A program made the position numbers and the translations under genes. From Nitrospirota bacterium (GTDB taxonomy: Bacteria > Nitrospirota > Thermodesulfovibrionia > Thermodesulfovibrionales > Dissulfurispiraceae): a DNA stretch of 64,000 bases. The notes below the pieces were generated by a model. The model was not told where the DNA came from and searched no databases. It saw nothing but the letters and a program-made list of their open reading frames with translations. The stretch is taken from contig CAWBMP010000003.1 of assembly GCA_963790025.1 (NCBI GenBank), forward strand, positions 32,001 through 96,000, written 5' to 3'. This document shows positions 1-64,000 of the stretch, in pieces. The stretch's first letter is position 1, and every line of letters starts with the position of its first letter.

Positions 1-1402
1 CCTGGCGGCTTCGATTACCTTTTGCAATCATTATCATAGAACCGCCAAGAGACTGCAGGAGATCGACATAGGAATCCATACGTCCGGCAGTAGTTGGACC
101 AAGAGAACCGGATGGCTTGCCAGGCGGAGTCTTGGCCGGACCGGCGTAATAAACAGGGTGTTTTTTCAGGTATTCGGGGATACCCTCTCCTTTGTCGATC
201 CGCTCTCTGAACCTAGCATGGGCGATGTCCCTCGCAACGACAAGTGTGCCGGTCAGGGACAATTGAGTTGTGACGGGAAACTTTGAGAGTTCAGTCAGCA
301 CCTGTCCCATAGGCCTGTTCAGGTCAACCTTCACCACCCCTTGCTTGTGCGTGGCGCGGTATTTAGCAGGGACCAGTCGGCCCGGCTTGCGCTCCAGTGC
401 TTCCAGCCATATACCGGATCTGTCGATTTTTGCCTTTATGTTACGGTCTGCGGAACAGGAGACTCCCATCCCGATCGGGCATGATGCGCCGTGACGCGGC
501 AGTCGGATAACACGCACATCAAGGGCAAAGTACTTGCCTCCGAATTGGGCCCCATAGCCACACTTATAGGCAGCATCCAGTATTTTCTTCTCCAGTTCGA
601 CGTCACGGAATGCATGGCCCGATTTATTCCCTTCAGTAGGAAGGTCGTCCAGGTATTTGGTGGTGGCCAGTTTAACGGTCTTCAAACATGCCTCCGCAGA
701 ACTTCCGCCAATAACAAAAGCCAGGTGGTATGGAGGACAGGCGGCGGTCCCAAGAGTCTTCATCTTTTCGATGAGGAACTTCTCAAGAACCGGAGGGTTC
801 AGGAGGGCTTTTGTCTCCTGATAAAGAGCGGTTTTATTGGCCGAGCCGCCGCCTTTGGCAACAAACAGGAATTTATATTCCATGCCTTCAGTTGCATGCA
901 GGTCGATCTGTGCCGGCAGGTTGCATCCGGAGTTGACCTCGTCATACATGTTTAAGGCGACTGTCTGCGAATAGCGGAGGTTCTCCCCGATGTATGTCTT
1001 GCGTATTCCTTCTGACAGGTATTCTTCATCGTTCACGCCGGTCCAGACCTGCTGTCCCTTCTTTCCGTAAACGGTAGCCGTACCGGTATCCTGACAAAGA
1101 GGCAGCTCAAAACCGGCAGCCACTTCTGCATTGCGCAGCATGGCGACAGCAACACCCCGGTCGTTGTCCGACGCCTCGGGGTCCGACAATATTGCGGCCA
1201 TCTGCTCAAGGTGGGCCGGGCGAAGCAGGAACGATACGTCCCGCATGGCCTGGTTTGCAAGAAAGGTAAGTGCTTCCGGCTCTATAACCAATACTTCTTT
1301 GCCTTTGATGGTTGCCAAAGAAACATACTCTTTCGTAAGGAGCCGGTACTTTGTCGAATCCGGCCCTAAGGGAAAGAGTTCATAATCATTTTTCCCCTTC
1401 AT
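1..1402 (-). CDS. fumA: Class I (Fe-S) fumarate hydratase, FumA/FumB type; 3' end lies beyond the left window edge
   Basis: Hand translation from ATG 1402 ([27 protein letters not shown]...) shows [17 protein letters not shown] and [10 protein letters not shown]. It is absent from the ORF track, consistent with the stop lying outside the window. Confidence 0.9.
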
Positions 1403-1448
1403 AATCCTCTCCCGTTACCCTCCCATTTTTATTATAATAATATAAATT

Positions 1449-2636
1449 ATGAGATATTATCTTGCAAACAATTTTGTCCTCAAGCGGCTTGAGACCCCGG
1501 CCATTTACGATATCAAGGAAGACGAATTGTATGAACTCGACGAAACTGCCTTTGAATTTTTGAACAAGTGCTCAGCGACTGAAGGCTGCAACGGCGATGA
1601 CGCTGACAGGGAATTTATCGGGTACTGTCTTTCAGAAGGAATATTGTCGGAAGCGCCCGTTTCTATCCTCAGGTCCCGTCCTGGATTTTTGGGAGGCGAT
1701 TTGCCGGCACCTTCGCTGCGGTATCTTGAATTGCAAATTACAGACAGATGCAATCTTGAGTGCAAACATTGTTATATTGATCGGCCCGGATCAAACGAAC
1801 TCCCGGCAGAAACAATAATGGGGATTCTGGATGAATTTGAGTTGATGCAGGGATTGCGTCTGATGATTTCCGGCGGGGAGCCTGTGGTGCACCGCGATTT
1901 CAGGGCAATAAATGCAATGCTGCCGAAGTATGGATTCAGGAAAATATTGTTTACAAATGGCCTTCTGCTCGGTAGAGAAGTGTTGGAATGTCTTCATGTT
2001 GATGAAATACAGTTCAGTGTCGACGGCATGGAGCGCGGACACGATGCCCTGAGGGGAAGTGGAACTTATAAAAAAGTAATTCGCGCCATCGGGACTGCGC
2101 TGGGTTCGGGCATGGATGTATCGGTAGCGACCATGATTCACCGTGCGAATGTCGCTGAATTTGCTGAGATGGAAGAGTTTTTTAAAAGTATGGGGATCAG
2201 GGACTGGACTGTTGATGTTCCAAGCCCTGCCGGTCGCTTTAAACACAATACGCTCTTTCATATACGGCCCGATATGGCAGGGCAGTACCTCAATTACGGT
2301 TTCGGCGGCGGCGGCTTTCACGGCGGCGGCGAAGGGTATGGCTGCGGGCATCATCTTTTGTCCGTGCTCGCTAATGGAACAGTTGCCAAGTGCGCTTTTT
2401 ATACCCATGCTCCACTCGGCAAAGTCAGTGACGGACTGCTAAAGTGCCGGGCCAGGCTGAAGCCGGTGAAGCTGGAGGCATTGGAATGTTGCGGGGCCGC
2501 TTGCGCGGTTATTGATTCATGCAGGGGAGGGTGCAGATACCGGGCCTCACTTACCGCCGGAAAAAGTGAATGGGGAGAAAATAAAAGGGATATTTACAAA
2601 TGTTTTGCCTATGGTATACTAAAAGCCGAGAGTTAA
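1449..2636 (+). CDS. Radical SAM/SPASM protein with an N-terminal PqqD/RRE-like domain; probable peptide maturase
   Basis: CNLECKHC (CxxxCxxC) and SGGEP motifs; C-terminal SPASM Cys pattern (GCG..VAKC..C..C..CRGGC..C); N-terminal ~70 aa (IYDIKEDELYELDETAFEFLNKC...EFIGYCLSEGIL) resembles an RRE. Confidence 0.88.
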   Translation: MRYYLANNFVLKRLETPAIYDIKEDELYELDETAFEFLNKCSATEGCNGDDADREFIGYCLSEGILSEAPVSILRSRPGFLGGDLPAPSLRYLELQITDRCNLECKHCYIDRPGSNELPAETIMGILDEFELMQGLRLMISGGEPVVHRDFRAINAMLPKYGFRKILFTNGLLLGREVLECLHVDEIQFSVDGMERGHDALRGSGTYKKVIRAIGTALGSGMDVSVATMIHRANVAEFAEMEEFFKSMGIRDWTVDVPSPAGRFKHNTLFHIRPDMAGQYLNYGFGGGGFHGGGEGYGCGHHLLSVLANGTVAKCAFYTHAPLGKVSDGLLKCRARLKPVKLEALECCGAACAVIDSCRGGCRYRASLTAGKSEWGENKRDIYKCFAYGILKAES

Positions 2637-2738
2637 GAGCTTAGAGACCGGAGCTAAAAACCAGGGAGCAGTAAGCCATTTTTTTGCTCTTAGCCGTTGG
2701 GCCTGGACTCTTAGCTATCTTTGGAGGAGGTGTTTGGA

Positions 2739-2801
2739 ATGGTGATCAGGAAGGTCGTAAAAAAAACAGCAACTACATGTAAGTGTAAGGGTTCCTGTTA
2801 G
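2739..2801 (+). CDS. 20-aa Cys-rich peptide MVIRKVVKKTATTCKCKGSC; putative RiPP precursor
   Basis: Strong SD GGAGGAGGT at 2723-2731, ATG 2739, TAG 2799-2801; basic N-terminal half and CxCxxxC C-terminus; 102 bp downstream of the rSAM gene. Confidence 0.7.
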   Translation: MVIRKVVKKTATTCKCKGSC

Positions 2802-2814
2802 GTATCAATTCATC

Positions 2815-2861
2815 AAAGTATCAGAGTAAATAAAGCTTCATAGTATTTACTCTGACACTTT
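2815..2861. repeat. 18-bp inverted repeat (hairpin) downstream of the peptide gene
   Basis: AAAGTATCAGAGTAAATA ... TATTTACTCTGACACTTT, one mismatch. Confidence 0.75.
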
Positions 2862-2887
2862 GAACTTTTTTGTGGATTTCATGGGTA

Positions 2888-2920
2888 GGGGGGCGGTGTA
2901 CTCAGCCCCCCGTTTATTTT
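2888..2920 (+). terminator. Probable intrinsic terminator
   Basis: GGGGGGC/GCCCCCC stem followed by GTTTATTTT. Confidence 0.55.
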
Positions 2921-2964
2921 GTCGAACCCTTTGTATTTTAAAGATCAGTGTGCCATAATAAAAA

Positions 2965-4716
2965 ATGGATTTTAATAAGGCGTTTTTTTTAGTTCTCGTC
3001 ATTTTAATATTCGGCAGCGCATCATGCGCTCCTTTACAAAAAGAGGCCGGCCCGGTTAAAGAGCCTTCAGTAGAAGTCTTGCGCGTAGACACCGAGAAAG
3101 CGGATTTGGAATACCTGCTCGGCTATGAAGAGGAAATAGATGGAAACTGGGGGGAGGCCCTGCATCATTACAGCGAAGCTCTCAAGCTGGATCCTTCCTC
3201 TACCTACTTAAAGACAGAAATAGGCTCAATGCTTATGAAACTCGGGAAATATGCCGAAGCGTCTTCGATGCTGGAACAGGTTATCAAGGTATCACCAGAT
3301 TATGTCCCCGCCCTTATGCTGCTCGGTGATTTGTATAATGCTCAGAAGAGAGTTGATGAAGCGATAGTCATTTATGATAAAGTGGTGAGGATATCGCCTG
3401 ATAAGGACAATGCGCGCCTGTTCCTGGGAGTACTCTACCTGTCCAAAGGAGAGGCACAAAAAGCTGAAGACATTCTTAATAACATAATTAACAACGATCC
3501 CGAAAATATCATGGCCCTCTACTATCTCGGCACAATCAGCCTTGAGAGAAAAGATTTTGGTAAAGCGGAGAATTTTTTTAAAAGGGTCATAGAGCTTAGG
3601 CCGTCCTTCGATGCTGCTTATTTGAGCCTTGGACTTGCCAGTGAAATAAGGAACGATACAAAGTCTGCCGAAGAATACTACAAGAAAGCACTCGAAGTTA
3701 ATCCCCATAATCCATTCGCAAGCGAAAGACTCACGCAACTTTATCTGACCGAAAGGTCATATGAAAAAGCCATTAAGGAACTCGAACGTGTATTGACAGA
3801 GGCCCCCACAAATGTGGATATTCATCACCGGCTCGGGTTGCTTTATCTTCAGGAAAAACAATATGAACGGGCGCTCTCCGAGTTCAGGATTGTCCTTGAG
3901 GCAAGGCCGGCCGATATAACAGTCAGATATTATGTCGTGGTAACACTCGATGAAATGAACAGGCTGGATGAGGCAATCGCTGAGCTTAAGAAAATTCTTG
4001 CTATTGATCCGAAGAACGTAAATGCGTTTATGACGCTCGGAGCAATCTACTCTAAGCAGAACAATTCCCCGGAGGCAGTAAAGATATACCAGGAAGCGCT
4101 TAGTTTTGAAAAGGGCAAACCGGAAATTTATGTTTATCTCGGTTCCACATACGTGCAGATGAAAGAATACGCGAAGTCTGAAGAAGTTTTGACGGACGGC
4201 CTCAAGCTCTTCCCCAATAACGATGAGTTGCTTTTCAATATGGCCATACTTTATGAAAAAACCGGAAAATTCGAGGATATGGTCAGGACCCTGAAACGCA
4301 CTATCGAATTGAATCCAAAAAATGCGGAGGCGTTGAATTACCTGGGCTATAGTTATGCTGATAAGGGCATCAATCTTAAAGAAGCCTTGTCGCTTGTCAA
4401 AAAGGCGCTGGAACTGAAGCCGGACAGCGGTTTCATAATGGACAGCCTGGGATGGATATATTTCAAACAGGGACGGCTGGAAGAAGCACTGAAAACCCAG
4501 ATCACGGCCGTAAATCTTGTCAATGACGACCCTGTCTTGCGTGAGCATCTTGGCGATATCTATGCAGCTATGGGCAAGAATGACGAAGCCCTCGACGCCT
4601 GGAATGCTGCTCTCCGTTTTCAGGAAAAAGAGGAGGGGTTAAAGGAGCGCGTTGAGGGGAAGATAAAACAGCTAGGGGCCAAGAGCCAAGAGCCAAGAGC
4701 GAAAGTCAAAGAATAG
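2965..4716 (+). CDS. Tetratricopeptide-repeat lipoprotein
   Basis: Lipobox-like GSASC, many TPR repeats, C-terminal NYLGYSYAD..DSLGWIYFKQG..HLGD segment typical of the TPR gene upstream of ispE. Confidence 0.88.
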   Translation: MDFNKAFFLVLVILIFGSASCAPLQKEAGPVKEPSVEVLRVDTEKADLEYLLGYEEEIDGNWGEALHHYSEALKLDPSSTYLKTEIGSMLMKLGKYAEASSMLEQVIKVSPDYVPALMLLGDLYNAQKRVDEAIVIYDKVVRISPDKDNARLFLGVLYLSKGEAQKAEDILNNIINNDPENIMALYYLGTISLERKDFGKAENFFKRVIELRPSFDAAYLSLGLASEIRNDTKSAEEYYKKALEVNPHNPFASERLTQLYLTERSYEKAIKELERVLTEAPTNVDIHHRLGLLYLQEKQYERALSEFRIVLEARPADITVRYYVVVTLDEMNRLDEAIAELKKILAIDPKNVNAFMTLGAIYSKQNNSPEAVKIYQEALSFEKGKPEIYVYLGSTYVQMKEYAKSEEVLTDGLKLFPNNDELLFNMAILYEKTGKFEDMVRTLKRTIELNPKNAEALNYLGYSYADKGINLKEALSLVKKALELKPDSGFIMDSLGWIYFKQGRLEEALKTQITAVNLVNDDPVLREHLGDIYAAMGKNDEALDAWNAALRFQEKEEGLKERVEGKIKQLGAKSQEPRAKVKE

Positions 4717-4790
4717 TTAGGAGCTCTTTTTTGTTTTTGTCTTTTTTTTGCCTTGGACTATTAGCCCTCGGCTCCTGGCTTTATTATATT

Positions 4791-5657
4791 ATGCTTACAG
4801 TAAAAGCACCTGCCAAAATTAACTGGTCGCTGTCTGTGCTGGATAAAAGAGAAGACGGTTACCATAATATAGTCTCTCTTCTGCACTGTATCGGCCTCTA
4901 TGACGTCATTAATTTTGAACTTTCCGATAGACTTACACTTGAATCCGGCCTCAATCTCCCATGCGAGCAGAACCTTGTCTATAAGGCGGCCCTTCTGCTC
5001 CAAAACTATGCAGGCACTAAAAAAGGTGCGCGAATTACATTAAAAAAGGAGATACCTTCGGGGGCCGGGCTCGGCGGCGGAAGCAGCGATGCCGCATATA
5101 CGCTGATGGCGCTCAACGGGCTTTGGGAGCTCGGTCTCGGCAAAGGTGAACTCAAGTACCTCGGAAAAAAATTGGGGTCGGATGTCCCTTTCTTTTTTGA
5201 GGGTCCCCTTGCCCTGGCAGAGGGTCGCGGGGAGCGACTGGCCAAATTGACGGCGGCTATACCGCATGTTTTGCTGCTGGTAAAAGCCGATTGTTCCGTG
5301 CCGACATCCTGGGCTTACGGCGCGCTTGACAGGGAAGGCGGAGGCAAACCGGCATTGACAAAAATAAACAATAAAATAAATAATATCCAGTTAATTTATC
5401 GGGGAATTGCTACAGGGGATTTGTTAAGAATTGCGGAGCATGCGCACAATGATTTTGAAAAGGCCGTCATGCAACGCTATCCAGTAATTGGACATGTTAA
5501 AGAGCAGATGCTCAAGAGCGGTGCTGTTATGGCGCTGATGAGCGGCAGCGGTTCTGCCGTTTATGGTCTGTTTGATGATGAGAAAAGGGCGCTGAATGCA
5601 TGCCGGCATTTTCCGTCTTATTATTGCAGGGTGGTAAAGACATTGACGGATCGGTGA
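4791..5657 (+). CDS. ispE: 4-diphosphocytidyl-2-C-methyl-D-erythritol kinase
   Basis: APAKIN, IPSGAGLGGGSSDAA, GSDVPFF, MSGSGS. Start reassigned to ATG 4791 because the longer ORF N-terminus is repeat-derived. Confidence 0.95.
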   Translation: MLTVKAPAKINWSLSVLDKREDGYHNIVSLLHCIGLYDVINFELSDRLTLESGLNLPCEQNLVYKAALLLQNYAGTKKGARITLKKEIPSGAGLGGGSSDAAYTLMALNGLWELGLGKGELKYLGKKLGSDVPFFFEGPLALAEGRGERLAKLTAAIPHVLLLVKADCSVPTSWAYGALDREGGGKPALTKINNKINNIQLIYRGIATGDLLRIAEHAHNDFEKAVMQRYPVIGHVKEQMLKSGAVMALMSGSGSAVYGLFDDEKRALNACRHFPSYYCRVVKTLTDR

Positions 5658-5731
5658 ATGAGTTGATGGGTGAATGGGTAAAAAAAACTAAGAACTCATA
5701 TGCCCATATACTCATTTACTCATATACTTTT

Positions 5732-5803
5732 TGGGGCGTAGACAAGCGGCAAGTCAGCAGATTTTGGATCTGCCATTCCCAGGTTCGAATCCTGGCGCCC
5801 CAG
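5732..5803 (+). tRNA. tRNA-Gln(TTG), CCA not encoded
   Basis: TGGGGCG/CGCCCCA acceptor stem, GCAGA-TTTTGGA-TCTGC anticodon arm, GGTTCGAATCC T-loop; conserved ispE-tRNA-Gln-prs synteny. Confidence 0.97.
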
Positions 5804-5940
5804 TCCTTATAAAAGTAAAAAGTGAGAAGTAAAAAGTAAAAATGGATTTATGGGCTGCGCGAGATGTGTTATATTATTCTTTATACATAATGAATGAGGC
5901 TATTTGACTTTTAACTTTTTACTTCTTTTTTGGAGGGGAA

Positions 5941-6882
5941 ATGCATAACGGTGTTAAACTGCTTACCGGGAATGCCAACAGGCCGCTTGCCGTCAAGGTA
6001 AGCGAATATATCGGAATACCTTTGACCGATACTACGGTTAACACATTCAGTGATGGTGAAATAACGGTGCAAATTAATGAGAATATCAGAGGGTGTGATG
6101 TTTTTGTAATTCAGCCGACCTGCTGCCATGTTAACCACAACATTATGGAATTGCTGCTCATTATAGATGCTTTGAAAAGGGCTTCGGCAAACAGGATAAC
6201 TGCGGTGGTCCCTTATTACGGTTATGCCAGGCAGGACAGGAAAGTCCAGCCGAGGGTCCCGATTTCATCAAAGTTGGTAGCCGACCTGCTTACCGCAGCT
6301 GGAACTAACAGGCTTATAACCATCGATTTGCATGCAGCCCAGATACAAGGCTTTTTCAATATCCCTGTTGACCACCTGTATGCTTCGCCTGTGTTGTATG
6401 ACTATATAAAGAAAAGCAGATTCGATGATCTCGTTATAGTTTCTCCTGATGCCGGCGGTGTTGAGCGTGCCCGCTCTTTTGCCAAGAGGCTCGACGCATC
6501 TCTTGCCATTGTTGACAAGCGGCGAGAAGTAGCCAATGTTTCAAAGGTCATGAATGTAATCGGGAACGTCAAGGACTGCGACGCTATTATCCTTGATGAT
6601 ATGATCGATACGGCCGGCACCATAACGCAGGCTGCCCAGGCGCTCCATGATAACGGGGCCAAAAGGGTTTGTGCAGCAACTTCCCACGGGGTGTTGTCGG
6701 GTCCTGCTATTCAGAGGGTAAATGATTCGGTGCTTGAAGAAGTGATTACAACAGACACAATCCCTCTCGACGATAAGGTAGCGGCATGCAGTAAGCTTAA
6801 GGTATTGAGCATTTCAAAACTGCTGGGCGAAGCTATAACTAGAATACACGAGGAATCATCAGTGAGTTCATTGTTTGATTAA
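5941..6882 (+). CDS. prs: Ribose-phosphate pyrophosphokinase
   Basis: FSDGEI, PYYGYARQDRK, SPDAGGVERA, DDMIDTAGT. Confidence 0.97.
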   Translation: MHNGVKLLTGNANRPLAVKVSEYIGIPLTDTTVNTFSDGEITVQINENIRGCDVFVIQPTCCHVNHNIMELLLIIDALKRASANRITAVVPYYGYARQDRKVQPRVPISSKLVADLLTAAGTNRLITIDLHAAQIQGFFNIPVDHLYASPVLYDYIKKSRFDDLVIVSPDAGGVERARSFAKRLDASLAIVDKRREVANVSKVMNVIGNVKDCDAIILDDMIDTAGTITQAAQALHDNGAKRVCAATSHGVLSGPAIQRVNDSVLEEVITTDTIPLDDKVAACSKLKVLSISKLLGEAITRIHEESSVSSLFD

Positions 6883-6918
6883 AAACGACAATACGGTTCA
6901 GGCATATAAGGAGGATAC

Positions 6919-7569
6919 ATGGAAAGAGTGGTTTTAAATGTGGAGAAAAGAGACAGACTGGGAAAAGGCGGGGCTCGCACGCTAAGGGCGGGCGGGTTTA
7001 TTCCTGCCGTGGTCTATAAAGGCGGCAATTCGCTGCCTGTTCAGCTTCCGGGAAAAGAGCTTTCATACTATATAAGCAAAACAGGCGGCGAACAGGTAAT
7101 TGTAAATCTCAAGTTCAAGGACGATACAAAACAGGCGATACTTAAAGAATATCAGGTGGACCCTTTAAGCGGCAAACTTCTGCATGTTGACTTCCAGGAA
7201 ATTTCGGCGACTGAAGTTATCAAGGTGACGGTCCATGTCATCATCCGCGGTGAAGCTATCGGCGTCAAGAGGGACAAGGGTGTACTGCAGTACGGCATCA
7301 GAGAGGTGGAAATAGAGTGTTTGCCTGACAAAATACCGGGACACTTCGATATCGACGTGAGCGAACTTGTCATCGGACGCGCGTTACATGTCAAAGATAT
7401 AATACCCGGGGAGGGTATCCGCATTATTACCGATCCCGGTGAGGTACTTGCGTCGGTTATCGGCATCAAGGAAGAAGTGGTCGCACCTGAAGTCGTGGCA
7501 ACCGCGGAGACTGTTGAGCCTGAAGTTATAAAGAAAGGCAAAAAGGTCGAAGAGGAAGAGAAAAAATAG
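6919..7569 (+). CDS. rplY: 50S ribosomal protein L25/Ctc
   Basis: GKGGARTLR..IPAVVY, LLHVDFQ, CTC-type C-terminal domain. Confidence 0.95.
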   Translation: MERVVLNVEKRDRLGKGGARTLRAGGFIPAVVYKGGNSLPVQLPGKELSYYISKTGGEQVIVNLKFKDDTKQAILKEYQVDPLSGKLLHVDFQEISATEVIKVTVHVIIRGEAIGVKRDKGVLQYGIREVEIECLPDKIPGHFDIDVSELVIGRALHVKDIIPGEGIRIITDPGEVLASVIGIKEEVVAPEVVATAETVEPEVIKKGKKVEEEEKK

Positions 7570-8154
7570 TTGTGGATTATTGCTGGTCTGGGCAATCCGG
7601 GAAGTAAGTATGAAAAAACCCGACATAATGTCGGATTTGTCGTTATAGACAGGCTTTCGGAGTTATACGGAATAGTTCTGAAAGAAAAGCAAGAGTATCT
7701 TTTGGGTAAGGGGGCTATTGAGGGACAGGAAGCTGTCCTCATTAAGCCCCTTACTTTTATGAACAGGAGCGGGATTGCAGTCGCAAAGGTGCTTAAGAAA
7801 TATAACAGCTTTCCCGGAGATTTAATCGTGGTTCATGATGACCTGGATCTCGATACCGGTGTCATAAAGCTTAAAAAGACCGGATCATCGGGTGGGCATA
7901 AGGGTGTTGAATCGGTCATTCAGGGAACCGGTACGAGGGAATTCTTCAGAGTGAAGGTTGGCGTGGGGCGCAATCCCGATGTTCCTTCGGAGGTTTATGT
8001 CCTCAGCAATTTCAAACCGGCTGAAAAAAGTATCATGAAAGATGCTATAATTAAAGGAAGTGATGCCGTTGCCGCCATTATTACTATGGGAATTGACAGG
8101 GCAATGACCTGTTACAACCGAGCAGCGAAAAAGGAGCCCATACCCGGAGAATAA
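7570..8154 (+). CDS. pth: Peptidyl-tRNA hydrolase
   Basis: GLGNPGSKYEKTRHNVGF, KPLTFMNRSG, GGHKG. Confidence 0.96.
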   Translation: MWIIAGLGNPGSKYEKTRHNVGFVVIDRLSELYGIVLKEKQEYLLGKGAIEGQEAVLIKPLTFMNRSGIAVAKVLKKYNSFPGDLIVVHDDLDLDTGVIKLKKTGSSGGHKGVESVIQGTGTREFFRVKVGVGRNPDVPSEVYVLSNFKPAEKSIMKDAIIKGSDAVAAIITMGIDRAMTCYNRAAKKEPIPGE

Positions 8155-8168
8155 TCCGGAGACTAATA

Positions 8169-9740
8169 ATGAATATTGCTGCAAGCGCTTTATCCGAAGT
8201 TAATATAACAACTGATATCCTTGTCTTACCCCTTTTTGAAACACTCAAGTCTGAACGGTACGCCGATGTGGATGATAAGATTGGCGGCTTGATCTCTAAA
8301 GTTACTGCATCAAAAGAGTTCACCGGGAAACAGAACCAGCTTACTCTCCTTCACGTACAGGATTTACAGACGGAAAGGATTTTGCTTGTCGGAATGGGTA
8401 AGGCGCCCGAGCTTACTTCTGAACGGCTGCGTCAGGCCGGCGGCAAGGCATTCTCATATATAAAAAAACTCGGGGTCAGGAATATCGCAGTGTCCACCAG
8501 AAGTATCGGACTGCACTGCCGAAATGATAATCCCCCTTCATCCACCCTTAAAGTAAGGGGGGAAAGAGGCGGGTTGGTTGATGAAAGGGGTGTTGCACGT
8601 TACAAAAGCATTATTTATTTTCTGGAGGGCGGTCTCCTGGGCATTTACCGGTACGAAAAATATAAAAAGGCCGAAGACAGAGGAGATATAAAGCATATAA
8701 CTGTTCTTGCCGGCAATGCCTCCTTTTTGGGGCAGGAATTGGAGCGTTTGCAAACTGTAGCATCGGCAGTTTATCTGGCCAGAGATCTTGTTAATACACC
8801 GTCGAATGATTTGACCCCCGTTCATATGAGCGAAAAGGCGTGGGCCGTCGCCGGGAAAAATGTGAAGGTCAGGGTATTGGAGGAAAAAGAAATAAAACGG
8901 GAGGGAATGGAGGCGTATCTCTCGGTCTCACGCGGCTCAGCATCGTCACCCCGGTTTGTCATCATGGAATACAAAGGCGGCAGTGGGGCGCATGTTGTGC
9001 TTATAGGGAAGTCGATTACATTCGATAGCGGAGGACTTTCAATCAAGGCTGCAGAGGGCATGGAGAAGATGAAGTACGACATGGCTGGAGGCGCTGCCGT
9101 CCTGGCGGTGATAAAGGCCATTTCAGAAATGTCCCTGCCGCTAGATGTAACAGGCATATTGCCTGCGGCTGAAAATATGCCAGGCAGTACGGCATTCAAG
9201 CCGGGCGATGTTGTAAAATGTATTAGTGGAAAGACAATAGAGATTATCAGCACTGACGCCGAAGGCAGATTAACACTTGCAGATGCCATGGGTTATGCAA
9301 TAAAATACTATAAGCCTGGGGTGCTCGTTGATATCGCAACACTCACCGGGGCCTGTTCCCTGGCGTTGGGAAACGAGGCCATTGCGATGATGGGAAACGA
9401 CACTACACTTATGGAAATATTTAAGGAGTCATCGCTGGAAACATATGAGCGGGTATGGCAGATGCCCCTTTATGATGAATACAAAGACTATCTGAAAAGC
9501 GATATTGCAGATTTAAAAAATGCGGGGGGACGAAATGGCGCGCTTGTTGCCGCCGGATATTTTCTTAAGGAATTTGCAGGTGAAACGCCGTGGGTGCACC
9601 TTGACATTGCGGGCACCGCATGGAATGAAAAGGAGAGGTCTTATAGTCTCAGAGGGTCGACAGGCGTCGGGGTAAGATTGTTAATCGATTTTTTGGAGCG
9701 GTTGGCAGCAGCGCGCTCCCATAAGTCCAAGAGGAAATAA
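8169..9740 (+). CDS. pepA: Leucyl aminopeptidase (M17), with a repeat-derived insertion
   Basis: GKSITFDSGG, MKYDMAG, TDAEGRLTLAD, HLDIAGTAW. Confidence 0.95.
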   Translation: MNIAASALSEVNITTDILVLPLFETLKSERYADVDDKIGGLISKVTASKEFTGKQNQLTLLHVQDLQTERILLVGMGKAPELTSERLRQAGGKAFSYIKKLGVRNIAVSTRSIGLHCRNDNPPSSTLKVRGERGGLVDERGVARYKSIIYFLEGGLLGIYRYEKYKKAEDRGDIKHITVLAGNASFLGQELERLQTVASAVYLARDLVNTPSNDLTPVHMSEKAWAVAGKNVKVRVLEEKEIKREGMEAYLSVSRGSASSPRFVIMEYKGGSGAHVVLIGKSITFDSGGLSIKAAEGMEKMKYDMAGGAAVLAVIKAISEMSLPLDVTGILPAAENMPGSTAFKPGDVVKCISGKTIEIISTDAEGRLTLADAMGYAIKYYKPGVLVDIATLTGACSLALGNEAIAMMGNDTTLMEIFKESSLETYERVWQMPLYDEYKDYLKSDIADLKNAGGRNGALVAAGYFLKEFAGETPWVHLDIAGTAWNEKERSYSLRGSTGVGVRLLIDFLERLAAARSHKSKRK

Positions 9741-9744
9741 ACAG

Positions 9745-10437
9745 ATGCTCTTAATACTTTTTTTAATAGGTTTTATATTTGTTCCTTCTTTTGCTTTTGC
9801 GTGGGGGCCGCTTACCCACATGTATCTCGCAAATGAACTTTATTCCTATGCGCCGCTTATTCCAGCAGGCATCCTGGCTGTAATAAAGAAATATAAACAG
9901 GATTTTCTTTATGGGAACCTGATGGCGGACATGATTTTAGGAAAAAAATATCTTCCTGAAGATAAAAGTTCTCACAGCTGGGAGGTTGCCTTCAACCTCC
10001 TTGAGCAGGCAGAAAAAGGGCCTGAAAAGTCGTTTGTGTATGGTTACCTGAGCCATCTGGCAGCGGACACTGTGGCCCACGGCTTACTTACGGATGATAT
10101 GCTGAACATGGAGCATACGTGGGTCGAGCTCAAGGCAGACAGCATGATAGATAAGGATTACTGGCTTCAGTCGGTGACCTTCAGCAAGGCTGTGCAGAAG
10201 AGAAATGACCGCTTCTTGGAAGGCTCCCTCGACAGTGTTTTTTTCTCATTCAAGACCAATAAGCGTATTTATAAAGGCATGGTATTTTTATCCTTCCTCA
10301 CGCTGAATAATAAGAAGAGAAGGCGTGGCATAAACGAAAAGTATATCTGCCGGCTCCATGACGAATCAGTAGCGAGGATGCTTGACTTGATAAAAAATGG
10401 CAGAGATTCCTCTGTCATAGACATCAGCCCACTGTAA
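9745..10437 (+). CDS. Zinc-dependent phospholipase C family protein
   Basis: Signal-like N-terminus then AWGPLTH; YGYLSHLAADTVAH. Confidence 0.75.
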   Translation: MLLILFLIGFIFVPSFAFAWGPLTHMYLANELYSYAPLIPAGILAVIKKYKQDFLYGNLMADMILGKKYLPEDKSSHSWEVAFNLLEQAEKGPEKSFVYGYLSHLAADTVAHGLLTDDMLNMEHTWVELKADSMIDKDYWLQSVTFSKAVQKRNDRFLEGSLDSVFFSFKTNKRIYKGMVFLSFLTLNNKKRRRGINEKYICRLHDESVARMLDLIKNGRDSSVIDISPL

Positions 10438-10565
10438 GATCCAAGTAAAAAGTAAAAAGGTGAAAGTTAAAAGTTAAGGAAAAATGATAACCAAAAAAGA
10501 TTTATTTTCCTTTTTTACCCTCCTTTACTTCTCACTTTTTACTTTTTACTTTTTACTTGGTTTTT

Positions 10566-11801
10566 ATGTTTGATAAAAATCACCTTCTTCCTGCGGATGC
10601 GCTGGCGCTAATTATTGATGCTCTGCCGTGTAGTCTGCCGCACGCTGAAACCCTGCCTATTGAGGAGTGCTACGGTCGTGTAATTGCGTCTGATGTTGTC
10701 TCAGCTGAGGACCTTCCGGCGTTTTCCCGTTCAACAGTCGATGGATATGCGGTCCAGGCAGAGGATACGTTCGGCGCAAAAGAGAACTCACCGGCGTATG
10801 TTACCCTGAAGTATGAGGTGTTTATGGGTAATGCACCGGATTTCAAGCTTGGGAAAGGGTTTGCTGCAAAAATGCCTACAGGAGGGATGCTTCCGGTGGG
10901 GGCCGATGCAGTAGTAATGCTTGAGCATGTTCAGCCGGTCTCAGAAGATATGATAGAAATTCTCAGGTCTGCGGCGCCTGGCGATAATGTTATCCAGCTC
11001 GGTGAAGACATAAAAAAAGGGGAAAGAGTTCTGACTGCCGGCAAAATCCTCAGGGCCCAGGACATAGGTGCTCTTGCAGGTATCGGCATCACCAGTATAG
11101 AGGTTTTTAAAAAGCCGGTTCTGTCGTTCATATCTACCGGCGACGAGATCGTAAACCCTAAGAGTCCACTGTGCCTCGGGCAGGTGAGGGACATCAATTC
11201 CTTTACTTTGGCAGGACTGGCAAAGGACCACGGCGGCATACTGGTGAAGAGGGGGATATTCAGGGATGATTACCAGTTAATAAAGAAGGCAATCGAGCAG
11301 TCGTTGGTTGATTCGGACATGGTGCTTATTAGCGGTGGTACATCGGCTGGTTCAAAAGATATGACGGCGGGAATCATTAATGACATCGGCAGGCCGGGCG
11401 TGCTCTTTCACGGTGTATCTCTAAAGCCGGGAAAGCCAATGATCGGCGGGGTGGTGCATGGAAAGCCGGTTTTGGGCCTTCCTGGACATCCGGCGGCGAC
11501 AGTTGTCTGCTTCGATTTGTTCATAAAACCCCTCCTCGATAAATTACGGGGCCTCGATAGTAAAAAGGACTTTATCAGGTCTGTAAAGGCAACGATGGCA
11601 AAGAATATTGCTTCGGCCGCCGGCAGGGAGGACCACATAAGGGTATGTGTGGAGGAAAAAGAAGATAAACTCTTGGCTTTTCCCGTATTGGGGAAATCCG
11701 GACTTGTTGCTACCCTCGTGAAGGCCGATGGCGTGGTGGTTATAGCTCAATCAAAACTGGGTCTTGACACTGGAGAAGAAGTGACGGTGAAATTATTTTA
11801 A
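10566..11801 (+). CDS. moeA: Molybdopterin molybdotransferase (gephyrin-like)
   Basis: RSTVDGYAV, TGGMLPVGADAVVMLEH, STGDE, SGGTS, KPGKP, GLPGHP. Confidence 0.94.
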   Translation: MFDKNHLLPADALALIIDALPCSLPHAETLPIEECYGRVIASDVVSAEDLPAFSRSTVDGYAVQAEDTFGAKENSPAYVTLKYEVFMGNAPDFKLGKGFAAKMPTGGMLPVGADAVVMLEHVQPVSEDMIEILRSAAPGDNVIQLGEDIKKGERVLTAGKILRAQDIGALAGIGITSIEVFKKPVLSFISTGDEIVNPKSPLCLGQVRDINSFTLAGLAKDHGGILVKRGIFRDDYQLIKKAIEQSLVDSDMVLISGGTSAGSKDMTAGIINDIGRPGVLFHGVSLKPGKPMIGGVVHGKPVLGLPGHPAATVVCFDLFIKPLLDKLRGLDSKKDFIRSVKATMAKNIASAAGREDHIRVCVEEKEDKLLAFPVLGKSGLVATLVKADGVVVIAQSKLGLDTGEEVTVKLF

Positions 11802-11816
11802 GATGAGGGGCGTTCC

Positions 11817-12905
11817 ATGGAAATAGCGATTAAAAATATTTTCGATAAAATAGGCTGTTCCGTGAACCTTATGGAGGTTTGCGGTACTCATACGGTGGCC
11901 ATATTCAAGCATGGCATTCGAAGTCTTTTGCCGAAAGGTCTCAGATTGCTGAGTGGTCCCGGTTGTCCTGTATGCGTAACGTCAATCATGGATGTTGATA
12001 AGGCCGTTGCCATGTCTAAACATGAAGACGTAATTTTCATGACTTTTGGCGATATGATACGTGTGCCCGGCGGACAACAATCTCTGGCGGATGCAAAGGC
12101 GGAAGGAGCTGATGTCAGGATAGTGTATTCTCCTCTGGATTGCCTGAAAATAGCAAAAGAGAATGCTAATAAAAAGGTAATATTCTTTTCCGCCGGTTTT
12201 GAAACTACATCTCCTTCCGGGGCGGCAACGCTGTTTGAGGCTGAGCGTCAAGGCATCAATAATTTCTCGTTATTCTCCGTGAACAAGCTGGTACCACCGG
12301 CGCTGGAGGCGCTTCTCGCGCCCCAGAAGTCTTCGACTTCCGGGGACCCCATGCATTCGGATGAGGTGAAAATAGACGGCTTTCTGTTGCCGGGACATGT
12401 GAGCGCGATCATTGGAAGCAAGGTATATAATTTCATACCTGAAAAGTATAGTATACCTTGTGTAATAACGGGATTTGGCGCTCAGGATATCCTTGCCGGT
12501 ATTTTGATGCTTTTGAAACAAATTGCTGAAGAAAGGGCCACAGTTGAAATTCAATATAGAAGCGTAGTTACTGAAGAAGGAAATAAAAAGGCTGTTGAAT
12601 TCATTAATGAATTTTTCGAGCCCTGTGACAGCTATTGGAGAGGGATAGGGCTCTTGCCTGGAAGCGGCTTAAAGCTGAAAGAGAAATGGCGGCATAGGGA
12701 TGCAGAGCGGCTGTTTAACCTGAAAGTTCCCTATGTGCCGGAACCGAAGGGATGTCTTTGCGGTTTGGTGCTGCGCGGCGTAAAAATTCCATCGGAATGC
12801 CCTCTTTTCGGCAGGGCGTGTACGCCTGAGAGGCCGGTAGGAGCATGCATGGTGAGTACTGAAGGAAGTTGTGCAGCCTACTATAGGTATAGCAATCGGG
12901 TGTAG
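11817..12905 (+). CDS. hypD: Hydrogenase maturation protein HypD, with an in-frame palindrome insertion
   Basis: MEVCGTHT, GPGCPVCVT, GFETT, PGHVS, CMVSTEGSCAAYY. Confidence 0.95.
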   Translation: MEIAIKNIFDKIGCSVNLMEVCGTHTVAIFKHGIRSLLPKGLRLLSGPGCPVCVTSIMDVDKAVAMSKHEDVIFMTFGDMIRVPGGQQSLADAKAEGADVRIVYSPLDCLKIAKENANKKVIFFSAGFETTSPSGAATLFEAERQGINNFSLFSVNKLVPPALEALLAPQKSSTSGDPMHSDEVKIDGFLLPGHVSAIIGSKVYNFIPEKYSIPCVITGFGAQDILAGILMLLKQIAEERATVEIQYRSVVTEEGNKKAVEFINEFFEPCDSYWRGIGLLPGSGLKLKEKWRHRDAERLFNLKVPYVPEPKGCLCGLVLRGVKIPSECPLFGRACTPERPVGACMVSTEGSCAAYYRYSNRV

Positions 12906-12936
12906 CATTTTCCGAATGACAGGAGGAGGTACTCAT

Positions 12937-13461
12937 ATGGAGAATAAAAGAAAATTCCCCAGGGTTGATGCAAAGTTGCCTTTTAAAGAGAGCTTAATAG
13001 ATGCGAAGTCTATAACAGATTTCTCTCCGAGAGCGGCAGAAAGTGCATTACTTGAATTTCCATCCCCTCCGTCTCATTTATATCCGGATGCTTTGACAGC
13101 CGATTGGATTAAATATTTAGACGCAAAAATTAATGCTATTGCAAATTTGCTCATGACCGCTGTCAAGACAGAAGAAGCCTTGCTGTCGAGGAATATAAAC
13201 ATTAGCGCCGGAGGCGCCGGTTTTGACACAGACAAACAATTTGAAAAAGGCGAAGTACTCGAGATGCATATTGCTTTTGACGGTCATCGCAGGTATTGTT
13301 TTTATGGTGAGATCATGTGGATAAGGCATATTTCGGAAAACAGATATCGTGTAGGAACCAATTTTCTGAATATGAGCAGGGATTTTATCGATGAGATAAA
13401 CCGTTTTGTTTTCTCAAAGCAGAGAGAAATATTAAGCCGGAAGAGATATAACCTGTCTTAA
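12937..13461 (+). CDS. PilZ-domain (c-di-GMP-binding) protein
   Basis: KRKFPR (RxxxR) and NISAGG motifs; SD AGGAGGAGG before ATG 12937. Confidence 0.8.
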   Translation: MENKRKFPRVDAKLPFKESLIDAKSITDFSPRAAESALLEFPSPPSHLYPDALTADWIKYLDAKINAIANLLMTAVKTEEALLSRNINISAGGAGFDTDKQFEKGEVLEMHIAFDGHRRYCFYGEIMWIRHISENRYRVGTNFLNMSRDFIDEINRFVFSKQREILSRKRYNLS

Positions 13462-13513
13462 TTAGAAGTTAGAGATTAGAGGCAACCTCTAACCTCCAAC
13501 CTATAATTTGACG

Positions 13514-13939
13514 CTACGCGTTGACTATCTTATAGCGGTAATCTATTTTCGCAACTCCCTCAAGGGTCGCCTTAACCGAGCAATATTTTTCCATGGATAA
13601 TTCTATCGATTTTCTGACCGCGTCCTCGGGTATATCCTTGCCGGTAATTATATATTCCAGTTCGATTCCCGTGAATTTCATGGGATATTCCTTGGCTTGG
13701 GTTCCCGTGACCTTGACTTCAACGGCGTTCACCTGTTGTCTTTTCTTCTGCAGCATAGAGGCAACATCCATACCCGTACATCCTCCGATCGCAACGAGAA
13801 GCAGTTCCATAGGCGTCATTCCCTTGCCGGCCTCCGCGTGCGAGGCGTCTGCATCCATCACAATCGCATGGTTGCTGCCTGATTCCCCCACAAACTGCAA
13901 TCCTCCCGTCCATTTTACCTTAGCCTGCATCATACCCAT
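13514..13939 (-). CDS. OsmC/YhfA family protein
   Basis: PMELLLVAIGGCTGMDV, SMEKYCSV. Confidence 0.9.
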   Translation of the reverse strand: MGMMQAKVKWTGGLQFVGESGSNHAIVMDADASHAEAGKGMTPMELLLVAIGGCTGMDVASMLQKKRQQVNAVEVKVTGTQAKEYPMKFTGIELEYIITGKDIPEDAVRKSIELSMEKYCSVKATLEGVAKIDYRYKIVNA

Positions 13940-13982
13940 ACGCGCCTCCCTTTAGCCTTTTTCATACTTTACCATTTAGCCT

Positions 13983-14777
13983 TTAACTTTCTTCTGTATT
14001 AGTAGTAACCTGCACTCTCTGTATTGCAGTCGCTCTGCCGCTGTTATTATCTATCTCCAGAACAACGCCGCACAGGAGTCCTATGCCGCCTGCAACATCA
14101 TATTTTCTGGGCATTTGGTTTAGAAATCTCTCGATGATCTGGTCTTTTTCGATTCCTATTACAGATGTCTCCGGTCCTGTCATACCCACATCTGTAATAT
14201 ACGCTGTGCCCTCCGGCAGAATTTTCTCGTCAGCTGTCTGCACATGGGTGTGAGTCCCGACAAAAGCACTGACTTTGCCGTCCAGGAAGTAGCCCAAAGC
14301 TGTTTTTTCCGATGTCGCTTCCGCATGCATATCAACAACTATCATATTTGTTTCTGCTGAAAGCCGCTCAACTTCAGGCAATATTGTTCTGAACGGACAA
14401 TTAAGAATGTTCATGAAAACCCTGCCGGATACATTGATTACTGCTATTTTCTCTTTGCCGGGAAGTGTAAAGACAATACTGCCGGCCCCGGGTACGCCGG
14501 AAGGGTAATTGATGGGTCTCAATAATCTGTATTCTTTGGTTATATATGGAATAGCTTCTTTTTTGTCCCAAACGTGATTACCGGTAGTTATAACATGAAC
14601 GCCGCTGGCAAAAAGCTCCGCAGCTGTTTTTTCAGTTATTCCGAAACCGCCTGCCGCATTCTCGCCATTGGCAATAACAAAGTCCAATTTATATTTCTGT
14701 GCAAGGCCGGGCAAAAGCGCCTTGACAGTCTGCCTGCCGATCTTGCCGACAATATCCCCGATAAATAGAACGTTCAT
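13983..14777 (-). CDS. ymdB: YmdB-like metallophosphoesterase
   Basis: FIGDIVGK, NGENAAGG, TTGNH, HAEATSEK, GTHTHV; adjacent to rny. Confidence 0.92.
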   Translation of the reverse strand: MNVLFIGDIVGKIGRQTVKALLPGLAQKYKLDFVIANGENAAGGFGITEKTAAELFASGVHVITTGNHVWDKKEAIPYITKEYRLLRPINYPSGVPGAGSIVFTLPGKEKIAVINVSGRVFMNILNCPFRTILPEVERLSAETNMIVVDMHAEATSEKTALGYFLDGKVSAFVGTHTHVQTADEKILPEGTAYITDVGMTGPETSVIGIEKDQIIERFLNQMPRKYDVAGGIGLLCGVVLEIDNNSGRATAIQRVQVTTNTEES

Positions 14778-14881
14778 ATCAAAGTCAGGTTAAGGTAAAG
14801 GTATAGGTTGAGATAACGGCAAAAAAGTTTAATTCATTCTTTTCACTTAGCCTTAACCTTTGCCTCAACCTTGTCTTTTTT

Positions 14882-16447
14882 TTATTTCGCATAGTCCACA
14901 TAACGGGCTTCCCGTATAACGGTAACTTTTATCTGGCCCGGATATGTCATCTCCGCCTCGATTTTTCGGGCAAGCTCTTTAGACACAACTGAGCACATAG
15001 CATCATCCATATCGTCAGGCTTTACTATAATTCTGATTTCCCTTCCCGCTTGAATTGCATAACATTTCTCGACGCCGTTAAATGACATGGCAAGCTCTTC
15101 GAGCTTCTCAAGCCGCTTTAAGTAGTTCTCTATACTCTCTCTTCTCACCCCCGGGCGCGCCGCAGACAGGGCGTCTCCGGCTGCTACGAGAGCAGATTCA
15201 ACAGAAGTAAACTCGTATTCTCCATGATGCGCCTGAATAGCGTTTATTATCTTGTCGTTTTCACCGTATTTTTTTGAAATCGCCGCTCCAATCTCCTGGT
15301 GCGAGCCCTCTATTTCGTGGTCGACTGCCTTCCCTATATCATGCAGCAGGCCGCCGCGCTTTGCAAGTTTTACATCTACACCCAGTTCTCCAGCCATCAT
15401 GCCTGCCAGGTAGGCGACCTCTTTTGAGTGCTGGAGAATGTTCTGGCCATATGACGACCGGTATTTTAAACGTCCTATCGTCTTAATGAGTTCAGGATGT
15501 ATCCCGGAGATGCCGAGATCGAAGACCGCTTTTTCCCCCTCTTCCCTAATCGTTATTTCAATTTCTTTCTTGACCTTTTCCACCAGTTCCTCGATCCTGG
15601 CAGGGTGAATTCTGCCATCGTTTACAAGGCGTTCGAGCGCCACTCTTGCAATCTCTCGCCTTACGGGATCATGGGCAGAAAGAGTTACAAGTTCAGGCGT
15701 GTCATCGATTATGATGTCGACTCCCGTAGCCGCTTCAAAGGTCCTGATATTCCTGCCTTCCCTGCCGATAATTCTCCCTTTCATCTCATCATTGGGCAGG
15801 CTCACCGCAGAGACTGTCGCATCGACAACATAATCGCTGGCATATCTCTGCACCGCGAAGCTTATTATCTCCTTGGATTTCTTCTCTGCCGACTCTCTTA
15901 CTTCATCCTCAATCCTCTTTGCCAGTTTGGCGGCTTCAAATTTGGACTCCTCTTCAACCCTTCTCAGAAGTTCTCTTTTCGCTTCTTCAGCTGTACTACC
16001 GGCTATTTTCTCCAGTACCTGGGTCTGTTCCCTTATAAGCTGTGCAGATTCGTTCTCTTTTTCTATCAATGAGCGTTCTCTTGTGGCATATTCCTTTTCC
16101 TTTTTGTTCAGCTCGGATTCCCTTTTTTCCTGCTGGTCAATCTTTTTTTCCAGCTGTTCCTCTTTTTGCCGCAGCCGCCTGTCAAGCTGATTGAGTTCTT
16201 TCGTCCGCTCACGAATCTCTTTTTCCGCTTCAATCTTTGCCTGGTAGGCCTGGTCTTTTGCGGCAATAACTGCCTCTTTTTTAATTGCGTCTACTTCGCG
16301 TTTAGCATCTTCAAGCAAATGCTCCTGCTTTCTTCTTATCGATTCGTTATTGGATTTAAGGGTGCTCCTGTAAATGGCGAAAAAAAGCATGCCGCTCGCG
16401 ATTCCTACTGCGATAGCGATCAGAATATAGACCACGGTATTGCTCAT
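14882..16447 (-). CDS. rny: Ribonuclease Y
   Basis: N-terminal TM, coiled coil, KH domain ([13 protein letters not shown]), HD motif (LLHDIGKA). Confidence 0.97.
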
Positions 16448-16885
16448 CGGGCAGTCCTCCTGTAATATTTATTGCAACCCAGCCATCAAAGAATAGCGGC
16501 CCGATTGCATAAAACTACCAGGGGAAGATATGGATAGCAGTGGCGCGGAAAATTAAAAACTGCGCGGGATCCCCAAAAAGTTTGTGGATCTTTGGGGCCA
16601 CGTAGTTACAAGAGTCAGGACGTGATTATTACGCAATGCATTGCATGTTCAATACATAGAAATGAACACATCTGTGTATTGTAAACCCTGTCACACTCGT
16701 ATGAGAGCATCCTGACTCCTTTATCTTCAAAACATCAATGGCGCTATCCAAACGTCCCCATTAGTAATTACCACCACAGGATACGTCGGTGACCCCGGAA
16801 AGTCTGCTTTTTGTGGTCGCCCATTCAGTACAGACTAAGAAGTATTCCATGCTGGTAATTACTAATGTACAAAATCAGCTATATA

Positions 16886-17065
16886 AAACCCACCCTGTCG
16901 TGTAGGCTGAGATTAGATCCCTCTCCTTAAAAAGTGGGTGCCTTGAAAGTAGCTTAGGCTCTCTCCGCCATGGAAGATATGCACACCGTTTACTTTACGT
17001 CAGCTCCCGAAAGATCTAATTTGCGAGATCAACATTCTCCCCTAATCACTGAACAGGGCAGGTAT
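16886..17065 (-). ncRNA. ssrS: 6S RNA
   Basis: On the minus strand, 5' CCTGCCCTGTTCAGTG pairs with 3' CACGACAGGGTGGG; internal GGGAGC, CGGTGTGCA, GCCT and GGCACCCAC segments; ~180 nt; upstream of rny. Confidence 0.85.
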
Positions 17066-17157
17066 ATAATCCCTCTTAGTTATTAAAGCAGAAAATACAG
17101 TATATAAGCAACTAAAATCGTAGGCAGTACGCCTTATATGCTTGAATAAGGGGGAAC

Positions 17158-17889
17158 GTGCGTGTTATCATCTTTCCAATGACGGTACTCCTTGTTCTGG
17201 CACTGGTTTTATTTTCGGCTTTTGATTCCCATGCCGATATCTATAAACAGATCTCGGAAGACGGAGTTGTTGTGTTCTCCAACTCAGCTTTAGGTGCTCA
17301 CAGCAAGATGGTAGTCAGAGAAAAGAATATACTGCGGGAAAGTACTAAAGAGCTTAATCGGGACCAGGGGGCCATGCGTGCAGCTGTCGAAGAAAAGGCT
17401 AGGCAGCATAATATCGATCCCCAGCTCGTCAATGCAGTAATCAGGGCGGAATCGAATTGGGACCCTGGTGCAATATCACCAAAAGGGGCCCTTGGCCTCA
17501 TGCAACTTATGCCATCCACTGCCGCGCTTTTGGGTGTGGCAAACCCTTTCGATCCCATGGAGAACATTGACGGAGGGGTACGGTATATGAGTCACCTGAT
17601 CGGGCGGTTCAATGGCAATCTTGTTCTGGCGCTCGCAGCTTACAATGCCGGACCGAAGTTGGTAGAGAAGAAAGGCATGGTCCCGTCTATTCCTGAGACA
17701 GTGGCTTATGTTAAGAGGGTCATGCGCTATTATAACGGCGGAGATGTAGCGGCCTTAAATGTAAATACTCAGGAAATACAAAGAGAAGTGAAGAAAGAAT
17801 TCAACAGGATGAAGAAAGTTATTTTAGAAGACGGCACATTGCTTTTTACCAACATGCATAAATATAGCAGCATTGCCGAATCCAACTGA
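17158..17889 (+). CDS. Lytic transglycosylase (SLT domain) with DUF4124-like N-terminus
   Basis: AVIRAESNW, SPKGALGLMQLMP, ALAAYNAGP. Confidence 0.9.
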   Translation: MRVIIFPMTVLLVLALVLFSAFDSHADIYKQISEDGVVVFSNSALGAHSKMVVREKNILRESTKELNRDQGAMRAAVEEKARQHNIDPQLVNAVIRAESNWDPGAISPKGALGLMQLMPSTAALLGVANPFDPMENIDGGVRYMSHLIGRFNGNLVLALAAYNAGPKLVEKKGMVPSIPETVAYVKRVMRYYNGGDVAALNVNTQEIQREVKKEFNRMKKVILEDGTLLFTNMHKYSSIAESN

Positions 17890-17906
17890 TAGAGATAAAA
17901 GACAGC

Positions 17907-18893
17907 ATGTCCCCGGACCTTCAGGCAACAAGAGAAGAAATACTCGAACTGAAACAGAGAAGAAAGGCCGTAATTCTCGCTCACAATTACCAGAGAGACG
18001 AGGTGCAGGACATTGCTGATTTTGTCGGCGACTCATTGGAACTTTCCCGGAACGCGGCGTCAATGGATTGCGAGGTCATTGTTTTTTGCGGCGTCGATTT
18101 TATGGCCGAGAGCGCCTCTATACTATCTCCTGATAAAACGGTGCTCCTTTCCGAGATAGACGCCTCCTGCCCTATGGCGGAGATGATCCAGGTGGAGGTG
18201 CCGAGGTCCGTGAGGCCGGCATATCCCGGATACGAGGTGCAGCCAACATTTGTTTTCCCACATGATTTTACCCTCAGGGACATTAAGGCAAAATATCCTG
18301 GCGTGCCTGTTGTTGCCTACGTGAATACTAGTGCAGAGGTCAAGGCTGAGAGCGACATTTGCTGTACCTCGGCAAATGTTGTAAAAGTCATTGAATCGCT
18401 GCCAGATGAAAGGGTCATTTGTGTCCCTGACAGGAATCTTTCGATGTGGGCCGCAAAGAATACAGGCAAACAGATAATTGCATGGGACGGATTCTGTCAT
18501 GTCCACGACAGAGTAACGAGGGGCGATGTTGAAAGGGCGCGAAAGGCCCATCCTGCGGCCCTTTTGATGGCCCATCCAGAATGCAGGCTTGAGGTATTGG
18601 AGATAGCCGATCACGTGACCAGCACATCCGGGATGCTGAGGTTTGCACGGTCTTCTGATGCTGGGGAATTTATCGTGGGGACAGAACTCGGGATCATGCA
18701 CCGGATGAAAAAGGAGAATGCCGCTAAGATTTTCCACCCGCTCAGAACTGATATGATCTGTCCGAACATGAAAAAAACTACTTTAAACAGTGTGTTGCGA
18801 GCACTCAAGGAAAACACATACGTCGTCAAAGTCCCCGAAGAAATCAGAGTCAGGGCCAAGCGCGCCCTTGACAGAATGCTAGAAATAAAATGA
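17907..18893 (+). CDS. nadA: Quinolinate synthase A
   Basis: ILAHNYQ, CGVDFMAE, YVNTSAEVKA, CTSAN, AHPEC, CPNMK. Confidence 0.95.
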   Translation: MSPDLQATREEILELKQRRKAVILAHNYQRDEVQDIADFVGDSLELSRNAASMDCEVIVFCGVDFMAESASILSPDKTVLLSEIDASCPMAEMIQVEVPRSVRPAYPGYEVQPTFVFPHDFTLRDIKAKYPGVPVVAYVNTSAEVKAESDICCTSANVVKVIESLPDERVICVPDRNLSMWAAKNTGKQIIAWDGFCHVHDRVTRGDVERARKAHPAALLMAHPECRLEVLEIADHVTSTSGMLRFARSSDAGEFIVGTELGIMHRMKKENAAKIFHPLRTDMICPNMKKTTLNSVLRALKENTYVVKVPEEIRVRAKRALDRMLEIK

Positions 18894-18903
18894 CGTGACA
18901 ATC

Positions 18904-19092
18904 AGAAGTGTAATGAAGTATATGTCTCTTACGCTCAGACGCTGCGTCTTGACAGTTCTAACGGCTCGTTCGCTACAGGCTCAAAATTCGGCCCTTCCGG
19001 CTTCAGTTTCGCGCCTGCTTAACGCTCACTCGCCGAGAACTGTTGCCAAGACTCCGCGATTCGCTCCAGAAACATATACTTCACTACACTTC
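18904..19092. mobile_element. ~190-bp MITE/REP-like fold-back element
   Basis: Ends AGAAGTGTAATGAAGTATATGT / ACATATACTTCACTACACTTCT; internal IR GTCTTGACAGTTCT / AGAACTGTTGCCAAGAC. Confidence 0.65.
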
Positions 19093-19106
19093 TTACTCAA
19101 TAACCT

Positions 19107-20228
19107 ATGTCAGTCTTGAAACAGAAAATTATCGAGAAGATCAAAGCGGAAGGTCCTATCAGTTTTGAGACCTTCATGTCCCTTGCCCTTTACGATCGCG
19201 AGTTTGGTTATTACGCCAGACCCTCTGCAACCATAGGCAGGGCAGGAGATTTTTACACGAGTCCGCACCTCCACAGGATTTTTGCTATGATGATCGGCAG
19301 GCAGATGGAGGAGATGTGGGGAATTATGGGAAGACCGGAAAGGTTCCACGTTGTGGAAATGGGCGCCGGTATGGGATATCTTGCAAAAGACATGATGGCC
19401 TATATCGTCACGAAAGAACTGTTTGAGCATATAGACTATACTATCATCGAGATTAATCCGGTTATCCGCGAAAGGCAGAAAACACTGTTGAGCGAATACG
19501 CCTCGAAAATACGTTGGGTGTCAGGTCTCGGCGATATCGGTACAATAGCAGGATGCTTTCTCTCAAATGAATTGCTCGATGCACTCCCGGCTCATCTCGT
19601 TGTGATGAGGGATGAACTGAAGGAGGTTTTTGTGTCCCTGCCGGACGTGCAGGACAGCGCACTTTCTGAAATCGAAATTGCCGCCAATAACGCTGTCGCG
19701 GCATATTTGCGGGAATTTGCCATAGACCTCCCCGCAGGATATAGGACTGAAATCAATTTAAAGATAAAGGATTTGCTTGGGGAAGTATCTAATAAGCTCG
19801 AAAAAGGATTTATCCTGACAATAGATTACGGCTATTCATCTGCTGAATACTACGACGGCGAAAGAAACGGCGGCACACTCCTTTGCTACTATAAGCACGA
19901 GGTCAATGAAGATCCTTATCAGCATATAGGAGAGCAGGACATTACAGCTCATATAAACTTTACTGCTGTCAAGAAGTGGGGAGAAGAATTGGGGCTGAGG
20001 ACTGACGGCTACTGTCCGCAGGGGACCTACCTGGTGTCCCTCGGCATCGATGAGGCGATTACGGAATTGTACGGCGACTCCCCCGATCTGTCAGAGACGG
20101 CCAAAATAAAAGGCCTGATTTTCCCGCAGGGAATGGGATATTCACATCAGGTAATGGTGCAGAGCAAAGGTATCGAGGCGGTGACCCTGCGCGGGTTTAC
20201 GCTGAGGAACCACGCGGGAAGACTTTAA
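19107..20228 (+). CDS. SAM-dependent methyltransferase, MidA/NDUFAF7 family
   Basis: GDFYTSP, VEMGAGMG, SNELLDALP, IDYG, QDITAHINF. Confidence 0.9.
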   Translation: MSVLKQKIIEKIKAEGPISFETFMSLALYDREFGYYARPSATIGRAGDFYTSPHLHRIFAMMIGRQMEEMWGIMGRPERFHVVEMGAGMGYLAKDMMAYIVTKELFEHIDYTIIEINPVIRERQKTLLSEYASKIRWVSGLGDIGTIAGCFLSNELLDALPAHLVVMRDELKEVFVSLPDVQDSALSEIEIAANNAVAAYLREFAIDLPAGYRTEINLKIKDLLGEVSNKLEKGFILTIDYGYSSAEYYDGERNGGTLLCYYKHEVNEDPYQHIGEQDITAHINFTAVKKWGEELGLRTDGYCPQGTYLVSLGIDEAITELYGDSPDLSETAKIKGLIFPQGMGYSHQVMVQSKGIEAVTLRGFTLRNHAGRL

Positions 20229-20983
20229 CCCAAAAGCTGTTTCAGACGGCCCATACTTTTCAACACCCGTTCAGGGGAATGCGCCTCTATAGTGTGAATC
20301 ACAGGCGTATGTTTCAGTATGCTGAACAAGGCCCTGAAGTCGAATGAGCCGTCCCCGATTGGAAGGTGCTGGTCCGCGCTCCTGTCGTTGTCGTGGAGGT
20401 GAAGTTCGGTAAAGTAAGGCCCCAGATTATCAAGCCATTCATTCAGGGGGACTTTTGAAAAGAGATTGCAGTGGCCGGTATCGAAGCATATGCCGAAATT
20501 GACTGAATCCATTTCTTTCATCAGCAGCCTGAGATTTGCAGGTTTATCCTCAAAGATGTTCTCGATTGCTATCTTGACGCCGATACTCTTTGCCTTCTCG
20601 TTAAGAGGCCCCCATGTTTCAAGGCTTTTCTCAAGCCAAAGGTCGATGGAAAGTCCATATTTCCATTTTTCATAACCCGAATGAAAGACGATACATTTCG
20701 GCTTCAAAACTTCTGCGATCTCAAGAATCTGGTTGAAGCGCGACATTGTCGCCTCACGCACTTTTTTATCTACCGCGCCGGGGCAGAGGTCCATAAAAGG
20801 GGCGTGCAGGGAAAGAGATGGTGTGTACTGCAGACCAGTGTTTAACGTGCTGAGTGACAGGGTATCTATTGTGTCCAGGGCAGCCGCATTAAAATACATC
20901 TCCATGTCGAGCTTGTGCTGGTTCAGAAACTCCAGATGTGCTGCGATTTTCTCGTAAGGCACATGGACATGCGGACCTGCCAT
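20225..20983 (-). CDS. Sugar phosphate isomerase/epimerase (AP endonuclease 2 TIM barrel)
   Basis: LHAPF, AIENIF, CFDTGH, HLHDN, HLPIGDG. Confidence 0.85.
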   Translation of the reverse strand: MAGPHVHVPYEKIAAHLEFLNQHKLDMEMYFNAAALDTIDTLSLSTLNTGLQYTPSLSLHAPFMDLCPGAVDKKVREATMSRFNQILEIAEVLKPKCIVFHSGYEKWKYGLSIDLWLEKSLETWGPLNEKAKSIGVKIAIENIFEDKPANLRLLMKEMDSVNFGICFDTGHCNLFSKVPLNEWLDNLGPYFTELHLHDNDRSADQHLPIGDGSFDFRALFSILKHTPVIHTIEAHSPERVLKSMGRLKQLLG

Positions 20984-20985
20984 TG

Positions 20986-21300
20986 TTATGATGCAGATAC
21001 AGTCTCTTTCTTGGCCTCGGGTTTTGCTTCTTTTGCGCTCTCGGCTTTGGGTTCGGTTTTTGTATCGGCAGTCTTTTGTTCATCCTTGCTTTCGGAGGCC
21101 TTTTTATCTTTCATAGTGTCTTTGCCGGCATAGTCGGTTTTATACCAGCCGGTCCCTTTCAGGACAAAAGAAGAGTTCGATACAAGTTTTTTTAACTGAC
21201 CGCCGCATTCAGGACACGTAGTAAGCGGAGCATCGCTGAACTTCTGCATAGCCTCCGTCGTTTTCTGGCAGACGAGGCATTGATATTCATATATAGGCAT
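20986..21300 (-). CDS. FmdB family zinc-ribbon protein
   Basis: [30 protein letters not shown]; start ATG 21300. Confidence 0.9.
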
Positions 21301-21376
21301 ATTTGTTTCTCCCGTACTGTGATGCTGTCTATTATAATAACGAACAATCATCTGCAACGTCAAGGAAGCAGGAGTG

Positions 21377-21572
21377 GACGCAAAAGGGTGCATAGCGCAG
21401 GGTGTCGCTCAGGGGAGAGCTTTCTGCGGCTCCACTCCCTCACTCCGTTGCATCCGCAAAACTCGGCCGCCGGGCTCAAACAGTTGCGGCTGCTGCCGCT
21501 GCGTCTCGCGAAGAGTCCGCTACGAAATCTCTCCAAATCGCTCTCACCCTGCGCTATGCACCCTTTTGTGTC
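21377..21572. mobile_element. 196-bp MITE-like element with 28-bp terminal inverted repeats
   Basis: GACGCAAAAGGGTGCATAGCGCAGGGTG (21377-21404) vs CACCCTGCGCTATGCACCCTTTTGTGTC (21545-21572), one mismatch; no transposase. Confidence 0.75.
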
Positions 21573-21651
21573 AATCAAAGTTATATATTATTGACTTTAT
21601 GGCCCAATTATTGTTTTAATATACATTCGAAATTATTTCGGGGGTGGGTTA

Positions 21652-21966
21652 ATGTACGCGATAGTCGAGGCAGTCGGAGAGCAGATGAGAATATCGGAGG
21701 GAGATACCGTCCGTGTCAATAAAATCAACGCCGATGACAATACGGAAATAGTGATTGACAAAGTTTTGATGATTGAGGACAACGGTAAAGCGATATGGGG
21801 TGACCCCTATGTAAAAGGGGCCAGCGTAAAGGCTGAAATCGTGGGATCGGGCAAGGGCGACAAGGTTGTAGTGTTGAAAACCACCCCGAAAAAGGCGCAC
21901 AATAAAATCAGGGGACACAGGCAGCAGTATACAACGGTTAAGATTAAAGAGATAACTTTAGGATAA
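21652..21966 (+). CDS. rplU: 50S ribosomal protein L21
   Basis: [20 protein letters not shown]. Confidence 0.95.
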
Positions 21967-21979
21967 GCGGAGGTCGGCC

Positions 21980-22273
21980 ATGGCGCATAAAAAAGGTGTT
22001 GGAAGCTCTAGGAACGGACGTGACAGCGAGGCGCAGAGACTCGGAGTAAAAAGGTTTGGCGGAGAGTTCGTGCGCGCCGGCAGCATTATTGTCAGGCAGC
22101 GCGGTACCAAGGTCCATAAAGGTATCAATGTCGGCATAGGTTCGGATGATACACTCTTTGCATTAATAGACGGAGTTGTGACGTTTGAGAGGAAAGATAA
22201 GACCAGGAAAAAGGTCAGCGTATATCCGGTACCGGAGGCCCCGCAGGTGGCTGAGACACCGGCCGGCACATAA
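21980..22273 (+). CDS. rpmA: 50S ribosomal protein L27
   Basis: [21 protein letters not shown]. Confidence 0.97.
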
Positions 22274-22300
22274 GAAAATAAGGCAACACAGAGGACAATT

Positions 22301-22330
22301 AAAGGCGGGTCCCGGGACCTGCCTTTTTTA
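22301..22330 (+). terminator. Intrinsic terminator between rpmA and obgE
   Basis: AAAGGCGGGTCC/GGACCTGCCTTT stem plus T-run. Confidence 0.7.
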
Positions 22331-22333
22331 TTT

Positions 22334-23368
22334 ATGAAATTCGTAGACTATGCAAAAATATATGTCAAAGCCGGTGATGGCGGCAGGGGATGTGTGAGCT
22401 TGCGGCGTGAAAAATTTGTGCCGCGGGGAGGCCCTGATGGAGGTGATGGCGGCAAGGGAGGGCATGTTATTTTCCGCGCCGTAAAAGAGTTGAATACCCT
22501 GCTGGATATGCGCTACCGGAGAGAATACAAGGCTGAACGGGGAGAGCACGGCATGGGCAGTAACAGGCACGGCAAGGATGGCCTTGACATGGTTATTCCC
22601 GTGCCGGTTGGGACATTGATCAAAGATGAAGGGAGCGGAGAGATGATCGCTGATCTGGACCATGATGGCGCTGAAGTCATTGCCGCTCATGCAGGCAGGG
22701 GAGGGCTGGGCAATGCCCACTTTGCAACAGCCAGGCGCCAGACACCCAGGTTTGCCCAACCGGGAGAACCCGGTGAAGAGAAATCGCTTGTTCTCGAATT
22801 AAAGCTGCTTGCCGATGTAGGCCTTATCGGCCTGCCCAACGCGGGGAAATCTACGCTCATATCCGTTATTTCGGCCGCGAGGCCTAAAATTGCGGATTAC
22901 CCTTTTACAACGCTTGTGCCCAATCTGGGAGTTGTAAAAATGGAGGAGACCGGCAGCTTTGTGGTGGCCGACATCCCCGGTATTATAGAGGGAGCGCATA
23001 ATGGAGCAGGACTCGGTTTTCAGTTCCTTCGTCACATTGAGCGTACGTCGGTTCTGCTCCATCTTGTTGATATTTCCGATACGGTGACAACCGACCCTGT
23101 CGAGGATTTTGAAAAGATAGCCAGGGAATTAGTATTATACAGTGCCGAGCTTCCTGGAAAGCCGTTGGCAGTGGCCGGTACAAAACTAGACGTAGTTCGT
23201 GAGGGGACCAGGCTGCGAAGATTAGAAGAATACTGCAAAGAGAAAAGCCTGGATTTTTTTCCTGTATCGGCCGTTACTGGAGAAGGAGTTCGGCAGTTAG
23301 TGCTCTATTTGGCGGCAAAGGTGGAAGAGAAAAGGTATGGCAAGGATAGTTATAAAGATAGGCAGTAA
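22334..23368 (+). CDS. obgE: GTPase ObgE/CgtA
   Basis: Gly-rich Obg fold, GLPNAGKST, YPFTT, DIPG. Confidence 0.97.
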   Translation: MKFVDYAKIYVKAGDGGRGCVSLRREKFVPRGGPDGGDGGKGGHVIFRAVKELNTLLDMRYRREYKAERGEHGMGSNRHGKDGLDMVIPVPVGTLIKDEGSGEMIADLDHDGAEVIAAHAGRGGLGNAHFATARRQTPRFAQPGEPGEEKSLVLELKLLADVGLIGLPNAGKSTLISVISAARPKIADYPFTTLVPNLGVVKMEETGSFVVADIPGIIEGAHNGAGLGFQFLRHIERTSVLLHLVDISDTVTTDPVEDFEKIARELVLYSAELPGKPLAVAGTKLDVVREGTRLRRLEEYCKEKSLDFFPVSAVTGEGVRQLVLYLAAKVEEKRYGKDSYKDRQ

Positions 23369-24437
23369 CATCCTGACTGATGCATCGGGTGGTCTGAACC
23401 ATAAAAGGATCCATGCTATTGCAGGCGATGTGTCCGAAGTTTATGACAGCGGGCATGAAGTGGTGATCGTCTCATCTGGCGCTGTCGCGGCAGGGATGAA
23501 AAAGCTGGGTCTCAAACAAAAGCCTAAAGAAATAAGGCTTAAGCAGGTTGCCGCGGCAGTCGGCCAGTCAACGCTCATGAGAGCTTATGAAAGAAGTTTT
23601 GAAATCTTAGACAAGAAAGTGGCGCAGGCGCTACTTACGAGAGAGGACTTTTCCGATCGGGTGCGTTATCTCAATTCAAAAAACACGTTGATAACTCTTC
23701 TTTCTTACGGCATTATTCCTGTTGTCAATGAAAACGACACCGTTGCCACGGATGAGATCAAGTTCGGGGACAATGACCAGCTTGCTGCGCTGGTGTCAGG
23801 CCTTATCGATGCCGAACGGCTTATCATTCTCTCTGATGTTGAGGGTCTATATAGTGCCGATCCCAAAAGTAACGCAGATGCTAAGCTTATCTGCTATGTC
23901 GATGCCGTTACCTCCGAGCTCATCTCTATTGCAGGCGGGACAGGGAGCGCTATCGGGACGGGGGGGATGTATTCAAAAATTCTCGCTGCAAAAAAGGCCC
24001 TGTCTCATGGGATTAAAGTCAATATTATCAGCGGCAGGAAAAAGGGGCTCATAGCATCCCTGGTATCCGGCGTCCACCAGGGGACTGAGTTCAGGCCCAG
24101 CGTGAAAAAAATCTCTTCCAGAAAATGCTGGATTGCCTATGCGTTGAAGCCTCGTGGGTCTATTACGATCGATGACGGCGCGGTCCGTGCTCTTCAGCAG
24201 AACGGCAAAAGTCTGCTGCCTTCCGGCATAGTGACTATTAACGGGACATTTGATACCGGTGATGCAGTGACCTGCATGGATACAAAGGGCAATCTTATCG
24301 CTAAAGGGATTGTCAATTATTCTGCAATTGATATTGAAAAAATCAGAGGGAAAAAGACCTCCGAGATAGAAAATATACTCGGCTACAAGTATTCGGATGA
24401 AATAATCCACAGAGACAATCTCGTGCTGATGTCATAA
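23337..24437 (+). CDS. proB: Glutamate 5-kinase with PUA domain
   Basis: KIGSN, VSSGAV, NENDTV, FGDND, GTGGM, IHRDNLV. Confidence 0.96.
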   Translation: MARIVIKIGSNILTDASGGLNHKRIHAIAGDVSEVYDSGHEVVIVSSGAVAAGMKKLGLKQKPKEIRLKQVAAAVGQSTLMRAYERSFEILDKKVAQALLTREDFSDRVRYLNSKNTLITLLSYGIIPVVNENDTVATDEIKFGDNDQLAALVSGLIDAERLIILSDVEGLYSADPKSNADAKLICYVDAVTSELISIAGGTGSAIGTGGMYSKILAAKKALSHGIKVNIISGRKKGLIASLVSGVHQGTEFRPSVKKISSRKCWIAYALKPRGSITIDDGAVRALQQNGKSLLPSGIVTINGTFDTGDAVTCMDTKGNLIAKGIVNYSAIDIEKIRGKKTSEIENILGYKYSDEIIHRDNLVLMS

Positions 24438-24489
24438 AAGATGCCGGCTTCAACGTTTGCCCGAGGATAGGCCCGGCGTTGAGTTCTCT

Positions 24490-24621
24490 CTAAAGTAGGC
24501 AGTCCAGCCCATCTGCAGCAGGGTCCTCCACATTAATATCTATCGTGCTGCATCCTCCGAGCCAAGCCAATACCATAATCGCCAGAAGTGAGAGTCCGGG
24601 AATCCTGCGTGCACTATTCAT
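24490..24621 (-). CDS. 43-aa lipoprotein-like ORF, possibly a truncated gene
   Basis: Hand translation MNSARRIPGLSLLAIMVLAWLGGCSTIDINVEDPAADGLDCLL; lipobox LGGC; starts 2 nt after the upstream lipoprotein stop. Confidence 0.45.
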   Translation of the reverse strand: MNSARRIPGLSLLAIMVLAWLGGCSTIDINVEDPAADGLDCLL

Positions 24622-24623
24622 AT

Positions 24624-25280
24624 TCAATCCACCTCAATTTGCTTTGCCACATTATATCCTAGTGAGCCCCGTGAGACAGATACGCCGTTGCGCTCACTAA
24701 AATAATAAACATTCACGTCTTCATAAATATTCAATGGGGCCACCCCTACGGATCCGTCCGGCATCTCCTTGAGTACGGAAACAAGGGCATCCGCAGCGGT
24801 TTGAATTTCAGTCGTTACATCATCAGATGTGGGAGGCCAGTGCGGCTTGCGGTAATATACCTCTCCCTTTGCAGTAACGAGAACGCTGTTGACTCTCGCA
24901 GTGATATAGAAGAACGCAGATGATTTCAGGTCAAATCCGTTTATTTTGGATTTCATATCAACAATTATGTTGGCATGGTCCTCCTGGTCCGTGAAAGCAA
25001 TGTTAGCACCAAATTTCCATGCAAGTGCCGCCTTGATAAATTCTGTATAATTGATTGAGCGATATTCTTGTTCTCCGTACCGCTCCTCATTCACTTTATA
25101 CGGCACAACATATGCCTTGTATTTAGCCGATACAGGATTGCCCGTCTGGTAAGGTTTCGGAGCAGCATTCAGATGATATACGTTATTGTCATTTTTGTGA
25201 GGGGGATAGTTCACAGATGAGCAGCCCGTCACAATAAGAACGGCAACCGCCGCTACCGCTGGCAGCCAGTGGTTATTCAT
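24624..25280 (-). CDS. Hypothetical lipoprotein
   Basis: Signal peptide with lipobox VTGC; SD AGGAGG; no recognised family. Confidence 0.7.
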   Translation of the reverse strand: MNNHWLPAVAAVAVLIVTGCSSVNYPPHKNDNNVYHLNAAPKPYQTGNPVSAKYKAYVVPYKVNEERYGEQEYRSINYTEFIKAALAWKFGANIAFTDQEDHANIIVDMKSKINGFDLKSSAFFYITARVNSVLVTAKGEVYYRKPHWPPTSDDVTTEIQTAADALVSVLKEMPDGSVGVAPLNIYEDVNVYYFSERNGVSVSRGSLGYNVAKQIEVD

Positions 25281-25825
25281 TAATTTGCCTCCTATCTTGA
25301 AAAACCCGGAAATTTTTTCTTAAAGTATATCACATTTCTCTTGCAATCATTCGTCAGTAAGACAATATATAAAGTTTGACGGATTTACCGAACTTCTCCG
25401 ATTTTGCGAACCATCCTGTCCATTGATTACAAGCGGATTTGAAGACCCATGTGGTATTCACTTCCTCCTTTCATGTTGGTCTGCATGTCCTCGGCAACAG
25501 AGTAGCTTATGTCACTGTTATTTCAGTTTTATTAGCTTGTTTTACAGAGATTTGCGGTTTGAGCATCCTTAATTAGCGTTATCGACCGGTTACGGCATAC
25601 GAGGGAATCTTCATGGATAGCAGCATATGAAAGTGTCAGGATAAAGTGTATGAAATGCTTATAAACGTAGTTTTGCCTATCTCCCCTACTTTTTTTTCCC
25701 GATAGCCCTCGAAAAAAAGCTGAAAAACTTATAGCTTCAAGGATGAAGCCCTTTTCAAATGATGTCATGCCCTTGGACAGGAGTCGTCTGGACGGCCGTT
25801 TATTTCGATGAGGAGAGGATCAGGG

Positions 25826-25945
25826 CTTGGCATTCCTGAAAACATCATCCCGCTGAATGTCATATCTATAGGGGTTTCAAGGGAGAAAGGAAACGCAATA
25901 GATAAATTCAAAGAGAGTAATATCCATTGGGAGCGGTGGTCGTGG
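25826..25945 (+). pseudogene. C-terminal remnant of a nitroreductase-family gene
   Basis: LGIPENIIPLNVISIG...DKFKESNIHWERW matches nitroreductase C-termini; no N-terminal part seen. Confidence 0.55.
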
Positions 25946-26037
25946 GTAAGGATAAAACAAACGGTCGCAAATCTCCTGAATGGTGTTTTATTAAAGTAGT
26001 AGCCTTGACTTAGTTTCACTTCCTTAAAAATGTTGTA

Positions 26038-28131
26038 TTAGCTCAGCTTCGAAAAATCCGCGATCTGGAATACAAGTTGTTGTATGGAATTAAGCAGTGC
26101 GAGACGGTTCTTCTTTATTTCCTCGTTATTATCCATAATCAGCACCTTGTCGAAAAAATTGTTTATAGGCCCTGTAAGTTCCTGCAGCAGTTTGATAGCG
26201 TCGTAGTAGCGGTTTTCCTGCACCAGAGATCTCAATTGTGCGTCCCTCGATTCTGTCTCCTGGAAAAGGGACTTCTCAGCTTCCTCAATGAACAAAGCTT
26301 TATCGGGGGCTGGAACATCGTTTTTTGGAGCTATATTGTTGACCCTTTTAAGCGCGAGAAGCAGCGTGTCGCAGTCGCCCTCGGTTTTGAATTTCGCGAG
26401 CGCTTCGAGACGTTCTTTCACTGCGAAGAGCGGTTCATCTTTGACGAAATGAAGCACAACTGATATGACATCCTGAGCGAATCCGTCAGTTTCAAAAAGC
26501 GCTTGGACCCTCTGTTCAAAAAACTTGACGAGATTATCCATTAGGGTCTCTCTCTTTTTACTGAGTTTGAACGGGTGCAGCGCCTTGTCCAGGAGCGATG
26601 AGACCGGCAACTCGCACCTGGCGGCAAGCAACATGGCGACGATACCGATTGTTTGTCTCCTGAGCGCAAAGGGGTCTTCCGAACCGGAAGGCGACAAGCC
26701 CAGCATGAAGAAGGACGCTACATTGTCGAGTTTGTCTGAAAGACTTAGTACAAGGCCCATTGGAGTTTCCGGAAGGCGGTCTCCGGAATGCACTGGAAGG
26801 TACTGTTCAGCAAGCGCACGAGCAATCTTCTTGTCATATCCTTCATGTAAGGCATAATAGCTGCCCATTGTACCCTGAAGTTCCGGAAATTCCCTTACCA
26901 CACCGGAAATGAGGTCTGTTTTTGAAAGCCGTGCAGAGGTGTTCATATCTCTCTTAATTTCTTTGAAACAGTGCATGGATATAAACTCGGCCAGCGAAGT
27001 AATACGCACCGTTTTATCATAAAGCGTCCCCAGTTTTTCGTGGTATACGACTTTCTTGAGGCCTTCGAGACGATCCTTAAGGGGTACTTTCAGGTCCTCT
27101 TCGTAATAAAAACGCGCATCTTCAAAACGGGCCTTTAGAACTCGTTCAGCGCCTTTCCTGACGTTTTCCGCATTGCCCTGTTGTGTATTGCTGACAACAA
27201 TGAAATGATTGATGAGTTTCCCTTCATAATCCTCAAGGGCAAAGTATTTCTGGTGCCCTTTCATGACAGTGGTAAGCAATTCCCTGGGAAGCGTAAGATA
27301 CGTGTCAGGGAAAGAGCCGATTACAGGGGTCGGATATTCAACAAGGAACACGACATGCTGCAAAAGCTCATCATCGTTTATGAGGGAGGCTTTGACGGAT
27401 GCGGCCAGCTTTTTCGAACCCTCCGTTATCATCTTCGTTCTCTCTTCAGTGTCGAGTATGACGAAGTTATTGCGAAGAAGGTTTATGTATGTCTTGCTGT
27501 CTTTTATCTCGAAGGGTGCGGGTGCAAGAAAGCGATGTCCCCGCGTCATGCCGATACTTTTCATCCCGTCTATTTCGAAAGACACCCGCTTGTTGTTGAA
27601 CAGGGCGAGTATCCAATGGACCGGACGGGCGAAACGGAAATCGCCGTCCCCCCACCGCATGGCTTTGGGGAAGTGGATGGACATGATAAGCCTCGGCAAC
27701 AGTTCCGGAAGGACCGCCTCGGTCGCTTTTGCCTGCTCTTTGATTACCGCTACAATATAGCTGCCTTTCCCTTTCTGCTTTTTTGAAATAGTATCCAACG
27801 ATATTTTATTTGCTTTTGCAAACGCCTCAGCCGCCTTGGTCGGTTTACCTTCACTGTCGAAAGCCACATTTACCGGAGGGCCCCATATCTCTTTTTCCAA
27901 AGCGACCTGTGTCGCGTCCAGCTCTGCAATAAGTGACAGTCTCCTCGGTGTCGCATACGTTCGTACCGATTTCATATCTATCGAGTATTCAGAGAAAAGT
28001 TTTTCAGCATTTGCCCCGAGCTTATCAATGGCATCAGGCAGGAAGCGGGCCGGTATTTCTTCCGTTCCTATTTCGAGTAAAAGCACGGGGTTGGCTTTCG
28101 CAGCGTTTTCAGGGACAGCTTTCGTTTTCAT
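26038..28131 (-). CDS. glyS: Glycyl-tRNA synthetase beta subunit
   Basis: [39 protein letters not shown]. Confidence 0.96.
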
Positions 28132-29003
28132 GTTCCTCTTTCACAAAGGGGGAAACCCTTTTCCTCACGCTGTTTCAGAAATGCTTCAGCGCAGATTTTC
28201 GCAAGGGCCCTCACCCGTGCGATATAGCCGGTCCGCTCCGTTACCGACAGGACCCCGCGAGCATCAAGGAGATTGAATGCATGGGAGCATTTCAGGCAAT
28301 ACTCATAAGACGGCAGTACAAGGCCAAGGGCATTCATCCTTTTAGATTCGTCTTCGTATGCATCGAACTGTTTGACAAGCAAATCCGTATTGGCGAAATC
28401 AAAATTGAATTTTGAAAACTCGATCTCTCCCTGCCTGTGAATCTCGCCGTATTTGATTCCTTTGCACCATTCTATATCATAGAGATTGTCGACGCCCTGA
28501 AGATACATCGCAATCCTTTCAAGGCCGTAGGTTATTTCAAGGGAAACAGGCTTGAGATCAATGCCGCCGACCTGCTGAAAGTAGGTAAACTGGGTGATTT
28601 CCATGCCGTCCAGCCATATTTCCCATCCGAGACCCCATGCGCCCAGCGTAGGCGATTCCCAGTCATCCTCGACAAAACGGATATCGTGTCTAATAGGGTC
28701 GACGCCTATATGTGCCATACTTGCAAGATACAGGTCCTGGCTTTCCATAGGAGAGGGCTTAAGGACCACCTGGTACTGATAATACTGCTGCAGTCTGTTA
28801 GGGTTCTCTCCGTAGCGTCCGTCAGTCGGACGCCTGCACGGCTCCACATACGCTGTTTTCCAGGGTTCAGGGCCCAACACCCTGAAGAATGTTGCAGTGT
28901 GAAATGTGCCCGCGCCGACTTCTGTATCATAAGGCTGTAATAGTACACAACCTTTTTTTGACCAGAAATCATTTAAAGAAGCAATTATGTCCTGAAAATA
29001 CAT
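28128..29003 (-). CDS. glyQ: Glycyl-tRNA synthetase alpha subunit
   Basis: [26 protein letters not shown]; start ATG 29003. Confidence 0.96.
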
Positions 29004-29107
29004 TGGCCTCTCACTATATAGAATAATGTGAATTACCATCTTATAAAAAAGGTAACCCCTTTGTCAAACAAACAGAGTGAGGTTGGAGGCCTCCAACCAT
29101 CATATAA

Positions 29108-29158
29108 TTGACTCACAGGACTGTGAAGGTTTAATATAAACGAAATTGAATTTTATTT
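29108..29158 (+). promoter_or_regulatory. Sigma70-like promoter with an adjacent Fur-family-like operator
   Basis: TTGACT (29108), TAATAT (29132), then imperfect 10-1-10 palindrome AAACGAAATT-G-AATTTTATTT (29138-29158). Confidence 0.5.
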
Positions 29159-29180
29159 ACTAAAGGAGTGCCGGGACCTG

Positions 29181-29465
29181 ATGTTGAGTGATAACGGAAC
29201 GAGGAGAAAATTAGCGCTGTGTTTGGTTCTATTTCTCCTTTTAGCCGGTATTTTTATAATAGCCTTCCATCACCACGATGATGATTGTGACCATGACGAT
29301 TGTCCCGTCTGCATAGCCGCACACCAGGTATCATCGGTAGTTTTCAATTTCTTTCCTTTTGCGGTATTTTTCACTATTTTTGCCCTGATAACACCCGAAA
29401 AGGCATTATTATTTACTTCGATACGTCAATCTTTACTTAATAGTCGCGCTCCCCCTTCTTTTTAG
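29181..29465 (+). CDS. DUF2946/CruR-like upstream ORF (CxxC plus C-terminal RAPP)
   Basis: Hydrophobic N-terminus, FHHHDDDCDHDDCPVC, ends NSRAPPSF; precedes a metal-uptake operon. Confidence 0.75.
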   Translation: MLSDNGTRRKLALCLVLFLLLAGIFIIAFHHHDDDCDHDDCPVCIAAHQVSSVVFNFFPFAVFFTIFALITPEKALLFTSIRQSLLNSRAPPSF

Positions 29466-29566
29466 CTACCCCCAAAACAACATTAAATTCAGTTGCCACG
29501 CGTCATGTGAGTTCTGTCTTGCGCGTGTATATTGGTCGGTAGGACAGATAAGGAGGATGTGCCATC

Positions 29567-30964
29567 ATGAAAATCATGACTACGCTCATCACTCTGGTTA
29601 TGTTGTCATCGTTTTCAACAGTTGTATTTGCTCAAACGCTGGAAGATCGGGTAAAAGCGCTCGAGGAAATCCTGGGAAAGCAGCAACAAACTATTGATGA
29701 GCAGCGAAAAATTATAGAAGAACTGAAAGCTGAAGTTAAACAGATCCAACCGGCTGCTTTGCCCTCGGGGACTGCTATCAATGAGCCGGGTACGAACGGG
29801 CAGATTCAACAGCGGGTGCAAGAGTTGAACGAGAAAGTGGACCAGGTGGTTGAAGCGCAAAGGAAAGTATTGCCGAGCGAGTTCAACCCGTCCATCGGGC
29901 TCGTGGGCGAGACAGTATTCTCGTATCGCAGCAGGGGAGCGTCGCAGACCGGCAGTGACCGGCCAGGCGGGTTCGATGCGAACCAACGGTCAGTTGAGCT
30001 CAACGCAGCCGCATCTGTGGACCCATTCGCGAAAGCTTACGTAGTGGCCAACGCGTCAGCTGATGCGCGAACCGGCGAATCGACTTTCACCATCGAAGAG
30101 GCCGCACTCCAAACGACTTCACTCCCATATAATCTGGAGGTGAAGGCGGGACGGTTCTTCGGGGAGTTTGGTCGGTTGGGATACATTCACGATCATGAAT
30201 TGCCTTTTGTGAATCGTCCTCTTGTCCTGGATCAGTACATTGGCGGTGAATCGAGGACAGACGGGTTACAAGTTAACTATCTGCTGCCGGTCCCGCAGTA
30301 CGTGAGCATGACAGTCGGCTTCGGCAATCAGTTCGGCGGTGATGTGCCGCCAAACAATGTCGGCGATTTTCGTCAATTGGGAGGGTGGAACTACTGGGGA
30401 CGGTTGTCCTCAAGTTTCGACATTACGCCGGATATATCGCTTGAACCAGGCGTATCGGGACTGTGGAATCCGAAGACGCAGGACCGAAACGGGCCGCTTA
30501 CTCAACCTGATGGCAGCACTCTCACCGAACGCGAACGCCGCCTGGAGGGAATAGACTTTGTGCTGAGCTACAAGCCGCTTCGTAACAATCAGTTCGAGAG
30601 CCTGACCTGGGGTACCGAAGTGCTGCGCAGCGACAACCGTTATGATGTTAATAATGGCATCAACCCGGTGTTCAGCCGCAGCGTTGGTTCCCTCGGCATG
30701 TACACATATGTAACTTACAAGTTCCATAGACAGTGGTCAGCCGGATTTCTTTATGACTGGGTGGAGAATGCACAGAATAACAAGGACAAAACCTCCGCAT
30801 ACTCTCCGTATGTCACTTGGGCTCTTAGCCACTGGAACCAACTGCGCCTTCAGTATACGTATACCGACCCCAACGCCGCATCGGGTCTGCGTCCCGATCA
30901 TGCTATTTATCTGCAATGGGCCTGGATTATTGGTTCACACGCACATGGATGGCAACAACGTTGA
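29567..30964 (+). CDS. Outer-membrane beta-barrel (porin-like) protein of the metal-uptake operon
   Basis: Signal peptide, coiled coil, FNPSIGL, HDHELPF, C-terminal LQWAWIIGSHAH. Confidence 0.7.
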   Translation: MKIMTTLITLVMLSSFSTVVFAQTLEDRVKALEEILGKQQQTIDEQRKIIEELKAEVKQIQPAALPSGTAINEPGTNGQIQQRVQELNEKVDQVVEAQRKVLPSEFNPSIGLVGETVFSYRSRGASQTGSDRPGGFDANQRSVELNAAASVDPFAKAYVVANASADARTGESTFTIEEAALQTTSLPYNLEVKAGRFFGEFGRLGYIHDHELPFVNRPLVLDQYIGGESRTDGLQVNYLLPVPQYVSMTVGFGNQFGGDVPPNNVGDFRQLGGWNYWGRLSSSFDITPDISLEPGVSGLWNPKTQDRNGPLTQPDGSTLTERERRLEGIDFVLSYKPLRNNQFESLTWGTEVLRSDNRYDVNNGINPVFSRSVGSLGMYTYVTYKFHRQWSAGFLYDWVENAQNNKDKTSAYSPYVTWALSHWNQLRLQYTYTDPNAASGLRPDHAIYLQWAWIIGSHAHGWQQR

Positions 30965-30991
30965 GCACTATGGAAAGGAGGATTTGAAAAT

Positions 30992-31924
30992 ATGGGATCA
31001 AGACTATTCCGTTTTTTTATGATAATCATGCTCGCCGGGGTATTGTGCACGGCGGCAATGCCGGTTTATGCGGCAAATATCCGGGTTGTCGCGACGCTTA
31101 CCGACCTGGCTGATTTTGCGCGAGAGGTGGGTGGTGACCTGGTCGAAGTCCACAGCCTGGCAACGGGCGTCGAAGACACGCATGGGGTACCGATGAAGCC
31201 GAGTTTTGTGCCCATTTTGAACCGGGCGGACCTTGTACTCCTGGTAGGGTTTGATTGCGAGCATGCCTTCCTGCCCGCGTTGCTGGAGGCGAGCAAGAAC
31301 CCGCGCATCCAGGTAAACAGGTCCGGCTATGTGGACTGCTCCAAGGGCATCGTCCCGCGCGACGTGCCAAAATCAACCGACCACTACGAGGGTGATGTTC
31401 ACCCATACGGCAACCCGCACTATATTCTCGATCCGGTTTTGGCGAAGACCGCAATTGGGAATATCTACAAGGCGCTGGTAGAGTTAGCGCCTCAATATAA
31501 GGCAGAATTTACTCGCAACCGTGATGCGTATCTCGCCAGATTCAACGCCAAGATCTCAGAATGGAAGAAGGAAGCTAAACCACTCAAGGGGGTAAAATTC
31601 ATATCTTATCATGAGCATTGGCCATACTTTGCAGCTCGCTTCGGCATGGAGCCATTTGGTACGATTGAAATAAAACCTGGCATCGATCCGACACCGCGTC
31701 ACATCGAAAAATTGATTGCTGCCATGAAGGCCGAGCACGTCCCTTTAGTCGTGCGTGAGCCTGAGTTTCCCGAAAAAACGCCAAGGCTAGTTGCCGAACA
31801 GACCGGCGCTACTATGGTAACATTGCCTATTATGCCGGGCGGTGTATCGAATACTGAAACATATATTAAAATGATGGATTATATCGTTCATACCATGGTC
31901 TCTGCTATACAGGCGAGGAAATAA
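30992..31924 (+). CDS. Metal ABC transporter substrate-binding protein (ZnuA/TroA family)
   Basis: EDTH, GDVHPYGNPHY, SYHEHW, EIKPGIDPTPRH. Confidence 0.88.
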   Translation: MGSRLFRFFMIIMLAGVLCTAAMPVYAANIRVVATLTDLADFAREVGGDLVEVHSLATGVEDTHGVPMKPSFVPILNRADLVLLVGFDCEHAFLPALLEASKNPRIQVNRSGYVDCSKGIVPRDVPKSTDHYEGDVHPYGNPHYILDPVLAKTAIGNIYKALVELAPQYKAEFTRNRDAYLARFNAKISEWKKEAKPLKGVKFISYHEHWPYFAARFGMEPFGTIEIKPGIDPTPRHIEKLIAAMKAEHVPLVVREPEFPEKTPRLVAEQTGATMVTLPIMPGGVSNTETYIKMMDYIVHTMVSAIQARK

Positions 31925-31977
31925 AGGGGGAGAGAGCTTGTCCGCCGGGTTTTCCGGGTGGACTTGCTCAACAAATT

Positions 31978-32691
31978 ATGAATGAAGCGCTCATCACATT
32001 GGACAATCTTAGCATAGGTTACAGCGGTCAGCCCGTGTTGTCAGGCATTTCGCTCTCTATTGCCCGCTCCACTTTTACCGGGATTCTTGGCGCGAACGGT
32101 TCGGGCAAATCGACCTTGCTCAAGACAGTTCTTGGACTGATTCCTCCAATAGCGGGCCGAATCGAAACCGTATCAGCCGGATCGCCGCTCGTTTTCGGTT
32201 ATGTTCCGCAATTCATTCATTTCGACCCGATGTATCTGCTCACGGCATTTGACGTTGCACTTATGGGCGTGTATGGGCGTGTGAGGCCGGGGTGTTTTGT
32301 GCCCTCGGCTGAACGTTCATTCACGCGCGAATGCCTGCGGGCCGCGGGTGCTGAAGATTTTGCCCGGAAATGCTTTGCCGAACTCTCCGGCGGCCAGAAG
32401 CAGCGCGTGCTTATCGCCCGCGCACTGACAACGCGCCCGGACATACTGGTGCTGGATGAGCCGACTGCCGGTGTGGACCGTGAGGCATCGCATACAGTAA
32501 TGGAATTCATTTCGCAGATCAGCAAGGAGAAGAGAATTGCAGTACTGCTCGTCACTCACGATTTTGCTGCAGTGCGTCATCACGCTGATCAAGTCATTTG
32601 GATTCACGAGGGAAACATTCTCCATGGCGCAGCTCATGAACTTCTCAAGGGCGAGCGGATGGCGGAAATATTTGGAATGGAGGTCTGCTGA
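31978..32691 (+). CDS. Metal ABC transporter ATP-binding protein (ZnuC-like)
   Basis: GANGSGKST, LSGGQKQR, LDEPTAG, VTHD. Confidence 0.9.
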   Translation: MNEALITLDNLSIGYSGQPVLSGISLSIARSTFTGILGANGSGKSTLLKTVLGLIPPIAGRIETVSAGSPLVFGYVPQFIHFDPMYLLTAFDVALMGVYGRVRPGCFVPSAERSFTRECLRAAGAEDFARKCFAELSGGQKQRVLIARALTTRPDILVLDEPTAGVDREASHTVMEFISQISKEKRIAVLLVTHDFAAVRHHADQVIWIHEGNILHGAAHELLKGERMAEIFGMEVC

Positions 32692-32692
32692 C

Positions 32693-33574
32693 ATGGAAAC
32701 GTTGCAACAGATTCTCTCGCCCGATTTTCTCTTGCTTAACTCTGTTTATACCAGCGTGCTTGTCGGTTTCTCCTGTCCACTCGTCGGCGTTTTTCTCGTG
32801 ATGCGCAGGCTGGTGTTTATGGGTGTGGCTCTGCCCCAGATTTCTTCGACGGGCGTTGCTGTCGCCCTATCTCTTCCTTTGTGGTTTGGAATCGAGTTGA
32901 CCGATTACGGCTCCCACAGCGCTCACGGTCTTGCCTTTGCCGGCTCGATCATATTCTCTATGGCCGCGATCCTGGCTCTGGCATTTCTGGAACGGCGCGG
33001 ACGCGGTCAGCCTGAAGGCCGTCTCGGTACCGCTTATGTCGTGGCCGCTGCATTGAGCATCATATTGCTGTCAAAAAATCCTCACGGCGAACTTGGCTGG
33101 CTCGACATGCTGAAAGGGGAGGTCATCGCCATATCAGATTTCGACCTTATTCTGACGGCGGCAACGCTGGCGCTTATAATCAGCGTATTGGGACTTTTCC
33201 ATAAGGAATTGCTTCTGGTGTCATTCGACCGGGAGATGGCGATTGTACTTCGCAAGAACGTAGTTTTCTGGGATGTGCTGCTTTATGTGCTGATCGGACT
33301 CACCGTCTCGATGGCAGTCCTGAGTGTCGGCCCGCTCATCGCTTTTGGATTTTTGCTGATACCTGCACTTACGGCTCATCTGGTAGCGCGCAACATGCGT
33401 CAGTTTACAGTGCTCGCGTCTTTGATCGGTGCAATGGCGGCATTCCTCGGCTTCTGGATAGCATACAAATGGGATATGCCCGTCGGCCCCACGGATGTAG
33501 TGCTCCTCGGGGTGCTTTACGCAACGGCGTGGATTGTAGACAGGCTTCTCCCATCAGGCTTACGATACTCATGA
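32693..33574 (+). CDS. Metal ABC transporter permease (ZnuB/ABC-3 family)
   Basis: Multi-TM; PLVGVFLVMRRLVF, LLVSFDREMA, DMPVGP; start ATG 32693. Confidence 0.88.
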   Translation: METLQQILSPDFLLLNSVYTSVLVGFSCPLVGVFLVMRRLVFMGVALPQISSTGVAVALSLPLWFGIELTDYGSHSAHGLAFAGSIIFSMAAILALAFLERRGRGQPEGRLGTAYVVAAALSIILLSKNPHGELGWLDMLKGEVIAISDFDLILTAATLALIISVLGLFHKELLLVSFDREMAIVLRKNVVFWDVLLYVLIGLTVSMAVLSVGPLIAFGFLLIPALTAHLVARNMRQFTVLASLIGAMAAFLGFWIAYKWDMPVGPTDVVLLGVLYATAWIVDRLLPSGLRYS

Positions 33575-33672
33575 AGCTTAGTAAATGAGAATAATTATAT
33601 ATTTTCCATCTGTAGCAGTATTGATTTAAAGGCAAGGTTGACAAAACTTATCCTTAAAGTTTATAAAAGACG

Positions 33673-33884
33673 ATCTCAGGTGCCGTAAGGATTAATAGGG
33701 AATCCCGTGAGGCGGTAATGCCGATTCGGGAGCGGGCCCGCCGCTGTAACCGGGGACGAAAGCCGACTGAGCCACTGGAGTGTAAACTCTGGGAAGGCCG
33801 GCAAGTAGGTGGGGGTCCCCAGAAAGTCACAGACTTTTTGGGGTACCGTTGATAATCCGGGAGCCAGAAGACCTACCTGTGAGA
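33673..33884 (+). promoter_or_regulatory. Cobalamin (AdoCbl) riboswitch
   Basis: AGGTGCC, AATAGGGAA, GCCCGCCGCTGTAA, GCCACTG, GGGAAGGC, B12 box GAGCCAGAAGACCTACCT; upstream TTGACA (33638) and TATAAA (33662); precedes cbiM. Confidence 0.92.
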
Positions 33885-34021
33885 CTCAGTGATATGTTGC
33901 TGATGACGGGAGCTCATTCAAGATAACCTATCGAATATCCCCCGTTTTCCATGCAACATCTCACCTATTAACCACTCCTTGCCGTGGCTGGAAGGAAAGA
34001 GGATGAAGTGAATCAGGGTGC

Positions 34022-34060
34022 AATCCTCAGGGCATTTTGCCCTGGGGATTTTTTTATTTT
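34022..34060 (+). terminator. Terminator-like hairpin, probable riboswitch expression platform
   Basis: ATCCTCAGGGCA-TTT-TGCCCTGGGGAT followed by T7. Confidence 0.65.
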
Positions 34061-34073
34061 CAGGGGTATTGAG

Positions 34074-34352
34074 ATGGACTACAAATATTTTATCCGCTAC
34101 GACTGCAGTTTTTATCGTTGCCACAATCCTTCAGATTTGAAGTCGTGTCTCTTTTGCTGGTGTCCACTTTATCTGCTGAACTGTGATGGAGCTTTTGTCA
34201 TAAGAAACGGCATTAAAGACTGTTCAGAGTGCACCACACCGCATACGGAGGAGGGATGCAATTACGTCCTCGAAACTGTAAACAGTATTCTGGGGCAAGT
34301 AAAACTAACTTGCTCCCTTCCGGCAAATGGATTGGATGAACACTACAACTGA
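34074..34352 (+). CDS. Cysteine-rich small domain (zf-like) protein associated with cobalamin genes
   Basis: CSFYRCH..CLFCWCPLY..IKDCSECTTPH. Confidence 0.8.
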   Translation: MDYKYFIRYDCSFYRCHNPSDLKSCLFCWCPLYLLNCDGAFVIRNGIKDCSECTTPHTEEGCNYVLETVNSILGQVKLTCSLPANGLDEHYN

Positions 34353-34380
34353 AAAAGTTTAAAGTAAAAAAGGAGAAAAA

Positions 34381-35145
34381 ATGATCAAGAAATATTCAAG
34401 AACAAAAGTTAGAATAGTTGCATCAATTCTGTTAAGCTGTTTCCTTTTTGCCACCGATGCCTATGCGATGCATATTTCAGAGGGCATACTGCCGATCAAC
34501 TGGGCAGCATTATGGTTTGCGGTAGCCGCACCGTTTGTAGCATATGGATTGTACCGTCTAAAGAAAATGTCTCACGAAGATATCTCTTTCAAACCTCTGG
34601 TAGGCCTCATGGCGGCTGTGGTCTTTATCATCTCCTGCATGCCGATTCCTGTGCCTACAGCTGGTACATGCTCCCATCCATGCGGAACAGGGATGTCAGC
34701 CATACTGCTCGGTCCCCCCATCAGTATCCTGATAACCGCAGTGGCCCTGCTCATTCAGGCGCTTTTCCTCTCCCACGGTGGTCTGAGCACATGGGGAGCC
34801 AATATAGTTTCCATGGGAATAATGGGTTCATTCGCAGGTTATGGGACATTCAAGGCATTAAGGGCAATGAGGGCCAATATGGCGGTAGCGGGCTTCTTTG
34901 CAGGGTTATTTGCCGACTGGGCAACCTACCTGGGCACATCTATTATGCTTGCCGCGGGCATAAAAGGCGCCGATCCATTTATGCCTATTTTCACGAAGAT
35001 CGCAATTTCCTTTATCCCTACACAGTTTCCTCTGGGAATTCTGGAAGGCGCAATGACCGCAGGCGTCGTAGTCCTGTTAGCCAAGAGACGCCCCGACCTC
35101 CTTGTAAAAATGAAAGTTATAAAGCCTGGGGAGGTAGCGACATGA
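34381..35145 (+). CDS. cbiM: Cobalt ECF transporter S component CbiM
   Basis: Signal then AMHISEGILP, GTCSHPCG, HGGLSTWGAN, PTQFPLGILEG. Confidence 0.92.
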   Translation: MIKKYSRTKVRIVASILLSCFLFATDAYAMHISEGILPINWAALWFAVAAPFVAYGLYRLKKMSHEDISFKPLVGLMAAVVFIISCMPIPVPTAGTCSHPCGTGMSAILLGPPISILITAVALLIQALFLSHGGLSTWGANIVSMGIMGSFAGYGTFKALRAMRANMAVAGFFAGLFADWATYLGTSIMLAAGIKGADPFMPIFTKIAISFIPTQFPLGILEGAMTAGVVVLLAKRRPDLLVKMKVIKPGEVAT

Positions 35146-35278
35146 AAATTTTACGATTGCGGGCATGTTTTTAGTCATCTTGCTTATACTTTGTAATCTG
35201 TCGATTGCTGTTGCCGCTGAAGAGAAATGGACTGGTGTCGTTGACAAAGAGACGCAGGCTCTGTTAATATTTTTTTAA
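35142..35278 (+). pseudogene. Frameshifted, truncated cbiN-like remnant
   Basis: ATG overlaps the cbiM stop and stops after 10 codons; adding one T gives MKIFTIAGMFLVILLILCNLSIAVAAEEKWTGV; no cbiQ or cbiO follows. Confidence 0.55.
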
Positions 35279-35706
35279 TCGGCCTGGATAGGAAATTCAG
35301 GCTAAGCATGATTTGTACTTAGATAATTTGGTACCAGAGCCACGAAGGCAGGCGCTATGAAGGCGCAGTTTTCGTGGCTTTTTTATTCAGCGAGATGATC
35401 GCGTGCATAAAAAAATTATTAAGAGGGGCAGGTGATAAGTTTGGCGAAGGCATGGCCAGCCGGAGCTTTTACCAAAGTTTCACGTTATTGTCACATTTTC
35501 GTAACAACTAGTATTGTATACTCCCATGCTGCACAAACGCCTGATAAATGACAACATCCGGCTGATAGAGTCAACTAATGGGAGTTGTAGTATACGCCTG
35601 CCACACAGGAAATCGTCATACATAGTTTTTGCAGCAAGTTGCCGATTTGCTTTTGTCAGAAACATAGGGGTTTGGGATATTTACTTTTCAGGGGAGGTAT
35701 TTGTGT

Positions 35707-37836
35707 ATGGTAATGCGATGTCACAATAGGACGAGAAAAATTATTCGAGGCAGTTTAAGGCTGTTTATAGTGTTGTCCAGTATTCTGTTTTCATCAGTGG
35801 CATATGCCGGGGGCATCCAGACACTGGATGTAGTAGAGGTAACTGACACCACCGAAAACCTGGTAGGCGTCGCTGATTCTGCAAATGAGGGAACTATCCT
35901 CAGGGAACAAATCGAATCCCGACCGGCATACCGGAATGGAGAATTATTGGAAGTAACTCCGGGGCTGATCGTAACCCAGCATAGTGGAGAAGGAAAGGCC
36001 AATCAATATTTTCTCAGGGGTGTGAATCTCGATCATGGAACGGACCTTAGGATTACAGTTGACGGCATGTTAGTCAATGAACGCACTAATGCGCATGGTC
36101 AGGGATATTCCGATACTAATTTCATGATACCGGAACTGATCAACTATATACAGTACCGGAAGGGACCTTACTATGCAGATTACGGTGATTTTTCATCTGT
36201 AGGGGCTATAGACGTCAGTTACGTCGATACGCTTAAGCAGGGGATTGCAAGCACCACGGTGGGAACATACGGCTATGAGCGCGAACTCCTTGCCGACTCA
36301 ATAAAGCTGTGGGGCGGAAACCTGCTTGGCGCCTTCGAATACGAGCATAACGATGGTCCATGGGTCAATAAAGCAGACTTCAGGAAATGGAACGGCGTAT
36401 TGCGTTACAGCATAGGGGAAGGGAAAGACCATTTAGCCTTTGCCGCAATGTTTTACTCAAGCCAGGGTAACGCCACCAATCAGACAGCCGAACGTGCGGT
36501 GGACGAAGGCGTGATATCCCGTTTCGGTACACTCGACCCGAGCGACTTCACATCTACCCGTCGCTACAGCCTATCCGGTGCATGGCAGCACACTGAAGGC
36601 AGTTCTGTTATCAAAGCCAATATATATATTATCGATAAGCATATGGAATTATTTTCCGACTTCACCTATTTCCTTGATGATCCTGTTCACGGCGATCAAT
36701 TTAACCAGTGGGACCATAGAATATCGAGCGCATTCAACGCCGGCTATACATGGAGCGGCAAGTTGCTCGGATTGGATATGGAAAATACCGTTGGTATGCA
36801 ACTACAAAATGACAATATCTTTCTCGGTCTGAACCACACCCAGGACCGGCAGATACTGCAGGTCTGGCGGGAAGACCATGTAATTGAAAGAAGCGAGTCG
36901 GCGTATTTTCAAAACACTATTCACTGGTTTGAGAAATTTCGTACTGAAATCGGTCTTCGCGGCGACTATATACAGATCAACGATTATGCTGCAACAGCGA
37001 ACTCCGGCAAGATCTCCGACAGTATGGCAAACCCCAAGTTAAGCCTGATATTTGGCCCCTGGGCCAAAACAGAGTACTTTATTAATGTGGGCGAGGGCTT
37101 TCATAGTAATGATGCCCGCAGCACTATTGACACCTCGGTGCCTGTAAGCGACCCAACAGCAGGTCCGAACCAGGCAGCAAAACCTCTTGTGCGCTCCAAA
37201 GGATGGGAGGTTGGAGCGCGTAGTGCTATCATACCGGGGCTTGAGACTGAACTGTCATTCTTTCAGTTGAATTTCGCTTCAGAACTTGAGTGGGATGGAG
37301 ACAAAGGGGAGACCTCGCCTGGTCCGCCCAGCAGGCGCACAGGCGTTGAGTTAGCTAATTATTATAAGCCGACACGCTGGCTTACGATAGACGCTGATTT
37401 TGCATATACCAGGGCACGCACCACTGTTCCGGACACGAGCAATCCCCCGTTCATAGGGAGATATATACAAAACGCGCCTGAGGGTGTAGCTTCCATAGGC
37501 GCATCGGTACATGATCTGGGTCCGTATTTCGGAACTCTGAGATTGCGCTACCTTGGCAGGTATCCGCTTGTTCAGGACGATAGCGTAACCGCGAAGCCAT
37601 CGGCCCTTCTGGAAGCGGAGGCAGGATATAAATTTACCAAGAATTTAAAGGTTGTGCTGCAGGGTTTCAACCTGCTCAACGCCAAGGCCAGCGACATTGA
37701 ATATTATTATGCTTCCAGGCTTGCAACGGAGCCTTTATCTCTTGCCACCCCTAATGGAGGATCAGGGGTAAATGATATACACTTTCACGCGGCTGAGCCC
37801 ATCAACGGTCGCCTGAGCCTAATTTATAATTTTTAA
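35707..37836 (+). CDS. TonB-dependent receptor (probably metal uptake)
   Basis: TonB-box-like LDVVEVT, plug QHSGEGKANQYFLRGVNLDHGTD, KGPYYADYGDF, C-terminal IYNF. Confidence 0.9.
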   Translation: MVMRCHNRTRKIIRGSLRLFIVLSSILFSSVAYAGGIQTLDVVEVTDTTENLVGVADSANEGTILREQIESRPAYRNGELLEVTPGLIVTQHSGEGKANQYFLRGVNLDHGTDLRITVDGMLVNERTNAHGQGYSDTNFMIPELINYIQYRKGPYYADYGDFSSVGAIDVSYVDTLKQGIASTTVGTYGYERELLADSIKLWGGNLLGAFEYEHNDGPWVNKADFRKWNGVLRYSIGEGKDHLAFAAMFYSSQGNATNQTAERAVDEGVISRFGTLDPSDFTSTRRYSLSGAWQHTEGSSVIKANIYIIDKHMELFSDFTYFLDDPVHGDQFNQWDHRISSAFNAGYTWSGKLLGLDMENTVGMQLQNDNIFLGLNHTQDRQILQVWREDHVIERSESAYFQNTIHWFEKFRTEIGLRGDYIQINDYAATANSGKISDSMANPKLSLIFGPWAKTEYFINVGEGFHSNDARSTIDTSVPVSDPTAGPNQAAKPLVRSKGWEVGARSAIIPGLETELSFFQLNFASELEWDGDKGETSPGPPSRRTGVELANYYKPTRWLTIDADFAYTRARTTVPDTSNPPFIGRYIQNAPEGVASIGASVHDLGPYFGTLRLRYLGRYPLVQDDSVTAKPSALLEAEAGYKFTKNLKVVLQGFNLLNAKASDIEYYYASRLATEPLSLATPNGGSGVNDIHFHAAEPINGRLSLIYNF

Positions 37837-37847
37837 AACAAAGGAGT

Positions 37848-38507
37848 GTGAGCATGCAAAATCTTTTCACAGCAGTCAAGGCCCTGCAGTTCGGGGGTAT
37901 GGCTATCTACCCACTTTTGCTTCTTGGGATAATTGCCCTGTCAGTTTGTCTGGACAAAGCATTCATTTACTGGCGCTTTGCCCGTTTGTCCGCCGCCACG
38001 CTGACACTGGTGGAGACCTATCGGTTTGGATGGGGGGACCTGGAACAGCAGATGGCCTCTTTTATTCCCGGCAATTGCTTCGGACGTTTCTTTCGGGTGA
38101 TCCTGGATAACCGGGGCAACCCTGCATGGTGGGTTGAATCCCGTGCTGCTGACGAGGCGCAGTTGATAGAGAAGTCCTTAAGCAGGGGGCTGTGGGTACT
38201 GGAGACAATTGTTACGGCGGCACCGCTCCTCGGGCTGGTCGGGACAATCATCGGCATGATGGAATCGTTTAAGTTGATTGGAGGCAGTGGGCTTGTAAAC
38301 CCAACCGGGATTACCGGGGGCGTAGCCCAGGCCCTTATCGCAACGACACTCGGCCTGATCATCGCTCTTATCGCATTGTTCGCATTCAACTTCTTTGCTC
38401 ATCTGCAATCCAGGACAATGGATGAGATGGAGCGTCTTGGCACCCGCCTGATAGACCATATAAGGATGGACCAGGAAAAAAACGGAGTTACACATGAAAC
38501 TGCGTAG
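37848..38507 (+). CDS. exbB: ExbB/TolQ/MotA proton channel
   Basis: APLLGLVGTIIGM, GVAQALIATTLGL. Confidence 0.9.
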   Translation: MSMQNLFTAVKALQFGGMAIYPLLLLGIIALSVCLDKAFIYWRFARLSAATLTLVETYRFGWGDLEQQMASFIPGNCFGRFFRVILDNRGNPAWWVESRAADEAQLIEKSLSRGLWVLETIVTAAPLLGLVGTIIGMMESFKLIGGSGLVNPTGITGGVAQALIATTLGLIIALIALFAFNFFAHLQSRTMDEMERLGTRLIDHIRMDQEKNGVTHETA

Positions 38508-38898
38508 GTCGCGGCAGGCCAGGCGCGGACGCATAGAGATCATACCTATGATCGACGTAATGTTTTTTCTTCTCGCAACTTTTATACTTGCATCGCTTTC
38601 ATTTCAAAATCTCCATTCCCTGCCGGTCAATCTGCCCCGGGGCAAAGCGGCCCCGATGCAGGCCAAAACACCTATAACGTTGACTATCAACAGGAATAAC
38701 GCAATCCTTCTGGACGGCAAGCAAGTAACTCTCGACACTATAGCGGCAACCTTAACGCCCATGTTACAGGGCGACAACAAGCAGATTGTAGTAGCCGCAG
38801 ACAGTGCCGCACTGGAGGGCGTAGTGGTGCAGGCCATGCTTCGTGCCCGAAGCGTTGGGGTGGAACATTTCATAATTGCTGTGAAGTACAATGAATAG
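38494..38898 (+). CDS. exbD: Biopolymer transporter ExbD
   Basis: IEIIPMIDVMFFLL, VNLP, AAD. Confidence 0.9.
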   Translation: MKLRRSRQARRGRIEIIPMIDVMFFLLATFILASLSFQNLHSLPVNLPRGKAAPMQAKTPITLTINRNNAILLDGKQVTLDTIAATLTPMLQGDNKQIVVAADSAALEGVVVQAMLRARSVGVEHFIIAVKYNE

Positions 38899-39610
38899 AT
38901 TTGCTATAAAACCTGCCGATATCGACAATCTTTGGCACCGCCTGCCCTGGGTGCTGCTAACGTCGCTGGTGCTATGGGTAATACTCCTTTGGGGATTCGG
39001 CCTGGTGTTAAAACATATTACTGAAGAGGAACATCCACTGAAGCCCATAACTGCAGAATTGATTGAACTGCATCCACCGGTGCAGCATTTTGCTGTCCCT
39101 TTTTCCACCGAAGCCAGGACGGTCCCCAAAACGATCCCGCCTCAAGTGCCTGCTCCTGCACAGAAAACTGTAATGCAGACATCCAGCCAGAAATCGGCAC
39201 TATCTTCGATCCCGGCCGTTTCTCTCCCTGGAACAAACATGCCGTCCGGGAATCAAGTTCTTCCATATAACGTGCCATCCGGCTTGAAGTCCAATGCGAA
39301 GAGCGCGCAAGGCTCCGGCGAGTCTATCACACCGCCTCAATTTGGACCTGCTTATTTTAACAACCCAAAACCTGCGTATCCCGCTTTCGCCAGGCGAATG
39401 GGAATTCAGGGGACGGTGATGCTCAAGGTGCTGGTAAGTCGGGAAGGATTTTCGCTCAAGGTCCAGTTGGCCCAATCTTCCGGTTTTGAAATTTTGGACA
39501 ATGCTGCTGCCGAAACAGTAAAAACCTGGCGTTTTGTTCCTGCACGCCGGGGAGACTTGCCGGTGGATGAATGGGTGCAGGTCCCAGTGGCATTTCACTT
39601 AAACAGATGA
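38891..39610 (+). CDS. tonB: Energy transducer TonB
   Basis: TM anchor, Pro-rich linker, PAYPAFARRMGIQGTV, SSGFEILD, WRFVPA. Confidence 0.9.
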   Translation: MNRFAIKPADIDNLWHRLPWVLLTSLVLWVILLWGFGLVLKHITEEEHPLKPITAELIELHPPVQHFAVPFSTEARTVPKTIPPQVPAPAQKTVMQTSSQKSALSSIPAVSLPGTNMPSGNQVLPYNVPSGLKSNAKSAQGSGESITPPQFGPAYFNNPKPAYPAFARRMGIQGTVMLKVLVSREGFSLKVQLAQSSGFEILDNAAAETVKTWRFVPARRGDLPVDEWVQVPVAFHLNR

Positions 39611-39648
39611 GTTGGATTTTGTAAAAAAACACGATGAGTAAGGAACCC

Positions 39649-40075
39649 TCAAAAATATTTCTCCCCTTCCATAAGGGCTTCGCGGGTAATAACATAGCTG
39701 TTTCTCTGCAACGTTCCCTTTAACGGGATTGGATAACAACTTCCGATCCCAGTCTGTAAACTGTCTATGGGCCAACGTTCATCGCAAGATTCTGCATTTC
39801 ATGTATCCTTCTTCAAAGCGAAAACCTGTCTTTTGGGGGTAACATTCCCTGCATGCGTTGAAATATGCCTGAATTTCGCCATTCACTTTTACAAGAAAAA
39901 AACTGATCTTTTTACTGTCGACAGACAAAGTGTAAAACTGTGGCTGCTTTGACTTCAGGGCGATCACATCTATTGCAGAGGTGTGTCCATTGAAAGGCGC
40001 CAGAATGCATGAGGGACCCTTATCACAGGAGCATATAATGCACATAAGGCTTGCAAGGACCAATAAAGGCTTCAT
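39649..40075 (-). pseudogene. Frameshifted DUF2318-like Cys-rich protein, paralog of 52306-52731
   Basis: FNACRECYPQKTGFRFEEGYMKCR, then a +1 shift; the shifted frame continues CDERWPIDSLQTGIGSCYPIPLKGTLQRNSYVITREALMEGEKYF* and aligns with the paralog. Confidence 0.8.
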
Positions 40076-40159
40076 GAGCAATTCTAATATGTTATGCCGG
40101 TGTATATCAACGGTTTCCTGCTCATAATTATTAGTTTATAACAAAATCGTAAGTTTAGG

Positions 40160-40210
40160 TGTCAAGCCAATTTAGAAATGTCCTATTTTTACCAAAATAG
40201 AAATGTCCGG
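40160..40210. mobile_element. Orphan IS end (IS481/IS1202-like)
   Basis: TGT terminus followed by TAGAAATGTCC direct repeats at 40173 and 40198; abuts a 5'-truncated gene. Confidence 0.5.
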
Positions 40211-40258
40211 TTTTTACGCTGCTGCTTTCCTCAACCTTTTCCTCAACACTTGATATTT

Positions 40259-40720
40259 GCCATGCAGCTGGCGCTGCTCTTTCAGGACAGGCAGATATTC
40301 TCGGCGTGTCCGGCTGTCCGCCTGCATCCATTCTCTTTGAGAGTGACTTTATTTATACTTCTGTTGTTTCTTCTTTCTCTTGGCGCTTTCAACCGTTATA
40401 TCAACGTCCCTCTCCTGCGTCAGTGGGCCGGACGGCCTTTGAAAAAAAGAGACGTTATCAGTTCTCTGTCGCTTAATATTTACAGGCGCATGAAACAAAG
40501 CGAGGATGGACGCCTGTTTGCCTTCCGGTTCATGCGCAGAGTGAAAATAGAAGCCTTCCTGATTGTCATCGTGCTGCTGTGCGCCGCCTTGCTCCGGCAT
40601 GAAATGCCTTCTCGTCACATGGCAATGGCCCACCATGAACATTCAGGAGGAGGGGGGATGACTACCCAACAGCCACATAAGGCCGATGAAATGCATGATC
40701 ATATGGACCATCATCACTGA
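40259..40720 (+). pseudogene. C-terminal fragment of a CopD-like membrane protein with His/Met-rich tail
   Basis: LGAFNRYINVP..VKIEAFLIVIVLLCAALLRHEMPSRH; tail HDHMDHHH; the ORF N-terminus is IS-end sequence. Confidence 0.6.
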
Positions 40721-40790
40721 GTACCGGATTTACAGATTTGTATCGAGAAGACTTACATAAGGGAAGGGACATGGGGTCCCCGAACGTGGA

Positions 40791-42041
40791 TTACTTCGAC
40801 AGTACAGGTCCACTCAGAGTACGGAGAAAGGCTTCAATCTCCCCTAATTCCTTGTCGCTCAATTCACTGTGGCCGAGTTCATGACTCTTCGACTGCCGGT
40901 AAAACTCGAGGACCTCTCTCAGGGTCGAGAATTGACCGGCATGCATATAGGGAGATCTTTCGGCAACATTCCTCAACGTAGGAGTCTTAAAAGCGCCAGC
41001 ATATTTTGCGGTATCCGTATCCAGGTATCTCAATTCCGCACAGTCCCCGGAACCGGCATCGCTGTATCTGCCCATGCAGTTAAACTCATCTGAGAGCACC
41101 TTTCTGATGCCGTCAGCCCTTCCATTGTCATGAGGCAGCTGGGCAGGCTCAGGCACGCCGGTATTGTGGAAGTCGCCATTGGTAAAGAGAGGGCCATTAT
41201 GGCAATTTGTACATTTGGCTTTGCCTATGAAGAGCCTGAGGCCTTCGGCTTCCTCGGTAGTAAATATCTTTGACAGGGAAGTAGTATCTTTGTCGGTGAT
41301 GGCCTCGGCATACTTGTCAAATCGCGACTGGCCCGGAAGGATGGTCCTGACATAGGCCTCAATTGCCTTACCCATATTTGCATAAATGCGGTCAACATTA
41401 TCACGTTGGGCCGGTGTCATCGACGCCCATGCTTTGAGAACGGCTATATCTTCAGTGGTCGGGCAGGCAGCCACATTTTTTATGTCGGGTATCTTGCCGA
41501 AAATTGTTTCATATTCATGCCGATAAGTCTTACAGATCAAATAGGCGCATGATGTCCTGGTAAAACCGTGCTCGACGTTGCTCTCAAGGGGCCCCAGCGC
41601 CTGAGACCAGAGGCTGTCCTTTCTCCCGTCCCAGAAAAACCATGCATTATAGGCCACACCGAGCAAAGACATCGACCTCCTTGTTGTAAATCCCATACCA
41701 TGGGCCAGCGGGAGGTCATCAGTAAAGTTCATATCGGACCTGTGACAGGTGGCGCATGAAACTTTCATGTTCCCGCTGAAACGAAAATCGAAGAACAATT
41801 TTTTACCGAGGGCCATTGCAGCAGGATCATCGGCGTGAGCGTTGGACGGATCTTTTGGCAGTGGAGGAAGGGAGCCGATCCACAAAGAACGAATTGCGGA
41901 AATCTCCTTTGGGTCCCACGAATGAATACCGGTTTCTGCGGCACTTGAGATCAATACCTGACTACACCAGACCGTAATGATTACGACAAATAACAGTGCC
42001 GACAAGTCAATATATTTTTGTGCAGGCTTATAGGTTTTCAA
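40791..42041 (-). CDS. Di-heme cytochrome c peroxidase-like protein (bCcP/MauG family)
   Basis: LGKKLFFD, SCATCH, FWDGRKDSLWSQALGP, CTNCH, FKTPTLRNV, PYMHAG. Confidence 0.9.
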   Translation of the reverse strand: MKTYKPAQKYIDLSALLFVVIITVWCSQVLISSAAETGIHSWDPKEISAIRSLWIGSLPPLPKDPSNAHADDPAAMALGKKLFFDFRFSGNMKVSCATCHRSDMNFTDDLPLAHGMGFTTRRSMSLLGVAYNAWFFWDGRKDSLWSQALGPLESNVEHGFTRTSCAYLICKTYRHEYETIFGKIPDIKNVAACPTTEDIAVLKAWASMTPAQRDNVDRIYANMGKAIEAYVRTILPGQSRFDKYAEAITDKDTTSLSKIFTTEEAEGLRLFIGKAKCTNCHNGPLFTNGDFHNTGVPEPAQLPHDNGRADGIRKVLSDEFNCMGRYSDAGSGDCAELRYLDTDTAKYAGAFKTPTLRNVAERSPYMHAGQFSTLREVLEFYRQSKSHELGHSELSDKELGEIEAFLRTLSGPVLSK

Positions 42042-42055
42042 TACCGCTACTCCTG

Positions 42056-42892
42056 CTATGGCACAACCAGATTAAAGGTATCAACATCTTCCATGCCCTG
42101 GGTCTTTATCTTAAATGTCAGCACCCACCATCCCGGCATACTGAATTTCAGCCCATTCACAACATAATCTCCTGGAGACGTATCTTCAGTAACCTCTGGC
42201 ATAGTTGGCAGGCCGTGGCCATGTTCCGGCATGCCCCCGCTGACGGACACTTCGGCATTTTTTACGGGCTGGCCGTCCGGCGTCTCTATTCTCAGTTTCC
42301 AGCTGATGATCCTGCCGTAGGGAATCGGTATTACATCGCTTGCATAGGAAACTGTGAACAGTTTTTTTAACGACGAGCGCACTGTTGAGGTATCGAGGTC
42401 CGCAGGCGACGAAGAATACATATTGTTATGCTCATCCGGCGACACGGATGCTGAACTTTTGACGTCCGGAAAATCAAATGTGACATTGTCCTCTGCATCG
42501 TTTTTCTTAATCTTCAATTTCAGGTCCCAGCGCCCTTCCATTATAAGGATTACATTTTCCACGCTATATACGCCGCCGCCCCTCTCTTTGACCACGGGCT
42601 TCTCAAAAACGCCATGACCCATCTCCGGCATCCAGGGAACGACCTTTAATTCTGCACCCGCCACGTCTTTGTCATTTAAGTCGTGCACGATGATGTCGAA
42701 AGAATTAACTCCTACTTTGAGCTCTTTATCTTTGATCACTATCTCCGCAGAATACAGCCCCTTGTCAGTCATCTTGAAGAGGCTCTGTTCATAGTGCTTG
42801 GTGTGATGGTCCAGGGCGGAATCGCCCGAATGCAAGGCAAAGACTGCACAGGGGAAAAGCACGGCAGCTATGGCAAATAAAACAGCTCTCAT
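42056..42892 (-). CDS. Secreted protein with two YtkA/FixH-like domains
   Basis: Signal peptide; PWMPEMGHG..MEGRW and GGMPEHGHG..FSMPGWW. Confidence 0.8.
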   Translation of the reverse strand: MRAVLFAIAAVLFPCAVFALHSGDSALDHHTKHYEQSLFKMTDKGLYSAEIVIKDKELKVGVNSFDIIVHDLNDKDVAGAELKVVPWMPEMGHGVFEKPVVKERGGGVYSVENVILIMEGRWDLKLKIKKNDAEDNVTFDFPDVKSSASVSPDEHNNMYSSSPADLDTSTVRSSLKKLFTVSYASDVIPIPYGRIISWKLRIETPDGQPVKNAEVSVSGGMPEHGHGLPTMPEVTEDTSPGDYVVNGLKFSMPGWWVLTFKIKTQGMEDVDTFNLVVP

Positions 42893-43008
42893 GGCAGGTA
42901 CCTCGCTTCGCTCGGAATATGATTTCTTATTATGTCCTTACTGTAAGCTGTAATATGTTTAATGAGTCAGGGCAGGCATTATTATTGACCCTGCCCTGAC
43001 CCATCAGA

Positions 43009-43761
43009 CTAGTTGGAGCCTGCTGAAGGCATATTGGAAAGCAAGTCGATGACTTTCATAGCAGCTTCAGCATGCTGATGAGTCATCGCCATCATGGGGG
43101 ATTTTTCCATCGTCATGCCCTTTGCTTTCATCATTTCCATCATCTCTTTGCTGCCCATAATGTCCGAGACCATGGACTTCGCATCAGCCAGCATCTCTTT
43201 TCCATGATCAACGGTCAGTTTGTCGATGGTGCCGGCCATTCCCATCTGACCAATCATGATCAGATTTGCGCCTTGCGCAGCCATTTCAATTGCGTGGTTG
43301 ATCATGATATGCATGTGATGCATTGTCATCATGCCGGGCGCTGACATGTCTTCCATGGACATTTTTTCGACTATGTCCGTTACTTTAAGCATTGCTTCTC
43401 CCAGCTGATGCGTATAATCCATCAGGGGATCTTTGCCGTGTTTCTTCATCATGGCCATCATCTCCGGGCCGTTTAAAGAGCGAGTGATCAGCTCTTTACC
43501 AGCTTTTGTCATGTGATGTCCGTGATGAAGCATCTTCTCATCAACTCCCTGCGCCATCTTCATCTGAGCAAGCATTGCCAGGTTGGAACCCTCTGCCACC
43601 ATCTCGAGGCCATGGTTCATAAGCACATGGAAATGGTGCATGTGCATGGCGGCATGGCCCTTGTGTTTCATCTCCTCTGCATTTGCAAGACCCAACATCG
43701 CAAAACACAAAATAACCGCTAATACCAGAATCTTATTAAACCCCTGCATACTACCTTTCAT
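43009..43761 (-). CDS. Secreted Met/His-rich protein with an internal duplication
   Basis: SD GGAGG and ATG 43761; signal ending ANA; two ~105-aa repeats. Confidence 0.8.
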   Translation of the reverse strand: MKGSMQGFNKILVLAVILCFAMLGLANAEEMKHKGHAAMHMHHFHVLMNHGLEMVAEGSNLAMLAQMKMAQGVDEKMLHHGHHMTKAGKELITRSLNGPEMMAMMKKHGKDPLMDYTHQLGEAMLKVTDIVEKMSMEDMSAPGMMTMHHMHIMINHAIEMAAQGANLIMIGQMGMAGTIDKLTVDHGKEMLADAKSMVSDIMGSKEMMEMMKAKGMTMEKSPMMAMTHQHAEAAMKVIDLLSNMPSAGSN

Positions 43762-44096
43762 ACATAAACCTCCTTTGTTTTGCCGGCCTGAACCGGTTAG
43801 TGAATATCTCAAATATGTCTTAATCTTACATAAACTATACTATATTTCTATCCATTTGCCTATTCCGGTAGGCTGGGCTCTGATATGCCTGATAATCTGG
43901 AGTCCCACCGTTAATAGAAAATGGTGGAATAATAGCTTCAATATCAAATAGTTATACTTAACGCTTTACTAAACAGGATAAATTTATATTCTTTCATTAA
44001 GAAGATTGTGTGTTGATAAAGTGGCACATCTTCAAGGAAGCTGGCGTTGATGGGAAAAGATTTGCTGACGTAGGATAGTAGACGCAGAAGTGGGAG

Positions 44097-44420
44097 GTGG
44101 ATTTTATGAACAAAATGTTGATGATAGTATTTGCGGTTTCCCTTACTTGGGTTGCCATTGCCGACAACAATATTAGATATGGTGGACCGTTCGTATCTCC
44201 GTTGATTGCGAAAAACGATTCTTTGTATGGAAGCGGGAGCGGATTTGCACCATCCTGGACGGACAAAACTACGACTACGATGGCGTGTGCTGAGAGCACC
44301 GATTTCCATAACATTTCAGTTGGCGATCAGGTGAACATAAGGTATGAAGAGAGAGGAGGCAGGTATATTGCTTCATTGGGTGACAGCTCATTCCCGCTTA
44401 TGGCCTGTAATCTTCGGTGA
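44097..44420 (+). CDS. Small exported hypothetical protein
   Basis: SD GGGAGG, signal-like N-terminus, ISVGDQVNIRYEE (OB-fold-like); followed by a hairpin. Confidence 0.55.
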   Translation: MDFMNKMLMIVFAVSLTWVAIADNNIRYGGPFVSPLIAKNDSLYGSGSGFAPSWTDKTTTTMACAESTDFHNISVGDQVNIRYEERGGRYIASLGDSSFPLMACNLR

Positions 44421-44454
44421 AGCCGGACATGATCGGGGAAACCGATTCAGCCTG

Positions 44455-44492
44455 AAAAGAGAGAGCGTCGTGAAGCCACGACGCTCTCTTTT
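44455..44492. terminator. Bidirectional terminator-like hairpin
   Basis: AAAAGAGAGAGCGTCGTG-AAGC-CACGACGCTCTCTTTT. Confidence 0.65.
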
Positions 44493-44664
44493 TATGTGGC
44501 GGGGTCATCACTCTCGCTCAGTGATATCTCTTATAAAAGTGAATTGCATGGATCCATCCGGAAAAAATTGACTTAACGCCCTGCTGTGTATGGCATAATA
44601 GTAAAAAAGTGCATATTCGGCGCCTTCTGCACAGAAGCCGTGTGCGATAAGAGGAAAGGATATT

Positions 44665-45216
44665 ATGTTGCAAGAAATAAGCGGTCTGGTTCGGGGAAGT
44701 TTCAGAGTAGCTTTGCAAGCGTTACTGCTTGCGAGTTTCTTTGTCCTGCTCTTGTGTTTGTTTTACGGTTGTTCTGACCAAAAGGTTATGCTGAGAACCG
44801 GCCAGACTGCTCCGTCCTTTTCACTATCGGATATTAACGGAAAGACGTGGAGATTACCCGAAGACCTGAAGGGCAAAGTAGTCGTCATACGTTTTTGGGC
44901 CGACTGGTGCAAGTCCTGCGCGGAGGAGATGCCCGCAATAGAAAAGGTCTACAATAAATACAAGGACAAGGGGCTATTCATTCTTGCAGTCAATATAGGA
45001 CAGGAAAGGGATGCTGTGATTAAATTCGCGAACGAGATCAAAATCTCCTATCCTGTGCTCCTCGACCCGGGCACCGTGGTAACAAAGCACTATGGCGTTA
45101 CCGGTCTGCCGATAACCTTTATCATTGACCGCAACAGTATTATGAGGCAGAAGATACTGGGTGAAGTCGGTCAGACGGTATTTGATGAACTTGTGCTGGA
45201 ACAACTGAACAAATGA
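44665..45216 (+). CDS. TlpA-family thiol-disulfide oxidoreductase (lipoprotein)
   Basis: FYGC lipobox-like, FWADWCKSC, GLPITFIID. Confidence 0.88.
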   Translation: MLQEISGLVRGSFRVALQALLLASFFVLLLCLFYGCSDQKVMLRTGQTAPSFSLSDINGKTWRLPEDLKGKVVVIRFWADWCKSCAEEMPAIEKVYNKYKDKGLFILAVNIGQERDAVIKFANEIKISYPVLLDPGTVVTKHYGVTGLPITFIIDRNSIMRQKILGEVGQTVFDELVLEQLNK

Positions 45217-45217
45217 A

Positions 45218-45709
45218 ATGTTAAGAAGGTATATTATGCCTTTGAGGCTCTTGGTTGCAATCATATGTCTTGTTGTTTTCAATGCATCACCGGCTGCTGC
45301 TGAAAGAAAGCCGGTTAATCCTGCAAAAAAAGACAAATGCCCGGTCTGCGGCATGTTCGTAGCAATGTACCCTGACATCATTGCTGAGATAATATTCAAG
45401 GATGGCACATATGCAGCCTTCGATGGCTGCAAAGACATGTTCAGGTATTACCTGAACATGAAGAAGTACAATCCTTCAAAAAACATAAATGATATTGATT
45501 CCATATATGTGCACGAATACTACGACCTTCGCTTTATTGACGGCCGCAAGGCTTATTATGTAGCGGGCGGCGATGTCCACGGTCCGATGGGCAGGGAACT
45601 GATACCGTTCCGTACAGAGGAAGACGCTTCGGCATTCAAGTATGACCACAAGGGAAAGATATTGAGATTCGGGGATGTAACGGAAGCAGTCGTGAAAACA
45701 CTTGAGTAG
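45218..45709 (+). CDS. NosL-family periplasmic copper-binding protein
   Basis: CPVCGMFV, FDGCKDM, GPMGRELIPF. Confidence 0.85.
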   Translation: MLRRYIMPLRLLVAIICLVVFNASPAAAERKPVNPAKKDKCPVCGMFVAMYPDIIAEIIFKDGTYAAFDGCKDMFRYYLNMKKYNPSKNINDIDSIYVHEYYDLRFIDGRKAYYVAGGDVHGPMGRELIPFRTEEDASAFKYDHKGKILRFGDVTEAVVKTLE

Positions 45710-45753
45710 ACCTTAATGCGGCAATTAGCTGAAACTATAGTTTCTTTCATGGG

Positions 45754-46056
45754 ATGGAACAGATGAGAAAATCGAGTATATATTTCATCTATCTTGCGGT
45801 GAACCTTGCACTGGTGTTCCTATTGTCCATACACGCAATAGTTGCCGTAAAGAATGCCGCCTCCGGGCTGAACTTAAAAGCGGAAATTGTGAAAAAGCTT
45901 GAGCTTACGGACCTTTGTCTCTTTACTGAGGCAAGATATACGAGGCACCTCTCACAAACCGATTTCAATACCCCTTTTCAGGACCACCCGATGTCCCTTG
46001 AACACTTTCCGTCGGGGTCTGTTGTGGAACCACCAGCACACTTGCGAAGGAAGTGA
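45754..46056 (+). CDS. Conserved hypothetical membrane-anchored protein
   Basis: TM then LTDLCLFTEARYTRHLSQTD..FQDHPMSLEHFPSGS. Confidence 0.7.
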   Translation: MEQMRKSSIYFIYLAVNLALVFLLSIHAIVAVKNAASGLNLKAEIVKKLELTDLCLFTEARYTRHLSQTDFNTPFQDHPMSLEHFPSGSVVEPPAHLRRK

Positions 46057-46088
46057 TACAGTTTATAAAGGTGGGAGAGGGTTAAGAG

Positions 46089-47216
46089 ATGAAATGGCTT
46101 GAAAAACAGCGGAACATCATAGACTTCACACTTTCCTCACTATTGAGGAGAAAAACGAAGAACATGGCGCTGATGCTTGTCTATACGCTGGTAGTCTTCG
46201 TAATGGCGTCCGTCATGTTTTTTGCCGATGCAGTAAAGAAGGAGGCCTCAATAATACTCAGGGACTCCCCGGAGATAATTGTTCAACGATTGGTTGCCGG
46301 CAGGCAAGACCTTGTGCCTCTGGAATATATCGAAGGCATAAGAAAAATAAGGGGAATACAATCTGTAAGGGGAAGGCTTTGGGGGTATTACTTTGAACCC
46401 GTGGTCAGGGCTAATTTTACGCTCATGGTGCCGGAAGGTGGCACCGAAAAGGGCAAAGTCGAGGTCGGCAAAGGTATCCTCAGGAGCATGCTGGCATCCG
46501 AAGGAGACATTCTTTCACTGAGAAGCTACAAGGGGGACTGGGTTGTTCTGAAGATAAAGGGCGCGTTGTCGTCCGAATCCGAGTTGGTATCCTCCGACCT
46601 GATACTGATCTCCGAAGAAGACTTCAGGAGAGTGTTCAACATATCGAAGAGGTACTTCACCGACCTTACTCTTAAGGTGCGCAATCCCAGGGAGCTTACC
46701 ACCATAGCCAAAAAAATACAGGACCTTTACCCGGATACAAGACCTATAGTCAGAGACGAGATACTGAGGACCTACGATTCGATTTTTAACTGGCGAAGCG
46801 GCATACTGCTTGTGATAATGGCTGGCGCGGGCCTGGCGTTTATCATATTTGCGTGGGACAAGGCGTCCGGCCTGAGCGCGGAGGAGAAGAAGGAGATAGG
46901 CATCCTTAAGGCCATAGGTTGGGAGACGTCCGATGTGATACTGATGAAGTTCTGGGAGGGGACGGTCATTTCCCTATCATCCTTCCTCGCAGGGATAATC
47001 CTGGCTTATTTCCACGTGTTCTTCACATCTTCAACACTTTTAGAACCGGTGCTTAAAGGGTGGTCCGTTCTTTACCCTGACTTCAGGCTTACGCCATTTA
47101 TAGACGGGGCACAGGTGATGACCCTTTTTTTTCTGACGGTCCTGCCTTACACTGTTGCGACCATCGTTCCGTCATGGAGGGCCGCATCGGTCGACCCGGA
47201 TTCGGTAATGAGGTGA
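46089..47216 (+). CDS. ABC permease, FtsX/LolE/MacB-like
   Basis: TM1, periplasmic domain, EIGILKAIGW, PSWRAA. Confidence 0.85.
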   Translation: MKWLEKQRNIIDFTLSSLLRRKTKNMALMLVYTLVVFVMASVMFFADAVKKEASIILRDSPEIIVQRLVAGRQDLVPLEYIEGIRKIRGIQSVRGRLWGYYFEPVVRANFTLMVPEGGTEKGKVEVGKGILRSMLASEGDILSLRSYKGDWVVLKIKGALSSESELVSSDLILISEEDFRRVFNISKRYFTDLTLKVRNPRELTTIAKKIQDLYPDTRPIVRDEILRTYDSIFNWRSGILLVIMAGAGLAFIIFAWDKASGLSAEEKKEIGILKAIGWETSDVILMKFWEGTVISLSSFLAGIILAYFHVFFTSSTLLEPVLKGWSVLYPDFRLTPFIDGAQVMTLFFLTVLPYTVATIVPSWRAASVDPDSVMR

Positions 47217-47235
47217 CGGTAAATAAGGGTTATTT

Positions 47236-47964
47236 ATGATAGAGCTATCGGACATAAGGAAGGTTTTTAACAGCGGCAGACCTAACGAGTTTACCGCGCT
47301 TGATGGGGTGACACTGTCAATTGATTCTTGCAAGATAACGGTGCTCAAGGGGCCGAGCGGGTCTGGCAAGACCACTTTGTTGGGCATTATAGGCTGTATG
47401 GCGAGGCCTACTTCTGGAAGGATACAACTGACCGGCCGGCTGACAAAGTGCGTAACTTTTCTGGTCAAAGGCACGGCTGCGGAAGTGACCAGCCTGCCTG
47501 AGAGGTTCCTCACCGACATTAGAAGGCGGGCCTTCGGCTTCATCTTCCAGCAGTTTAACCTCATCAACGGCATAACAGTCCTGGAAAATGTCATGTTACC
47601 GGCCTATCCAATCGGGGAGGACTTTAAGCCGCTTAAGGAGCGTGCCTCAAGAATTTTAAGCGATTTCAACCTCTCCGGCAAGCTATTTTCAAAGGTGGAA
47701 TGGCTCTCCGGCGGGGAGGCGCAGAGAGTGGGTATAGCCAGGGCGCTTATAAACGACCCGGCAATCATAATAGCCGACGAGCCCACTGCCCACCTGGACA
47801 CCAAACTATCCGGTGAGTTCATGGAAATCGTGGAAAAGTTGAAGGGGGAGGGTAAAACAGTTATCATGGCCAGTCATGACCCCATTGTCTTCGATTCCCC
47901 CATCATAGACCGGACAGTGGAGATGAGGGACGGAAGGTTAAGCGGGGGGCGTCAACAGCAATGA
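47236..47964 (+). CDS. ABC ATP-binding protein (LolD-like)
   Basis: GPSGSGKTT, FQQFNL, LSGGEAQR, ADEPTAHLD. Confidence 0.9.
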   Translation: MIELSDIRKVFNSGRPNEFTALDGVTLSIDSCKITVLKGPSGSGKTTLLGIIGCMARPTSGRIQLTGRLTKCVTFLVKGTAAEVTSLPERFLTDIRRRAFGFIFQQFNLINGITVLENVMLPAYPIGEDFKPLKERASRILSDFNLSGKLFSKVEWLSGGEAQRVGIARALINDPAIIIADEPTAHLDTKLSGEFMEIVEKLKGEGKTVIMASHDPIVFDSPIIDRTVEMRDGRLSGGRQQQ

Positions 47965-48962
47965 TCCTGCATCCCTCCATCATCGCCCTCTTTCTATCTT
48001 CAGTACTGATAAGCATGCTTATTCTCTACTCATCTTATTATGGGATACTAATATTGAGGAAGTGGGACATAAAGAGCGGCAGCGAACTGCAACTGGACCT
48101 CGAAAGGAGGACCTACCTCATCTCCACTGTTCTCACATATGTTTTCGGCTTCCAGCTCATCTCACTCTTCCTATACGTTTATACTGCGGACATCCTCCAC
48201 CCCCTCTTTGTCGGAGCCATGTGTGCTTCCGGTACGCTGAGTGTCAACTCCTACGGCTATCCCACACTGATACTAAAAGTCTTCAACTTCATAACTGCTG
48301 GGCTCTGGCTCGTACTGAACTATACCGACAACAGGGCTTACGACTATCCACTTATCAAGAACAAGTACAGGTTCCTTATTGTCATAACGCCTTTAGTAGT
48401 TGCAGAGACCTTTTTGCAGACAAAATATTTCCTGGGGCTGAAGCCCGACATCATCACCTCGTGCTGCAGTACTCTCTTCACGAGCGATTCAACCAGCTTT
48501 GCTTCGGATTTAGCCTCGGTGCCCAGTATCCCAGGCAAGATTGTCTTTTATGCGATTATGATGTCGACCCTTGCATCAGGGTTGTATTTTTACCTCAAGG
48601 GCAGGGGCGGCTACGTATTTTCCTCCCTTTGCGGCATATCGTTTGTTATGGCCATAATTTCCATAATATCCTTCTTCTCGCTCTATTACTACGAACTTCC
48701 ATCCCATCACTGCCCGTTCGATATACTGCATAAGGAATACTTCTACGTCGGTTATCCGCTGTATCTGTGTCTCTTCATGGGAACTGTTGCCGGCACGGGT
48801 ACGGGTGTGCTGATGCCATTCAGGAAGGTGGCGAGCCTGATGGAAATAATCCCGGTCATACAGAAAAGGCTTATTCTCTTTGCCCTTGTGTGTTTTTTGA
48901 TCTTCACCGTAATGGTGACTTTCAAGATGGTTTCCACGCCGTTCAAACTTGAGGGGTATTAA
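47961..48962 (+). CDS. Polytopic membrane protein with Cys/His motifs
   Basis: Multiple TM segments; GAMCASG, ITSCC, HHCPF. Confidence 0.75.
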   Translation: MILHPSIIALFLSSVLISMLILYSSYYGILILRKWDIKSGSELQLDLERRTYLISTVLTYVFGFQLISLFLYVYTADILHPLFVGAMCASGTLSVNSYGYPTLILKVFNFITAGLWLVLNYTDNRAYDYPLIKNKYRFLIVITPLVVAETFLQTKYFLGLKPDIITSCCSTLFTSDSTSFASDLASVPSIPGKIVFYAIMMSTLASGLYFYLKGRGGYVFSSLCGISFVMAIISIISFFSLYYYELPSHHCPFDILHKEYFYVGYPLYLCLFMGTVAGTGTGVLMPFRKVASLMEIIPVIQKRLILFALVCFLIFTVMVTFKMVSTPFKLEGY

Positions 48963-49069
48963 TTGTAGTGCTGATGGTGAAAGCCACGAGGTCTTTCACC
49001 AGACGACCTCGTGGCCGGTTACAGTGATTACACATTGCCGATCTATCACATCATGCTGCAGATGTAAAC

Positions 49070-50533
49070 TTAAAACATTACCTGAATACCGCTATTGATA
49101 ACATATTTGGTTTTCAACTGCAAGCCGTTCAGGTTTTGATATAGTGGAATGCCGCCTTCCACTCCAAAAGTAAGTCTGCCTGCCACGAAATTCACTCCTA
49201 TTAAACCGTCTAGTCGCTGACCCCCGTAATTGCGGGGATCGCCATCAGGCGCCGGAGCCCACATTTGGCTTAATTGGATCTGGGAGTCCTGGCCGCTGAT
49301 CCTTCCTGTATTGCTATAGGCAAGGCGCAACCATGTTGCCGCGGGGCCGAAGGTACGCTGCAGCCAACCGGTAACCTTGAACTCGTCCCCGAGGCTGTAG
49401 CCTTCACTGTTTGTGCCTGTATGATATGTATACATGACTTGTCCGCCCCAGTTCCATTTGTAGTCGTCGCTGAGGGCGGTGTATGTCAGCGCAGGCTTGA
49501 GGTCCCATGTGCCGGAACCAAGTTGCATGTCATAGGGCGCCCGCTCTACTCTGCCCATCATCACATCCGTTTGTTTGATGCTGCCGGTGGGAAAGCTGAG
49601 ACCGAGACTGCCGACCAGGTACTTGTTGATCTTGTAAAGCCCCCTCAGTTCTGTGTCACTGACTCCTTCCGTATGCATGGGGGATTGGGACATGTAAGGC
49701 ATGCCCGACCCCATGTTCATCACCATCTGCATATTATTATATTCATAGTTAGCCATGCCCATCAGGGTCAGGTTGTCAGTAACACCGTACATCGCCATAA
49801 ACATATGCATGTACATGTCCATAGAGGTGGGTATCATCATATAGTTATAAGCCTTGCTGCTGCCCATAGTACTGCCCATACCGCCACCCATAGAACTGTT
49901 ACTATAACCGACACTGTGTGTATCGACGTTGTTAGTGCCGGCGCGCAGCCCGCCCATGTTCATATACATGGTCTTGTATGTGAACATCCACATGCCGGCT
50001 GGGTGAGTATGGTACAGCTCGTCGCCAAACGCTGGATTAAACACCATCTGGCCTCCCGGGTGACGGTGAATAATATGCCCGCCCTCCAGAGCCACTTCAT
50101 CGGTGGCAGCTTTCATCGCTTCGTCGAAGGTAGCCACTTTGCCGCCATGTTCCTTAACAAAATTCTGAGCATCCTCTTCCCTGGCAAAGGCCCATTTTGC
50201 CACATCGTTCATGACACTAATCTTATCACCGCCGACAACCCATGTTGCAGTTTTTGCATCTATCATCTTCTCTGATGCGTAATCGGCAACCATGATCGAT
50301 TTGACCTGCCTGTCTTTGTTTTGTTTCAGCTCCCAAACTGTACAGTGCAGACTGCAGACCGCCACGGTGGTTCCGTCAGTAAAGACGACAACCATACGGC
50401 TCTTGGCGGCATCGGCGAGGTCCATCCCGCATATCGGACAATCTTCTGCGTATGCAACGCCGGCATAAGCGCCCGCAAACAGCAGGCACATTATCAGAAA
50501 CATTGTGAATTTTTTCATATAATTATTCTTCAT
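49070..50533 (-). CDS. NosL domain fused to a Met-rich outer-membrane beta-barrel
   Basis: N-terminal CPICGM..CSLHC..WAF; C-terminal HTHPAG, PTGSI, MQLGSGTWD, NLNGLQL, terminal F. Confidence 0.78.
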   Translation of the reverse strand: MKNNYMKKFTMFLIMCLLFAGAYAGVAYAEDCPICGMDLADAAKSRMVVVFTDGTTVAVCSLHCTVWELKQNKDRQVKSIMVADYASEKMIDAKTATWVVGGDKISVMNDVAKWAFAREEDAQNFVKEHGGKVATFDEAMKAATDEVALEGGHIIHRHPGGQMVFNPAFGDELYHTHPAGMWMFTYKTMYMNMGGLRAGTNNVDTHSVGYSNSSMGGGMGSTMGSSKAYNYMMIPTSMDMYMHMFMAMYGVTDNLTLMGMANYEYNNMQMVMNMGSGMPYMSQSPMHTEGVSDTELRGLYKINKYLVGSLGLSFPTGSIKQTDVMMGRVERAPYDMQLGSGTWDLKPALTYTALSDDYKWNWGGQVMYTYHTGTNSEGYSLGDEFKVTGWLQRTFGPAATWLRLAYSNTGRISGQDSQIQLSQMWAPAPDGDPRNYGGQRLDGLIGVNFVAGRLTFGVEGGIPLYQNLNGLQLKTKYVINSGIQVMF

Positions 50534-50752
50534 AACGAATACTCTCCTTTTAAAAATTGTGTCTTCAGAACCTAACGACGGCGGCCCTGAGATGAATTCT
50601 CTGATATAAACAGGCAGCCTCCGGCAAAACTGTTTAACCTACAATTAACAACGGGACTTGAAAGGATGAGTTCACGGAACAGCAAATATACTGATTTATT
50701 TCAGCTATCTCATTCTCTGTGAACTCTGTGTTTAAGACTTTACAGGAGGAAC

Positions 50753-51040
50753 TCAGGCCTCGGGAGGACGATCCTTCAAAGTGAAACACTGATATAAACA
50801 AAATATGGGGTCGGTTACGGTATGCGGACTGGTAAGCAACAGTTTTAATAGTTCATATTTGTTTTCACAGAAAATGGAGACATCGACGGCTGAAAGTACG
50901 GACGAACCCGCCTTGTCACAGAAATCAAGGTTGAAGAAAGAAGCGTTATTACTGCTGTGGGATTGCGGAAAGGAGAGTTTCAGCGGCGAGGCCGCTGTCA
51001 GGATAAAAGCAATTAAAATAAAGATACCTGCTATTTTCAC
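50753..51040 (-). CDS. DUF2946-like upstream ORF ending KDRPPEA
   Basis: Signal/TM, FNLDFC, IFCE, C-terminal DRPP; paralog of 51876-52163; TTGACA/TAAATT promoter abuts the GTG. Confidence 0.65.
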   Translation of the reverse strand: MKIAGIFILIAFILTAASPLKLSFPQSHSSNNASFFNLDFCDKAGSSVLSAVDVSIFCENKYELLKLLLTSPHTVTDPIFCLYQCFTLKDRPPEA

Positions 51041-51229
51041 AGGAGAATTTAAAACTATTGATTAGGTTCTGTCAAATGCTACTAACCGGGAAAAGCATTT
51101 TTTGTAAATTTATTGAAGAATCTCTTCCCCCATCGTTCATTCAAGTGACTTACCCAAACCGTCGATGCTATGAAAGTAGTGTAAACGTTCTTGTGTGAAA
51201 ATGAAATAGAGTAAAAATAGGAAATTTTG

Positions 51230-51658
51230 TTATGCAAAGAACCAATATTCAATGAGGAGGAATGGAATACCAGCCCCTATCAGTGTTCCGCAAGTTCCTC
51301 CCCAGCCTGAAGTTCCACCATGGGCAAATTGAGCAACCTCCATAGGGAATGATATATAAGGCCCGCCTACTTTTTTCCTGAGGACTGTGACTACCCCGCT
51401 CAAAGCCGCATAACTGCAGAAGCCTTTAAACCAGTTGTCATGGGCTATATTCCCAACCTCTTTAATCTCTGCAGCACTAAATTTTTTGTACGGCCACGGC
51501 AGCGCTGAGCTGCTTCCCTTGGCGGCTTCAGCCTTTGCTCCAAAATCCAATACCCCTGACGCTGCCAGGGTAATACCGGCTGTTGCTGCAACGAGGCCGG
51601 TGTTTTTCAGAAAGCATCTTCTGGACAAAGAACCCTCAAGTGTCTTATCGATCTTCAT
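51230..51658 (-). pseudogene. Truncated Tat-exported C-GCAxxG-C-C / split-Soret cytochrome c-like protein
   Basis: SRRCFLK Tat signal, LPWPYKK, GFCSY, HGGTSGWGGTCGTLIGAG, then non-homologous AT-rich tail; no heme-binding C-terminus. Confidence 0.65.
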
Positions 51659-51730
51659 ACCTTTATTATCTCCTCTGGGCTTCCGTCATCCTGGAAGCCG
51701 CGTGAATAGTGTTAGTAGATACCCCTTCAT

Positions 51731-51794
51731 AAAAAAAGTGACTCCGCTTCAGAACATCCGCACGGTTTAGGTTAAGATATCCCGAAGCGGAGTC
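51731..51794 (-). terminator. Intrinsic terminator between the upstream ORF and the downstream gene (attenuator candidate)
   Basis: Minus strand GACTCCGCTTCGGGATATC...GATGTTCTGAAGCGGAGTC followed by AC and T7. Confidence 0.7.
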
Positions 51795-51875
51795 TAGTTA
51801 TGGGGAAAACATGCGCAAAACTCTCACTCGCAAGAGAGGCGCACACCGGACTCACATCATTCGGAACTTAGCGGG

Positions 51876-52163
51876 TTAGATTTCTGGGGGACGCTCTTTC
51901 TGAAAGGGCAATAAAAAAGAAGTCATGGAAAGTTCGGACGTTTGGAAAACCCCGTCAAATTGCAGCAAGGGTAGCTTACAAGTGCATTCGTACAAGGAAG
52001 GCGAATCCGTGTTCACGGAAAAAGACGCATCTGATGCATGGCAAACATTAAGAGTAAAGATGAAGGCCATGTTAGAGTTTTGGCTTATCGATATGTGAGG
52101 CTTAACCGGAGTGACGATCGACACCATCAGAATAATAAGTACCAACAAGCTTTTCAGTTTCAT
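51876..52163 (-). CDS. DUF2946-like upstream ORF ending KERPPEI
   Basis: Signal/TM, FTLNVCH, YECTC, C-terminal ERPP; TTGACA-17-CATAAT located 8 nt before the ATG. Confidence 0.68.
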   Translation of the reverse strand: MKLKSLLVLIILMVSIVTPVKPHISISQNSNMAFIFTLNVCHASDASFSVNTDSPSLYECTCKLPLLQFDGVFQTSELSMTSFLLPFQKERPPEI

Positions 52164-52305
52164 ACAGATTCATTATGAGAGAAAATTAAATTATTGTCAA
52201 ATTGAATCATGAGAAAGTTTAACCACGTCTCAAAAACAACACACATTGCTGCTGCTACACTGCCGATGACTTGATAGTGCTGGGTAAGACATTATAAAAT
52301 GGTAA

Positions 52306-52731
52306 ATGAAACTATCGATTATTTTTTTAATTACAGCGATTTTCCTTTGTGCCTGTGAAAGTCATTCTGCATATCGCAGGGCGCCTTTTGACGGGAACAA
52401 GTCCGAAATAGATATAAGTAATTTTAAAGAAAATGAACCTGAATTTTACTCTGTCGTTCTTGACGGTCAAACTGTCAATTTTTTTCTCATCAGGATAAAT
52501 AGCGAGATTCAGTCGTACTTTGATGCGTGCAGGGAATGTTTCCGCAAGAAATTGGGATTTCGTTTTAATGAAGGTTGCATCCAGTGCAAAGCTTGCAATG
52601 TGAAATATCCGCCGGAGGCATTAAAAGAGGGAATAGGCAGTTGTGCTCCCATTCATCTAAAAGGCTCGTTGCAGGAAAACAGATACATTATTACCCGTGA
52701 AGCCTTTATTGAAGGCAAAAAATACTTTTGA
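52306..52731 (+). CDS. DUF2318-like Cys-rich (predicted Fe-S) lipoprotein
   Basis: LCAC lipobox, FDACRECF, CKACN, GIGSCAPI. Confidence 0.78.
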   Translation: MKLSIIFLITAIFLCACESHSAYRRAPFDGNKSEIDISNFKENEPEFYSVVLDGQTVNFFLIRINSEIQSYFDACRECFRKKLGFRFNEGCIQCKACNVKYPPEALKEGIGSCAPIHLKGSLQENRYIITREAFIEGKKYF

Positions 52732-53246
52732 CTCGAAGATATTTTGGCCTACATTATTCATAAACTTAGTCAAGAGCAGGCGGGACATGGTGGTGAGCGA
52801 CCTTCTCACGGATACGGTAAGTAAATGGAGGAAAGATTCGTTAAAACGCAAATCATAAGATTTCAACACATTGATGTCTCATTTAAAACAGCAGATTGAA
52901 TAACTTTTGATTGTTTCAATCGAAAAAACATACTTGGTAACGTGGTGCAGATAAGGACTTTGATGTGGAAGGCGCATTTATTGATCACTAGAACCGCTGA
53001 GTAGTATAGGCCGAAGTCGAGAAGGAGATTTTGACAGTTTTTGGCGGTAATGAGCATTTTGGGTGGTCAGAGATTTATGTGCATGCGTGTTGATCGCATA
53101 ATTTCGGGCAGAATTCATGAATTGGGCGGACGTTCTCCATCATGAAAGAAGTGCTAACACCGAAATTAAAGCGGTAAACTTGTCAAAAATTGTCCTAAGC
53201 CGCCGGTTCACTCAGTTTGATGGTGGATTATGGTTGGTACAATTTA

Positions 53247-53275
53247 TTGACACGCCGAAATAAATGGAATATACT
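53247..53275 (+). promoter_or_regulatory. Sigma70 promoter of the DEAD-box helicase gene
   Basis: TTGACA-17 bp-TATACT. Confidence 0.7.
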
Positions 53276-53371
53276 AAACAACCTATTGAAATCTAATTGT
53301 TCTCGGTGCATAGCAGGCACACGCCCTGAGTTTTTTTTTGCAATGGATAAAAAAAGAGAGGTAGCTAACAT

Positions 53372-54928
53372 ATGAGATTTGATGATTTCGGATTGTCAAA
53401 AGAGACCCTTCGGGCCATATCGGAGATCGGGTTTGAAGAACCTACGCCTATACAGGCTTCCGTTATCCCGCTGATTATGGGTGGTTCAGATATTATCGGA
53501 CAGGCGCAGACCGGCACTGGTAAAACTGCCGCGTTCGGCATTCCAATCGTTGAAATGTGCAAGAAAAGCGACCGTCCCTTTGCCATTATACTGGAACCCA
53601 CGAGAGAGCTTGCCGTTCAGGTCGCAAAGGAGATCGATCTCGTGGGGAGCCGGAAACGGGTCAGAGTGCTGCCGGTCTACGGCGGGCAATCCATCGAAAA
53701 CCAGATAAAGGCCCTGAAACATGGTGTCGATGTCGTCGTCGGTACGCCGGGGAGGGTGATCGACCATTTGAACAGGAAGACCCTCTCTCTAGCCGGGGTA
53801 AAGATGTTGGTTCTTGACGAGGCCGATGAAATGCTGAATATGGGATTCATTGATGATATCGAAACGATAATCAAGCAAACGCCGGAAGTAAGGCAAACGA
53901 TGCTTTTCTCTGCGACAATGCCGCAACCCATAGTGAGCATCGCCAGGAAGTACATGAATGAGCCTGAAAAAATACGCATCAATCCCAAGGATGTTGTTAT
54001 CCCGCAGATCAAACAGGTGTTTTATGAGGTGCGTGAAGGGGACAAGATAAATGCGCTTTCCAGGCTCCTCGATGTGGAAAACCCTCCGCTGGCGATTATA
54101 TTCTGCCACACAAAACGCGAGGTAGACGAAGTTTCCATGAAGCTTGGACAACTGGGCTACAATGCAAGCGCTCTCCACGGAGACTTTACCCAGGCCCGCA
54201 GGGATGAGGTTATGTACAAGTTCAGGGAGGGGATGCTTGATATACTCGTTGCCACTGACGTTGCTGCGAGGGGACTCGATATAAAAAATGTTTCCCATGT
54301 CGTCAACTACAGCATTCCACAGAGTCCCGACAGCTATGTCCATCGCATCGGAAGGACTGGCAGGGCCGGGAAGTCCGGGATAGCCATAACATTTGTAACG
54401 CCCCGGGAGTACCGTCATTTACGGCTTATCGAGCAGACCGCAAAAACCGTTATCGATAAAAAAAGATTGCCGACTACGGAAGATGTCATGAAGGCAAGGG
54501 AACAGAATATCCTAAAAGATATTTTAGCTATAATAGAGGAGGGCAACCATACGCGTTATCTGCAGGCAGTTACAAAGCTCTCCCAACAGCACAGTCCTGC
54601 CGATATTGCTGCCGCGGCCTTTTTTGCCGCATACGGAGAAATTAAAGAACAGGCGCCTGCAGGGGAGCAGACGGCAGCAAAAGGAATGGTGCGTCTGTTC
54701 CTGACTATCGGCAGGAAGGACCAGATAAAGGTTGCCGACATCGTAAAATCGATAGCGTCTGAAGCAAACATACCCTACAGCAAGATAGGCAACATCGATG
54801 TACTCGAAAAATTTACCTTCGTGGAAGTGCCGGCGGAACTCGCGGACCGTGTTATACGGTCGGTGGACGATATGATCATGAAAGGTAAAAGGATCAAGAT
54901 ACAACAGGCAAAAGCAAGACCCTCATAA
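53372..54928 (+). CDS. deaD: DEAD-box RNA helicase with DbpA RNA-binding domain (DeaD/CshA-like)
   Basis: Q motif, AQTGTGKT, PTRELA, DEAD, SAT, HRIGRTGR. Confidence 0.92.
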   Translation: MRFDDFGLSKETLRAISEIGFEEPTPIQASVIPLIMGGSDIIGQAQTGTGKTAAFGIPIVEMCKKSDRPFAIILEPTRELAVQVAKEIDLVGSRKRVRVLPVYGGQSIENQIKALKHGVDVVVGTPGRVIDHLNRKTLSLAGVKMLVLDEADEMLNMGFIDDIETIIKQTPEVRQTMLFSATMPQPIVSIARKYMNEPEKIRINPKDVVIPQIKQVFYEVREGDKINALSRLLDVENPPLAIIFCHTKREVDEVSMKLGQLGYNASALHGDFTQARRDEVMYKFREGMLDILVATDVAARGLDIKNVSHVVNYSIPQSPDSYVHRIGRTGRAGKSGIAITFVTPREYRHLRLIEQTAKTVIDKKRLPTTEDVMKAREQNILKDILAIIEEGNHTRYLQAVTKLSQQHSPADIAAAAFFAAYGEIKEQAPAGEQTAAKGMVRLFLTIGRKDQIKVADIVKSIASEANIPYSKIGNIDVLEKFTFVEVPAELADRVIRSVDDMIMKGKRIKIQQAKARPS

Positions 54929-54956
54929 GCAGGGTCTGAGCACAATGTATTTGTGC

Positions 54957-55121
54957 TTAGACCGTTACCTTCTCAAACTGGTCTTTCTCAGCGTTGCAAA
55001 CCGGGCACAGCCAGTCATCGGGCAATTGTTCAAAAGGCGTGCCGGGTGCAATGCCCGAATCCGGGTCGCCGGCCTCGGGGTCATAAATGTAACCACATAC
55101 TGTGCATCTCCACTTTTCCAA
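54957..55121 (-). CDS. Rubredoxin (54 aa, TTG start; missing from the ORF track)
   Basis: [63 protein letters not shown]. Confidence 0.95.
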
Positions 55122-55338
55122 GTTACTTCCTTCTTTTGTTCATGTCATCATAGATACAAAATTATACCAGATTTAAACCGGGTTTTTAATATATTTTGCC
55201 CTTCATATTCTCTTCACAATTGCGTGTTAAGCTGGATCAAAAAGGAGAAGGAATGCAGGGGCCCTTCAGGGCTTCAAAACCGGAAAAGAGCAAACCGCAA
55301 AATTCCATGTTATTCTTAACTAGGAATAAGGAGGAACT

Positions 55339-55731
55339 ATGAAAAAACTTATTTTGTTGACTATGTCCATCGTTTTAGTGTTAGCAGGTGTTGCGTATGC
55401 AAAAGATTATGAAGTTACAAAGAAGACAGGGGAATATGATGTGGTGGTTACGATAGACAAGAACCCGCCGGTTGTGGGTAACAACAATGTAACCGTTACC
55501 GTAAAAGACGCTGCCGGCAAATATGTGACTGACGCAAAGGTAAAGATAGAGTATTCCATGCCTGCAATGCCCGGCATGCCGGCAGCGAATTACAGGACCG
55601 ACGCCGTGCTGAGCGGGTCTAAATATGCGGCTAAGATGAACCTTTCAATGTCAGGTCCATGGAACGTAGCGGTGAAAATATCAAAGGGCGGCAAAATTTC
55701 TACCGTGAAGTTCAATGTGGACGCTCAATAA
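55339..55731 (+). CDS. YtkA/FixH-like periplasmic protein
   Basis: Signal AYA, PPVVGNN, YSMPAMPGMPA, SMSGPW. Confidence 0.82.
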   Translation: MKKLILLTMSIVLVLAGVAYAKDYEVTKKTGEYDVVVTIDKNPPVVGNNNVTVTVKDAAGKYVTDAKVKIEYSMPAMPGMPAANYRTDAVLSGSKYAAKMNLSMSGPWNVAVKISKGGKISTVKFNVDAQ

Positions 55732-55744
55732 GGAGAAAAGACAG

Positions 55745-57079
55745 ATGACGGGGGACAGTCGCAGCGACTCTGGGCGAACACGCGCGTCGGCAAGCTTCTT
55801 ATTTTTGTTGTTAGTTTTTTGTTATATGTCTTCCGGCATCTGTTTTCTCACTTCACGCGCTGCCTTCGCCTCCGATCAAACATTGCGGCTCCAGGACCTC
55901 ATAGTTGAGGCATTGCACAGCCATGAAATACTTATGTCGGAATCGAGGGCCCTTGCGGCTCAATATAAGATACCCCAGGCAATGAGCCTTCCTGATCCCT
56001 TGTTCACGTTCGGTTATCAGAATGATAGTTGGAATAAATATACTCTTGGGAAGTCTGATGATTCTCAATGGATGTTTTCAGTGTCCCAATCATTCCTGTT
56101 CCCCGGTAAGCGAGGTCTGAAGGGCGACATGGCCTCAAGAGATGCCGAAAGCCTCAGTGCCCTGCATGATGCAGCGCGACTGAGGACCATTGCACGGATC
56201 AAGGAGCTTTATTATGACCTTTTCTTCGCTTACAAAAACATTGATCTTATCAGGGACAGGGCCAATCTGTTTTCAAAGGTTGAAGATGCCGCGCTCGCCC
56301 GTTACTCCTCGGGGACTGGATCGCAGCAGGAAGTCCTGATGGCCCAGACCGAGAAATACATGCTCCTTGAGAAGGAGGAGATGCTCAAGCAAAAGATTCA
56401 GTCATTGGAGGCAATGCTCAATTCCACAATCGGAAGGGACATTAATTCACGGCTTGGCAGGCCTGTTGAGCCGCCGCTGAGCGAGTTTAACCGGGACATG
56501 AATGAAGTCATAAGCCTGGCATATGAGAATTCTCCGGAAATAAAGTCCAGGGAGAAAATGATTGCCTCGGCCGAAACAAAAGTTAGAATTGCCCAAAAAG
56601 AGTATTATCCGGACTTCACTGTTGCAGCGAGCGTCTTTAAGCGTGCCGGCGACTTTGAAGATATGTGGAGCCTTACTACCACTATTAATATTCCTATATT
56701 TTATAAAGATAAACAGGACCAGGCCGTCCATGAGGCGGAAGCCTCTATGTCTGAGGCGCGCCACGAACTCGAGGGGGCGAAATCTATGCTCTCCTCAAGC
56801 ATAAGGGACAATCTGTCAATGCTCAAGGCGGCAGAACGTTTGATGGACCTTTACAAAAACGGATTGATACCGAAAACCTACCAGGACTTTGAATTGTTGC
56901 TTTCCGGATATGCCACCGGCAGGACGGAGGCAATAACCGTTATTACGAGACTCAAGTCGGTGCTTGATTATGAAATCTCTTACTGGTCGCAGTTTGCAGA
57001 GCACGAAAAGGCGATTGCGCGGATTGAGGCGATAACAGGATTATCACGTACTACTATTACTGATGGGGCTGGGAACTGA
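55745..57079 (+). CDS. TolC-family outer-membrane efflux protein (CusC-like)
   Basis: LPDP, SQSFLFPGKR, YYPDF repeats; precedes MFP and RND genes. Confidence 0.88.
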   Translation: MTGDSRSDSGRTRASASFLFLLLVFCYMSSGICFLTSRAAFASDQTLRLQDLIVEALHSHEILMSESRALAAQYKIPQAMSLPDPLFTFGYQNDSWNKYTLGKSDDSQWMFSVSQSFLFPGKRGLKGDMASRDAESLSALHDAARLRTIARIKELYYDLFFAYKNIDLIRDRANLFSKVEDAALARYSSGTGSQQEVLMAQTEKYMLLEKEEMLKQKIQSLEAMLNSTIGRDINSRLGRPVEPPLSEFNRDMNEVISLAYENSPEIKSREKMIASAETKVRIAQKEYYPDFTVAASVFKRAGDFEDMWSLTTTINIPIFYKDKQDQAVHEAEASMSEARHELEGAKSMLSSSIRDNLSMLKAAERLMDLYKNGLIPKTYQDFELLLSGYATGRTEAITVITRLKSVLDYEISYWSQFAEHEKAIARIEAITGLSRTTITDGAGN

Positions 57080-57081
57080 AA

Positions 57082-58272
57082 ATGCAGAAAAAGAATCTTT
57101 TCATCATCGTTGGCGTTGCGGTTATTGCCCTGGCTGGTCTCATATATTTTTTGTCTAATGCGTCAGCTCCTGCAAGAAAAGACTCACCGGCTGCCCAGGT
57201 TCAGCCGGCGGCCGGACAATCTATTCAGGCCGGACAACAGGCTGATTCTGCAGAGCAGGAGGAAGCGCCCACTGTCGAAATCCCGGTAGAAAAGCAGAAG
57301 CTGATCGGAGTGAAGACCGTTATTGCCGCAGTAAAGCCTATGCAGAAGATTATCAGGACTGTAGGTCTCGTCGAATACGATGAACGCAGGCTTGCCACTG
57401 TGAATACGAAATTCGAGGGATGGATTGAAAAACTCCATGTCGATTATACCGGAAGATATGTCCGCAAGGGTGAGTCCCTGGCAGAGATTTATAGCCCTGA
57501 ACTCCTGGCTACACAGCAGGAGTTCATTAATCTTCTCAAATGGGAGAAGGAAAGCAAGTCGGTCAAAAATGACACCATGGGTTCCATGCTCGCAAAGGAC
57601 TCCAGTGCGATTATCGATGGGGCACGGCAAAGATTGCGTCTCTATGACATTTCCGATGAGCAGATAAACAAGATTGAACAAAGCTGGAAACCGGTCCGTA
57701 CTGTGACTATCTACAGTCCGGTAGGCGGTTATGTGGTGCAGAAGATGGCTTTCCAGGGCATGCGCGTCATGCCGGGTGAGAAACTCTTCGATATAGCCGA
57801 TCTTTCGACTGTGTGGATATTGTCCGACATATTCGAATACGAGCTTCCGCTCATAAAAACTGGAGAGAAAGCCCTGATCAGCCTCAGCTATTTCCCCGGC
57901 AAGGAGTTTTCAGCGACCATTGACTATGTTTATCCTGCTATCGCCGTTGATACCCGCTCTGCCAAGGTTCGGTTTACCATCCCGAATCAGGGCAACAGGT
58001 TGAAGCCGCAGATGTATACCAATGTCGAGATAAAAATAAACCTTGGAAATAAGCTCATCATTCCTGATGACGCTGTCCTCGATGCAGGTAAGCGCCAGGT
58101 GGTCTATGTTGAGAAGGGAGAGGGTAATTTCGAACCGCGTGAAGTCAGCATAGGCGTAAGGTCTGACGGAATGGCCGAGATAACCAGGGGTCTGAAAGCC
58201 GGAGAACGCGTTGTGTCAGCGGCGAACTTCCTCATCGATTCAGAAGCGAAACTGAAAGGGATCGTCAAGTAA
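57082..58272 (+). CDS. cusB: RND periplasmic adaptor (CusB-like)
   Basis: GWIEKL, YSPEL, LKPQMY, FLIDSE. Confidence 0.85.
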   Translation: MQKKNLFIIVGVAVIALAGLIYFLSNASAPARKDSPAAQVQPAAGQSIQAGQQADSAEQEEAPTVEIPVEKQKLIGVKTVIAAVKPMQKIIRTVGLVEYDERRLATVNTKFEGWIEKLHVDYTGRYVRKGESLAEIYSPELLATQQEFINLLKWEKESKSVKNDTMGSMLAKDSSAIIDGARQRLRLYDISDEQINKIEQSWKPVRTVTIYSPVGGYVVQKMAFQGMRVMPGEKLFDIADLSTVWILSDIFEYELPLIKTGEKALISLSYFPGKEFSATIDYVYPAIAVDTRSAKVRFTIPNQGNRLKPQMYTNVEIKINLGNKLIIPDDAVLDAGKRQVVYVEKGEGNFEPREVSIGVRSDGMAEITRGLKAGERVVSAANFLIDSEAKLKGIVK

Positions 58273-61200
58273 TGATCGCCAGGATAATTGAGTTCAGCGC
58301 CAGGAACAAGTTTATCATATTTCTTCTGGTGGCCTTTTTGATTGTTTGGGGATACTGGGCCCTGAAACAGACTCCCCTCGACGCCATTCCTGACCTGAGC
58401 GATACCCAGGTTATTGTTTATACAGACTGGACCGGCAGGAGCCCGGATCTTGTTGAGGACCAGATTACCTACCCAATCTCCGCGACTCTTCTGGCAGCTC
58501 CGGGAGTGCAGGCGGTCAGAGGGTTCTCGTACCTGGGCAGCTCTTTTATATACGTCATTTTCAAGGAAGGCACGGATATCTACTGGGCCCGTAGCAGGGT
58601 ACTCGAATACCTACAGGCTGTAAAAAATAAGATCCCTGCCGACGTGAATCCTGTGCTCGGTCCCGACGCTACGAGTGTCGGATGGGGTTTTTCCTATGCT
58701 GTTGTCGATGAGACAGGCGGCCACAACCTGGCTGAACTACGCTCTATTCAGGACTATAATATCAAGCTTGCCCTTGAAAGCGTGCCCGGTGTGTCCCAGG
58801 TGGCAAGCATCGGCGGCTTTGTGAAACAGTACCAGATAACGATAGATCCCAACAAGCTTCTGGCCTATAACATACCCCTTCCGAAAGTGCTTGATGCGGT
58901 CGGGAAAAGCAACCAGGATGTCGAGGGCAGGGTGCTCGAATTCTCAGGCACCGAGTACATGGTCAGGGGAAAAGGCTACATCAAAAGCCTGAGCGACATT
59001 GAAAATGTCCCTGTTGGCGCAAGTATATCAGGGACTCCCATCTATCTGCGGGACATCGCCCACGTGGAGCTCGGACCTGAAATACGCCGGGGACTTGCCG
59101 ATCTGGACGGTAAAGGAGAGGTGGCCGGGGGTATTGTTGTTGTGCGGGTTGGTCAGAATTGCCTCAGTGTTATTGACCGGGTGAAACAGAAGTTAAATAC
59201 CGACATAGGGCCGAGCCTTCCCAAAGGTGTGAAGATTGTCGTCACTTATGACCGGTCAGATCTTATCCATGGGTCGATCGATACACTTAAGGAAGAAATT
59301 GGCAAACTCTCGATTGCGGTGAGCGCTGTCTGCATTATATTCCTGTTCCATCTTCCCAGCGCCCTTGTTGTAATCCTCACTCTACCCGTGGCTATCATTA
59401 TTTCCTTCATCTGTATGCACTTTATTGGCGTCACTTCGAATATTATGAGCCTTAGCGGCATTGCGATTGCTATCGGGGCCATGGTCGATGCCTCGATCAT
59501 CATGGTCGAAAATGCACACAAGAAGATGGAACAATGGGAGTGTAATCGCGAGCTGTATTGCAGCAGGACGGATGTGATAATCGATGCAGCCAAAGAGGTG
59601 GGGCCGTCGCTCTTTTTCTCACTCCTTGTTATAACGGTCGGGTTCCTTCCTGTTTTTACCCTCCAAGCCCAGGCGGGAAGGCTGTTCAAACCCCTGGCAT
59701 ATACAAAGACCTTTGCGATGTTATTTTCGTCATTCCTCGCAGTCACCCTCACTCCAGTGCTCATGACGATCTTTATCAGGGAAAGCAGGCTCGGAAAGGT
59801 CCCTGTCATTAAATATTTCTTCACTATGTATCCTGAGGAGAAACACCCGGTGAGCCGTATCCTCCATAAGGGTTACGAGCCGGTTGCACGGTTTGCGCTC
59901 GCCAACAAAAAAAATGTAATTGTTTTTGCAGTCATTATAATGGGTTTGACTGTATATCCGTTCATGAAGCTCGGTTCTGAATTCATGCCGCCGCTCTATG
60001 AGGGATCGCTGTTTTATATGCCTGTGACTGCTCCGGCGCCTTCTATATCGGTAGTGGCCAATCTTATCCAACTCCAGGACCGCATACTTATGAAGATACC
60101 GGAAGTGTCGCAGGTATTCGGCAAGGCCGGCCGCGCCGAAACCCCGACTGACCCGGCCCCTCTGGAAATGTTCGAGACGATCGTCAATTTGAAGCCTGAG
60201 ATCCAATGGAGACCGGGTATGACGGTTGAGAAGCTCAAGAACGAGATGAACGATGTGCTTACTATACCGGGCGTTGCCAATTCATTCACGATGCCTATTA
60301 AGGCGCGTATCGATATGCTATCGACAGGCATAAGAACTCCGGTAGGCATCAAGGTCATGGGGTCCAATCTTGAAGAGATCGAGCGGATAGGCCTCGAAAT
60401 CGAAAAAAAGTTACAGGACGTCCCAGGCACACGCAGCGTCTACGCCGAGCGCGTTACAACCGGATACTTCTTCGATGTCAACGCAAAGCGGGAAGCGGCT
60501 GCCCGGTACGGCCTCACTGTGAAGGATGTGCAGGACATTATTCAGTCCGCCTTAGGGGGGATGAATCTTACCACTACAGTTGAAGGAAGGGAACGGTACC
60601 CGGTGAACGTGAGGTATTTCAGAGATATGAGAAGCGATATTGAAGATATCAAGCGGGTACTCGTCCCTGTCATGGGCGGGCCTTTACCCGATGCCGTTTC
60701 GGGCAGGCCGGGCCAGCCGAGAATTACTCAGGTGCCGCTTGGCGAACTCGCAGACATTAAAATAGTCAGGGGACCGACAGCAATCAAGAGTGAGGCCGGA
60801 TTGCTGACCTCTTACGTCTATATCGACTTTGCGGACAGGGATGTGGGAGGCTATGTCGATGAGGCCAGGAAAAAGGTTGCTTCGTTGCAAATTCCGGCGG
60901 GATACCGCCTTGAATGGAGCGGGGAGTATGAATACCTGGTAAAGACCCGCGAAAGGCTGAAGCTCGTTATTCCGTTCATGTTGTTTGTCATCTTTGTCCT
61001 CATCTATTTCAACACAGGATCCATTGTCAAGACAGCGATCGTGCTCCTGGCCGTGCCTTTCTCTCTTGTGGGATCGTTCTGGTTTCTTTATTTGCTGGGC
61101 TACAACATGAGCATTGCCGTATGGGTAGGAATCATAGCGTTGGCTGGTCTCGATGCCGAGACCGGGGTCGTGATGCTGCTTTACCTCGAACTGGCATATG

Positions 61201-61484
61201 ATAAGTGGAAGAAGGAAGGGAAGCTCACTAGCCTCTATTCCCTTAAAGAGGCTATTATGTATGGAGCTGTGAAAAGGATCAGACCTAAAATCATGACAGT
61301 GGCCGTCATTCTTGCCGGACTGATACCGATCATGTTCAGCCACGGCGCCGGATCGGATGTAATGAAGAGGATCGCAGCCCCCATGGTCGGAGGCGTGGTC
61401 ACTTCGACGATACTCGAACTTATCATTTATCCGGCGATCTATATGCTCTGGAAGGGACGGGACCAAGCACTCAAATCGACATAA
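58272..61484 (+). CDS. cusA: Heavy-metal RND pump, Cu(I)/Ag(I) CusA type
   Basis: DAIPDLSD, GAMVDAS; Met triad equivalents FYMP, PLEMFET, RIDML. Confidence 0.92.
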   Translation: MIARIIEFSARNKFIIFLLVAFLIVWGYWALKQTPLDAIPDLSDTQVIVYTDWTGRSPDLVEDQITYPISATLLAAPGVQAVRGFSYLGSSFIYVIFKEGTDIYWARSRVLEYLQAVKNKIPADVNPVLGPDATSVGWGFSYAVVDETGGHNLAELRSIQDYNIKLALESVPGVSQVASIGGFVKQYQITIDPNKLLAYNIPLPKVLDAVGKSNQDVEGRVLEFSGTEYMVRGKGYIKSLSDIENVPVGASISGTPIYLRDIAHVELGPEIRRGLADLDGKGEVAGGIVVVRVGQNCLSVIDRVKQKLNTDIGPSLPKGVKIVVTYDRSDLIHGSIDTLKEEIGKLSIAVSAVCIIFLFHLPSALVVILTLPVAIIISFICMHFIGVTSNIMSLSGIAIAIGAMVDASIIMVENAHKKMEQWECNRELYCSRTDVIIDAAKEVGPSLFFSLLVITVGFLPVFTLQAQAGRLFKPLAYTKTFAMLFSSFLAVTLTPVLMTIFIRESRLGKVPVIKYFFTMYPEEKHPVSRILHKGYEPVARFALANKKNVIVFAVIIMGLTVYPFMKLGSEFMPPLYEGSLFYMPVTAPAPSISVVANLIQLQDRILMKIPEVSQVFGKAGRAETPTDPAPLEMFETIVNLKPEIQWRPGMTVEKLKNEMNDVLTIPGVANSFTMPIKARIDMLSTGIRTPVGIKVMGSNLEEIERIGLEIEKKLQDVPGTRSVYAERVTTGYFFDVNAKREAAARYGLTVKDVQDIIQSALGGMNLTTTVEGRERYPVNVRYFRDMRSDIEDIKRVLVPVMGGPLPDAVSGRPGQPRITQVPLGELADIKIVRGPTAIKSEAGLLTSYVYIDFADRDVGGYVDEARKKVASLQIPAGYRLEWSGEYEYLVKTRERLKLVIPFMLFVIFVLIYFNTGSIVKTAIVLLAVPFSLVGSFWFLYLLGYNMSIAVWVGIIALAGLDAETGVVMLLYLELAYDKWKKEGKLTSLYSLKEAIMYGAVKRIRPKIMTVAVILAGLIPIMFSHGAGSDVMKRIAAPMVGGVVTSTILELIIYPAIYMLWKGRDQALKST

Positions 61485-61520
61485 GCAGCATGTTGAGTGC
61501 TCGGTCCGGAAGGTGGAACT

Positions 61521-62204
61521 GTGAAAATCCTTATCGTCGAGGACGAAAAGAAAATAGCGGATATTGTCAAATCTTATCTTGAACGCGAAGGTTTCGAAGT
61601 AACTGCCGTAGAAACGGGTGAGGCGGCCATCAGCGAGATAAGGACTGGCTTTGACCTAGTTATTTTAGACCTCAGGCTTCCTGATATCGACGGCGAAACA
61701 GTATGCAAATATATCAGGGATGTCACCGACATCCCAATCATTATGCTCACCGCTAAAAGTGCGGAAGACGACAGGGTCAAGGGTCTGAGCCTCGGGGCTG
61801 ACGATTATGTGGTCAAGCCCTTTAGCGCCAGGGAACTGGTAGCGCGGGTAAAGGCCCATCTACGACGTTTTAAAAAGGACGTGAAGAGAGAACTCTCATT
61901 CAACGACAAGTCGTTGATTATCGATACGCTTTCAAAAGAGGTCAAAAGCAACGGTAAAAGAGTTATGCTGACAAACACCGAGTTCAAAATTCTTCTCAGC
62001 CTTGCCGAAAGGCCTGGTGTCATCTTCAGCCGATTGCAGCTTATTAATATCGTGCAGGGTTATGATTTTGAAGGGTTCGACAGGGTAGTCGATGTACATG
62101 TCAAGAATATCAGGCGCAAAATTGAAGATGACCCGCAAAAACCGGGGTTTATAGAGACTGCCTACGGTGTTGGGTACAAATTCATAGGTGATTCGGACAA
62201 ATGA
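61521..62204 (+). CDS. OmpR-family response regulator
   Basis: ILIVEDE, ILDLRLP, GADDYVVKPF, winged-helix GVGYKF. Confidence 0.92.
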   Translation: MKILIVEDEKKIADIVKSYLEREGFEVTAVETGEAAISEIRTGFDLVILDLRLPDIDGETVCKYIRDVTDIPIIMLTAKSAEDDRVKGLSLGADDYVVKPFSARELVARVKAHLRRFKKDVKRELSFNDKSLIIDTLSKEVKSNGKRVMLTNTEFKILLSLAERPGVIFSRLQLINIVQGYDFEGFDRVVDVHVKNIRRKIEDDPQKPGFIETAYGVGYKFIGDSDK

Positions 62205-63601
62205 GAACAAAGCTGTTCCTCGCTTTTATAGTCATCATACTTGCGGCACTCGTCTCTACCGTTGCTTTTGAACCGTTGATCCTGAAGGATTTCGATAGTT
62301 ACACCAAGGGCGTCAAGGAAGATCAGATATACTGGATCATTGCCTCTGCGGAGGGGGGTTACAAGAACGGAAAGTGGGACAAACAAATGCTTGCCGAGTC
62401 TATACATTGGGCCATGATGATGGGCCTCGATGTCAAGGTTCTTGATACGCAAAGCAGGGAAATAATCCCTACTCGACGCGTCATGGAATCGCTTTCGCCA
62501 GGCATGATGCGCCGTATGGACGAACTCTTCCGTCTTGACCGTAATACAGATCGCAAATACGATGAGTTTCCAATCATTTCAAACGGCTCAAAGATCGGCT
62601 CGCTTTTGGCCCGTTCCTTTCAGAAAAAGGCGCTTGCAGAAAAAGAGGCCATATTCAAAGCGAGGGTCAGGCATTTTCTCTACATATATCTGCTGATCGC
62701 CGGCGCCGGCTCACTTATTATCGGCATCACGCTTACTCAGTATCTCTCGAAACCTGTCAGACTCCTTAAGAAGGCAGCCGAAAAGATTGCCGTCGGCGAT
62801 TTTGCAGTAAGGATTTCCGCCGAATCTGCCGACGAAGTTGGAGATCTTGCAAAGGCCTTTAATAAAATGGCGGCATCTCTTCAAAAAGAAGAGACACTGA
62901 GAATACAGCTCATGTCCGATATCGCCCATGAACTCAGGACGCCTTTGACCATAATGAAAACCCACGTCGAAGCCATGGCTGACGGCATAGTGATTGATAC
63001 TTCGAGGGGACTCGACACTATCACTGCTGAAATCGAGCGACTGATAACGCTCGTGAAAGGTATTGAAGATGTGACTGCTGCAGAGGCTGCTTTTTTTAAG
63101 AAAGGCGAGGAAGCCGAGATAGACCTGAGGGAATTCCTTTCCGGTATAGCCGGCGATCTGACGCCTCTCTTCAGGACACGCGGACTGTATATAAACATTT
63201 TGCAAGAAGGCGAACTCAAGGTGTCAATTGACGTGGAGAAATTCGAAATGGTCTTGAGAAACGTTTTTTCCAATGCCCTCAAATTCAGCATAGAGGGTGG
63301 GGTCTCCATTGATTATGGCACGGAAGGCAACAGATTCTTTGTCGAAATAGCCGATACCGGCAGGGGGATAGAGGAGAAAGACTTGCCTCATATATTCGAC
63401 CGGTTTTACCGGTCCGGGGACCCCGGTGTTACACCCCTAAAAGCCTCACGACTTTTCGGGGACCCCGGCGTAGAGGGTTTGGGACTGGGGCTAGCCATCG
63501 TAAAGGAACTGGTCAATATTATGGAGGGTGAGATAACGGTAAAAAGCACTCCCGGTAAAGGGACAAGCTCTCGGATATTGCTGCCTATGGCGCACAAATG
63601 A
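62201..63601 (+). CDS. HAMP sensor histidine kinase (BaeS-like) with a palindrome insertion in the ATP lid
   Basis: Two TMs, HAMP, AHELRTP, N box, DTGRG, FDRFYR, GLGLGL. Confidence 0.92.
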   Translation: MRTKLFLAFIVIILAALVSTVAFEPLILKDFDSYTKGVKEDQIYWIIASAEGGYKNGKWDKQMLAESIHWAMMMGLDVKVLDTQSREIIPTRRVMESLSPGMMRRMDELFRLDRNTDRKYDEFPIISNGSKIGSLLARSFQKKALAEKEAIFKARVRHFLYIYLLIAGAGSLIIGITLTQYLSKPVRLLKKAAEKIAVGDFAVRISAESADEVGDLAKAFNKMAASLQKEETLRIQLMSDIAHELRTPLTIMKTHVEAMADGIVIDTSRGLDTITAEIERLITLVKGIEDVTAAEAAFFKKGEEAEIDLREFLSGIAGDLTPLFRTRGLYINILQEGELKVSIDVEKFEMVLRNVFSNALKFSIEGGVSIDYGTEGNRFFVEIADTGRGIEEKDLPHIFDRFYRSGDPGVTPLKASRLFGDPGVEGLGLGLAIVKELVNIMEGEITVKSTPGKGTSSRILLPMAHK

Positions 63602-63603
63602 GG

Positions 63604-64000
63604 TTACTTGATGGGTAACTTTTCTTTCAAGAATATGCACATTTGCTTGTCAAATCCGTCAAGGTGTCTTGCAAGCCAGTGGTAGAGAGAACCTTCCAGT
63701 TCGGAAGTCAGGTACGGATGCTGTTGACCGCTTATATATTTGCTTCTTAACTCCGTGAAATCTTCGCAGAACTGTTTATGCTCGGCTTTGTGTTCGGTGT
63801 ATCCTGAATAGTTGTAAAACTGCATATAGTGTTCTTCCATTGCAAAATGCCTTATTACATATTCTTCCAGGAAAACAAATGCCTCCTTGAGAGCGTCCAT
63901 ATCTTTACCATTATCAATGCAGATTGAAATATTATCTATCGACACAAACAATTGCCTGTGTTGTTCATCAATCTCATCTATGCCACATAATAGGTCGTCA
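63604..64000 (-). CDS. Bacteriohemerythrin; 5' end lies beyond the right window edge
   Basis: Frame extends to GIDEIDEQHRQLF; HFAMEE, HKAEH, WLARHLDGFD. Confidence 0.88.
   Translation of the reverse strand, partial: DDLLCGIDEIDEQHRQLFVSIDNISICIDNGKDMDALKEAFVFLEEYVIRHFAMEEHYMQFYNYSGYTEHKAEHKQFCEDFTELRSKYISGQQHPYLTSELEGSLYHWLARHLDGFDKQMCIFLKEKLPIK

Follow-up and report, generated by a model that had tools for sequence, protein, structure and literature searches.

A candidate two-gene RiPP module in Nitrospirota: a 20-residue cysteine-rich peptide and a radical SAM/SPASM enzyme

In a stretch of 64,000 nucleotides from a Nitrospirota genome (hereafter the window; assembly GCA_963790025.1, contig CAWBMP010000003.1, positions 32,001 to 96,000), a gene for a radical SAM enzyme is followed by a gene of only 20 codons. 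We read the two as a self-contained, SCIFF-like RiPP module, i.e. a 20-residue precursor with its dedicated radical SAM/SPASM maturase, and give this reading a probability of roughly 55%. Since the two genes lie side by side in many related Nitrospirota genomes, they probably encode enzyme and substrate. The pair is a new, unnamed family within the well-known class of RiPP maturases; precursor and maturase are now defined as a family that annotation pipelines would otherwise miss, the peptide gene being below the length that such pipelines call.

The enzyme gene (P0001) occupies positions 1449 to 2636 on the forward strand and encodes 395 amino acids, as had been called in the original prediction. 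The three-domain layout of RRE, radical SAM and SPASM that was proposed there is supported as well, with the RRE as its least certain part, judging by the structural model, its fold matches, the matches of the N-terminal domain and the profile TIGR04085. The radical SAM core is recognized by PF04055 over residues 96-244 (62.3 bits, cutoff 29.5). Within this match lies the CxxxCxxC motif for the SAM-binding [4Fe-4S] cluster (C101, C105 and C108; 1749 to 1772, forward strand), whose three cysteines are invariant in all 62 aligned relatives of alignment A2. We found more than 2400 homologs of the enzyme; every organism named in the source belongs to the Nitrospirota, and the source annotation reads just "radical SAM protein". 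More distant relatives have identities of 35-47%, and some of them carry an additional Cys-rich N-terminal domain. The AF2 model of the full-length enzyme has a pLDDT of 92.7 and a pTM of 0.92, and a fold search of the PDB with this model returned SkfB, SuiB and CteB as the best matches (E 5e-16 to 9e-14). According to the model, these are the nearest solved structures, and all three are peptide (RiPP) maturases. The alignments to the RRE-containing enzymes SuiB and CteB extend over 437-466 columns; other fold neighbours are anSME, PqqE and the epimerase EpeE. A search of the ESM Atlas with the enzyme returned generic radical SAM clusters alone.

The predicted SPASM domain (2343 to 2603, forward strand) carries seven conserved cysteines (C299, C315, C347, C352, C358, C362 and C385), and in alignment A2 the conservation of each is complete or no lower than 90%. 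TIGR04085 matches residues 299-374 with 27.8 bits, 0.8 bit over the cutoff of 27 (E 2.6e-6), and the match spans profile positions 1-86 of 93; the Pfam SPASM model PF13186 does not match the enzyme. It is thus the TIGR04085 score together with the seven cysteines that bears out the SPASM domain claimed earlier. The spacing in the enzyme is Cx4Cx5Cx3C, while more distant relatives have the canonical Cx2Cx5Cx3C. Assigned by motif spacing, the seven cysteines fit the ligand scheme that the accessible text of PMC10177961 gives for CteB, so that three of them would belong to auxiliary cluster 1 and four to cluster 2; in the same text, the crosslinking cysteine is bound to cluster 1 in PapB and Tte1186. 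Immediately before the first SPASM cysteine, and including it, runs a Gly-rich loop, GFGGGGFHGGGEGYGCG (residues 284-300; 2298 to 2348, forward strand). This loop had been singled out as odd. It is indeed there, and it is a conserved signature of the family with the consensus YGFGGGLHGGGEGYACG. G284, H291, G296, C299 and G300 are invariant in alignment A1, and the window's loop contains one Gly more than the loops in the 15 other rows of that alignment. The confidence of the model is reduced at the loop (block means 81 and 85).

The N-terminal part of the enzyme (residues ~1-75; 1449 to 1673, forward strand) is predicted to adopt an RRE-like, i.e. PqqD-like winged-helix, fold. Residues 1-88, modelled separately (pLDDT 83.7), form strands at 2-5, 9-13, 17-21 and 26-29, followed by helices at 32-41 and 51-62. 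RRE domains or RRE-containing RiPP enzymes account for 18 of the 19 first-listed PDB matches of this isolated domain; the matches include TbiB1, LynD, SuiB, the lasso-peptide B1 protein 6jx3, CteB, PbtF, ThcOx, MccB and TruD, with PqqD and TigE further down the list. The individual matches are weak (E 0.009-1.6, TM 0.42-0.59), and sequence HMMs detected no RRE in the N-terminus. Hence, the RRE-like N-terminus that had been claimed is suggested by the modelled fold, but not by sequence profiles. The DELYELD motif of this domain is invariant in alignment A1.

The small ORF is a real gene, far beyond chance. In the window it lies at 2739 to 2801 on the forward strand and encodes the 20 residues MVIRKVVKKTATTCKCKGSC, exactly the peptide that had been picked out from the sequence. 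Conservation of such an ORF beside homologs of the enzyme had been set beforehand as a test, and it was found at 65 of 75 informative loci (those whose sequence continues for more than 100 nt past the enzyme gene), on the same strand and just downstream, with selection on the protein visible at the codon level. Together with the window this gives 66 copies. The gap between the two genes ranges from 1 to 312 nt (median 48) and is at most 120 nt in 62 of the 66. These copies are 66 distinct DNA sequences that encode 53 distinct peptides, and the length is invariably 20 codons. Start codons are ATG (63 copies), GTG (2) and TTG (1), and TAA, TAG and TGA all occur as stops. Within the DNA examined, the peptide gene is seen solely beside this enzyme gene. 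At the ten remaining informative loci, the enzyme gene has no such ORF in the 5-9 kb examined; in a quick tree of the enzyme, these loci fall into at least four groups.

The peptide can be divided into a basic, leader-like part (residues 1-9; consensus M-x-I-[K/R]-K-[V/I]-S-[K/R]-K), a variable stretch (10-12) and an invariant core (13-20; TCKCK[G/S]SC), and this pattern of conservation agrees with the split into leader and core proposed from the single sequence. The core octapeptide is invariant although the enzyme has diverged to ~45% identity. Three cysteines are present in 65 of the 66 copies, and the one exception has a fourth at the variable position 10; every copy ends precisely at Cys20. 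Over codons 13-20 the entropy is 0.93, 0.0 and 8.34 bits at the first, second and third codon position, respectively. The variation is therefore nearly all synonymous, so that selection acts on the amino-acid sequence rather than on the RNA or on mere translation. In the leader, Lys and Arg replace each other freely (32 K and 31 R at position 4, 53 and 12 at position 8, 61 and 5 at position 9), whereas K15 and K17 are Arg in none of the 66 copies, even though the search pattern permitted Arg; this contrast suggests that both Lys side chains matter chemically. We discarded an alternative TTG start at 2721, which would give 26 residues: the residues that it would add lack conservation, and the Shine-Dalgarno site precedes the ATG at all loci. 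The basic N-terminus resembles the start of the ribosomal protein bL36, a likeness that we dropped because no Pfam model matches the peptide at E up to 1; nor does any NCBIfam model at this threshold.

In the window, the pair is surrounded by genes for fumarate hydratase, a TPR protein, ispE, prs, L25 and pth. Across 80 loci, the downstream genes include the TPR gene (45 loci), ispE (36) and prs (28), and elsewhere the neighbours are unrelated (GH3, MFS, HDOD, oxoacid:ferredoxin oxidoreductase, rubrerythrin, SOD, glycogen phosphorylase). The enzyme and peptide genes are the sole conserved pair, while other neighbours vary. No protease, exporter, immunity or tailoring genes were found at the examined loci, so the absence of an adjacent protease or exporter, noted earlier for the window, extends to its relatives. 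Identity of the enzyme to the window's copy correlates with that of ispE (Spearman rho 0.87, n=36) and with that of the TPR gene (rho 0.87, n=43), where all distances are to one reference, the window, and the points are not independent. Judging from these sequence comparisons, the module appears to be passed on vertically, together with core genes, within the Thermodesulfovibrionales/Dissulfurispiraceae part of the Nitrospirota. Among the homologs, P0050 bears the name of the cultured Dissulfurispira thermophila, and the gene pair is present at L045, a locus whose assignment is Thermodesulfovibrio yellowstonii.

Neither NCBIfam nor Pfam provides a model that names the enzyme family, as the original prediction had supposed; the best NCBIfam score is that of WgkB (83.9 bits, cutoff 650), and five more distant relatives of the enzyme likewise reach no NCBIfam cutoff. 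Clustering with the cofactor enzymes of the Ahb/NirJ type had been named as a result that would speak against the proposal. It was not seen: NirJ, AhbC and AhbD score 77 (cutoff 515.45), 71.6 (650) and 71 bits (500), all on residues ~96-266 of the core only. Membership in the families of MftC (69.1 bits, cutoff 265), PqqE (50.9, cutoff 381) and anSME (far below its cutoff) was rejected in the same way, as was that of the PapB-type ranthipeptide maturases, whose model scores the C-terminal part of the enzyme at 10.8 bits (cutoff 340). The peptide is not of the SCIFF precursor type (~45 residues, six Cys), as it always has 20 residues and, in 65 of 66 copies, three Cys. A literature search found no description of the gene family; the accessible text of two BGC surveys covers ranthipeptides and Nitrospirota in general counts only, and their supplements could list such clusters.

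Among known systems, the closest parallel is drawn to the SCIFF ranthipeptides of Clostridia (CteA/CteB, Tte1186a/Tte1186), which likewise consist of two genes, one for a Cys-rich short precursor and one for an RRE-rSAM-SPASM enzyme. Both SCIFF and the present module are spread over a whole lineage rather than sporadically, and for SCIFF the accessible text of PMC8326336 takes this spread as an argument against an antimicrobial role. In the fold search CteB ranks near the top (E ~8e-14), and its sequence match covers residues 57-361 of the enzyme. However, the identity is only ~19-20%, the SCIFF maturases have Cx2C where Cx4C is found here, the two precursors differ in length and number of cysteines and have no sequence relationship, and the SCIFF hosts are Bacillota, not Nitrospirota. 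SkfB, the sactisynthase of the sporulation killing factor (SkfA), uses radical SAM chemistry to install a Cys thioether in a short peptide. It is the best match both in sequence among solved structures (E 4e-21) and in fold (E 4.8e-16, TM 0.59), but the sequence match is confined to residues 90-237, the radical SAM core. Instead of a full SPASM domain, SkfB carries a twitch-type domain with a [2Fe-2S] cluster. The skf operon includes export, immunity and protease genes, which are absent at the present loci.

SuiB shares the RRE-rSAM-SPASM layout and occupies ranks 2-6 of the fold search (TM up to 0.70, ~460 alignment columns), but is just 15-16% identical to the enzyme. In the streptide made from SuiA, a Lys side chain is the partner in a Lys-Trp crosslink, which recalls the invariant K15 and K17; since the present peptide contains no Trp or other aromatic residue, a C-C bond of the streptide type is impossible here. 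The MftA/MftC and PqqA/PqqE systems resemble the pair in their very short ribosomal precursors, an rSAM-SPASM enzyme and PqqD-type recognition, and their products act inside the cell rather than as antibiotics. PQQ and mycofactocin are both typically made from very short precursors, and the modified residues of MftA are at its extreme C-terminus, as is the invariant core of the present peptide. In contrast to the present enzyme, where the RRE-like domain is fused, both systems encode the RRE separately, and none of their accessory genes occurs near the pair.

For a SCIFF-like module, the following course of events can be proposed. The RRE-like domain would dock the basic N-terminal part of the peptide and thereby put the octapeptide T-C-K-C-K-[G/S]-S-C into the active site. 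There, a 5'-deoxyadenosyl radical derived from SAM would take a hydrogen from an acceptor residue, and a Cys thiolate, probably bound to the auxiliary SPASM cluster with three Cys ligands, would close an intramolecular crosslink. The most likely product would contain one to three Cys-derived thioether bridges of the sactionine or ranthionine type to Thr13, Lys15, Lys17 or Ser19; a bridge Thr13-x-x-Cys16 would be one example, by analogy with the NxxC type. Because the fold neighbours include SuiB, which forms a C-C bond, as well as anSME, PqqE and EpeE, a thioether is the likeliest of several chemistries; we infer this, as well as leader binding and the biological role, from the comparisons above. 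The lack of protease, exporter and tailoring genes and the apparent vertical inheritance bring the module closer to the clostridial SCIFF than to a bacteriocin cluster. Moreover, the invariant core, the linkage to core genes and the missing export and immunity genes point to a physiological, non-antibiotic function, the same question that SCIFF poses in Clostridia; a housekeeping or intracellular role may be proposed from gene context alone.

Several points count against the preferred reading: the ten informative loci without the small ORF, the weak matches of the RRE-like domain, the narrow margin of the SPASM score, and the leader, which with its ~9-12 residues is short for recognition by an RRE. 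To our knowledge, a precursor of 20 residues with a leader of ~9 looks very small for an enzyme in which the RRE is fused to a radical SAM domain, and the pair could therefore reveal the minimal requirements of RRE recognition. The pair is also small enough for co-expression, so that its chemistry is testable at once.

A distinctly less probable explanation, though the best placed of the rivals, is that the peptide serves as scaffold for a small cofactor, redox or metal-binding molecule, as do PqqA in the case of PQQ and MftA in that of mycofactocin. The radical SAM enzyme would then commit the peptide to the pathway by acting first, on its C-terminal residues, and housekeeping peptidases encoded elsewhere would release the product. 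Such a role would suit a peptide that ends exactly at Cys20 with an octapeptide invariant in 66 of 66 copies, a lineage-wide module whose divergence tracks that of its core neighbours, and the absence of exporter and immunity genes; besides, PqqE is among the fold neighbours, and the MftC and PqqE models match at the level of the core. Both models nevertheless stay far below their cutoffs, the top fold matches are crosslinking maturases and not PqqE, and there is no conserved nearby peptidase, oxidase, glycosyltransferase or separate PqqD/MftB. It is a tentative idea, then, that the octapeptide ending in Cys20 is the raw material of a new peptide-derived cofactor or of a metal- or sulfur-handling prosthetic peptide. 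If it were true, the pair would be a minimal two-gene pathway and a housekeeping component of sulfate-reducing and sulfur-disproportionating Nitrospirota, and a third system of the PQQ/mycofactocin type rather than a secreted natural product.

Somewhat more doubtful still is the view that the 20-residue product is itself a functional micro-protein. With its three Cys it might, for instance, be a ligand for a metal or an Fe-S cluster, or it might regulate the radical SAM enzyme or join it as a small subunit; the enzyme would then act on something else. The ten of 75 loci that retain the enzyme without an adjacent peptide gene agree with this view, the three invariant cysteines in CxCxxxC could bind a metal, and the peptide as substrate of the enzyme is a prediction. 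Yet the enzyme has the layout of peptide maturases, the invariance of Thr13, Lys15, Lys17 and Ser19 exceeds the needs of a simple metal site, and the confinement of the peptide gene, within the DNA examined, to the side of this enzyme gene also argues against an independent protein.

Concerning expression, the ORF is preceded by the Shine-Dalgarno sequence GGAGGAGG; the site GGAGGAGGT, read from the sequence at 2723 to 2731 (forward strand), lies 8 nt before the ATG. An SD-like site at -18 to -4 is present in 66 of 66 copies, in line with the strong SD described at the outset. A promoter scan yielded a single good -35/-10 match, which overlaps the last part of the enzyme gene (2593-2620); as the region has four sites compared with an expected 2.5 +/- 1.7, this match is no evidence of a separate promoter. 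The hairpins that had been reported on both sides of the ORF fared differently. The region 2637-2738 upstream folds like shuffled sequence (z = +0.16, 114/200 shuffles as good), i.e. at chance level. Downstream, a terminator-like hairpin at 2813-2863 is followed by CUUUUU (2813 to 2870 in total, forward strand), with an MFE of -22.2 kcal/mol and z = -6.26 (0/200 shuffles as good), and in 60 of 66 copies the stop is followed within 120 nt by a terminator-like hairpin with a T-run.

A strong hairpin with a U-run after an ORF is the layout of an attenuator, but that the ORF is a chance ORF or a translated attenuation leader for terminator and downstream genes is highly improbable and effectively refuted already by the conservation data, since it accompanies the enzyme gene whichever gene comes next (TPR follows in only 45 of 80 loci), keeps its 20 codons across 53 peptides from 66 DNA sequences, and varies almost purely synonymously in codons 13-20.

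A hairpin that would sequester the SD before the peptide start (CCCT...AGGG) is present in many single-sequence folds, but covariation gives it no support: in the alignment of 66 sequences, 77.7% of the cells pair compared with 75.8% after shuffling (37/500 as high), and slid controls reach 72-76%. Rfam gave only chance-level matches below gathering threshold on 1300-3100, namely two miRNA families on the downstream hairpin and ylbH. A second terminator-like element, read from the sequence at 2888 to 2920 (forward strand), consists of a stem GGGGGGC ... GCCCCCC followed by GTTTATTTT. This element alone is no more stable than its shuffles (z = -0.46); at the closest loci (L001-L005), a very similar stem of G-rich and C-rich arms with TTTATTTT after it is found downstream of the peptide gene.

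We predict that the window encodes a new RiPP-type precursor/maturase pair, a reading that was originally proposed from the window itself and is well supported computationally by genomic linkage, conservation at the peptide level and the architecture of the enzyme. The pair lies on the forward strand and consists of a gene for a 395-residue radical SAM protein (P0001; 1449-2636) and, after a spacing of 102 nt, an ORF (2739-2801) encoding the peptide MVIRKVVKKTATTCKCKGSC. A Shine-Dalgarno site, GGAGGAGGT (2723-2731), ends 8 nt before the ATG. An alternative start, an in-frame TTG at 2721 giving a 26-residue product, was considered and rejected, because the comparison across loci points to the ATG. 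On the 3' side of the stop codon, a long hairpin (2813-2863; minimum free energy -22.2 kcal/mol) is followed by CUUUUU; its z-score is -6.26, and none of 200 shuffled sequences is as stable. Further on, a GGGGGGC/GCCCCCC stem with GTTTATTTT (2888-2920) can be read from the sequence, also on the forward strand. The original prediction had placed hairpins on both sides of the peptide gene. Its ORF pair, Shine-Dalgarno site and downstream hairpin are borne out, the upstream hairpin excepted: the intergenic stretch 5' of the peptide gene has the stability of its shuffles (z = +0.16; 114 of 200 as good).

In a one-genome-per-species collection, 177 stretches encode a relative of the enzyme, and the best 80 were fetched with their flanks. 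Five of these loci (L024, L038, L040, L060 and L066) are uninformative, with no more than 100 nt of sequence beyond the enzyme gene. At 65 of the remaining 75, an ORF of always exactly 20 codons occurs at the enzyme gene on the same strand, so that the small ORF first seen in the window is indeed conserved beside the homologs of the enzyme; its product follows the pattern M-x-I-[K/R]-K-[V/I]-S-[K/R]-K-x-x-[T/L/M]-T-C-K-C-K-[G/S]-S-C. It is missing at ten loci (L027, L034, L039, L042, L051, L054, L057, L058, L073 and L077), where a looser six-frame pattern has no match in the whole of the fetched DNA. Together with the window, the 66 copies comprise 66 distinct DNA sequences and 53 distinct peptides, begin with ATG (63), GTG (2) or TTG (1), and end with stop codons of all three kinds. 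An SD-like site precedes every copy, and 60 of them have a terminator-like hairpin plus T-run no more than 120 nt downstream; the gap to the enzyme gene ranges from 1 to 312 nt (median 48). Variation in codons 13-20, which encode the octapeptide TCKCK[G/S]SC, is almost purely synonymous, with entropies of 0.93, 0.0 and 8.34 bits at the first, second and third codon positions. The invariance of the cysteines is partly by construction, since the collecting pattern demanded C-[K/R]-C-[K/R]-[G/S/A]-[S/T]-C-stop; Thr13, Lys15, Lys17 and Ser19 were free to vary under this pattern, yet they are constant in all copies. Lys and Arg replace each other freely at positions 4, 8 and 9 of the leader.

In P0001, Pfam recognizes only the radical SAM core (PF04055, 62.3 bits, residues 96-244). 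NCBIfam returns 72 families at E up to 1, all confined to the core and none near its cutoff; the top scores are those of WgkB (83.9 vs 650), TIGR04133 (83.7 vs 425) and NirJ (77 vs 515). When the C-terminal 126 residues are scanned alone, the SPASM model TIGR04085 matches residues 299-374 with 27.8 bits against a cutoff of 27 (E = 2.6e-6); the Pfam SPASM model has no match in this part. In an alignment of 62 sequences, which takes in relatives down to 30% identity, nine cysteines are invariant (C101, C105, C108, C299, C315, C347, C352, C358 and C362) and C385 is at least 90% conserved, hence a radical SAM triad and seven SPASM cysteines. The SPASM spacing is Cx4Cx5Cx3C, the canonical Cx2Cx5Cx3C being found in more distant relatives. 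The Gly-rich loop that had stood out in the window (residues 284-300) proved to be a conserved family signature, leading straight into the first SPASM Cys. Residue 259 (nt 2223-2225) is Ser in the window and Cys, within a DVPC motif, in the alignment consensus; conservation of this Cys does not extend across the family, so that a role as cluster ligand is improbable.

The AlphaFold2 model of P0001 (pLDDT 92.7, pTM 0.92) has its top PDB fold matches exclusively in peptide maturases, i.e. SkfB (E = 4.8e-16), SuiB (E about 1e-14, TM up to 0.70) and CteB (E about 8e-14), followed by BlsE, MoaA, anSME, PqqE and ChlB and, lower down, TigE and EpeE. A family-profile sequence search finds SkfB, in the core only, and CteB over residues 57-361. 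Residues 1-88, modelled alone (pLDDT 83.7), form four strands and then two helices, and 18 of the first 19 PDB matches listed are RiPP recognition elements (RREs) or RRE-containing RiPP enzymes, including TbiB1 with its leader peptide, LynD, SuiB, a lasso-peptide B1 protein, CteB, the PbtF RRE, ThcOx, MccB and TruD; PqqD and TigE rank lower. As the statistics of these matches are weak (E 0.009-1.6, TM 0.42-0.59) and the Pfam and NCBIfam HMMs do not detect the N-terminal domain, we infer an RRE at the level of fold only. In its modelled architecture, P0001 corresponds to the radical SAM peptide maturases that depend on an RRE.

According to the sections of PMC10177961 on CteB and its homologs PapB and Tte1186, auxiliary cluster 1 of CteB has three Cys ligands and cluster 2 four, and in the two homologs the substrate Cys that forms the crosslink coordinates cluster 1. 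The seven SPASM cysteines of P0001 fit this 3 + 4 scheme; judging by their spacing pattern, C299, C315 and C362 would belong to cluster 1, and C347, C352, C358 and C385 to cluster 2. From this fit and the maturase architecture we propose three steps: the RRE would dock the basic N-terminal nine residues of the peptide, the invariant octapeptide would enter the barrel of the enzyme, and at least one Cys thiolate would be joined to a carbon radical on Thr13, Lys15, Lys17 or Ser19. The portion of PMC8326336 on ranthipeptides states that the acceptors described to date have a functional group adjacent to the carbon under attack and that NxxcA links Cys to the residue three positions upstream; because its register is the same, Thr13-x-x-Cys16 is a candidate for a specific crosslink by analogy. 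Docking, octapeptide entry, acceptors and the Thr13/Cys16 register are what we infer, and the peptide may instead undergo other radical chemistry, such as epimerisation, C-terminal decarboxylation or conversion to formylglycine.

The nearest analogue in logic is SCIFF, a Cys-rich precursor with an RRE-rSAM-SPASM enzyme that occurs lineage-wide in Clostridia; its wide distribution is taken as an argument against an antibiotic role in the same portion of PMC8326336. The peptide described here, in contrast, is unrelated to the SCIFF precursor and has less than half its length. Because all membership scores fail, the Nitrospirota module is placed by sequence outside SCIFF and every other named family; the pair constitutes a new family, though one of a known kind. 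Searches of full-text literature gave no description of it. Two metagenomic BGC surveys mention, in their excerpted text, ranthipeptide counts and Nitrospirota separately, and their supplements might list its loci as generic antiSMASH regions. A bench test is worthwhile, given how minimal the system is and that at least one cultured organism carries it.

A protein search that scored 8000 candidates identified 2426 enzyme homologs; the top 120 share 52-100% identity with the query across no less than 94% of its length. Where named, the hosts are all Nitrospirota, Thermodesulfovibrionales, Dissulfurispiraceae or Nitrospirales, and the protein names are generic without exception. Out of 1.84 billion cluster representatives, 84 match at E <= 1e-30. 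Full-length relatives extend down to about 30-35% identity, below which there are generic core matches alone; five relatives across this range reach no NCBIfam cutoff. A sister group (P0124, P0125, P0135, P0139 and P0150; 37-44% identity) has canonical Cx2Cx5Cx3C SPASM spacing and an extra Cys-rich N-terminal domain of about 100-135 residues preceding the RRE-like domain; its two scanned members, P0125 and P0139, match no NCBIfam model at cutoff.

The window pair is flanked by a fumarate hydratase gene in divergent orientation and, on the other side, by the gene of a TPR protein, after which lie ispE, tRNA-Gln (anticodon TTG; 5731-5806, forward strand), prs, L25, pth and pepA. Among the 80 loci, TPR (45), ispE (36) and prs (28) recur 3' of the pair; neighbours in other loci are unrelated (GH3 hydrolase, MFS transporter, HDOD protein, 2-oxoacid:ferredoxin oxidoreductase, rubrerythrin, superoxide dismutase, glycogen phosphorylase). 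Since the neighbours change and recurrent genes for a protease, an ABC exporter or another modifying enzyme are absent around the pair in these loci, the conserved unit is enzyme plus peptide. Across loci, identity to the window is correlated between the enzyme and ispE (rho 0.87, n = 36), TPR (0.87, n = 43) and prs (0.56, n = 28). Such correlations are consistent with vertical inheritance, with the caveat that their points are not independent of one another. A quick enzyme tree places the ten loci that lack the peptide gene in at least four groups, which suggests that this gene was relocated or lost more than once. Two enzymes from Thermodesulfovibrio sp. MAGs (L054, L057), with no adjoining peptide gene, form a long branch (1.1 substitutions per site) of odd amino-acid composition and may be diverged or re-purposed copies. 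The sole locus labelled with another phylum, from a Chloroflexota MAG (L070), has its rSAM-peptide-TPR-ispE-prs genes in the same order, at 51-76% identity, and branches within Nitrospirota in the tree; a mis-binned contig is more likely than gene transfer.

Some loci without TPR-ispE-prs have, shortly after the peptide gene, an opposite-strand gene for rubrerythrin (8 loci; e.g. L065:5630-6244) or Fe/Mn superoxide dismutase (8 loci; e.g. L048:5671-6330), which may hint at an oxidative-stress context or be coincidence. Elsewhere, the window contains a cobalamin riboswitch (33661-33894, forward strand; 98.1 bits, gathering score 31.5) and a 6S RNA (SsrS; 16883-17067, reverse strand; 50.9 bits, gathering score 46.4).
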